The notes below the pieces were generated by a model. The model worked only from the letters and a program-made list of their open reading frames with translations. It made no database searches and had not been told where the DNA came from. A program made the position numbers and the translations under genes. Below, piece by piece: positions 1 to 32,977 of a stretch of 32,977 bases of DNA; the stretch's first letter is position 1, and every line of letters starts with the position of its first letter. The DNA comes from Vulcanisaeta sp. AZ3 (GTDB lineage: Archaea > Thermoproteota > Thermoprotei > Thermoproteales > Thermocladiaceae): assembly GCA_000960865.2 (NCBI GenBank), contig JZWU02000016.1:1-32977 (forward strand), in the 5' to 3' direction.

Positions 1-21
1 TCGCCATAACTGCTCATTCTC

Positions 22-375
22 TCAATTAGACCTAACTGTGGAGGCTTGATTGCTCATATCCCTTAATCTCTTAAGCAATACGTTAACAGTACCCTCAGGA
101 TTCTCCTTAGCAGCCTTCCAAAGTTCCATACTCTCAGTAATTATGTATTTAAGGATCCTTGACCTAGACTTATCTGGTTTGGAATATTCAACCCTCACGT
201 AGCCATCATTAGCAAGTCTTCCAAGGACCTTAGCCGTCTTTAGTATGTTAGAATGCTTACTATCAAGACCCGCAAACTTAAGCAGTGACCTTGCCTTAAT
301 CGTAACTCTCCTCCCCCTGGACTTACTTATTAAATCCACGAGAGCTTTAATAATCCTCGAATCAACTCCCTCCAT
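22..375 (-). CDS. Hypothetical basic protein, possible winged-helix DNA-binding fold
   Basis: ORF 22..408. ATG at 375 is preferred because TATA-like TTATTAAG lies ~25 nt upstream. Lys/Arg-rich, with a helix-helix-wing pattern (KVLGRLANDGYVRV...KYII). Confidence 0.55.
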   Translation of the reverse strand: MEGVDSRIIKALVDLISKSRGRRVTIKARSLLKFAGLDSKHSNILKTAKVLGRLANDGYVRVEYSKPDKSRSRILKYIITESMELWKAAKENPEGTVNVLLKRLRDMSNQASTVRSN

Positions 376-494
376 TATAGTCTTACTTATTAAATCCCTT
401 AATAACACTTATTCACCCACACCCAATGGAGGTACCGCATACTCTACGGAATTACTCACTAGGAACATAAGTAATGAAGAATTACGAGTTCCTA

Positions 495-1469
495 CTATAC
501 ATTGGTTAGTTCTAACCTACGGGGCATTTCAGGCAATAAATTCCTAATACTATACAGCACTTCATAACCACTAACCCCAAGCTCACGCATTATATTCAAA
601 ACTGCGCTCTTAATTACGTCCTTACTCACACCATGTATCATGAAATACCCATTGTAGGGCCACTCACCAAGAGTTATTTCCCTTAGTACCACGTGCGTTG
701 TTTCCTCAATATGTGCAGCCTTCTCACATAATTCTGGGGTTGCCTTAAATACTACCATGGCATTCTCACTAAATCCTATATTCTCTGGATCCAGAGTTGC
801 GTAGAAGTCCCTAATAATACCAGACTTCATTAATTCATGAACCAAATCACCTAACCTCTCAACGCTCGTCCCTGCTAACTTAGCAACCTCATTGAATGGC
901 TCAGGCTCAACTGCTATCGACCTTAACCTCCTAAAGAATTCCATAGGCAACCCCGTGGACTCTATGGCAGGCGCCTCACTGGGTAATACACTAAGTTTTG
1001 CCCTAGATAATCCTCTAAATAGATCGAACTTAACATCAATCTTATAAGTCCTAATTGCCGTTAAAACAACATAATCATTTATACCAAACTTAGATAGCGT
1101 TGTTGATACCTTATTCAACAATTCCTCCTTACTTCTTGCCTTAGTTACGAACCAAATATTATACCTCGAATGACTCCTGAGGAAATTATGTGATACCTGG
1201 GCGTCAGAGTTAATAGCCCTGGCCACCCTATCAATTAATTCACCAGGAGTGTTAGCACCAACCAACGCTGAAATCAACCCCCTCGATCTGTAATTAACAA
1301 GAGCACCAATCCTCCTGATAACCTTACTCATCACTAATTCACGAGTCCTCCTCAGAACCCAATCCTCACTAACGCCTAGACTATCTGCAATCTCGCCAAA
1401 TGGTCTTTTGACTATTGGGAAATTGTATTGGAGTTCCATTAATAATTCCTTGGTTTTATTATCAAACAC
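495..1469 (-). CDS. ahbAB: Siroheme decarboxylase, fused AhbA-AhbB (NirD/L/G/H family; often mis-annotated as Lrp/AsnC regulator)
   Basis: Two tandem Lrp-like halves, with LQYNFPIVKRPF, VSHNFLR..YNIWF, YKIDVKFDL and THVVLR...WPYNGYFMIHG typical of the AhbA/B family. Confidence 0.8.
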   Translation of the reverse strand: MFDNKTKELLMELQYNFPIVKRPFGEIADSLGVSEDWVLRRTRELVMSKVIRRIGALVNYRSRGLISALVGANTPGELIDRVARAINSDAQVSHNFLRSHSRYNIWFVTKARSKEELLNKVSTTLSKFGINDYVVLTAIRTYKIDVKFDLFRGLSRAKLSVLPSEAPAIESTGLPMEFFRRLRSIAVEPEPFNEVAKLAGTSVERLGDLVHELMKSGIIRDFYATLDPENIGFSENAMVVFKATPELCEKAAHIEETTHVVLREITLGEWPYNGYFMIHGVSKDVIKSAVLNIMRELGVSGYEVLYSIRNLLPEMPRRLELTNV

Positions 1470-1635
1470 GGATGAAGTATTAGTTGAGTAATTAAAGGTA
1501 TTTTGCGTTTAATTACTCGATATAACTGACGCCCAATGTATTTAATGCCTTTATAAAGAGAAATAATATAAGGCCTTAATGAAGGAATAATGCCGAGGCT
1601 TAAGCAGTTGGAGTAAGATGACTCAAGGAGTTGGG

Positions 1636-2052
1636 TCATTTGGTTTTACCAGTCCTATTAACTAGCCAATATGCGACGGCAAGTGCAAGTATACCGGTTA
1701 CGAGTATTACGCCATAATACAGAGGCTCATTGGGCGTTGCTATATAGAGTAAGAGTTCTCTGGATATTGCTGTGAGCACGATGGCTAGGACTAAGTCTAC
1801 AACCACAGTATTTGTTTTTATGTATTCTATAAACATATCAACAAACTCAAGCGCAATGACCACGAGAAATACGGCAGATAATGTACCTAGAATCTTTACG
1901 TCACTCACAGAGGAGAACGGAGCCATAGCCACCAAGTCCTTAATTGCTAGGTAGAGGGCTACTCCGCCTAATGTTATTGTTATTATAATTATCATTATGT
2001 ACAATACAACACTCATTATCCTAAACACACGCAATATTGAATTAACATCCAT
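1636..2052 (-). CDS. PsiE-family 4-TM membrane protein
   Basis: 138 aa, four hydrophobic segments, motifs 'FLVVIALEF' and 'LTAISRELL'. Confidence 0.7.
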   Translation of the reverse strand: MDVNSILRVFRIMSVVLYIMIIIITITLGGVALYLAIKDLVAMAPFSSVSDVKILGTLSAVFLVVIALEFVDMFIEYIKTNTVVVDLVLAIVLTAISRELLLYIATPNEPLYYGVILVTGILALAVAYWLVNRTGKTK

Positions 2053-2189
2053 CGTTAATGAATCTACAGCTAAGGTTTAAAATATTAAATCCATGCATAT
2101 GTAATTTTTTTGAATTTATTTATAATTAATTGAATAACTACGATCATCGCATGTAATAATGTTTTTAAGGACTTACTCATTAGTTCATT

Positions 2190-2507
2190 GTGTCGTTGGA
2201 GCACCTTTACGAGATACTTAAGAAGGTTGATGGTAAGGTTGATGAGGTTTATAAATTAAGGGATCGCGAGGACGCTGAGCTAACTAAGTTAATAGGCGAG
2301 ATTAGAGTCAAGATTCAGGGTGAGGTTGAGGATTATATAAAGAAGTTAATTAATGAGTATAAGGAGAGTAGAAGCAATGAAATTGAAGAGGAGGTACGCA
2401 AGTACTCAGAGAATTTAAGCGGGGAGGTTGAGGGTTTCAGGAAGAGGTTAATGAACGCCATTGATAAAACAGTTGAGGAGGTAATTAAGACGTTAATTAG
2501 TGATTAA
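2190..2507 (+). CDS. Probable A/V-type ATP synthase peripheral-stalk subunit (G/H-like)
   Basis: 105-aa E/K-rich coiled coil directly upstream of ATPase subunit C; TTTTTAAG TATA ~25 nt upstream. Confidence 0.55.
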   Translation: MSLEHLYEILKKVDGKVDEVYKLRDREDAELTKLIGEIRVKIQGEVEDYIKKLINEYKESRSNEIEEEVRKYSENLSGEVEGFRKRLMNAIDKTVEEVIKTLISD

Positions 2508-2509
2508 TA

Positions 2510-3577
2510 ATGTCAAGCAGTTATATCGTTAGGTTAACAGCACTAGGACCCAGAGTAAGGGGGTTAAGAGCCAGGTACTTAACAAGAGAGGCGCTGAACA
2601 CACTAATACACGCCCAAACAATTGATGATGCGATGAATGCACTTAAGAGTACGGATTATGGTGCAATCATTGAGAGGCTCGGGAAAGTGGCAAGTGAAGA
2701 CCAAGTGGCCAATGAGGTCAGGACGCACATAATCAAGTTTATATCGCTCTTAGCAGCTTCAGTGCCTGAGCCTGCATCGACAGTTTTAAGGTCGTACCTA
2801 ATGAGACTTGAGTTTGAGAATGTTAAGGTCATTGCAAGGTCATTGATAAGTGGCTTTGAAGGAAAGCCTATTGAAGGATTGATAAATATAGCCGTTGAAG
2901 AAGAGCTTAGTAGAAGACATATATTGGCCATGATAATGGGAGTTAGGGATATTGAGGACTTACGCAATAGGTTATTAGAAATAAGGCATCCAGCAGGTCC
3001 TGCACTTGACTCTTTCCTTAGAATCAATAAGCAGTTTCCTCAGTACTCTATAATGCTTATTGATACTTTGATTGATAAGGCGTTCATAGAATTCTTATCC
3101 CGGTTAATTAGGATTGATAATTCAGTTAGTAAATTCGTACAAAGCCTTGTCGATTATTACAACGTAAATATATTACTAAGGAGTAAATTATGGTCACTGC
3201 CTCAGGAGATGGTCAATGAATTAATAATACGTGAAGGTCCAGTGGCTTCAATAGCATTGAAGGTTTATGGTGAGGCGGCTGCGAGGATTCTTGAGGATGT
3301 AGTGACTGTATTTCCATTAATTGATGAATTAATTAAAGTTGCAGGATCATCAGACCTAAGGTCTTTAGTTCAGTATCTCGGTCCATTTGATTATGTATTC
3401 TCTAAGTATCTAGAGGAGCGCATGATTTCGTTATTCACAGAATTCTCGCCTGGTGCAGCTTTAGCTGCTGTGCATTTTAAGTTTGTTGAAGGTGAGTTAG
3501 TTATTGCATTATTGAATGCCTTTTTGGAAGGTCTATCTAGGGATTTCGTAATTAAGCTCTATAGCCCAGTTATTTAA
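2510..3577 (+). CDS. atpC: A/V-type ATP synthase subunit C (AC39/d family)
   Basis: 355 aa with 'PRVRGLRARYL', 'LKSTDYG', 'EFENVKVIARS' and 'DYYNVNILLRSK', matching the subunit C repeat pattern. Confidence 0.8.
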   Translation: MSSSYIVRLTALGPRVRGLRARYLTREALNTLIHAQTIDDAMNALKSTDYGAIIERLGKVASEDQVANEVRTHIIKFISLLAASVPEPASTVLRSYLMRLEFENVKVIARSLISGFEGKPIEGLINIAVEEELSRRHILAMIMGVRDIEDLRNRLLEIRHPAGPALDSFLRINKQFPQYSIMLIDTLIDKAFIEFLSRLIRIDNSVSKFVQSLVDYYNVNILLRSKLWSLPQEMVNELIIREGPVASIALKVYGEAAARILEDVVTVFPLIDELIKVAGSSDLRSLVQYLGPFDYVFSKYLEERMISLFTEFSPGAALAAVHFKFVEGELVIALLNAFLEGLSRDFVIKLYSPVI

Positions 3578-3707
3578 TCTCCTTAATCTCCTCAATTTTC
3601 TTACTTAGCTCCTCCCTAGCCTTATTGATTCTTTCATTTATCTGCTCAAGATACTTGTTCACAATCCTCTTTGATTCCTCCTGAATGAGTTCATTTATGT
3701 TAGGCAT
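3570..3707 (-). CDS. Small coiled-coil protein, 45 aa (not in ORF track)
   Basis: Hand translation: MPNINELIQEESKRIVNKYLEQINERINKAREELSKKIEEIKEIK*. TATATAAG at ~3730-3737 is in leaderless-promoter position; codon usage is host-like. Confidence 0.7.
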   Translation of the reverse strand: MPNINELIQEESKRIVNKYLEQINERINKAREELSKKIEEIKEIK

Positions 3708-3739
3708 CACTACTAGCTTACCCATGCGCCTTATATACT

Positions 3740-4462
3740 TTATTGCATAAATGACTTATACCTAGCAATGCTCGTAAGAAGCATTACTATTGCGATGATC
3801 ATTAACATTAGTGATGATGTGAGTAATGGTACATCTACGTGTTGTTCATTAATATGAGCTGTTGCAATTATGTAGGCATTACTTTGCCTTATGCATGTTC
3901 CATTAATCCTCACGAGCGTTATTGTATTTATGCATGGGCATGATAAAATTATGGCAGGCTTTATGAAAATACTAAGATTATCTGTGGCTGGTATTGTTGA
4001 CACTAGGGAGTAGGTGTACGGCGTGTAGGCGATAGTTCTATTGTTAGTGATTGCCATTATTGAGACATAACCACTACCAAGTATTGTTACATTCATTGTT
4101 ACAATGCATTCACCAGGTAATGACACATTAACCCACTTAGGTATTGGATTAAGTACGTTAAACATAACCTGACTCTCATTATTAATATTCACCACGTGCA
4201 TCACAGGTGTATAAGTAATCATGTGGGCGATTATGGACCCATTACCCAGCGGTATAGGCTTACCCCCATCTATTGAAACTAATGCCTCACCATAGACCCT
4301 ATTCACAATAACAGCATAGCCTGGCAACACACAAGTCCTACTTCCTCTTAACTCACCATCAATACATATATACTCAATATTACGGCTTCCCGTAGACATT
4401 AAAAGAAAGACAATACTAATAATTAATATAACCGCTGCCATCAATAACATTAATCTCTCCAT
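3740..4462 (-). CDS. Hypothetical membrane protein with N- and C-terminal TM helices and a beta-rich external domain
   Basis: 240 aa, hydrophobic ends, several N-x-S/T sequons and Cys residues. Confidence 0.65.
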   Translation of the reverse strand: MERLMLLMAAVILIISIVFLLMSTGSRNIEYICIDGELRGSRTCVLPGYAVIVNRVYGEALVSIDGGKPIPLGNGSIIAHMITYTPVMHVVNINNESQVMFNVLNPIPKWVNVSLPGECIVTMNVTILGSGYVSIMAITNNRTIAYTPYTYSLVSTIPATDNLSIFIKPAIILSCPCINTITLVRINGTCIRQSNAYIIATAHINEQHVDVPLLTSSLMLMIIAIVMLLTSIARYKSFMQ

Positions 4463-4579
4463 CGAGCGAGAAACAATGAGACTACCTTTAAATCAATTCC
4501 TCACCACTAATACCCATGTTTAAGGAGGTAAAGAATGAACTACCAGAAGCTTTGTAATCCCAACCGCCTAAGGATATAC

Positions 4580-5422
4580 TTACTTAAAGTGCCTACTTAT
4601 TGCCTCCCAATCCTCCTTACTCAATCTCCAACCCATGGCACCCGCATTCTCCTCCACATGATCAATACGCCCGGCCTTGGGTATTGGAACTAGATTATCA
4701 ATACCAACATACCAGTTAAGCACAACCTGTACAGCCGTCTTACCATACTTTCTACCAATGCTCTGCAGAAACTCATCATTCTTAAAGGCACCCTTCTCAA
4801 TTGGTGTATAGGCCAGGAAGAGCATACCATTCCTCTGCACATAGGGTATTACAGAAGTCTCATCAGCCCTACGAAGCAAACTATACCTATTCTCCACAGC
4901 AGCAACATCATACTTACTAAGGCACGACCTAGCCTCCTCAATACCCTTAACATCAAAATTACTCAAACCGAAAAACCTAACCACACCATCATCCACAAGT
5001 CTCTCCATAGCCCTCATAGTCTCACAAATAGGAACCTCAGGGGCAGGCCAATGCAGTAGGTATAGGTCAATGTACGTGCCCAACCTACCCATGCTTGCCT
5101 TGACTGATTTAATAACATCATCATATCTAGCATGGTTAGGCCAAACCTTAGTAATAATGAACAATTCATCACGTGGAAAACCCCTTATAGCCTCACCAAT
5201 AAGTTCCTCAGCATGACCATTACCATACATCTCAGCCGTGTCGATCAATGTCATACCAAGTTCAATACCCCTCCTCAAAGTTCTAACCCAATCACTATCC
5301 ATACTATCATCCCTACTCCAAAATCCACCACCAATGCCCCACGTACCCATCCCAATGACAGATACACTCCTACCTATTGACTTTATGTACTTAGTATCCC
5401 TAGCTAACGGCATACCCATCAC
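4580..5422 (-). CDS. Aldo/keto reductase
   Basis: GMGTW, IDTAEMYG, ELFIITKVW, IDLYLLHWP, GLSNF, PIPKA motifs. Confidence 0.95.
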   Translation of the reverse strand: MMGMPLARDTKYIKSIGRSVSVIGMGTWGIGGGFWSRDDSMDSDWVRTLRRGIELGMTLIDTAEMYGNGHAEELIGEAIRGFPRDELFIITKVWPNHARYDDVIKSVKASMGRLGTYIDLYLLHWPAPEVPICETMRAMERLVDDGVVRFFGLSNFDVKGIEEARSCLSKYDVAAVENRYSLLRRADETSVIPYVQRNGMLFLAYTPIEKGAFKNDEFLQSIGRKYGKTAVQVVLNWYVGIDNLVPIPKAGRIDHVEENAGAMGWRLSKEDWEAISRHFK

Positions 5423-5591
5423 AATTTCACCATCTAATACCCTATTTATAAGGCATTGTTATTCGATATTCAATGAAGAATTTAAAGTCTAGAAACCCTG
5501 CCGTGTAATTAAATGCACATGTACATAGAAATTGAATTATTTTTTTAAGATGAATTTATCGTGTTAATTGCATTGTAGAAAACCCTAAGCC

Positions 5592-5929
5592 TTACACACA
5601 ACCTGTTGGTTTTGGTGCCCCCGCCACCTTACACGCCCCAAGAGCTGGCCCACTCGGGAATAACTCATATATCCCCTCAAGCGTCTCTTTAGTCTCCTTT
5701 AGGAGCATCCTTACTGGTGGGCATGATCCATAAGTCTCCCAGTAATCTCTCAAGTACTTCACGACCTTCCAATGCCTCTCTGTCATTTGTTGAACTCCCT
5801 CGAGATTCTTAGCCATCCACTCAGCAATACTCTCATCCCAAACCTCGGTGTTCTGAAGGAAGCAATCCTCATCCAAAATGATCTTTTTCCATTAACCTCA
5901 TACTCACCTGGGCAAGTTATCGTAGGCAT
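5592..5929 (-). CDS. dsrC: DsrC sulfur-carrier protein (apparent 1-nt frameshift at 5884-5888)
   Basis: C-terminus FPSGPALGACKVAGAPKPTGCV has both conserved Cys. The N-terminus MPTITCPGEYEVNGK starts at ATG 5929 (GGTGA SD) in another frame; one extra A joins them as GKKIILDEDCF. Confidence 0.9.
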
Positions 5930-5973
5930 TCTATCACCGATTATGCATCGTCATTGTTTACTAAAAAGAGTTA

Positions 5974-5992
5974 TTACACATTGTACGTAGAA
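5974..5992 (-). promoter_or_regulatory. Palindromic operator upstream of dsrC
   Basis: Minus strand reads TTCTACGT-ACA-ATGTGTAA, then TAA CTC TTTTTAGT (BRE/TATA). Same motif at three other promoters. Confidence 0.75.
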
Positions 5993-6175
5993 ATTAATGC
6001 GGTATATGCTTCCTTAATAATAACAGATGTGTTACTCTTACGTAATGCGTTTACTTATTACTCTCTCAGTATTCTAGACCTAAGGATTACGTAGAGAGAA
6101 TTACTAAGTCCTTCCCATGACTTAGTCTATTATTAATTCTAGGGTAATTCAAGACTACTTAGCAGTATTGTCAGT

Positions 6176-6628
6176 TTAAACGATCCTCACGGCATCCACT
6201 GGACCGAACCTCTCCATAAGCCATTTAACGTAACCCTCTACATACCTACTCATAACAATCTGCGCAATCTTAGCCCAGTCATACATGGCCCAATGCGGTT
6301 CAAAATTTAACTTCAAAGCCAAGGCCCCCTCTACCCGATCCTCTAAACACCTCAAGGGATAAAGAGAAAACACTACTCTCGACCTCATGCCATTCCACGG
6401 CACATCCCTCAACTCCACCGCAGCGGACGTCTCATCCTCCACGGTTTCGCAATTTGCCCTTAAGCTAATCCTAGTCCTAAGATCTATAAATCCCAAACGG
6501 TAAATCTCTCCATCAAAACGAGAAATAACATAAAAATCAACATCCTCTAGGTAAAAAGTCTGAAGACCCTTCTCCTGTAAAATTAAGAAACCTTGAAGTT
6601 CAGCAGATTTTATTTTAAGAGGTTTCAC
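6176..6628 (-). CDS. Hypothetical protein between dsrB and dsrC (positional equivalent of Pyrobaculum 'dsrG')
   Basis: 150 aa, GTG start with strong SD (GGAGGGGG), 15 nt after the dsrB stop. The dsrG label is from recalled gene order only. Confidence 0.7.
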   Translation of the reverse strand: MKPLKIKSAELQGFLILQEKGLQTFYLEDVDFYVISRFDGEIYRLGFIDLRTRISLRANCETVEDETSAAVELRDVPWNGMRSRVVFSLYPLRCLEDRVEGALALKLNFEPHWAMYDWAKIAQIVMSRYVEGYVKWLMERFGPVDAVRIV

Positions 6629-6643
6629 GAAATTCCCCCTCCT

Positions 6644-7792
6644 TTAAATCCCCTCCCTAAACCTACGCCACGCCTCATACCTCTGTCTAAAGTACATAAA
6701 CGTCCTAACATTATCAGGTATTCTCTGATAAACGGCATGGACCTTCTCAAGACCCACCAAACCCACAAACCTCTGCCAACCAATCCTATCTATAAACTCT
6801 GCAATCCTCTCTCCCGGCTGGGCATGCTCCCTCCACGCATCAATCACACGCCTCACCACAACCACAATCTCCTCATACCTAGGCGGAATTGCCGGAAGCC
6901 AAGGTATAAGCACCCTACCTAGCCTCGGTCCTCTTCCCGTATTAGATATCTTACCGCCAACCAGTATGGCCACTCCCACATTCTCAGGATCATAATCAAA
7001 TGCATCACAGTTCTCCTTACAACGTGCACAATTAATACACTTCTCTGGTATCAATGTTAACTTGACCTTGTCTCCCTCCCTTCTCATTGAGAGAGCTCCT
7101 GTCGGGCAGACCTGCACTAAAAATACTTGCGACTCTGGGATCTTCTCAAGAGCCTTAGGCGGTGGAAGGCAATAACTCAAAGCCTCCTCTCTAATCTTTG
7201 GTGGGGCGCCCCATTGACCCACAATAGCTATGTCCATAGCAGTGCCCCCAGCGCACATGGCTGGGCATCCAGACACGAAGATCCTAAGCTTCGCCGGTAG
7301 TTTCTCCTCTCCGGTGAAGTAGGGCTTAAGGGCGTCTCCTAACGCTTTAGTGACTGATGGAGAGTCCACGACACTAGTGGTACAGGTTAAGTAAGCAGTG
7401 CAACTGTTAATACCCCACATGGCAGGTCCCCAGCCGCCCACTGGGAAGCCCATGTTCTCTGTCTCCTCCTTTATCTTAAGTGCCTTGTCCAAGGAGTCTG
7501 TTAAGAACTCTAGGTTACCAGCCATAGTCACTCGCAATGCCCCTACACCTAACTTATCCGCAATATCTGCAAACTTCTCTAGCGTGTCTGCACTGAGACG
7601 GGCGTTAGGCGGCATAGCCGCCTTAACCGTAAATACTCTCTCACCCGTCTCACTTATGTGCTCTATGATGCCGTTGCCGTGGAACTTCCTATCCACCCAC
7701 TTGCCATAATTCCTCCTTATTATATCTGGCAAAAACTTATCCAGATCGACAGGGAAGACCTTTCGTAATCTTGCAGCCTTGGGATCTGCCAT
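6644..7792 (-). CDS. dsrB: Dissimilatory sulfite reductase beta subunit
   Basis: RRNYGKW, GFPVGG, siroheme-[4Fe-4S] motif CTAYLTC...SGCPAMC, ferredoxin VCPTGA...CINCARC, GERIAEFIDRIGW. Confidence 0.95.
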   Translation of the reverse strand: MADPKAARLRKVFPVDLDKFLPDIIRRNYGKWVDRKFHGNGIIEHISETGERVFTVKAAMPPNARLSADTLEKFADIADKLGVGALRVTMAGNLEFLTDSLDKALKIKEETENMGFPVGGWGPAMWGINSCTAYLTCTTSVVDSPSVTKALGDALKPYFTGEEKLPAKLRIFVSGCPAMCAGGTAMDIAIVGQWGAPPKIREEALSYCLPPPKALEKIPESQVFLVQVCPTGALSMRREGDKVKLTLIPEKCINCARCKENCDAFDYDPENVGVAILVGGKISNTGRGPRLGRVLIPWLPAIPPRYEEIVVVVRRVIDAWREHAQPGERIAEFIDRIGWQRFVGLVGLEKVHAVYQRIPDNVRTFMYFRQRYEAWRRFREGI

Positions 7793-9015
7793 TATGCCTC
7801 ACCCTTAAGCTCCTTTACAAAATTTAGATACTCCTCCCTCTCCTCCTTACTTAACACGGCGTAGGGTACCTCGTCGCCTATCCTTGCCATCTCTGGCATT
7901 CCCTCAAGCTTTATGTCGGCCTTCTTTAGGAAATTCTCAATACCCGTAATCATAATGTAATCACCCAATCTGCACTTCGGCATAGCCTCGTTGTTCCACG
8001 GCTCGATGGCCTTAAACACGAGATCTATTGCCTTCGGTATATCATTCGGTCCTAGATAACCTATAAAATTACCAAGCTTTGGCCCAAAACGCCCTTTTAC
8101 CCCACCACCCATCACCACAGCAACTTTTATCCTCTTGCCCGGCTTTATTGCGGGGAAGGCTCTCTTAATGCACTCCATTGACTTTTTACATTTATCTCCA
8201 TCTATCCTCAGTTCTTTTCCATCCCAGCTAATTGCCCCACTAGGACACCTAGCAGCTAACTCCTTAGGATCAACCTCACCAGCCTCAATCTTCTTCTTCA
8301 AAAGCTCTTGATCAACCTCTGGAGCACCCTCCCAAACACCTATGAACCCCACATCCGCCCTATTAGCCCTTGCACAATCCATGGGGCAACCGGAGAATTT
8401 AATCTTAAACTTATACGGGAAGCCAGGAGTAGCTATAGCATCATTAACCCTCTTATCCTTATGAAACTCTGCATACCACTTTAACGTATCAAACAATGCA
8501 TATTCACAGAGGGCAGGCCCTACGCAAGCATTAAGCGCCCTTATTGCGTCACCGCTACCGCCCACATCTGTTCCAATAGCGCGTAGTGCATCTACCATTT
8601 CCTCTGCCTTATCCTTGGTTAAGTTAATAACAAAAGCACCTGTCTGACCAACTATCTCAATAAGCCCTACACCGAGCTCTTTAGATATCTTAGTAATTTG
8701 TCTAATAAAGTCTGTCTTCCAGAACTTACCTGGCGTATGGAACACACGGAAATGAGTCTCCTCACCACCATTAGGCACCCAATCCCTAGCCCACCTAGAT
8801 AAAACGCCCGTGTTCACATACTTAACAGTCACGGTGCCAGGACCCCACGGAGACTTCCTCGCCACAAGCCCCACACCATATACATGAAGAGGATAACGAG
8901 TTTTCCTAAGCTCCCTCACGTGGCTAGGCCAAGGCCCCTTCTCTAACTCCTTAAGCATATCCTCAGCCTTCTTCAATAATTCATCAGGCGGCGGTAAACC
9001 TGGAGGTGCTGACAT
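7792..9015 (-). CDS. dsrA: Dissimilatory sulfite reductase alpha subunit
   Basis: LKELEKGPWPSHV, DVGGSG, CVGPALCEYA, FPYKFKIKFSGCPMDC; stop overlaps the dsrB start. Confidence 0.95.
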   Translation of the reverse strand: MSAPPGLPPPDELLKKAEDMLKELEKGPWPSHVRELRKTRYPLHVYGVGLVARKSPWGPGTVTVKYVNTGVLSRWARDWVPNGGEETHFRVFHTPGKFWKTDFIRQITKISKELGVGLIEIVGQTGAFVINLTKDKAEEMVDALRAIGTDVGGSGDAIRALNACVGPALCEYALFDTLKWYAEFHKDKRVNDAIATPGFPYKFKIKFSGCPMDCARANRADVGFIGVWEGAPEVDQELLKKKIEAGEVDPKELAARCPSGAISWDGKELRIDGDKCKKSMECIKRAFPAIKPGKRIKVAVVMGGGVKGRFGPKLGNFIGYLGPNDIPKAIDLVFKAIEPWNNEAMPKCRLGDYIMITGIENFLKKADIKLEGMPEMARIGDEVPYAVLSKEEREEYLNFVKELKGEA

Positions 9016-9332
9016 ACGAAGCTCCTAATGCCTCATTTAATAAGTACTTTATTACCCAAGGTATTGATAATAAGAAATCTTAATAAATGATGGAGGAATC
9101 CTCAAAGCTATTTAGAGGCCGTTACGTTAAGCAGCAGTATAGACTCAAGGCCGCAGAATCCACATGTATTAAGGCGCGTCTACCTTACGCACCTTATTTT
9201 TAGGTTTAACGTTTCATAACGCTTCGTGCTAACGAGAGACAGAGGTTATTGCTGGATGCGGAATAATTAGATTCGATTACCCTTATTCATAACATTCACA
9301 TTATTTGAGTTCTACTCAATATCCTTTTAACA

Positions 9333-9773
9333 TTATTTCATATTGAGTTCTCTAACTCTCCTACCTAGTACCTTCATAATTGTTAGGAATATGTATAGGC
9401 CATTAATTACATCACTATCCCTACTTAACTTAATCACATCCGCAAGACTTGCGTTCTTAGCCTTAACCTTTAATATAGCCTTATCTATCTCCACATCATT
9501 CATGGTCTCGCCGATTACCTTCATTAATGAACTATTAACAACTCCATCTATCAGAGGTGCTAACTCCCTAATCATCAATGCTATGCGATCGACCATATCA
9601 TCAGTTATTACGCTAGATACATTCTTAATAGTCATAAGTAAGTCAATGGCAGTATCAAAAGCCCCGGACTGATAAAGTAGCAATGACTTATTAATCATAT
9701 CTATCATCGCTTCATCCTTATTTACACCTTCAACTATCTTCTCAACCCTCTTGGAAGGTATTTCGATGCTCAT
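9333..9773 (-). CDS. DUF1641-like helical protein, coupled to sqr
   Basis: C-terminal 'SLADVIKLSRDSDVINGLYIFLTIMKVLGR' fits the DUF1641 pattern; ATGA overlap with the sqr stop. Confidence 0.7.
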   Translation of the reverse strand: MSIEIPSKRVEKIVEGVNKDEAMIDMINKSLLLYQSGAFDTAIDLLMTIKNVSSVITDDMVDRIALMIRELAPLIDGVVNSSLMKVIGETMNDVEIDKAILKVKAKNASLADVIKLSRDSDVINGLYIFLTIMKVLGRRVRELNMK

Positions 9774-10956
9774 ATCAATCCCCTCATGCTAATTGGTAAC
9801 GAAAAGTAAAATGCCCTAATGAACCACCAACCAAACCTAGTGGTTATAAATGGCTGTTCATTAACCTTATAATCCCACCAAGGCAACCAAGCTCTACCTC
9901 TCCCGTGTTGTGTATATAAGTCGGTGATTGCAGGACAAATGGTCTCACCTCTATATATTTTATGCGAACCTACACCAGTTATGTCACTGACTATGTTATC
10001 CACAACAACATCAGATTGATAATGAGCCACTGCTGCAGCCTTAGCTGTCTCTATTGCTGCTGCATCGCCAATTACATAAACATTATCATAACTAGTCTTA
10101 CCCTTACGGTACTGTAACGTATATCTATCACAAGGTACAAAGCCATAGTCATCGCCAATTCCCGAATCCTTCATTGCCTTGGCACCTCTGTGCGGCGGTA
10201 TTGTTATTAATAAGTCGTACTTAATCTTGCTTCCATCCTCACTAACTACAACCTTTTCCTCCGGATTTATTTCAGAAGTCATGAAGAAGAATTCATACTT
10301 AATACCACGCTCCTCAAACAACTGCTTAGTTAATTCATTAATAGCGGGTTGTGCATGGAATTTATCAGTTGGATATATTAATATCATGTCAACATTATCA
10401 CGCACGCCTCTCTCCCTAAGGAAGTCATCAAGCATAAGCATAAACTTAAGTGGCGCACCTGGACACTTTATCGGAGGCTCTATAAACAACTCCACAATAG
10501 TACCCTTACTAAAACCCTGAAATACATTCCTAAGCTCTAGAGCACCCTCAAGTGTATAATACGTATGGTAATCCCTCAATAATCCAGGCACCTCCTCTGG
10601 CGCGTAATCGGCACCTGTTGCTATCACTAAATAATCATACGTGTATTTTTGCCATCTGCAAAGGTTAAGGTCCTATTTTCAAGGTCCACATTAGTTACTT
10701 CACCAGATGTTCCAAATATCGGCTTGATCCTAGAGTCTAGGATCTCGGTCTTAGGGCCCACCGCATACTCCTCACTCATAGCTCCAAATGGTATAAGAGT
10801 AAACATCGCCTGAACCTGATATTTCTCGTTCTTATCAAAAAGAAGTATTTCCACATCACCCTTTGCAATTTCCCACTTCAATTTTTTCGCTAATTTATTA
10901 GCGACAACGACGCCTGAGAAGTTACCACCGAGTACTACTATCCTCTTCATACTCAT
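9770..10956 (-). CDS. sqr: Sulfide:quinone oxidoreductase-family flavoprotein (apparent 1-nt frameshift at 10646-10650)
   Basis: Track ORFs 10627..11103 and 9770..10627 join with one extra A to give ADGKKYTYDYLVIATG. Motifs: KRIVVLGGNFSG, PIKCPGAP, YDLLITIPPH, VYVIGDA, GETICP. Start at 10956 or 10950. Confidence 0.85.
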
Positions 10957-10987
10957 GAAATGCCTAAGATTCATTAAATATAGCTTA

Positions 10988-11006
10988 TTCCACATTAAAT
11001 GTGGAA
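10988..11006 (-). promoter_or_regulatory. Palindromic operator upstream of sqr
   Basis: Perfect inverted repeat TTCCACAT-TTA-ATGTGGAA (minus strand), then TAA GCT ATATTTAA. Confidence 0.75.
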
Positions 11007-11470
11007 CACTAAAAGGGGTATCTAACCTCAATTTTTCACTATAATTCCATTTGTTGGTGCATATGATTGACAAAAGACTTAAAAATTTACTTATAATATT
11101 CATAATTTTTGTGCAGAATAACTTTATGTATTTTAATAATTTCTAATCTAAATACCCTGAGGAATTGCGTACAGATAGATGAGCAATACTTAAAAGAAGC
11201 AGCAAGTACTAATGAGGGGTCAAGAGTGATTATTTAAGGCTAATTTAAAGTATGGACATTTATAAAGAGTGAAACATGCTTCCGTGAACATAAGCAGCAA
11301 GTTCATGAGTCTTTTGATAACTTAATATCCTTTCCTGCAACTGCTCAGCGGAGTGAGTTTACTTGTGATAACAAAACTAACATATAATGATGCAAAAGAC
11401 GCCGAAGATCTCAGTTGCATGTCTTAGCAATCTCCAGTGGCTCTTTACTTAACTAGGCGTGTTAGATTAC

Positions 11471-11489
11471 TTTTACGTATTATGTGAAA
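11471..11489 (+). promoter_or_regulatory. Palindromic operator upstream of dsrMK
   Basis: TTTTACGT-ATT-ATGTGAAA, then TAA CCC TTATTATC. Confidence 0.75.
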
Positions 11490-11532
11490 TAACCCTTATT
11501 ATCACATGTACATATGGCGATTAGGATTAACT

Positions 11533-12318
11533 ATGAATTATGCATACCTCGTGGTCTTCGGCTACGTACCCTATGCCGTGATGTTTATATTCCTAGCTGG
11601 CATAGTGTATAGGATTGTTAGGTGGTTAATGCCGAAGGGACTTACGGGGCTCTATAACGTAAATACTACAGTTGGTGACGATACTTATGGGAAGATAACG
11701 GTGGAGATCCTCAAGAGGATATTTCTCTTTTATACATTGCCAGGCACGGACAATACATTATTCGTAGGCTCATTACTATTCCATTGGGGTATATGGATCG
11801 CCCTAATTGGGCATTTAGGTCTTGTGATTCCATCATCATGGCTCCACATAACGACTCAGGAACATTACCTAATAGCGCATGTGGTGGGTGGTTTAGGGGG
11901 TTCTATGGCGTTGGTTGGGATGTTAATATTATTGGCTAGGAGGTTCGTTACGAGGGAGGTTAAGGTCATGAGTCGTAGCGTTAGGATACCCATGAGGATG
12001 TTTAGCTTTCTCGATGATTACTTCGCAGACACACTTCTCCTATTAATAATAATCCTTGGCTTATTACAAACATTGTGGATACAACCCAACTTTGAAGCGA
12101 CTGTATCGCCTTGGATATGGTCATTAGCCAGCTTTGCTCCAAAGGTATCCTATATCATGGCTGCACCCCTCATTACACAGGTCCACATTATATTAGCTAT
12201 GATATTCATAACTTACTTCCCATGGAGTAAGATGATGCATCCATTCTCATTCATATACATATCACCAACAATCGCAAGACCATCAATAAGAATAAGGGTG
12301 AGGTCAATATCGAGGTGA
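11533..12318 (+). CDS. dsrM: DsrM, NarI-like membrane cytochrome b
   Basis: FHWGIWIALIGH, QVHIILAMIFITYFPWSKMMHPF heme-b His pattern; overlaps dsrK. ATG 11533 is preferred over 11506 from promoter position. Confidence 0.85.
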   Translation: MNYAYLVVFGYVPYAVMFIFLAGIVYRIVRWLMPKGLTGLYNVNTTVGDDTYGKITVEILKRIFLFYTLPGTDNTLFVGSLLFHWGIWIALIGHLGLVIPSSWLHITTQEHYLIAHVVGGLGGSMALVGMLILLARRFVTREVKVMSRSVRIPMRMFSFLDDYFADTLLLLIIILGLLQTLWIQPNFEATVSPWIWSLASFAPKVSYIMAAPLITQVHIILAMIFITYFPWSKMMHPFSFIYISPTIARPSIRIRVRSISR

Positions 12319-13724
12319 TGAGCATGTCCCATAAACTACCTGAGTTTAAGTACGGTGATACCTCAAACATAAGGCCTCACAAGGCTGATGCTAAGTTACT
12401 CGCGAATCTAAATAATAGGATTGGTCTCCGTGTCTCACCAGACGTAAATAAGGTTGCTTATTTCAAAAAGAGGCTTTTAGAGGAGTTCGATAGTAATAGG
12501 AATGTTAAGTTAGCAATAGAGACCTGCGTTCATTGCGGTGCATGTATTGCTGCATGCCCAACCTACATAACCACTGGCGACATCAGAAACTCACCAGTGG
12601 GGAGGGCTGAGTTAATAAGGGCTATCATAAAGAATGAGAAGCCTAGCGGTAAGATCTTTGGAAAGGCGGTAAATGCCATGAGGAATTTCGATGAGAATTA
12701 CCTAGAAATGCTCTATACCTACTACTGGCAGTGCCTATTATGCAGGCGTTGCGCTACAGTATGCCCCTTCGGTGTGGATCAAGCAACCCTCACTAGGACC
12801 GTTAGATCAATACTCTATGAATTAGGCATGGCATCCAGGTTTGTAACTATGACAATAGATAGTATGGAGTGCACGGGCAATAACATGGCATTAACACCAG
12901 CTGCCATAAGGAATATACTTGATTTTGTAATTAAGGAGATTAAGGAGGAGAAGGGCGTTGAGATTAAGGTCAAGGTTGACGAGGAGGCCTACGCTCTATT
13001 CTTACCATCGTCAGCCGACTTTTTTGTGAATATAGAAACGCTCAAGGGTCACCTACTCTTTATGCACGCCATAGGCATGGATTATACAATAAGTACAAAA
13101 GCCACAGAGGTGGCTAACTTCGGTCTCTTCCTAGACCCAAGACACCTGAGGTACATAGGTGATATTTACGTTAATACCGCCAGGGAGCTTAATGTTAAGT
13201 TAGTTGTATTCGGTGAATGCGGGCATGGGTGGCATGTATTTAAGAATTACGTGATTCCAAGACTGAGGAAATACGGAATAGAGGGAATGCACATATTCCA
13301 CCTAGTCGTTGACGCCATTAAGAAGGACATGATAAAACTAAACCCAGAGGCTAATGGTGACATTGTCTACATATACCAGGACCCTGACTACTACGCCAGA
13401 GGTGGTGATCTCACTGAGGAACCCAGATTCATAATGAATCATGTGGTTAAGAAATGGATTGATCCAGAGTATAGTAGGGCGAAGACTTGGTGTTGCGGCG
13501 GTCAGGGGGGTATGTTAGCAGATGAGTTGTTGCCATTGGCAATACAATATGCGAGGCTTTGGTACGAGGATGCCATAAATCATGGAGCTCAGTGGGTTGT
13601 TAGACCCTGCTCTATATGCAAGGCTCAGTTAAGCCATGTGGTTCCTCATTTAAATAAGATGTATGGTAAGAGCATTAAGTATTCGGGGCTTATGGACCTC
13701 GTATATAGGGCCCTAGTCATTTAA
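12315..13724 (+). CDS. dsrK: DsrK, HdrD-like Fe-S protein
   Basis: CVHCGACIAACP, CLLCRRCATVCPFGVD, GNN, ANFGLF, GECGHGW, CCGG, CSIC. Confidence 0.9.
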   Translation: MMSMSHKLPEFKYGDTSNIRPHKADAKLLANLNNRIGLRVSPDVNKVAYFKKRLLEEFDSNRNVKLAIETCVHCGACIAACPTYITTGDIRNSPVGRAELIRAIIKNEKPSGKIFGKAVNAMRNFDENYLEMLYTYYWQCLLCRRCATVCPFGVDQATLTRTVRSILYELGMASRFVTMTIDSMECTGNNMALTPAAIRNILDFVIKEIKEEKGVEIKVKVDEEAYALFLPSSADFFVNIETLKGHLLFMHAIGMDYTISTKATEVANFGLFLDPRHLRYIGDIYVNTARELNVKLVVFGECGHGWHVFKNYVIPRLRKYGIEGMHIFHLVVDAIKKDMIKLNPEANGDIVYIYQDPDYYARGGDLTEEPRFIMNHVVKKWIDPEYSRAKTWCCGGQGGMLADELLPLAIQYARLWYEDAINHGAQWVVRPCSICKAQLSHVVPHLNKMYGKSIKYSGLMDLVYRALVI

Positions 13725-13823
13725 ATAATTACCTAATCATTCAAATAATTATATGATATAAGTATTTCATTTAAATTATGAAATGCACTAGGCATCTAAT
13801 GCACCAATCAATCGCCTTTTATA

Positions 13824-14630
13824 GTGTTGAATAACATCATTTTATCTGTGTCAGTAACTAAGGGTTTAGTAAATGCGTGCTTAATACCTGAAAAGTTAAG
13901 GACGGAACTTAGAGAGGCATTGCATGTGGAGTTTGATGAAACTATAAACGAAATGTTGGCTTATATAATAGTCAAAGGACCTACAACACTTTATAGGGTA
14001 TCTCGAGACACACCCTATAGTATCTCGACAGTTTATAAGAAGGCAAGAAGGATGGTTAAGGATTACTTAATAAGAGTTATTAATAATGGAGGTGATAGAT
14101 GTATTTATGAGGTAACAGTTAAGGGTCTACTTACTTGCCTTGCTCACGGCTGTGTCGATGATGGGTTATTATTGAGTAAGCTTTGCCGTAAATGGAGAAT
14201 GGGTAATTATTGTTGTCAAAGGGTACACACGCTTATTAGCGTCCTTCCCGTTCTATTTAAAATTAACCCGGATATAAAAATGATAATTGAGGAGCCAGAG
14301 GCTCTCATGATGTGCATGCTCAATAACTTAAATGAATTAAGGGGTTTGCTCAATACGGATTTACTTGATGAGTTAACAAGGTCAATCACACATTATCTAG
14401 TTAATAGGTTATCTCTTAATGTTTCAGTAATTATAAAGCCTTCATTATTAATTAGCAATGAAAAATTTGCAATTAACCTCAATCCTGATGGTCATGTCTA
14501 TATCTACACGTGTATGTTATGTAATAAGCATTGTACCGCTACATACTTACCAGCAGAGGATCATTTAATGAAAGAACAATGTATACTTATCCCTAAGATT
14601 GAGAAATTAATGAATATTAATAGCATCTAA
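13824..14630 (+). CDS. Putative winged-helix transcription regulator with Cys-rich body (start uncertain)
   Basis: KGPTTLYRVSRDTPYSISTVYKKARRMVKDYLIRV...IYEVTVKGL is a wHTH pattern; 12 Cys including YCC and CMLCNKHC. Confidence 0.7.
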   Translation: MLNNIILSVSVTKGLVNACLIPEKLRTELREALHVEFDETINEMLAYIIVKGPTTLYRVSRDTPYSISTVYKKARRMVKDYLIRVINNGGDRCIYEVTVKGLLTCLAHGCVDDGLLLSKLCRKWRMGNYCCQRVHTLISVLPVLFKINPDIKMIIEEPEALMMCMLNNLNELRGLLNTDLLDELTRSITHYLVNRLSLNVSVIIKPSLLISNEKFAINLNPDGHVYIYTCMLCNKHCTATYLPAEDHLMKEQCILIPKIEKLMNINSI

Positions 14631-14657
14631 GAATATCTTAAGATTCACATTGAGGGG

Positions 14658-14676
14658 TTCTACGTGGTATGTGAAA
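14658..14676 (+). promoter_or_regulatory. Palindromic operator upstream of the methyltransferase-dsrN unit
   Basis: TTCTACGT-GGT-ATGTGAAA followed by TAA; 38 nt before the GTG start. Confidence 0.7.
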
Positions 14677-14713
14677 TAATTATGAAAAACAAAATATATT
14701 GAGTAACTAATGG

Positions 14714-15376
14714 GTGATCATTATACCAATTTATGTGGTTGGTGCTGGTCCGTGGGATCCTGAGTTGATGACGCTCAAGGCAATTAGGATTCTAAAGAAT
14801 GCTGATGTCGTTTACTATGGTTCATTAGTTAATGAGGAGATTATAAATGCATATGCACCAAAGGCTCGGAAAATATACATGGGACACGTACGTGGTAATG
14901 ATCATAAAGTTTTCGTTAAGCAAGCCCTCGAGTTGGCAGGGAGGGGTTTGAATGTTGTTTTCCTTAAGAATGGTGATCCAGTAATATTTGGTAGGGGTAT
15001 TGAGATTTGTAAGGAGGCAATTAGTAATGGAATACCGTGTGAGGTGATTCCAGGGGTTAGTAGTTTTACGGCTGCGGCGGCTAGGTACTTAATCAGCTTA
15101 AGTGGTATTGTGGTTCTTATGGCGTATCCTAATATTAGGCTTGATGTTGAGGCTGATACGAAGGTAATATTCATGGGTACGGGCATAATTAAAGACCTAA
15201 TGAATATGCTTGATGAAGATGAGGAGGCAATAATAGTGAGTAGAGTTACGTACCCCGACGAGAGTATGGTTAAGTTAAGTAGGGATTATGACCCAAATGT
15301 GGATGTTAAGTCTCCATCGTTGGTGATAATTAGGCGTCGTGGTGTTGAGGATGAGAGTGCTGAGCACAGTACCTAG
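14714..15376 (+). CDS. Tetrapyrrole methyltransferase, probably uroporphyrinogen-III C-methyltransferase (SirA/CobA/CysG-A) for siroheme synthesis
   Basis: YVVGAGPWDPELMTLKA, LKNGDPVIFGRG, EVIPGVSSFTAAAA. Confidence 0.85.
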   Translation: MIIIPIYVVGAGPWDPELMTLKAIRILKNADVVYYGSLVNEEIINAYAPKARKIYMGHVRGNDHKVFVKQALELAGRGLNVVFLKNGDPVIFGRGIEICKEAISNGIPCEVIPGVSSFTAAAARYLISLSGIVVLMAYPNIRLDVEADTKVIFMGTGIIKDLMNMLDEDEEAIIVSRVTYPDESMVKLSRDYDPNVDVKSPSLVIIRRRGVEDESAEHST

Positions 15377-16724
15377 GGTTGTCGTGGCATCGTATAAGGG
15401 TAAGGTGGGTAAGACAACAGCGTCTTTGGCAATATCTATGGCATTAATTAAGGCTGGGTATAGGGTGTCTATGTTTAAGGTAGGTCCTGACTTCATAGAT
15501 CCCAGTTATCATGCAGCAATGATGAATAGGCCAAGCAGGAATTTAGATTATGTATTGATGGGCGATCAAGGAATACTTACGAGATTCCATAGGTACTCAA
15601 TTGGTTCAGACGTAGCGATTATTGAGGGTGTCTCTGGTCTTTATGATAGTGTTGATGGGGTTAGTGAGGTTGGTAGTACAGCTCAGGTGGCTAAGTTGTT
15701 AAAGGCTCCGGTAATTCTTGTGATTAATGGGGAGAGAATTAATAGGACCGTGAGGGCATTAGTTAGGGGGTTGAGGGTCTTTGATCCTGAGGTTAGGATT
15801 AGGGGTGTGGTGTTTACGAATGTTAATAAGAGGCAGGTTGATAAGCTGGTTAAGGCCGTTGAGGAGGAGGGTCTTGAAACCATTGGTTATATACTGAGGA
15901 GTGATGATATTGAGGAGCTAATGCAGTACAGGCATTTAGGTCTTGTACATGCTCAAGAAGTTGATAGGTCAAGGATAATCTCGGTAATTAATGAGGCGTC
16001 TATCTACATTGATGTTAATAAGGTACTGAGCATTGCTAAGGAAAGCGAGCCGGTAGAATTCGTACAGGATTACTCACGAAACACGGATATTAATTACCCT
16101 AAGCGAGTTAGGATTGGTATCGTTACTGGCAGAGTATTTACCTTCTATTACCCAGAGGTGATAGAAAGGGCGCAGGAGATTGGTGATGTTAGGTTCCTTG
16201 ATCCCGAGGTTGATCAAGACGTTGGTGATGTTGATTTGGTAGTGATTGGTGGTGGTTTTCCTGAGATTTATGGTCGATACCTAGAGAGGAACAGGTCGTT
16301 TAGGAGTAGTTTGAGGAGTTTTATAGACAGGGGTGGTTATGTATATGCTGAGTGTGGGGGTTTGATGTACCTCACGGATTCCATAGTTTATAATAATGAG
16401 GAGTACGAGATGGTGGGTGCCATAGATGCAATCACGATAATGCATAAGAGGCCTGTGTGGTATGGGTATGCCACGGCTAGGGTAATTAGGGATTCAATAA
16501 TAGGTGGTGCTGGTACGATAATTAAGGGCCATGAGTTTCATTACTCTACAATAGTGCTTAGGGGTAGGTATGATTTTGTGATTAGGTATGAGAGGGGTTT
16601 TGGTATTAATGGTTTTGATGGAATACTAATTAACAATGCCTACGCCCATTACCTTCACATACATCCAGATACATACGATATACTTAATAATTTCGTAGAG
16701 AACATCGTCAAAAACAAGTATTAG
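15351..16724 (+). CDS. dsrN: CbiA/CobB-family a,c-diamide synthase, in this context DsrN (siroheme amidase)
   Basis: GKTT, FKVGPDFIDPSYH, IEGVSGLYD, RHLGLV, FTFYY, GGGFPE, YAECGGLMYL, GHEFHYS. The dsrN name comes from cluster context. Confidence 0.85.
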   Translation: MRVLSTVPRVVVASYKGKVGKTTASLAISMALIKAGYRVSMFKVGPDFIDPSYHAAMMNRPSRNLDYVLMGDQGILTRFHRYSIGSDVAIIEGVSGLYDSVDGVSEVGSTAQVAKLLKAPVILVINGERINRTVRALVRGLRVFDPEVRIRGVVFTNVNKRQVDKLVKAVEEEGLETIGYILRSDDIEELMQYRHLGLVHAQEVDRSRIISVINEASIYIDVNKVLSIAKESEPVEFVQDYSRNTDINYPKRVRIGIVTGRVFTFYYPEVIERAQEIGDVRFLDPEVDQDVGDVDLVVIGGGFPEIYGRYLERNRSFRSSLRSFIDRGGYVYAECGGLMYLTDSIVYNNEEYEMVGAIDAITIMHKRPVWYGYATARVIRDSIIGGAGTIIKGHEFHYSTIVLRGRYDFVIRYERGFGINGFDGILINNAYAHYLHIHPDTYDILNNFVENIVKNKY

Positions 16725-17016
16725 GGAGAAATTTCCATACCAGTGGTGCCAAATTCATCTTCATAGGCATATTTTAGTAACCTTGTGCAACAAAAATCAA
16801 TATATATTACGCGATCTGCATTTATTCAGAAGGAATACTACGGCTTATTATTTTTGTGAACTGCTAACTTTCGTCCTAGTATCCTCAGTGAAGTATTTTC
16901 TTTTATATTCATTTAAATATTTATATATCTTTAGTCATATGTAATTTGTCTAGGGATTATGCAAAAATTGCATCTTTACAAAAATATTAATATCAAAAGT
17001 CACGATTGCTTAATCG

Positions 17017-18636
17017 ATGGTTAGGGTTGTGGATGTTTATGAGGCCGTTGATGGAATTAAAGATGGTTCTATTATTGCGGTTTCTGGCTTTAATATGGCA
17101 ACTACCCCCGAGTACATCCTAGTTAAGTTATATGACGCGTATAGAGATACTGGCCACCCAAGGGATTTATTCTTTATAACTGATTCATTACCTGCCTCTA
17201 GGAATAGGGCTCTTGACTTAATAGCCAAGCGTATGATTGATGATAATGACTTTGGGTTCATGAGGGGTCTAATGGTCACCTTCCTAGGTGTCGCACCTAA
17301 CCTCCAGAGGCTTGTTACTGAGAATAAAGTTGAGGCTTATGCGTTTCCAATAGGTGTGGCCACGAGATGGTTTAGGAGTATAGCTTCGGGCGTTCCTACA
17401 ATCACTAAGGTTGGTCTTGGAACATTTCTTGACCCTAGGCAGGACGGTATTTACTTAAATGATTTAGCCAGAGAGAGGAGAACGTGTTCTGTAGATATCA
17501 TTAATATAAATGACGATGAGTACTTAGTATATAATTGTCCAAAGCCCACCATAGGTTTAATCAGAGGCAGTACGGCTGATGAGTTAGGAAACCTATCCAT
17601 GGCAGAGGAGGCTATTTACGGTTCAGTACTGGCAATAACACAGGCGGTTAAGGCTCAGCCTAACCCAGGTATTGTCATTGCTCAAGTACTTAATATTAGT
17701 AAGTTCTTAAGCCCTAGGGATGTTCATGTACCTGCTCCACTCATTGATGAGATCGTGATGTCTCCACCGGAGTACCACACTCAATCAGCTAGCATTAGGT
17801 ATGATTCTAGTGTGTGCGGTAGGGTTCTGATTAGTAATGTGTGTCTGCCTGCTTATGATAGGCTTGATTTCGAGTATGTTATTGCTAGGAGGATTGTGCT
17901 TGAGTTCGTAAGTCTAGTGGAGAGGTTGGGTAGGCCAATAGCCATTAACCTGGGTATTGGAATACCAGCTCTTGCTGCTAAGGTAATAATGAGTGAGGGT
18001 CTTGAGGATTATATAGTAACGACCATAGAATCAGGTCCATGGGGTGGAATAGCCCTTAGTGATGATGATTTCGGTGTGGCTGTATCGCCTAGGGCCATAG
18101 TGCCAATGCCTGACCAATTCATATTTTATGAAGGCGGTATAATAGATGCTGCATCCCTCGGATTTATGCAAGTGGGCTCCAATGGTGATGTTAACCCAAG
18201 TTTCTTACCGGAGAGAGTTACAGGGCCAGGAGGTTTCCCTGTGATTGCTCATGGATCACCGAGGCTTTACTTTGCAGGTGCCTTCACTGCTGGTAAGAGG
18301 GAGATTTCAGTAGTTAATGGTAGGTTGATGATAATGAGGGATGGACCTATAATGAAGTTCGTGAGTAAGCCATACAAGGTTGGCTTTAATGCAGAGCTTG
18401 GTCTTAAGATGGGTAAGGAAGTTCTCTACGTAACTGAAAGAGCAGTCTTTAAGCTAACTGGCGAGGGCTTAATGCTTGAGGAATACGCGCCTGGTATCGA
18501 TATTGAGAGGGATATATTAAATAAGATGGAGTTTAAGCCTAAGGTATCCAGGAATTTAAGGCCTATGGATGAAGTCATATTTAGAGAAGGTGAGATGGGA
18601 CTTAGGAAAATTATTGATTATGCAATTAAGCATTGA
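17017..18636 (+). CDS. Family I CoA-transferase, fused alpha/beta (YdiF/propionate CoA-transferase type)
   Basis: ITKVGLGTFLDPRQDG, IRGSTADELGN, INLGIGIP, catalytic TIESG, GPGGF, YVTERAVF. Confidence 0.92.
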   Translation: MVRVVDVYEAVDGIKDGSIIAVSGFNMATTPEYILVKLYDAYRDTGHPRDLFFITDSLPASRNRALDLIAKRMIDDNDFGFMRGLMVTFLGVAPNLQRLVTENKVEAYAFPIGVATRWFRSIASGVPTITKVGLGTFLDPRQDGIYLNDLARERRTCSVDIININDDEYLVYNCPKPTIGLIRGSTADELGNLSMAEEAIYGSVLAITQAVKAQPNPGIVIAQVLNISKFLSPRDVHVPAPLIDEIVMSPPEYHTQSASIRYDSSVCGRVLISNVCLPAYDRLDFEYVIARRIVLEFVSLVERLGRPIAINLGIGIPALAAKVIMSEGLEDYIVTTIESGPWGGIALSDDDFGVAVSPRAIVPMPDQFIFYEGGIIDAASLGFMQVGSNGDVNPSFLPERVTGPGGFPVIAHGSPRLYFAGAFTAGKREISVVNGRLMIMRDGPIMKFVSKPYKVGFNAELGLKMGKEVLYVTERAVFKLTGEGLMLEEYAPGIDIERDILNKMEFKPKVSRNLRPMDEVIFREGEMGLRKIIDYAIKH

Positions 18637-19489
18637 GCATGGCATAACCCAATATCCTTGGTCTCCTAGGCTTGGCATTAACATTAATTATTAATGCCCT
18701 ACCGCTTACTTGAGGCAATTCCTCGTTCAATCTTATGGTTTCATCCTTAACCTCACCCATGACCTTAATACCGTTGAGGATAACATGAACTTCCCTAGCC
18801 TCATCACCCCACTTAAACCTGGTAAAGCCGTCAATGTGATTAATGAACCTTACACCAGGCCTGATTAAGGCTTGAATGCCCTCTATTTCCTCAAGCTTAA
18901 CGTTCCTAAGGGCTAAGCCAACACGAGTGCCAGGCAATACTGATTCCTGGTCCTCATCAAGCACTTGAATGCTCCTAATCTCTACCTCCTTATTCATTGG
19001 GTAGGCTATGAACTTGTCATGAACAGAGACTTGTGTTAATGCATAGCCGAGGACAACGACACCAACACCCCTTACATTAAATGCCCTATCCACATAAACA
19101 AGCCCTCTATCAGGGACATCCGTATCTAACTCTCTAAACTCAGAGACAAATCTCGATATGCTAAGTTCGCTGAAGTACTTCATGAATGTATTAGTGTCGT
19201 TTGTGAGTATAATACCAGGTAGGGCGGTTGCCTCGGCAAGTAGTGCTAATTCACCGTCAATCCAGGTAATATCCTTTATGCCTAAGTAAAAGGAGCTTGA
19301 TATCGACAATGCCCTGGCAGTATCAAGGACATTATTGATATTAGGTATCAATACGCTCCTAACGAGATCGCCAACCTTCCTATAATAAACCCTCTCCTCA
19401 CCTCTATCCCTCTTACCAAGCATTGAGGCTATCTCAAAGGCATATTTCTCATCTGATGAGAGTACTGTAATAATGCTACCGCGAAGCAC
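18626..19489 (-). CDS. SelB-like (SelBL) EF-Tu domain II protein with degenerate G domain
   Basis: VDRAFNVRGVGVVVLG, EIRSIQVLDED, GTRVGLALRN; no intact P-loop. Confidence 0.8.
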   Translation of the reverse strand: MLRGSIITVLSSDEKYAFEIASMLGKRDRGEERVYYRKVGDLVRSVLIPNINNVLDTARALSISSSFYLGIKDITWIDGELALLAEATALPGIILTNDTNTFMKYFSELSISRFVSEFRELDTDVPDRGLVYVDRAFNVRGVGVVVLGYALTQVSVHDKFIAYPMNKEVEIRSIQVLDEDQESVLPGTRVGLALRNVKLEEIEGIQALIRPGVRFINHIDGFTRFKWGDEAREVHVILNGIKVMGEVKDETIRLNEELPQVSGRALIINVNAKPRRPRILGYAMLNA

Positions 19490-19546
19490 GTGCTAGAAAT
19501 CTGTGTGTAATACTTTTAAAGTTGTCGTAATAATTAAGTAAAATAA

Positions 19547-21460
19547 TCATGGAGGTAGAACGTTCATAATATCGCTAGCAATTTCAGCTAACCCTAACTC
19601 AATCACCGTACTCCTCCTTGGGTAACCTGTACTTGGATCCCAACCAAGGGTCTCCCAGTATTCCATTCTCATCCTCTCTACATCCTCCTCCGTCAACTTA
19701 ACATTGGCTAAAGGCCCCTCTGGGAATGGTTCTAGGACACGTTTTGGTAACTTAAAATCGCGCGCTGGGTTTATGCCCTCCCTGACATTGAATAACTGCC
19801 TAAGTGTTTGGATTCTATGTCCAGTCTTCACTAACTCCTGCGGTGTATACTTAATGCCAGTCACGGCATATATTAAGTCTATGTATGGTAAAGTCCTATA
19901 GATAACCTGGGAAGAGAATTGGCAGAAGCCTAGAGAATTCTCGACCTGCGTAGTCATAGTTATTATTGCAGCCTTACGACCCTTCTCTGAGTAATCATAC
20001 TTAGGCAAGGCGCCTAAATCCATGCCTATATCGAATGTTGTCCATAACTTCTTACTACCCTCACCCCACCAATGAACACCACCAGTCGTGTGTCTACCTG
20101 GTGTTGGGTCGCCAGTGTATACTATGGCGAGGCCAGGTAAGAACTGTGGGTGATGAGCTGGTAATTCCTGGCCACCAACATGTATTGCATATTGCTCGGC
20201 ACCCTTACCGATAATCTCCGTAGCTCTCTTAACGCCTTGCCCAAGCACCTTACCAATACCTTCACCCTTACCGATTAACTCCACGAGCCTAACCACAGCA
20301 TCTGGATCACCCCACTTGAGTGGGAATCCAACGTCTTTCTCTGTGATTATGCCCTTCTCGTATAACTCAAAGGCGAAGCCTACAACATTGGCTGTGGATA
20401 TTGTGTCGAGACCATACATATTGCATAACTCACCAACATAAACCACTGAATCTTGGTCGGCATTTAGAAGTGCAGGTCCGAATAATGATGCAGTTTCATA
20501 CTCAAGCCTATGCCCATTCTCCACAAGCCCATACCTCGTTTGTCTTCTAATCCAAGCACCGCAGGCTACCGGGCAGCTGGCACAGCCGTAGGATTTAACA
20601 TTGTCCTTAATCACGGTATTTGTACCGAAGAGCTCAAGATTCTTAGTTCCATAATCTCTAACGCCAATGCCCGCCCAATTCTTAATGGGTGTATCGCCAG
20701 ACAATACACTGCTATCTAGGGTGGATATTGTACCGTACTTATGCCAAATATCATAAGCCCTAGCCCTAGGGCCTCTGAGTAAATCTAGCATCCCCTTGAT
20801 CTTCTGCCTAAGTAGGTCCTTATCATGGATCTCGGGCTTCTTATCACCAACAGCAACAATAGCCTTTAGCTTCTTACTGCCCATTACAGCACCGAGGCCG
20901 GATCTACCGTATGCCCTACCATGCTCATTAATAATAGCAGCAATTAATTGCAGTCTCTCACCAGCTGGACCTATACTAACGACTTGAGAACCCTTATACC
21001 TACGCCTAAGCTCATCCTCAGTCTCACCAGTGGTCTTGCCCCAGAGGTCTGTGGCTGGTTCAATATGTATATTACCATTATCAATAAGTATATAGACTGG
21101 CTTCTCAGCAATCCCAGTCACAAATATCGCATCAAGCCCAGCCTCTAAGAGCTTAGGACCAAACCTACCACCCGCATTAGAATCACCCCAACCACCTGTT
21201 AATGGGGATTTACCCACAGCCATGGATCTACCAGTCATGGGAATACCACTCGCATTTAGAAGCCCGGACACTATACCGAGGATATTATCAGGACCCAGTG
21301 GATCAACTCGCGGCCTCATATTCCTATACAAAAACCAAGCACCAAGACCATAACCACCAAGGAAATCCCTATAGGCCTCCTCAGGAATCTGTATCTTCTT
21401 CACCTCGCCTGTTGAGAGGTTGACAAAGCCCACAACCCCATTAATACCCTTAATAGTCAT
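19547..21460 (-). CDS. aor: Tungsten aldehyde:ferredoxin oxidoreductase family enzyme
   Basis: KSPLTG, SNAGG, SIGPAGE, GRSGLGAVMGSKKLKAI, CASCPVAC, EYET, CNMYGLDTIS, SLGFCQF. Confidence 0.93.
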   Translation of the reverse strand: MTIKGINGVVGFVNLSTGEVKKIQIPEEAYRDFLGGYGLGAWFLYRNMRPRVDPLGPDNILGIVSGLLNASGIPMTGRSMAVGKSPLTGGWGDSNAGGRFGPKLLEAGLDAIFVTGIAEKPVYILIDNGNIHIEPATDLWGKTTGETEDELRRRYKGSQVVSIGPAGERLQLIAAIINEHGRAYGRSGLGAVMGSKKLKAIVAVGDKKPEIHDKDLLRQKIKGMLDLLRGPRARAYDIWHKYGTISTLDSSVLSGDTPIKNWAGIGVRDYGTKNLELFGTNTVIKDNVKSYGCASCPVACGAWIRRQTRYGLVENGHRLEYETASLFGPALLNADQDSVVYVGELCNMYGLDTISTANVVGFAFELYEKGIITEKDVGFPLKWGDPDAVVRLVELIGKGEGIGKVLGQGVKRATEIIGKGAEQYAIHVGGQELPAHHPQFLPGLAIVYTGDPTPGRHTTGGVHWWGEGSKKLWTTFDIGMDLGALPKYDYSEKGRKAAIITMTTQVENSLGFCQFSSQVIYRTLPYIDLIYAVTGIKYTPQELVKTGHRIQTLRQLFNVREGINPARDFKLPKRVLEPFPEGPLANVKLTEEDVERMRMEYWETLGWDPSTGYPRRSTVIELGLAEIASDIMNVLPP

Positions 21461-21528
21461 TAAGTACGGTTTAAGGATTTATGAAATTTAAATATTTGCA
21501 TTAAATTAAGTTAAAAGATTCATCACTC

Positions 21529-21655
21529 TGGTGGGCCCGCCGGGATTTGAACCCGGGATCTCCCGCGCACTTAGGTTATTGTTGGCGCGGTGCCTTGTAA
21601 GGCTTTCACGGGGCTTTTAACCCCTGGGCATCCTACCAGGCTAGACTACGGGCCC
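21529..21655 (-). tRNA. tRNA-Val(TAC) with two introns (29/30: 21625-21604, 22 nt; 37/38: 21595-21568, 28 nt), CCA encoded
   Basis: Removing both introns gives a 77-nt cloverleaf: GGGCCCG...CCCGC CTTACAC GCGGG AGATC CCGGG TTCAAAT CCCGG CGGGCCC A CCA. The 37/38 intron has a BHB central helix CTTA/TAAG. Confidence 0.9.
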
Positions 21656-21676
21656 AGGGATTCCTTGACTTTCATG

Positions 21677-21691
21677 GTTTTTATGCTTTTC
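21677..21691 (-). promoter_or_regulatory. BRE-TATA promoter of tRNA-Val
   Basis: Minus strand GAAAAGCATAAAAAC, ~25-35 nt upstream of the tRNA. Confidence 0.6.
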
Positions 21692-21804
21692 TTTATTGGC
21701 TCGTTAAGCGCATCCTGTCTATACTACTTTAGTTAACTATATTTCACGTTAACGGATATGGGGTCTTTTTATGTTTATTAATTAATCTGGGGGTATGCGA
21801 ATGA

Positions 21805-21820
21805 GAAAAGCCTTAAAAAT
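21805..21820 (+). promoter_or_regulatory. BRE-TATA promoter of initiator tRNA-Met
   Basis: GAAAAGCCTTAAAAAT, ~25-35 nt upstream of the tRNA. Confidence 0.65.
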
Positions 21821-21841
21821 GAGGTAGTGAAAATCAAGCCC

Positions 21842-21938
21842 AGCGGGGTAGGGTAGCCAGGTAGCCTGCGGGGCTCATAACCCCGAGGTCCCCGGTTCAA
21901 ATCCGGGCCCCATCCCGTTAAGGGAGGCTAAGCTACCA
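21842..21938 (+). tRNA. Initiator tRNA-Met(CAT) with a 20-nt intron in the acceptor stem (69/70; 21912-21931), CCA encoded
   Basis: A1-U72 pair, GGG/CCC anticodon stem, CTCATAA loop, TTCAAAT T-loop. The 3' acceptor strand CCCC|GCT ACCA is interrupted by ATCCCGTTAAGGGAGGCTAA. Confidence 0.92.
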
Positions 21939-21992
21939 GATGATGGCCCCGCACCAATTCTTATTGGGATTTTACTTTTATTTCAGAATGTC

Positions 21993-23183
21993 TTGAGCTT
22001 ATCAATGCTTGTGCTGATTGTCTTTGGGTTGTTGATCTTGGTTACTGCCTTATTAGCCTCCTTACTATCTTTAATTTTTGAAGCTAGGTTTTGGAATACC
22101 CTACCTCGTATGCGACTTGTTGCTTCTACGTTTCCTAGCGTGACTGTGATTATGCCCCTTAGGGGATTGGATCAAAATTTAAGGGATAATCTACTTAGTG
22201 TTCTTGATCAGGATTATCCTGGCCATAGGAGGTATGTTTTTGTTGTTGATAGTGATACTGACCCGGCCTACTCTGTGGTTAATGAGATTCTTAACCACGT
22301 TAATGTCGATGCATTAGTAATAATTAACAAGAGTGGTCGAGGCAAGGGTGATGCCTTAGCCGCCGGGCTTTCTAGGGCTGTTGGTGATGTTGCGGTCTTT
22401 GTTGATAGTGATGCCTATGTTCACAGGCACTGGCTTAGGAATTTAATTACTCATCTCCTTAATGGTTCTGGCGCGTCCACGACATATAGGTTTTACCTAC
22501 CCCTAAGGCATCTTAACCTCGGTACTTTACTTAGGGCAAGCTTTAATATGATTGGTTTTACAGCAATGCAAAATTCAACGGCTAGGTTTACGTGGGGAGG
22601 TTCCTCCGCAGTCTGGTCTTGGCTTATTAATAAATACTCAATACATTATTACCTACCACACTACCTAAGTGATGATTACGTAGTGACTCACTTCGTACAT
22701 AAGGAGGGCTTACCCATAGCATTTACACCTGAATCTCTAGTACTCACCTACGAGGATGCTGATATTAAGGAGGCCTTCTCCTGGGCCGTTAGGCAGTTGT
22801 GGTATGTCAGGGTTTATGGTTTTAATGGTTTCCTACTATATGCTGTCTCTTACACTCTATACGTAATTACCCTGCCATTAGCCATCACCCTATTCCTACT
22901 AAGCCTCAACCCCTGGTTCTTACTCCTCGGTCTCTTACCGTTTCTTTTTGGCGTAATCAAGGATTATATTAGGATCAACAGTATTAGAGGTCTAGATGAA
23001 TTCTACCGTGAGAGAATTAGTAAAGGGTTCGTAATTCTCCTGGCATTTACATCAATAATCAATGTATACTTCTCCTGGCTTGTCATAATTAAGACTATGT
23101 TTACTAGGAGTATTAATTGGCGCGGCCGCGTGTTCACTATTGATGATGCAATTAAGTTAATGAGAGAGAAACCCCTGAGGTGA
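21993..23183 (+). CDS. Membrane GT2/GT21-like glycosyltransferase (ceramide glucosyltransferase/HpnI-like)
   Basis: PSVTVIMPLRGLD, DQDYP, FVDSD (DxD), WGGS, LSDD, RQLWY; N- and C-terminal TM helices. Confidence 0.85.
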   Translation: MSLSMLVLIVFGLLILVTALLASLLSLIFEARFWNTLPRMRLVASTFPSVTVIMPLRGLDQNLRDNLLSVLDQDYPGHRRYVFVVDSDTDPAYSVVNEILNHVNVDALVIINKSGRGKGDALAAGLSRAVGDVAVFVDSDAYVHRHWLRNLITHLLNGSGASTTYRFYLPLRHLNLGTLLRASFNMIGFTAMQNSTARFTWGGSSAVWSWLINKYSIHYYLPHYLSDDYVVTHFVHKEGLPIAFTPESLVLTYEDADIKEAFSWAVRQLWYVRVYGFNGFLLYAVSYTLYVITLPLAITLFLLSLNPWFLLLGLLPFLFGVIKDYIRINSIRGLDEFYRERISKGFVILLAFTSIINVYFSWLVIIKTMFTRSINWRGRVFTIDDAIKLMREKPLR

Positions 23184-23188
23184 TCTAG

Positions 23189-23557
23189 TTGGTTAATGTT
23201 CGTGAGGTCTTCTGGTCCATGGTTAGGGACCCAAGCCTTTTGGTTAATTATGTTAGGGGGCTTGGGCTTGATATTAATGAGCTTTGCAATGACGAACCCG
23301 TTAGTGGTTTGAAGTGTCCGCCTAGTGCGAGTGATGATTTTAAAATTAGGTTCTTTGTAATCTCATATATTTATCTCAAGGTTTTGCGTCTTGAGCTTAG
23401 TGAGCTTGATTCTTCATATGTTGTGGTTACGGGTGTTAATGAGTTGATTAGTGATATCATTACTGACCTTAGGCTTTATGATGCACCGCCCAACCTATTT
23501 CTGGCAATTATTAATATTGCTCGTGATATTCTCCACCTACCTTCTCTCCGTGCTTAA
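23189..23557 (+). CDS. Hypothetical protein
   Basis: 122-aa ORF 5 nt after the GT stop; GAGGTGA SD-like sequence upstream; host-like codon usage. Confidence 0.7.
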   Translation: MVNVREVFWSMVRDPSLLVNYVRGLGLDINELCNDEPVSGLKCPPSASDDFKIRFFVISYIYLKVLRLELSELDSSYVVVTGVNELISDIITDLRLYDAPPNLFLAIINIARDILHLPSLRA

Positions 23558-24673
23558 TGCTTCCTCGAGCTTTTTTAATAATTCTTCTAATTCATTTATT
23601 TCTGCTTCGTATAACCTAACCATCACATAATCCCACTTGCTCCTTATCTGGCTTAGTAACTCCTTAGCGTCTCTAATCCTTTGCCTAGCCTCGTCATAGA
23701 CCTCGTTATTTATTAAAGCCTTAGCCTCACTTAGAAATTCAGTAAGTCTCAGTAGATCCTCGGGCATGTGCACAGTGGCGAAGGAATTATACTCACTCAA
23801 TTGTTCCTTGTTATTTACTAGGTACTTTAGCACCTTTATTGTTCCAACCCTGAGGAGGGCTGGAGTTAATTCTGACCTGCCTATGTCTATACCATTAAGT
23901 AGTAGGTAAGTGGCTACGTACATGGGTACCTTAACCCTCGTCCTATTACTAATTGGTATGTGTTCCACATAATTACCAACTATTGGACTTATGACCTTAG
24001 ATATATCCTTTACATGCTCATAGACATACTGAACTAAGACCTTATTCACAGTCTGCACATCATCCATAGTCGCCAAAGGCTCGATCCTCTCTAAATCCAT
24101 CCTCAACTCCCAACCCTTAACTATGAGCGGCTCAGTATCATCAGGACTAACCCACTCTGTAAATACCCTCAGCGGGAATCTATCATAGAGAGCCTGTAAC
24201 TCCTCCTCATCAGGAATCCTATTGCTAGCGCCGAAGACCGTCCAAGTCTTCACAGGAACTACCTTCTCGCCATCGTAAACAACTCTCTCATTCAATATTG
24301 AGAGTAATGTGTTAAGTATGGCGCTAGACGCGTTGAAGATCTCATCGAGTAATGCAAATTCACTTTCCACAATTGAATTCGTGTACATCCTTTCCACCTT
24401 ACCGTCCAAGAGCTTGGCTATGTTTATTGGACCCAATATCTCCTCCAGGTCTGTAAACTTTGTTAACTGCCTATAGAACCACCTAGCATTTAGTAATCTT
24501 GATAATGCGTAAATCAGCGTTGTCTTAGCAGTGCCGGGCGGACCAACCAATAAATAATTCTCCCTGGATAGTGTTGCAACGAGAGTTCCCAACACCTCAT
24601 CCTCGTACTTAAAGAACATACTATTCAATTTATAATAAACATTCCTAATCCTACCATATGCCTCCTCAATCAC
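23537..24673 (-). CDS. MoxR-family AAA+ ATPase (RavA-like)
   Basis: Walker A GPPGTAKT, FTDLEEILGP, Walker B LLDEIF, ILNTLLSILNER, GASN, ALYDRF. Confidence 0.9.
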   Translation of the reverse strand: MIEEAYGRIRNVYYKLNSMFFKYEDEVLGTLVATLSRENYLLVGPPGTAKTTLIYALSRLLNARWFYRQLTKFTDLEEILGPINIAKLLDGKVERMYTNSIVESEFALLDEIFNASSAILNTLLSILNERVVYDGEKVVPVKTWTVFGASNRIPDEEELQALYDRFPLRVFTEWVSPDDTEPLIVKGWELRMDLERIEPLATMDDVQTVNKVLVQYVYEHVKDISKVISPIVGNYVEHIPISNRTRVKVPMYVATYLLLNGIDIGRSELTPALLRVGTIKVLKYLVNNKEQLSEYNSFATVHMPEDLLRLTEFLSEAKALINNEVYDEARQRIRDAKELLSQIRSKWDYVMVRLYEAEINELEELLKKLEEALSTERR

Positions 24674-24746
24674 AAGTAATTCTTTTAATTACCTATAATT
24701 TAAACGTTCCCACTATTATAATCTACAATCTACACATACCTAGACA

Positions 24747-26198
24747 TTAGAGGGAGAATCTAATTGCTGCCCTATCTATAGACTCGAATATTGTCGGATG
24801 CGCATGCGGTAACAGAGCTAAATCCTTCACTCTAGCATTCACTGCTATTGCAAGAGCAACCTCATTAATCAACATCGAGGCAGCCTCACCATAAATCACA
24901 CCACCAATTATTCTCTGGCTCTCCTTCTCAATAATTAACTTAACCCAACCATCCTTAACACCAATTATTTGAGCATACGAATCATCGGCCAATGGGTATT
25001 GAACCACAGCATAATTAATACCCCTAGCCCTAGCTGCATCCTCACTTAATCCTACCATGGCAGCTTCAGGCTCTGTAAATATGCTCATTGGTATTGTGCT
25101 GAAATTAGTCTCATATATTGGGTACCCATGCATTATGTTCCATGATGCTATTACCGACTCCTTGACGGCAGCATGATAGAGCATATACTTGCCAATTACA
25201 TCACCAGCAGCATATACATTAGGAACTTTAGTTCTCATTGATGAGTCAACATCCACATGCCCTCTATCAACAATACCAAGCACATCAAGTCCCTCAACAT
25301 ATGGCTTCCTACCCACAGCCATTATAACCTCAGAACCAGTCACATAACCCTTACCATTGGGTCCCTCATACTCAACAACCTTTTGCCCTGACTCCTCCCT
25401 AATGCCTGTAACCTTTGAGTTTGTTAGTATCTTAACGCCCTTATTCGTAAGTTTCTCCTCAATCTTCTCCACAATACTCTGATCCCAACCGCTCAATATT
25501 CTAGGTAACATCTCCACTATTGTTGCCTTAACACCAAGGCTTGATAATGCCGAAGCAACCTCAACACCTATGTAACCACCACCAATAATAATAACATCAT
25601 CCGGGATCTTCCTATAACCAGTCCTATAACCAAACAATTCCTCACTACCCACAGTCAAGTCCGCCCCAGGTACGGGTATTTTTATTGGTACTGAACCAGT
25701 TGCTATCAATAAGTACTTACCCTCAACCTCCCTCCTCCATGATCCATCCAATGCCTCAACAACAACCTTATGAGGATCAACAACCCTTGCTATGCCCTTA
25801 ACGAAATCCACATTCTCATATTCCTTAATCTCTCTAATGTGTTGTAAGTACCTATTGTATTGTACATTATCTTTATGATCAATTACATTCTCCCAGAGAA
25901 TCCTAACCTTATTTATATCTAAATTACCAACACTACTAAGTATACCTCTCAGCTTCTCCATTAGGTATATCACTAATGAGACTGACTTTGACGGTATACA
26001 ACCTTCATAAAGGCAATTACCACCTAGGTTACCCTTATCATCAATCATCAAAACCCTATAACCACCCTTACTTAACTCAAAGGCTCCATGATAACCACCA
26101 CCTCCACCGCCAATCACAACAACATCATAACTACTAAATTTCGGAGGGTCCTCAAACTCAGGGTCTGTTGGTGGATATGAGGGATATTTACTAAGCAC
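24747..26198 (-). CDS. Dihydrolipoamide dehydrogenase-family pyridine nucleotide-disulfide oxidoreductase
   Basis: VIGGGGGG, GGNCLYEGCIPSK, IATGS, IGGGYIGVE, YAAGD, HAHPTIFES. Confidence 0.9.
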   Translation of the reverse strand: MLSKYPSYPPTDPEFEDPPKFSSYDVVVIGGGGGGYHGAFELSKGGYRVLMIDDKGNLGGNCLYEGCIPSKSVSLVIYLMEKLRGILSSVGNLDINKVRILWENVIDHKDNVQYNRYLQHIREIKEYENVDFVKGIARVVDPHKVVVEALDGSWRREVEGKYLLIATGSVPIKIPVPGADLTVGSEELFGYRTGYRKIPDDVIIIGGGYIGVEVASALSSLGVKATIVEMLPRILSGWDQSIVEKIEEKLTNKGVKILTNSKVTGIREESGQKVVEYEGPNGKGYVTGSEVIMAVGRKPYVEGLDVLGIVDRGHVDVDSSMRTKVPNVYAAGDVIGKYMLYHAAVKESVIASWNIMHGYPIYETNFSTIPMSIFTEPEAAMVGLSEDAARARGINYAVVQYPLADDSYAQIIGVKDGWVKLIIEKESQRIIGGVIYGEAASMLINEVALAIAVNARVKDLALLPHAHPTIFESIDRAAIRFSL

Positions 26199-26242
26199 GA
26201 CAATCGCATTATTGTCACATATTTATTTATTTTATTGTCACA
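26199..26242 (-). promoter_or_regulatory. Repeated operator-like sites over the promoter of the disulfide oxidoreductase
   Basis: TTATTGTCACA direct repeat at 26209-26219 and 26232-26242; GACAAT (26199-26204) is inverted to ATTGTC (26211-26216). Confidence 0.5.
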
Positions 26243-26509
26243 AATTTGGCATTAAAATGCATTGAAGTAATTATATTTAAATAGTTTTAAATAAATGCTT
26301 AATCTATCAAGTGCTGCTATATGCTCTAATAATCAAGTCCTCAATTAACTATATGGTCAATGTAAATACAACGTGATTATTAGTCTCATAAGTATGGTAT
26401 TAATAGTGCTTAGAAGGATCCTATAATGAGGTTTTTAAAAATACGATGTAGAATTTCACGATATAAAGATATTTTTAAATATTTCATGAATTATTTTGAA
26501 ATAAATTAA

Positions 26510-28321
26510 TTATTCTATGGGTAATCCCTTCTCCTTTATCTCCTTTAGATCCTTAACTTCATAACCTAATTCCACGGCTATGAAGTAGGCGATAAGGCTT
26601 AGTATCGCCATTGTTATGTAGTCATATGGGTACGGTATTAACGGTGTTGATAATGGTCCCAGAGAACCTATGTATGATGTTACGCCCAAGAATAAATTGT
26701 ATATTGGTATCCAAAGTGCCGCCTTTGCATCTGGATGTTTAGACCTCACCCAGATGTATATGAGGCTTAGTACTTGAATTAGCGTTATTATGGTCCAGTA
26801 GATTATGAACGACATCATTACGCCTAACCCTGAGAACCAACCTAAGTACCAACCAACTATTGTTAGTACGGACACTACCCAATACACTGTGGCAAAGGTG
26901 GCCGAAGAGATTGATGTGAAGTTTATTTCCTTTCTGTATGGTCCTAAGATTAGGAGTGGAAATCCAAGTATAACTCCCTCTATTATTGCATTTACGTAGG
27001 ACCAACCAGACCAATAGATAAGTAGTGAGGCGACTATGAAGCTTAATGGATAGAATATGTACCATGCAGGTGGTTTAAATGGTCTCTTTAGGTCTGGTGC
27101 TACTCTCCTTAATACATGGTTTGTTATTCCAACTTGTAAATAACCATATACCGTCATTACTGCTGAGTATGACATTATAGCATACCAGGTTGGGAATGGG
27201 GCTAGGAAAGCGATACCGAGAATTGCCGCTACAACAAAGGCTATCCAAGGCGTTTGAAACTTCCTATGTAATTGCGAGAAGAACTTAGGTATGTAGCCAA
27301 CCCTCGAGAGACCGTAAATATTCCTACCACTTGTACCAAAATAAACAGCCAACGTACCAGCAGGCGAGATAATGGCATCTATTAAAAGCAATACTGCTAA
27401 CCCCATTAATACTGGTATCCCAGTAGCCATGGCCTCGCTAGCAAATGGGTGAGCAGTCCAATCACTACTAGCCAGTGCCTGCCAATCACCAGGAGAGACC
27501 CCAGCAGCCTTCCAATTAATGGCGCCTATGAACGCAGTCTCAAGCAGTATGTAAAGTATTATTGTAACGATTAGAGCTAGTATTGTACCTAATGGGACGT
27601 CCCTCTGTGGATTCTTACCCTCACCTGCATAGTCGAGGCCTTGTCTGAAGCCTTCATAAGCCCAAACAATGCCTGTGGTAATCATACCTGCAAATATTGC
27701 TGAGTAACCATAGGGTGCAAATCCGCCGGGTAATTTGCCAATAACGTAATCTGGATGGAAGTATAAAGCCATTAGGAGAATTATTGTTAGGCCTGGTATC
27801 AGTATCTTCCAAGCCGTTATAAACCTATTAAACCAACCAAAAACATTAACACCAACTAATTGTATGGCGAAGAATACTAAAATTAATAGAGCCGCAACTA
27901 GGAGACCAAGTGGCGTTAGAACGTTGAGGGTTGAGTTCCAAAAGGCAGGTACGTAAAAGCTTGCGTACTCCACAATGGCCACAGCCTCAACCGTAACCGT
28001 TGTGATGGCGCCGATTGTATACGCCCATGCTAAGAAGTAATTACTAATGATACCATGGCTATAATGATTATACCTAGCCAGGGAACCAGTGAATGGGAAT
28101 AAACCGCCTAATTCAGCGAAGGGATACACCATGAATATGAAGAAAATGCCTGCTATGACCCAGGAAAGCAATGACGCAGGGCCCATAGCACCAGATGCAC
28201 CTAATGCCGCAAATAACCAACCACTACCAACCATACCTGTGAAAGCAAGCATAAAGTAATCAAGCATAGTTAGAGACCTTCTAAGTCTAACTTGGGACTG
28301 AACGGGGTTAGTTTCAGCCAT
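26510..28321 (-). CDS. APC-family amino acid permease
   Basis: LRRSLT, GMVGSGWLF, FAELGG, WAYEGF, AGEGKNPQRDVP, LRRVAPDLKRPF; many TM segments. Confidence 0.93.
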   Translation of the reverse strand: MAETNPVQSQVRLRRSLTMLDYFMLAFTGMVGSGWLFAALGASGAMGPASLLSWVIAGIFFIFMVYPFAELGGLFPFTGSLARYNHYSHGIISNYFLAWAYTIGAITTVTVEAVAIVEYASFYVPAFWNSTLNVLTPLGLLVAALLILVFFAIQLVGVNVFGWFNRFITAWKILIPGLTIILLMALYFHPDYVIGKLPGGFAPYGYSAIFAGMITTGIVWAYEGFRQGLDYAGEGKNPQRDVPLGTILALIVTIILYILLETAFIGAINWKAAGVSPGDWQALASSDWTAHPFASEAMATGIPVLMGLAVLLLIDAIISPAGTLAVYFGTSGRNIYGLSRVGYIPKFFSQLHRKFQTPWIAFVVAAILGIAFLAPFPTWYAIMSYSAVMTVYGYLQVGITNHVLRRVAPDLKRPFKPPAWYIFYPLSFIVASLLIYWSGWSYVNAIIEGVILGFPLLILGPYRKEINFTSISSATFATVYWVVSVLTIVGWYLGWFSGLGVMMSFIIYWTIITLIQVLSLIYIWVRSKHPDAKAALWIPIYNLFLGVTSYIGSLGPLSTPLIPYPYDYITMAILSLIAYFIAVELGYEVKDLKEIKEKGLPIE

Positions 28322-28389
28322 ACTTATACTATCTTTAATATCGACTTTTTAAGTTTTAACTCTATATACCTTGGTAAGGAATAATTTTG

Positions 28390-28467
28390 TGGTGCCCCGG
28401 CCGGGATTTGAACCCGGGTCACGGGCTCGAGAGGCCCGCATACTTGACCGGGCTATACGACCGGGGC
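28390..28467 (-). tRNA. tRNA-Glu(CTC), intron-less, CCA encoded
   Basis: GCCCCGG...CGGGC CTCTCGA GCCCG TGAC CCGGG TTCAAAT CCCGG CCGGGGC A CCA. Confidence 0.97.
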
Positions 28468-28577
28468 TCGTGTTGTTTATGGTTTATGGCGTTTTAAGTT
28501 TTTCTTTTATTTGGATTATCGTTATGAGTAATTTATTATTCCCTTGTTATTAGTGGGTCCCTTCTTGTTTTGGGTGC

Positions 28578-28943
28578 TTATTGTATGTTGCTTGTCAGGG
28601 CCTTTAGTTGTTGTTTTATTAGTCGTATTTGTCTTCTAATTCTTCTTAGCCTTTTTATGGCTTTTATTACTTCGGGTCTTGTGTGGTTTGTTAGTTTTAA
28701 TTCCTTTATTAATTCCAATACCTGGCTTTCCTGGTTCTTTAATTCTACGTACTTAGTGAGTAATTGCCTTATTTGGAGCCTTACGTCTCTTTCTTTCTGT
28801 ATTTGTTGCCCTGTGTCTATTCCCGCAAGTCTTCTCTCTATTTCTCTTAAAGTCTCCTCCTCTGTCATTAATTGGTTTAATACTTTCTCATAATCAATAC
28901 CACCCATGTATCTACCGTACTTTCTTATTAACTCGTCGATCAT
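28578..28943 (-). CDS. Hypothetical basic coiled-coil protein
   Basis: 121 aa with heptad pattern; ATGA overlap with the upstream ORF. Confidence 0.7.
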   Translation of the reverse strand: MIDELIRKYGRYMGGIDYEKVLNQLMTEEETLREIERRLAGIDTGQQIQKERDVRLQIRQLLTKYVELKNQESQVLELIKELKLTNHTRPEVIKAIKRLRRIRRQIRLIKQQLKALTSNIQ

Positions 28944-29308
28944 TTTTCGATCAACCTCCTTATGATGCTTTCTCCCACGTATTCCTCCTCAACTCTAATT
29001 GTTTTATCTTCAATAGCTTCCTCGTCATGAACTATGTTCTCTATTGCTTCCTCTGCGATTTCTTCATTATCGTATTCCTCGTAATTTCTAGAGTTCACGT
29101 ATTTGCTTAATTGTATCCCGCTTAGCCTTATTATCTCCCTAAGGCTCTCCTCATCGATCTTCCCATTTACGTATAGTTTTAATGTATCCCTAACGATCTT
29201 ATGGGACTCATCCTTTAATCTAATTGATAATTCCCTTAACCTAATCGGCCAGTTTAATTGATAGTTTATGATTTCCTGGGTTGTTTCTTGGGCTTTCCTC
29301 TTAATCAC
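28940..29308 (-). CDS. Hypothetical protein with acidic C-terminal half
   Basis: 122 aa, GTG start, coupled to the downstream ORF. Confidence 0.7.
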   Translation of the reverse strand: MIKRKAQETTQEIINYQLNWPIRLRELSIRLKDESHKIVRDTLKLYVNGKIDEESLREIIRLSGIQLSKYVNSRNYEEYDNEEIAEEAIENIVHDEEAIEDKTIRVEEEYVGESIIRRLIEK

Positions 29309-29377
29309 GCCATAGGTTTTGCTTTATTATTAATTAGATTATTAGTTAAGTTTCTTCTGTGGGGCTGATCGAAATTT

Positions 29378-29584
29378 TTAGAGAAGTCCTCTTTCACGTA
29401 GGAATTCTCTAAAGAGGTCTGTCTTGGTTAACATGGACCACTCTTCTTTTGGCACACTCATGTATTTTTGGAACTCTAGCCAGAATGTCATGTGCGCCGT
29501 ATCATATCTGCTCTTTAATTTTACGTGTTTAAGTAGTGAACTTGAGTTTGCATATTCCCTTCCGCATACGGGGCAAAAGACCAT
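29378..29584 (-). CDS. Small C2H2-type zinc-finger protein
   Basis: FCPVCGREYANSSSLLKH..H = C-x2-C-x12-H-x10-H. Confidence 0.75.
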   Translation of the reverse strand: MVFCPVCGREYANSSSLLKHVKLKSRYDTAHMTFWLEFQKYMSVPKEEWSMLTKTDLFREFLRERGLL

Positions 29585-29746
29585 TGGGTTTGTCCATGAT
29601 GGGTCCTCCTTATTAATTTAGTGGTTAGCTTAATTATTAATGATTATTGAGTTATGAAGTGCACATTCCCATAATTATGTCAGTTTCTGTGTAAACAATG
29701 CTTAATTTTGTGCTGAATATATGAATTATGTTTAAATTTAGAATAA

Positions 29747-30934
29747 TTAGAGCAGTTTGATTATTAGGGAGAGTATTAGGCTTGCTATTACTAGGCCCAG
29801 GAGTGATGACCAACCCATCTTCAATGCTTGGTCTGGTCTGTATCTGCCGTAGACTGCTCTGGTGAATACTAGAATCATCATTACTATGTATGTTTTTATT
29901 CCAAACCATATTGCGTATGAGAGGGCTCCGAGTGGTGGTATGTAGGGTCCTGCCCAGCCATTTAGGAATAGTAGGACCATTAGTAGGCTTAGTATGTATA
30001 GTTTTTCGTAGCTCATTGTCATGACTAAGCCATAGGTGATGCCGCTGTACTCTGTGTATGGTCCAAGTACTATCTCTGTATCAGCCTCTGGTATTTCGAA
30101 GGGGAACCTAGATGTTGCCATTAGTGTGGCTATGAAGAAGGCTAGGAATGCTAGTGGATTTGCTATTATTCCAGGTAGGTGGGTTGTCTGCCAATTAACT
30201 ATTTCGAATGGGTTTGCTGTTCCGTATATTACTAGGATGGCTACTACGGATAGTATTAGTATTGCTTCGTAGCCTGTGTATAATAGGGCTTCTCTCACGG
30301 TGCCTATGTATGTGAATCTATCATTGCTTGCCCACCCGAGTAGTATTATGCCTATGTTGAAGAGGGTTATTAGGGCTATTGCTATGAGTACATCATACCC
30401 TGTGTAGATTCCGTAAATTCCATTCACAATTCCATTTGTCTCAAGGGGTCCTATTGGTATGAAGAAGATGGGTAATGTGGATAGTATGAATACTAGGGCT
30501 GGTGCGTGTATGAAGTAATTCTTATCAGCTTGTTGTGGTACCACGAATTCCTGAAATGTATATCTAAATAGGTCAGCGAATGGTTGTAAGAAGCCTCCTA
30601 TGGATCTAGAGACCTCTAGGGGTCCAATTCTCCATTGAACTTTTGCGGTTATTTTTCTTTCGAACCATATTATGTATATTAGGGCTATGGTGACTGATAC
30701 AAGTCCTGGCACAAAGAGTAGGTCGAATATTGGTCTCCAGAGTATTAGGTGTACGATTATGTTAATGATGGGTACCTTATTTAGGAAGTTAATTATTGGG
30801 CTTAGGAATGGTATATTTACCTCAGGTCTTGTTAATATGTATTGTATTATTGAGTATAGTAGTCTTATTGCTGATGTTATTGTGCTTGATATTAGGCTGG
30901 ATGCCCAGCTAATTATTGATAATGCAATCTTCAT
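29747..30934 (-). CDS. nuoH: NADH:quinone oxidoreductase-like complex subunit H, with N-terminal extension
   Basis: WFERKITAKVQWRIGP, GFLQPFAD, GWASN, RFPFEIPEADTEIVLGPYTEYSG, RYRPDQ. Confidence 0.93.
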   Translation of the reverse strand: MKIALSIISWASSLISSTITSAIRLLYSIIQYILTRPEVNIPFLSPIINFLNKVPIINIIVHLILWRPIFDLLFVPGLVSVTIALIYIIWFERKITAKVQWRIGPLEVSRSIGGFLQPFADLFRYTFQEFVVPQQADKNYFIHAPALVFILSTLPIFFIPIGPLETNGIVNGIYGIYTGYDVLIAIALITLFNIGIILLGWASNDRFTYIGTVREALLYTGYEAILILSVVAILVIYGTANPFEIVNWQTTHLPGIIANPLAFLAFFIATLMATSRFPFEIPEADTEIVLGPYTEYSGITYGLVMTMSYEKLYILSLLMVLLFLNGWAGPYIPPLGALSYAIWFGIKTYIVMMILVFTRAVYGRYRPDQALKMGWSSLLGLVIASLILSLIIKLL

Positions 30935-30981
30935 GGGATTAACCCGGCATTAACAATGCCGTGGAGGTTTTAAGCTTTAAC

Positions 30982-32031
30982 CTAGCCGAAGAAGGAGTCT
31001 AGGGTTGATTCTCCTTTCTTACTCATGGCCTTCCTCAGTCTCTCTACGGCGTTTTTAACCCTGTCTTCATTGAAATCATGCTCGTGTACGAGGAACTCAA
31101 TTATTCCTCTTTCGTCTGGTTGTTTAAATTCTATTGTATAGTTTGGGTTGTATGGTGGGTTTAGGAAGTAGTCACGTATTTTTAGTGGGTCTGTGGAGAA
31201 TTGAATATTTTTCAGAGGTCCCTGGAGTAATTTCTCAAGTTCTCCGAATTCTTGTATTAATTTTAATGCTTTTTGTGGACCTATACCGGGTACTCCGTCT
31301 GGGTTTAGGTCTGTGCCTAATAATATGGATAGGTCTATTAATTGTGTTCTATCCTTGAGCTTCAGTGCCTTGAGTACGTCGTTTAGCTCTAAAATCTCAG
31401 GCTTAATTTCGATATACTCATCTCTATTGGGAAGTTTTCTACGCCCAGTAATTGCTAGGTTCCTAACCAATCGGGGAGCTCCGAATAATAATGAGTCATA
31501 GTCCTGACTACCAGCTGCCCATGCTCTGCTATTTTTAGCAATTAATGCGGCTTGAGCTTCTCCATCGGCCACTGCCTGTACTACAGGTATGCCCATTAGG
31601 GTTAATAATCTCTTTGCGTCATTGACTATATCATCAGTTAGGAATAGGGCCCTTTGAGCATATTTCTTTGCCTCTTCCTTCTTACCATTCTCAAGTAGTT
31701 TTATCCACTTATCCTTTGCCTCCTCCCTAACCTTCCTTCTTCTTGTTATCTCCAGGGCTTTTTCTTCTGGTGGTTTTCCATCAAACACGTATACAGGCCA
31801 TATCTTATTCTCGAGTAGATTTATGGTTCTATAGAGGAGTCCGCTTAGATGGCTTGTTACTCTTCCCTTTGAGTCCATGAGTGGTGTTCCATCTGGCTGC
31901 CTTATCGAGGCTAGGAATTGGTATAGGGCGTTATAGGCGTCTAGGGCTATGGTTCTGTTTGATAGTTGTGTGAATTCCACGGTCTTTCTTATATTGTCGG
32001 GTATTAACTTGCCAAGTTCGGTAACACCCAT
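30982..32031 (-). CDS. fen: Flap endonuclease 1
   Basis: MGVTELGKLI, DAYNALYQFLASIRQPDGTPLMD, VFDGKPP, GEAQAA, SQDYDSLLFG, GTD, PIP-like TLDSFF. Confidence 0.98.
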   Translation of the reverse strand: MGVTELGKLIPDNIRKTVEFTQLSNRTIALDAYNALYQFLASIRQPDGTPLMDSKGRVTSHLSGLLYRTINLLENKIWPVYVFDGKPPEEKALEITRRRKVREEAKDKWIKLLENGKKEEAKKYAQRALFLTDDIVNDAKRLLTLMGIPVVQAVADGEAQAALIAKNSRAWAAGSQDYDSLLFGAPRLVRNLAITGRRKLPNRDEYIEIKPEILELNDVLKALKLKDRTQLIDLSILLGTDLNPDGVPGIGPQKALKLIQEFGELEKLLQGPLKNIQFSTDPLKIRDYFLNPPYNPNYTIEFKQPDERGIIEFLVHEHDFNEDRVKNAVERLRKAMSKKGESTLDSFFG

Positions 32032-32081
32032 TTAATTACCCATAAAGTGAGATTACTTATCTCTTTATCCCTTTTTCTTCA

Positions 32082-32309
32082 TCATTCTTTAATTGCCCTA
32101 ATGTGATAATTTACACTTTCTTTTTTAACTACCTTTTGAACTATGATAAGCCTGCTAAGCTCAAGCCGCATTAATGCTCTTAAAACTTCCTTCTCCGTTA
32201 TGTCTGGATACCAAGCCTTGAGCGCCTGTAATAAGTCATTAAACCATATATCGCCCTTCTCCCTGACTAAGCCTAGTACCAATGCCTCAACAGGTACTGG
32301 TCTTTTCAT
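32082..32309 (-). CDS. Small winged-helix protein
   Basis: 75 aa, 'ITEKEVLRALMRLELSRLIIV' recognition helix plus wing. Confidence 0.75.
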   Translation of the reverse strand: MKRPVPVEALVLGLVREKGDIWFNDLLQALKAWYPDITEKEVLRALMRLELSRLIIVQKVVKKESVNYHIRAIKE

Positions 32310-32359
32310 AATGATTCATAGGCCAGTTATGTTATGAGTTAATAATCTTAATCCCATAA

Positions 32360-32977
32360 TTACACGTACAGTGTGGCTGCTCTCTGTCTCTCGCGTGATA
32401 TTGTCTGCTTTATTCTGTCGTACCAGGTCTCGTAGAACTTAATCATCTCAGGTGTCACTGAGGGCTTTACTTTCTTCATAGCTTCGATGAAGTGTTTCAT
32501 GGATACCTCATCAGCTCCATTAGCCTCTCTCATGGCCAATAGGCCGGCCTCTCTAGCTAATAACTCTATATCGGCGCCTGTGTATCCCTCTGTCATCTTA
32601 GCTAATTCCTCGAGGTCTACATCTCTGGCGAGGGGCATGTTCTTTGTATGTATCTTTAGTATTTCGTATCTTGCTTTTTGGTTTGGTGGTGGTACGTAGA
32701 CTATTCTGTCGAATCTGCCAGGCCTAAGTAGGGCTGGGTCTACAATATCAGGCCTATTCGTTGCTGCTATAACAACGACATTGTCGAGCCTCGATATTCC
32801 ATCCACCTCAGCCAGTAATTGAGCTACTATTCTATCCATTGCTGGTGATTCTTCAGAGGCATAGCCTCTTGCTGGTGCTAGTGCGTCTATTTCGTCGAAG
32901 AATACTACGCATGGTGCTGCCATTCTTGCCTTCTTGAATATCTCTCTAATCGCCCTCTCACTCTCACCAAACCACTT
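32360..32977 (-). CDS. cdc48: Cdc48/VAT AAA+ ATPase, C-terminal part (5' end outside window)
   Basis: Frame is open to the window edge: [45 protein letters not shown]; ends in HbYX motif LYV. Confidence 0.95.

Follow-up and report, generated by a model that had tools for sequence, protein, structure and literature searches.

The window analysed here is a 32,977-nucleotide stretch of the Vulcanisaeta sp. AZ3 genome that carries sulfur genes on both strands. On the minus strand lie dsrC (5592-5929; Pfam DsrC, 6.6e-31), dsrB (6644-7792) and dsrA (7792-9015), the latter two sharing the stretch 6176-9015 with a 150-aa ORF beside dsrB (6176-6628), and a gene for an sqr-like flavoprotein (9770-10950; Pyr_redox_2) alongside a 146-aa ORF (9333-9773). 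In the window, the dsrC frame is interrupted at a T-run (5884-5888) and the sqr frame near 10645. Sequencing runs X1 and X2 hold one extra T behind 5883, which restores the dsrC frame, and a T inserted behind 10645; the sqr product is 71-80% identical to an intact 393-aa protein of the relative G008. The dsrA-dsrB-150-aa ORF stretch has a GC content of 0.475, and its DsrA is 85% identical to that of G038, which belongs to another family, and 44-46% identical to those of congeners. On the plus strand, dsrM (11533-12318, start assigned by homology; Nitrate_red_gam) and dsrK (12315-13724; Fer4 and CCG domains) encode products 70% and 85% identical, respectively, to their G008 counterparts. They are followed by a 268-aa ORF (13824-14630), a tetrapyrrole methyltransferase gene with a GTG start (14714-15376; TP_methylase, 2.8e-40) and a gene for a DsrN-like amidase (15339-16724; GATase_3 and CbiA).

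Four promoters in the window carry a 19-bp dyad with the consensus TTnCACRT-N3-AYGTGnAA. Read with its gene, operator 1 is TTCTACGTACAATGTGTAA (5974-5992, minus strand; dsrC promoter), operator 2 is the perfect palindrome TTCCACATTTAATGTGGAA (10988-11006, minus strand; sqr promoter), operator 3 is TTTTACGTATTATGTGAAA (11471-11489, plus strand; dsrMK promoter) and operator 4 is TTCTACGTGGTATGTGAAA (14658-14676, plus strand; methyltransferase-dsrN promoter). Re-reading the window returned exactly the sequences and coordinates listed in the initial annotation; as a correction to it, the asymmetry with ACGT on the left and ATGT on the right does not keep its orientation across orthologous promoters. 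The central spacer base of operator 1 (5983) is the sole in-site difference among those listed for sequencing run X1. Operator 4 lies 28 nt past the stop codon of the preceding ORF.

We looked at whether the motif occurs at background frequency and found that, across the whole genome (1,510,793 bases in 55 contigs), nothing but the four operators matches the consensus at zero or one mismatch. Within the window, 8 strand-wise matches at up to two mismatches compare with 0.57 expected, and 8 or more were reached in 0 of 100 shuffles, a circular test, since the sites themselves supplied the pattern. An independent, symmetrised matrix was built from congeneric genomes, with 21 unique sites and none of them from AZ3. 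With this matrix, the operators occupy ranks 1 to 4 of the AZ3 genome at 20.2 (dsrC), 17.2 (sqr), 22.5 (dsrMK) and 22.7 bits (methyltransferase-dsrN), with rank 5 at 14.8 bits. The maxima of five mononucleotide shuffles range from 15.2 to 19.4 bits; three operators score above all five, and the sqr operator is outscored by three of the five, so that its assignment draws on position and conservation, not on score alone. Five of the sites at genome ranks 5 to 10 fall inside ORFs and one between convergent gene ends, with none at a promoter. The next-best score in the window is 5.8 bits, and the earlier observation that the motif is absent before its non-sulfur genes holds.

A TAA had been reported after each motif and a TATA-like run 6 nt past it in three cases; we found the TAA at all four sites and a TATA-like block starting 6 nt past the palindrome in all four promoters. 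At dsrC (5957-5973, minus strand), a BRE-like TAA (5973-5971) is followed by three variable bases and a T/A-rich TATA-like run; 3' of operator 2 the sqr promoter reads TAA-GCT-ATATTTAAT (minus strand), and 3' of operator 3 the dsrMK promoter reads TAA-CCC-TTATTATC (plus strand). In an anchored profile of 27 unique promoters, T stands at +1 in 24, A at +2 in all 27 and A at +3 in 26, with a T/A-rich block at +7 to +15, and the AA of the TAA coincides with a genome-wide A enrichment at -5 and -4 of TATA-like heptamers (50% and 48%). This succession of TAA, three variable bases and TATA block, which always follows the palindrome, places the operator directly against the BRE. With the starts supported by orthologues (dsrC ATG 5929, sqr ATG 10950, dsrM ATG 11533, methyltransferase GTG 14714), 37-45 nt separate the end of the palindrome from the start codon in the four AZ3 operons. 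Alternative in-frame ATGs lie 16-31 nt from the palindrome.

The 12 other genomes of the genus contain 59 strand-wise matches, versus 5 with a reversed control pattern. A check of orthologous promoters located the palindrome in 10 of these 12 genomes, its distance to a TATA-like block unchanged, and in three further genera of the family (g2, g3 and g4). Within the genus, 25-45 nt separate it from the starts of methyltransferase-dsrN, dsrC, sqr, a second sqr, dsrM or dsrMK, dsrA or dsrAB, membrane-aprBA-sat and DsrE-TusA-FlpD-HdrA-like operons; in relatives, a site is also found before a TauE/SafE gene. Promoters with the site include those of dsrC in G008, G001 and G005, of sqr in G008 and G012, of the second sqr copy in G004, G011 and G001, of dsrM in G004, G008 and G011 (two-mismatch sites), and of methyltransferase-dsrN in G001, G002, G003, G004, G006, G008, G011 and G012 (33-44 nt before the start). 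In genera g2 to g4, the site lies between divergent dsrA and dsrB with mirror-symmetric flanks, a TATA-like run standing 6 nt from both dyad ends. Spacer and flanks vary across the four genera while the site is conserved. Three congeneric genomes that are 54-79% complete (G007, G009 and G010) have no motif and no homologue of the 268-aa protein, and the motif's absence there is uninformative because only a DsrK-like paralogue (44-52%) was found. The dsr clusters of normal GC examined in family f2 (L054-L056 and L058) hold no site of the f1 matrix; the one f2 exception is a 19.5-bit site in a low-GC (0.45) island of G025 (L057), where a 495-aa ORF starts some 2.6 kb ahead of dsrM. Beside sqr-dsrC-dsrN of genus g5, no matrix site reaches 9 bits (best 5.7).

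The initial annotation had predicted further targets among sat, aprAB, qmo and other dsrAB copies. In relatives, sites do occur before sat, aprAB, a qmo/hdr-like operon and dsrAB, but in AZ3 itself dsrAB has no operator of its own (best matrix score in 9000-9340, -1.3 bits) and neither has aprBA-sat (best score with the independent matrix, -0.3 bits). Unless transcription from the sqr promoter reaches dsrAB, the AZ3 regulon would thus exclude the core catalytic genes; dsrA, dsrB and the 150-aa ORF are possibly transcribed by read-through from that promoter.

An inverted repeat such as this might instead form a hairpin, serving as a terminator or processing signal, or be a dispersed repeat or a product of chance, with no protein bound, and the 28 nt between operator 4 and the preceding stop codon would suit a hairpin. 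However, perfect arms occur in only 1 of 25 unique sites and the arms do not covary, with 7, 14 and 7 complementary variable arm positions observed versus 9.4, 15.4 and 11.3 expected if independent. Every site precedes a TATA-like block at a constant spacing and hence falls outside the downstream transcript. Just four genome copies, every one at sulfur genes, also speak against these readings, as does conservation at orthologous promoters of four genera amid variable spacers and flanks. We consider this group of explanations highly improbable. The presence of the same palindrome just upstream of the promoters of four sulfur-respiration operons, and at the same genes in related genera, indicates that this 19-base palindrome of a hot-spring archaeon is very probably bound by a regulator of its own. 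Judged from sequence, we are confident that it is a genuine factor site controlling these genes. The central proposal of the initial annotation, a sulfur regulon of dsrC, sqr, dsrMK and methyltransferase-dsrN under one shared operator, is thus supported by independent comparative evidence.

The candidate cognate regulator is the 268-aa ORF between dsrK and the methyltransferase gene. Its product comprises an N-terminal winged helix-turn-helix (residues ~24-115), a helical middle and a Cys-rich C-terminus. It matches no Pfam family at 0.001 (TrmB HTH, E 0.18) and scores 12.1 bits against Pfam TrmB, for which the threshold is 25.6; of 15 family members, 9 match TrmB HTH at E<=1, the best at 4.7e-8. 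With an AF2 model (pLDDT 69.9; C-terminal third below 50), the top Foldseek rows are MarR/ArsR-type winged helices at E ~1e-2. VIA returned RosR (6ez1; Z 9.4, rmsd 2.6, 79 aligned) and MarR-DNA (5h3r; Z 9.4), and among the matches listed 50 of 50 are winged-helix domains, nearly all from DNA-binding regulators. Six cysteines are invariant among 14 homologues, and the conserved cysteines are arranged as C-x4-C after the wing and C-x2-C-x3-C...C at the C-terminus. The family is very small, with 46 representative relatives among 1.84 billion. Homologues lie 0 to about 3 kb from an operator in four genera (G013, G017, G020, G023, G015, G021, G024 and G014), a linkage by guilt by association among related genomes that are not independent of one another. 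Family-f1 members have S-[ST]-x-[YF]-K-K-[AT] in common in the recognition helix, and family-f2 homologues differ there; the homologue that adjoins sqr-dsrC-dsrN in genus g5 has an f1-like recognition helix.

The operator may be read by another factor, either an unlinked regulator or a second cluster-linked candidate in relatives, a TrmB-like 224-aa ORF next to dsrN, leaving the 268-aa protein a different role in the cluster. The 268-aa protein is tied to operator DNA by neighbourhood alone, the 224-aa ORF weakly matches TrmB HTH (E 0.0088), and the operator half-site resembles the TrmBL1 half-site TATCAC (PMC4706686). Yet the 224-aa ORF has no tblastn match in the AZ3 genome (89.85% complete), where four strong sites are found. 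The 268-aa family, moreover, is present in the dsr cluster of every motif-bearing genus examined, in G023 a 21.5-bit site lies 45 nt from the start of its gene, and conservation of its recognition helix goes along with that of the motif. We regard a different factor as unlikely and the 268-aa family as the probable binder.

We propose that a dimer, most likely of the 268-aa protein, with one subunit per half-site, would control the AZ3 promoters of dsrC, sqr (with the 146-aa ORF and perhaps dsrAB), dsrMK (with the regulator) and methyltransferase-dsrN. The promoter-proximal half-site directly adjoins the BRE-like TAA in each, with the TATA-like block 6 nt past the palindrome. As the start codon follows ~37-45 nt after the palindrome, the dyad centre lies ~45 nt upstream of the expected, nearly leaderless transcript start. 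The position of the operator upstream of the BRE at invariant spacing makes activation the most likely action: the proximal subunit would help TFB/TBP bind, and the conserved cysteines would act as a sensor of redox state or of a sulfur compound.

The same operator and kind of factor could also act in repression, overlapping the BRE-like TAA and blocking TFB/TBP until the factor is released, through its conserved cysteines, by a sulfur signal (persulfide, polysulfide or sulfite), much as in the bacterial control of sqr by SqrR/BigR and CstR. The proximal half-site meets the TAA without a gap, and a footprint reaching that far could equally occlude TFB; the TATA blocks of several promoters are good, T/A-rich ones for which an activator might be unnecessary; and sqr belongs to the regulon of a protein with a conserved Cys pair, whose weak Foldseek rows include the sulfide-responsive repressor SqrR (6o8m, E 5.3e-2). 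However, the likeness to SqrR is that of the common winged-helix fold only, and the invariant 6-nt TATA spacing, mirror-symmetric dsrA/dsrB promoters included, exceeds the needs of simple occlusion. Known archaeal repressor sites mostly overlap the TATA box or lie downstream of it, and upstream sites activate (PMC4706686, PMC6737238). Repression therefore appears somewhat unlikely, and we lean towards activation. Overall, we give a probability of roughly 0.6 to the explanation that the 19-bp dyad is the operator of a lineage-specific transcription factor coordinating dissimilatory sulfur metabolism, most likely a dimer of the 268-aa protein and most likely an activator.

The initial annotation knew of no described regulator or motif for crenarchaeal dsr genes, and our literature search, which did not extend to the genus's main sulfate-reduction physiology paper, also found none. 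No published description of the palindrome and its predicted factor was found, and archaeal factor-plus-operator pairs are already known. SurR of the Thermococcales is an archaeal winged-helix sulfur-response regulator with a cysteine-based switch and the motif GTT-N3-AAC; its sign is set by site position relative to BRE/TATA, and it targets hydrogenase and sulfur-reductase genes, not dsr, apr or sqr. The 268-aa protein is likewise an archaeal winged-helix protein with cysteines and a proposed sulfur response, but SurR differs in motif and targets, and no sequence or profile search that we made related the two proteins. SqrR/BigR (ArsR family) and CstR are bacterial persulfide-sensing repressors of sqr, winged-helix dimers of ~100 aa with a reactive Cys pair that repress sigma-70 promoters. 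Control of sqr and the SqrR Foldseek row are points of likeness, whereas the resemblance is one of fold and the operator position here suggests activation.

Ptr2 and TFB-RF1 are archaeal activators that bind upstream of BRE/TATA. To our knowledge, a strict 6-nt spacing and a single dyad between two mirror-image promoters are not known from these systems or from that of TK0271. Archaeal activators binding upstream of BRE/TATA also include TK0271 of Thermococcus kodakarensis (PMC6737238). All three share with the sulfur operator a site directly upstream of BRE/TATA and presumed TBP/TFB recruitment, and differ in protein family and motif. TrmBL1 is an activator where its site precedes BRE/TATA and a repressor where the site follows them; the Thermococcales glycolytic motif of TrmBL1/Tgr is TATCAC-N5-GTGATA (PMC4706686). 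TrmBL1/Tgr resembles the proposed factor in being an archaeal TrmB-kind winged-helix factor on a palindrome with T-A/T-T-C-A-C half-sites, and some sulfur-operator sites read TATCAC...GTGTAA; the matches of the wider 268-aa family to the TrmB HTH model add to this likeness. The sulfur operator, however, has CAC-N7-GTG rather than CAC-N5-GTG, and serves sulfur respiration in a crenarchaeal lineage rather than sugar metabolism. The 268-aa protein of the window also falls below the Pfam TrmB threshold and, in place of a detectable TrmB C-terminal sugar-binding domain, bears its Cys-rich C-terminus.

All four 19-mers lie exactly where the initial annotation had placed them, each followed directly by TAA: on the minus strand at 5974-5992 (dsrC) and 10988-11006 (sqr), and on the plus strand at 11471-11489 (dsrMK) and 14658-14676 (methyltransferase-dsrN). 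ORF and Pfam analysis places the corresponding genes at 5592-5929 on the minus strand (dsrC), 9333-10950 on the minus strand (a 146-aa ORF and an sqr-like flavoprotein), 11533-13724 on the plus strand (dsrM and dsrK), and 14714-16724 on the plus strand (a tetrapyrrole methyltransferase and a DsrN-like amidase). The same analysis identifies a 150-aa ORF, dsrB, and dsrA at 6176-9015 on the minus strand and a 268-aa ORF without a Pfam family at 13824-14630 on the plus strand. The window is the complete contig C16 of a genome of 1,510,793 bases in 55 contigs with 41.8% G+C. Across both strands of this genome, the consensus of the initial annotation matched only the four sites at zero mismatches and nothing further at one mismatch. 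Two mismatches gave 11 strand-wise matches, comprising nine other places and the opposite-strand readings of the dsrMK and methyltransferase-dsrN sites.

Since this consensus was derived from the sites themselves, we made an independent test with a symmetrised weight matrix built from 21 unique sites at sulfur-gene promoters in other genomes of the genus. In this genome-wide matrix scan, a check that the initial annotation had proposed, the four window sites occupied ranks 1 to 4 (22.7, 22.5, 20.2, and 17.2 bits), followed by 14.8 bits at rank 5. Five mononucleotide shuffles of the genome reached maxima of 15.2-19.4 bits; three window sites score above all of them, and the sqr site (17.2 bits) is topped by three of the five. 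Because the sqr site falls within the shuffle range, its support comes from its position and conservation. Ranks 5 to 10 comprise five places within ORFs and one between convergent gene ends. The operator consensus that emerges from the matrix work is TTnCACRT-N3-AYGTGnAA. We found this dyad-symmetric site to be specific to a functionally coherent gene set, and a chance origin of the sites is ruled out by the uniqueness of the consensus in the genome together with the top four matrix ranks.

Both dsrC and sqr are split in the window by a single-base homopolymer frameshift, at 5884-5888 and about 10645, respectively. Contigs from two public sequencing runs (X1 and X2) carry one extra T behind 5883 and behind 10645 and restore both frames, so the breaks represent homopolymer errors or strain differences and not dead genes. 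The sat gene on a further contig, C2 (35940-37299), is likewise found in two ORFs. This suggests that the breaks in dsrC, sqr, and sat are assembly errors in homopolymers rather than pseudogenes. The 464 bases between the sqr and dsrMK operators (11007-11470) contain no ORF of at least 60 aa, and relatives have a 171-177-aa ORF there. Remnants of the relatives' 171/177-aa and 308-aa ORFs were not found in the window, nor did tblastn of the genome detect a remnant of the 171-177-aa ORF. Elsewhere in the window, an Rfam tRNA match of 124 bases (21532-21655, minus strand) without an ARAGORN call is probably an intron-containing tRNA.

We searched 40 related genomes with the consensus, allowing up to one mismatch. 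The suggestion of the initial annotation that orthologous promoters would carry the motif is borne out in 10 of the 12 other genomes of the genus, with 59 strand-wise matches across the 12 genomes versus 5 for a reversed control pattern. At the same tolerance, matches are present in 4/4 genomes of genus g2 and 3/4 of genus g4. The genus-level matches gather in one stretch of approximately 20 kb per genome, and congener sites in the fetched, annotated stretches lie 25-45 nt before the starts of operons. The methyltransferase-dsrN promoter carries a site in eight genomes of the genus; the other congener operons with a site are dsrC, sqr and a second sqr copy, dsrM, dsrA, and membrane-protein-aprB-aprA-sat. 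Outside the main cluster, the site in relatives precedes a DsrE-TusA-FlpD-HdrA-like-HdrA-like-...-HdrC-like operon (18.1 and 16.4 bits), as well as a TauE/SafE-DUF1634 gene, a small ferredoxin, and an FmdE-like gene. Pattern searches also covered the complete genomes behind G004, G008, and G011, and five of the six matched places in G004 are such promoters, with one inside an ORF. Neither the motif nor the candidate regulator described below was found in three related genomes (G007, G009, and G010). As these assemblies are 54-79% complete and offer a DsrK-like paralogue at 44-52% only, we set this co-absence aside as evidence.

The operator could in principle be read as an RNA or DNA hairpin instead of a protein-binding site. 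This reading is ruled out, as perfect 8-bp arms occur in just 1 of the 25 unique sites and the arms show no excess complementarity: at the variable arm positions 3/17, 4/16, and 7/13, bases are complementary no more often across the 25 sites than expected if independent. Among the differences listed between X1 and the window, one falls in the dsrC site, at the central spacer base, and the flanks hold several substitutions and indels. At dyad positions 7 and 13, 16 of the 25 sites pair one CACGT with one CACAT, six have CACAT in both halves, one has CACGT in both, and the remaining two carry another base at position 7. The sites thus favor a single CG each. The orientation of the CACGT and CACAT halves relative to the gene is not constant among them.

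To resolve promoter anatomy, we anchored an alignment of 27 unique promoters at the palindrome end. The first three positions are T (24/27), A (27/27), and A (26/27), followed by variable positions at +4 to +6, a T/A-rich block at +7 to +15, and the start codon at roughly +37 to +46. Upstream regions of this genome show an enrichment of A around TATA-like heptamers, at -5 (50%) and -4 (48%). The AA of TAA coincides with this enrichment, so the likeliest identity of TAA is the core of a BRE, which the operator abuts. The mirror image of TAA is not conserved on the distal side of the 27 aligned promoters, indicating that TAA belongs to the promoter and not to the dyad. The operator accordingly sits upstream of BRE and TATA elements that are themselves predicted from sequence.

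In genera g2, g3, and g4, dsrA and dsrB are divergently transcribed from a shared intergenic region of roughly 60-90 bases centered on the dyad (L047, 9289-9354; L048, 8658-8717; L049, 3162-3208; L052, 4845-4937; all loci fetched from related genomes). Divergent transcription is an unusual arrangement for dsrAB. On both sides of the dyad stand TA/TAA and, at a distance of 6 nt, a TATA-like run, and in L049 the dyad and its flanks form a 47-bp perfect palindrome. Such constant spacing, whether on one side or on both, would be required by a factor in contact with TFB/TBP.

We propose that a dimeric winged-helix factor would occupy the operator, with one subunit per half-site, directly upstream of the BRE. 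One source places the binding sites of archaeal activators upstream of BRE/TATA (PMC6737238), and another describes TrmBL1 as activating from sites upstream of BRE/TATA and repressing from downstream sites (PMC4706686). This rule, combined with the invariant spacing, favors activation over repression. By this analogy, we estimate a probability of roughly 0.55 that the factor acts by activation. Repression is the rival, in which a protein bound next to the BRE would occlude TFB; given where the operator sits, we consider it less likely. Under activation, the mirror-symmetric dsrA/dsrB promoters would provide a clean model of one archaeal activator dimer addressing TFB/TBP on both sides.

The initial annotation had also predicted the motif at sat, aprAB, a qmo-like operon, and dsrAB. 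The prediction holds in the relatives and fails in this genome, where neither aprBA-sat, on C2, nor dsrAB has a site. The best matrix scores are -0.3 bits for the aprB/membrane-protein promoter (C2, around 40419) and -1.3 bits for the dsrA promoter (9016-9332). Close orthologues of the relatives' DsrE-TusA-Hdr-like operon were not found in this genome, which has homologues of only 31-41% identity. DsrA of this genome is 85% identical to that of G038, from another family (f2), versus 44-46% to congeners, and AprA is likewise 85% identical to that of G029 (f2) versus 54-55% to congeners. Taken as blocks, dsrA-dsrB-150aa (6176-9015) and aprA (C2 35600-40420, L059) are 77-85% identical to G038/G029 and 44-56% to congeners. 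G+C content is raised in both the dsrAB (0.475) and aprBA (0.484, on C2) blocks relative to 0.40-0.43 nearby. The operator-bearing genes of this genome are of the genus's own type. The catalytic genes that lack the operator appear to be replacements, foreign or paralogous in origin, and the dsrAB and aprA blocks could reflect either xenologous replacement or the sorting of old paralogues.

The gene for a candidate factor, the 268-aa protein, is situated between dsrK and the methyltransferase gene. A word-based search returned nine relatives, the named ones being hypothetical proteins of Vulcanisaeta, and 46 representative relatives were detected at E<=0.001 among 1.84 billion proteins. Its AlphaFold model has a mean pLDDT of 69.9, with residues 20-195 confident and the C-terminal third below 50. 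The top Foldseek rows are MarR/ArsR-type regulators (E about 1e-2). VIA, which is independent of Foldseek, aligned residues 24-115 with RosR (6ez1; Z 9.4, rmsd 2.6, 79 aligned) and MarR-DNA (5h3r; Z 9.4, rmsd 2.7, 76 aligned), and all 50 VIA rows listed are winged-helix domains, nearly all from DNA-binding regulators. The modeled protein is predicted to have a winged helix-turn-helix fold. HTH matches in a profile search against PDB sequences were weak (best E 0.0073), Pfam at E<=1 found MarR in 3/15 family members and HTH_5 in 1/15, with the window protein in neither group, and protein atlas scores of 0.85-0.87 are leads only. A homodimer prediction (score 0.02, mark 0.42) counts neither for nor against a dimer.

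Six cysteines are invariant in 14 homologues: C105 and C110 directly following the wing, and C230, C233, C237, and C253, which give the C-terminus a C-x2-C-x3-C...C pattern. These residues suggest a redox, Fe-S, or sulfane-sulfur sensor. A homologue is encoded 0-3 kb from an operator in eight related genomes (G013, G017, G020, G023, G015, G021, G024, and G014); in G023 the distance from the gene start to a 21.5-bit site is 45 nt. In complete congeners the cluster encodes two paralogues, located after dsrK and before the methyltransferase gene, respectively; this genome has one. The region upstream of the 268-aa gene (13725-13823) has no site of its own, with a best matrix score of 1.8 bits. 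A weak AT-rich dyad with this score, TTTCATTTAAATTATGAAA at 13765-13783, could be a degenerate site or chance. The gene may be co-transcribed with dsrMK, an arrangement that would complete a feedback loop.

The recognition-helix pattern S-[ST]-x-[YF]-K-K-[AT] is common to the homologues of the host family (f1), and the dsr-linked f2 homologues differ there. Scanning f2 dsr clusters of normal G+C (L054-L056 and L058) with the f1 matrix yielded no site of at least 9 bits. This pattern is suggestive of covariation between the recognition helix and the operator across the two families. One f1-type site of 19.5 bits does occur in f2, in a low-G+C (0.45) island (L057; G025 797000-810000) that contains fragmented dsrK and dsrN pieces, dsrM, dsrAB, dsrC, and sqr and whose source may be an f1-like lineage. 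Visual inspection suggests that several f2 dsr, sqr, and tusA promoters (L054, L056, and L058) have in common another upstream element, TTCTCA ... (T)GTTAATAA, immediately ahead of the TATA run. Between a regulator homologue and sqr in a genome of another genus, g5 (G016; L053, about 7310-7380), we observed a 9-base inverted repeat, GGATCCACA / TGTGGATCC, with arms 38 bases apart that flank two T/A-rich runs. Its half-sites are operator-like and their arrangement is different; this region has no matrix site of at least 9 bits.

Dissimilatory sulfite/sulfate reduction is considered one of the most ancient energy metabolisms, and we found no account of how its genes are regulated in any archaeon. 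The claim of the initial annotation that no motif or regulator has been described for crenarchaeal dsr genes agrees with our literature search, which found none in the papers that it covered. The word "regulator" does not occur in PMC10504309, where "promoter" appears once, in a reference title, and both occurrences of "palindromic" in PMC3189178 concern CRISPR. We conclude that the regulon is real and conserved, that it has apparently not been described before, and that its cognate factor has a plausible candidate. The analysis yields a defined 19-bp operator with an exact promoter position and a target list of dsrC, dsrMK, dsrAB, sqr, the siroheme methyltransferase and amidase, aprBA-sat, the DsrE-TusA-Hdr-like operon, and TauE. 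With a named candidate factor bearing conserved cysteines, the question of regulation becomes directly testable.

A broader reading, which we offer tentatively, joins all of these parts: the 268-aa protein would be the founding member of a family of crenarchaeal master activators that sense sulfur or redox state and control dissimilatory sulfate/sulfite reduction. The conserved cysteines would ligate an Fe-S cluster or be joined in a per/polysulfide bridge, and the dimer in its active state would contact TFB at the abutting BRE from its position on the dyad. At the divergent dsrA/dsrB genes of the three genera, one central dyad would drive a pair of mirror-image promoters simultaneously. Genes that came from another family, such as dsrAB and aprBA here, would escape the circuit, and regulon membership would then track gene ancestry.

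The 268-aa protein scores 12.1 bits (E 0.18) against the TrmB HTH family PF01978, whose gathering cutoff is 25.6, and we do not file it as a TrmB member because it is below this threshold. The family is matched by 9/15 wider-family members at E<=1 (best 4.7e-8), and no Pfam family, including the C-terminal sugar-binding domain of TrmB, matches residues 116-268. With neither a sufficient score nor this domain, and with an operator that is not of the TGM type, membership in the TrmB family was rejected; by sequence, the protein is at most a distant TrmB relative. The nearest described system is nonetheless TrmBL1/Tgr (TATCAC-N5-GTGATA; PMC4706686), whose half-sites are similar to those of our operator. 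Seven bases separate CAC from GTG in every one of the 25 unique sites here, in contrast to the N5 given in that source for the TGM. The targets, the C-terminal domain, and the lineage also differ. The SurR regulator of Thermococcales recognizes GTT-N3-AAC and has an N-terminal CxxC switch. The operator described here is different, and the first 100 residues of the 268-aa protein contain no CxxC. SurR and the bacterial persulfide sensors are functional analogies only.

Follow-up and report, generated by a model that had tools for sequence, protein, structure and literature searches.

The current analysis identifies what is probably a working, and apparently single-copy, initiator tRNA-Met gene in the hot-spring archaeon Vulcanisaeta sp. 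AZ3, whose acceptor stem is interrupted in its 3' strand, between tRNA positions 69 and 70, by a protein-spliced archaeal intron that appears to be a lineage-specific gain. The window, by which we mean the whole stretch of DNA that was analysed, comprises 32,977 nt and corresponds to contig C16 of the assembly; the gene occupies 21842-21938 of its forward strand, reads as a tRNA with the anticodon CAU, and has the letters given for it in the first-pass annotation. As far as its sequence allows it to be judged, the intron is of an ordinary kind, archaeal and protein-spliced, and stands in an extraordinary place, while the gene displays all of the sequence-level signs of function. Two of its features appear to be new: an intron that interrupts the acceptor stem on its 3' side, of which we found no other case, and a putative second copy of the tRNA 3' end, now decayed, that lies downstream of the gene.

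Exon 1 (21842-21911, +; 70 nt) supplies tRNA positions 1-69, i.e. the 5' acceptor strand, the D arm, the anticodon arm with CAU, the variable loop, the T arm and C66-C69, and exon 2 (21932-21938, +) contributes just 7 nt, namely G70, C71, U72, the discriminator A73 and an encoded CCA, which is likewise encoded in most tRNA genes of this genome. The 20 nt between them (21912-21931, +) consist of an A, a 4-bp hairpin with the loop GUUAA, the tetranucleotide GGCU and a final AA. The first-pass annotation had proposed that the cloverleaf is whole only once these 20 nt are removed, and this is borne out: their removal joins CCCC (21908-21911) to GCUACCA and restores a 7-bp acceptor stem, AGCGGGG/CCCCGCU, along with A1-U72, the discriminator A and the CCA end. 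When all cut pairs were tried by script, a single solution yielded the mature sequence, a 70-nt exon 1 followed by a 20-nt insert. One extra D-loop base accounts for the offset in numbering, which places the insert at 69/70, where it separates pair 4:69 from pair 3:70 of the acceptor stem. A 15-nt alternative intron, cut before the first GCUAA, was considered and rejected, as its 3' cut would fall in no bulge and the junction test permits only the 70/20 division. It had also been anticipated that tRNA scanners might miss or mis-call such a gene, and both general scanners indeed place its 3' end wrongly, within the insert: ARAGORN reports tRNA-Met(cat) at 21842-21916, and the Rfam tRNA model ends at 21915 (21842-21915, 48.1 bits) with two acceptor pairs marked as non-standard.

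The hallmarks of archaeal initiator tRNAs are an A1-U72 pair, a discriminator A73 and three G-C pairs at 29-31/39-41. ARAGORN and Rfam both place CAU at the anticodon position, the anticodon stem CGGGG/CCCCG contains the three G-C pairs (G29-G31 with C39-C41), and A1-U72 and A73 are present only once the insert is removed, all of which agrees with the initiator identity originally assigned to the gene. In the available portion of PMC8450103, A1:U72 is likewise named as an initiator feature. Furthermore, the available part of the tRNAscan-SE 2.0 supplement includes a Thermosphaera aggregans gene typed iMet at 95.9 bits, from which the spliced sequence, compared by eye, differs only in compensated D-stem and T-stem pairs.

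The copy number of the gene has to be judged from a fragmented, metagenome-type assembly (1.51 Mb in 55 contigs, 41.8% G+C, 89.85% complete). The only other CAU tRNA found in it is an elongator (C46:891-988), which starts with GGGCCCG and has an intron of its own, and the only other tRNA with A1-U72 (C26:9442-9563) has the anticodon CUG. Queried at the DNA level with the entire gene, the genome gave three matches, and those listed comprise the gene itself and a partial match to the elongator. The first-pass annotation had asked whether the genome holds another tRNA-iMet; in this assembly of approximately 90% completeness, no second initiator-like gene was found by ARAGORN, by Rfam or among the listed matches of the DNA search. 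The CUG tRNA on C26 is Gln-like, although ARAGORN labels it Pyl, and it has a 46-nt intron after position 38. Within that intron, the 5' part of the gene recurs in decayed form, with an anticodon-arm-like stretch that reads UUG rather than CUG.

The archaeal splicing endonuclease cuts after the second base of a bulge, and the exon-intron junctions can be folded into the bulge-helix-bulge motif that the first-pass annotation described. In this fold, a central helix of 4 bp, three of them Watson-Crick and one G-U, pairs GGCC of exon 1 (21906-21909, +; G64 and G65 of the T stem with C66 and C67 of the acceptor stem) with GGCU of the intron (21926-21929, +). It is bordered by two bulges of 3 nt, CC^A at 21910-21912 and AA^G at 21930-21932 (both +; the caret marks the predicted cut, 21911/21912 and 21931/21932 respectively), and the intron closes upon itself in a UCCC/GGGA hairpin (21913-21916 with 21922-21925, +). 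The two further details of the original description hold as well: each predicted cut follows the second base of its 3-nt bulge, and the motif draws upon bases of both the T stem (G64, G65) and the acceptor stem (C66-C69). With the junction fixed, only 30 of 200,000 mononucleotide shuffles of the insert produced a 4-bp central helix together with a hairpin of at least 4 bp in register, and the same geometry was reached by 33 of 200,000 random 20-mers at the GC content of the genome. The overall layout, in which an exonic NN^A is followed by a hairpin, four pairing bases and AA^G, matches that of the 21-nt introns which this genome carries at approximately 29/30. A generic motif scan proved too permissive (3,796 matches in 220,000 nt of random genomic 110-mers) and was used only for the layout of known introns.

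In the available portions of PMC4090602 and of a preprint (10.64898/2026.10.13.758758), the motif is defined as two 3-nt bulges around a 4-bp helix, each bulge being cut once. The strict form, hBHBh', is not what is found here, as h' measures 4 bp and h, beside the 3' cut, a single pair (G63-C71). The motif is one of the relaxed HBh' class, which is also used by non-canonical introns according to the same portion of PMC4090602. Thermodynamically, the motif is disfavoured: its conformer is predicted at -24.8 kcal/mol, a cloverleaf from which the insert bulges at -32.5 kcal/mol, and neither of the two is the minimum-energy fold of the 97-mer (-43.6 kcal/mol), while the pairing probability of the central helix was 0.001-0.07 in all four partition-function runs. 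A minor conformer is what the enzyme would have to capture.

The genome encodes machinery that should suit such a substrate. The alpha subunit of its splicing endonuclease (192 aa; contig C41, positions 1207-1785 of locus L031) has both Pfam domains, its best solved relative being chain B of the heterotetramer 2zyz (E 8e-60), while the beta subunit (124 aa; contig C39, positions 35-409 of locus L032) has only the C-terminal domain and matches chain A of the same structure (E 4e-8); the pair represents the two-subunit form of the enzyme. An open frame of 492 aa encodes the RtcB ligase. According to the available portion of PMC5829648, only the two-subunit and epsilon2 forms of the endonuclease cut non-canonical introns, and on that substrate range the host would possess the type of enzyme expected to accept relaxed motifs, plus a ligase. 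Expression signals are similarly in order. A putative promoter at 21803-21819 (+) consists of an A-rich element and a TTAAAAA box, which starts at 21813, 29 nt upstream of the tRNA 5' end (-29), in the same place as the boxes of the elongator Met gene and other tRNA genes; overall, 21 of the 33 Rfam-called tRNA genes of the genome have a TTAAA, TTTAA or TATAA whose first base falls between -45 and -24. Archaeal transcription terminates at T-runs, and the likely stop is provided by TTTT, TTTT and TTT at 21970-21983 (+), which would leave exon 2 as well as the trailer element described below inside the expected primary transcript.

Additional support is available from independent DNA. Contigs from four DNA runs were compared with the window, of which X1 may be the source sample and X2 and X3 belong to another study. 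Record 15 of X2 (1494 nt) covers 21626-22400 with 22 other letters and four gaps, and record 20 of X3 (383 nt) covers 21676-22059; both include the insert, and no contig of the four runs joins across it. All 25 of the differences listed over 21626-22400 lie outside 21790-22028, an interval in which approximately eight would be expected at a uniform rate, and the intron is identical in both strains. Conservation thus extends jointly over the promoter, the two exons, the intron and the trailer; the intron by itself would be too short to show this. The contigs also touch upon a neighbouring tRNA gene (21529-21655, -), which is divergently transcribed. Rfam reports it at 43.4 bits with a 61-nt gap in the anticodon arm, whereas ARAGORN calls it Leu(aag) with a 48-nt intron, and it therefore probably has more than one intron. 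Among the contigs there are paralogues of this neighbour with the same exons and other inserts (joints 21560-21631 and 21560-21636, and replaced letters).

Matches to the initiator gene occur in all 40 of the relatives searched. Within the genus, alignments over bases 1-70 reach 100% identity in genome G012, 99% in G008 and 97% in G004, and each of them stops exactly at base 70, as the genes of these three genomes run straight on with GCTA. The predicted spliced product is thus letter for letter the uninterrupted initiator gene of G012, which scores 63.7 bits with all seven acceptor pairs, as opposed to 48.1 bits for the unspliced call. The loci of 29 relatives provided 27 complete initiator genes, one of the remaining two being split by a contig end and the other gene not being found. 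In all 27, the 3' acceptor strand is free of inserts and GCUA or a compensated equivalent has been kept. Eight of them do contain introns elsewhere, at 45/46 in G001, G002, G005 and G011 and in the anticodon loop in G025, G033, G038 and G039. Within a single genus, the initiator gene consequently exists with no intron, with an intron at 45/46 or, in the AZ3 genome only, with an intron at 69/70. The flanks cannot date the gain of the latter, since only the tRNA itself aligns with the same-genus genomes. Two of the initiator genes examined have peculiarities of their own: that of G002 also lacks two T-stem bases, and that of G003 has runs of seven G and seven C where its relatives have four, which looks like a homopolymer sequencing error.

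An intron this close to the discriminator was considered very unusual in the first-pass annotation, and none of our surveys of the AZ3 genome, of relatives or of metagenomes revealed a second case. In the AZ3 genome, the 3' acceptor strand is uninterrupted in every tRNA with a recognisable T arm except for the initiator gene. A partner strand was found for 43 of the 56 T-arm-like sites, and only three of the 13 without a partner lie in tRNAs, these being the initiator gene and two Leu genes, for which the script had shifted the T-stem register by one base and inspection by eye shows a continuous strand. Among the Rfam-called tRNA genes of three complete relatives, to which this survey applies, an interrupted 3' acceptor strand was seen in none of 132 matches (43 in G008, 43 in G013 and 46 in G025). 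Seven end pairs are present in 122 of them, and the other ten, which were read individually, include three with 3/4 introns of the 5' strand, the rest being clipped alignments, other introns, a split-tRNA half and weak matches. The same genomes furnished two observations of a different nature. G025 has three tRNA genes (L055-L057; CTC, TTC and GTC by reading) with mutually similar introns of approximately 38 nt at position 3/4 of the 5' acceptor strand, and G013 has a free-standing tRNA 3' half (L061; G013:C1:597448-597506) with its own upstream TTTAAAAA box, which fits a split tRNA gene.

Wider searches led to the same result. The exact exon context with any insert of 8-38 nt had no match in the JGI metagenomes. 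A broader initiator pattern, which recognises only genes with AGCGGGG, GTTCRAATCC, a CCA in the DNA and an insert placed from position 66 to position 70, and whose scan may not have included the window's own record, gave seven loci in 185,579 species genomes, all of them false, and 15 loci in the JGI metagenomes, all of them tRNAs with intact ends. Six of the seven were bacterial, and the seventh was an initiator gene from Sulfolobales whose end is intact and which by chance has GCTACCA downstream. The intron sequence is equally isolated: allowing up to four mismatches, it matches only itself in the AZ3 genome, and allowing up to three, it has nine matches in 62 genomes of the order, none of them in a tRNA. 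Our search of the printed literature found no archaeal 3'-strand acceptor-stem intron, and intron-position catalogues, which lay outside that search, may contain an entry. According to the methods text available for tRNAscan-SE 2.0, candidates are extended by 60 nt in order to catch introns close to either end.

The second peculiarity of the locus is found 8 nt downstream of the encoded CCA, where the trailer element GGCCCCGCACCA (21945-21956, +) has the appearance of a second, decayed version of the gene's final 13 nt in which U72 is missing. It aligns with the end of the mature gene, GGCCCCGCUACCA, with a score of 19, which was reached by two of 20,000 shuffled trailers; the best self-score in the 32 other tRNA genes is 16. 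Over 13 nt the trailer is also an exact match for the end of a Leu tRNA gene located on C20, which leaves the copy with more than one candidate source. Within the element, CCCCGC (21947-21952) is the exact complement of G2-G7. A trailer complement of at least 6 nt occurs in none of the 32 other tRNA genes and in 630 of 100,000 shuffles. Once the trailer is added, the 5' acceptor strand is paired with it in all minimum-energy folds (helix probability 0.85-1.0). With this helix in place, the predictions for 37 C put the splicing motif at -38.3 kcal/mol, more stable than the bulged cloverleaf (-32.5 kcal/mol) and slightly less so than a fold in which the T arm stays whole (-38.7 kcal/mol).

These properties raise the possibility, to which we would lend only tentative credence, that the trailer copy is at once the scar left when the intron came into being and a functional element of the precursor. 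The scar may record the insertion after C69 of approximately 39 nt that ended in a GGCCCC repeat and carried a new GCUACCA. In its functional role, the CCCCGC of the trailer may pair with G2-G7 and free C66-C69 for the splicing motif, and the trailer may also tether the 7-nt 3' exon to the body of the tRNA while cutting and joining proceed at high temperature. The duplicated 3' end indicates that this end of the gene has been rearranged, which would fit a damaged gene too.

Based upon these features, the following course of expression can be proposed. Transcription would begin at the gene's own promoter, pass exon 2 and end at the T-runs. The final two T-stem bases, together with C66-C69, would then leave the cloverleaf and enter the relaxed bulge-helix-bulge with the intron, whereupon the heterotetrameric (alpha-beta)2 endonuclease would cut after C69 and after the last A of the intron and RtcB would ligate C69 to G70. 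Until the exons are joined, the 7-bp acceptor stem with its A1-U72 pair could not assemble, nor could trimming of the 3' end expose the encoded CCA. Splicing would presumably precede both acceptor-stem folding and end maturation, as had been suggested from the bases that the motif employs.

Several other explanations of the locus deserve consideration. The gene could be a disabled copy, its acceptor stem broken by a 3' insertion and a local duplication, with a fortuitous fit to the splicing motif and with the working initiator residing in the unassembled tenth of the genome. We regard this as unlikely, even though the decayed second 3' end just downstream, an assembly that is 89.85% complete in 55 contigs, and a motif that is relaxed and disfavoured by folding would all suit it, as would the two initiator-like matches present in each of three sister-genus genomes (G015, G021 and G024). 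What speaks against a disabled copy is that its exons are 100% identical to the working orthologue of G012 and its promoter is intact, that the geometry of the motif arises in just 30 of 200,000 shuffles at the fixed junction, and that the allele is unchanged in a strain with 25 listed differences in the flanks. Nor does the AZ3 assembly contain a second initiator-like match, and the other 12 genomes of the genus are without a second full-length initiator among the matches listed.

Alternatively, the trailer rather than exon 2 might supply the 3' end. A 39-nt intron (21912-21950) would then be removed by means of a palindromic GGCC/GGCC helix and C69 joined to GCACCA, and it is true that GGCC at 21945-21948 can pair with the exonic GGCC at 21906-21909 to leave a CC^G bulge. 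However, no hairpin flanks the 5' bulge in that register, and the product would lack U72, place A1 opposite an A and lose the register of the CCA, whereas GCUA or its compensated equivalent is kept in 27 of 27 relatives; this makes the arrangement very improbable. We attach slightly less weight still to retention of the insert in the mature tRNA as an extra acceptor-stem hairpin. The bulged cloverleaf is more stable than the splicing conformer in isolation (-32.5 versus -24.8 kcal/mol), as such retention would prefer, but the insert adjoins A1-U72 and the CCA end, which are read by the synthetase and by initiation factor 2, it is absent from all 27 relatives, and we know of no initiator tRNA with an insert of this type. 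Least credible of all is an artefact of assembly or sequencing, despite the fragmented, metagenome-type assembly and the homopolymer errors in the initiator gene of G003, as the identical insert recurs in contigs from three runs, which represent two studies, and no contig links the exons without it. A working gene with a spliced 69/70 intron is therefore the explanation that we favour.

If this explanation is correct, the gene extends what is known of tRNA introns in the Thermoproteales, which occur at many positions; the acceptor-stem cases that we found, in genomes and in the portions of the literature available, all concern the 5' strand. With an intron at 69/70, just seven bases remain for the 3' exon of an essential and apparently single-copy gene, which raises the questions of how so short an exon and the tRNA body stay together at high temperature, and whether splicing must precede the end-processing enzymes that read the acceptor stem. 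It also raises the question of how well annotation tools recover such genes: this one is cut short by two general scanners, so that the organism may seem, when annotated automatically, to lack a proper initiator tRNA. Of the whole locus, the trailer element most deserves an experiment, and a duplicated 3' end beside an intron may bear on an open question.

When compared with other introns, the 69/70 intron combines familiar construction with a very rare location. The closest structural parallel in its own genome is the family of 21-nt introns at approximately 29/30 (C46:891-985, C42:8612-8743, C46:87-215, C36:10468-10563 and C8:30319-30414), the members of which are near-identical and consist of an A, a GGGGC hairpin, GCGU or GUGU and two further bases. 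In the first three of these, the boundaries and layout are those of the initiator intron, i.e. CC^A, a hairpin, four nucleotides that pair with the exon and AA^G. The family differs in that its copies are alike and lie in the anticodon stem of different tRNAs, which is the described pattern of intron transposition; transposed intron families of the Thermoproteales were reportedly the subject of work by Fujishima in 2010. Unlike this transposed-type family, the initiator intron has no relative in the tRNAs searched. The 45/46 intron of G001, G002, G005 and G011 resembles it in another manner, being located in the same gene within the same genus, having a similar length (19 nt) and sharing the same layout (exonic AG^A, a 4-bp hairpin, CGGG and AA^G). 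It is situated, however, in the variable loop, a commonly reported site, and its sequence is unrelated, so that the two introns represent separate gains.

With regard to position, the nearest counterparts are the acceptor-stem introns at 3/4 and 2/3 in Thermoproteales. An intron at 3/4 is called "an extreme case" in the available portion of PMC4090602, which cites Sugahara 2008, and the available part of the tRNAscan-SE 2.0 supplement lists one Glu gene with a 3/4 intron and two Pro genes whose intron is at 2/3. The genes designated "misposition" in that same part of the supplement were also considered as parallels and set aside, their introns being in the 5' strand or the D arm. Like the AZ3 intron, the 3/4 and 2/3 introns are protein-spliced, interrupt the acceptor stem, leave one very short exon and employ acceptor bases in their motif. 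They differ in belonging to the 5' strand, where the short exon comes first in the transcript, whereas the AZ3 intron belongs to the 3' strand and its short exon is the last 7 nt, with the discriminator and CCA. A precedent of a different sort is the initiator tRNA of Thermofilum pendens, which, according to the available portion of PMC3218864, is circularly permuted, single-copy and processed by the endonuclease at the non-canonical position 59/60. In the permuted Thermofilum pendens gene the 3' half precedes the 5' half, while the AZ3 gene would contain a simple intron at another position; on the evidence of that portion of PMC3218864, an essential tRNA nevertheless tolerates dependence upon non-canonical processing by the splicing endonuclease.
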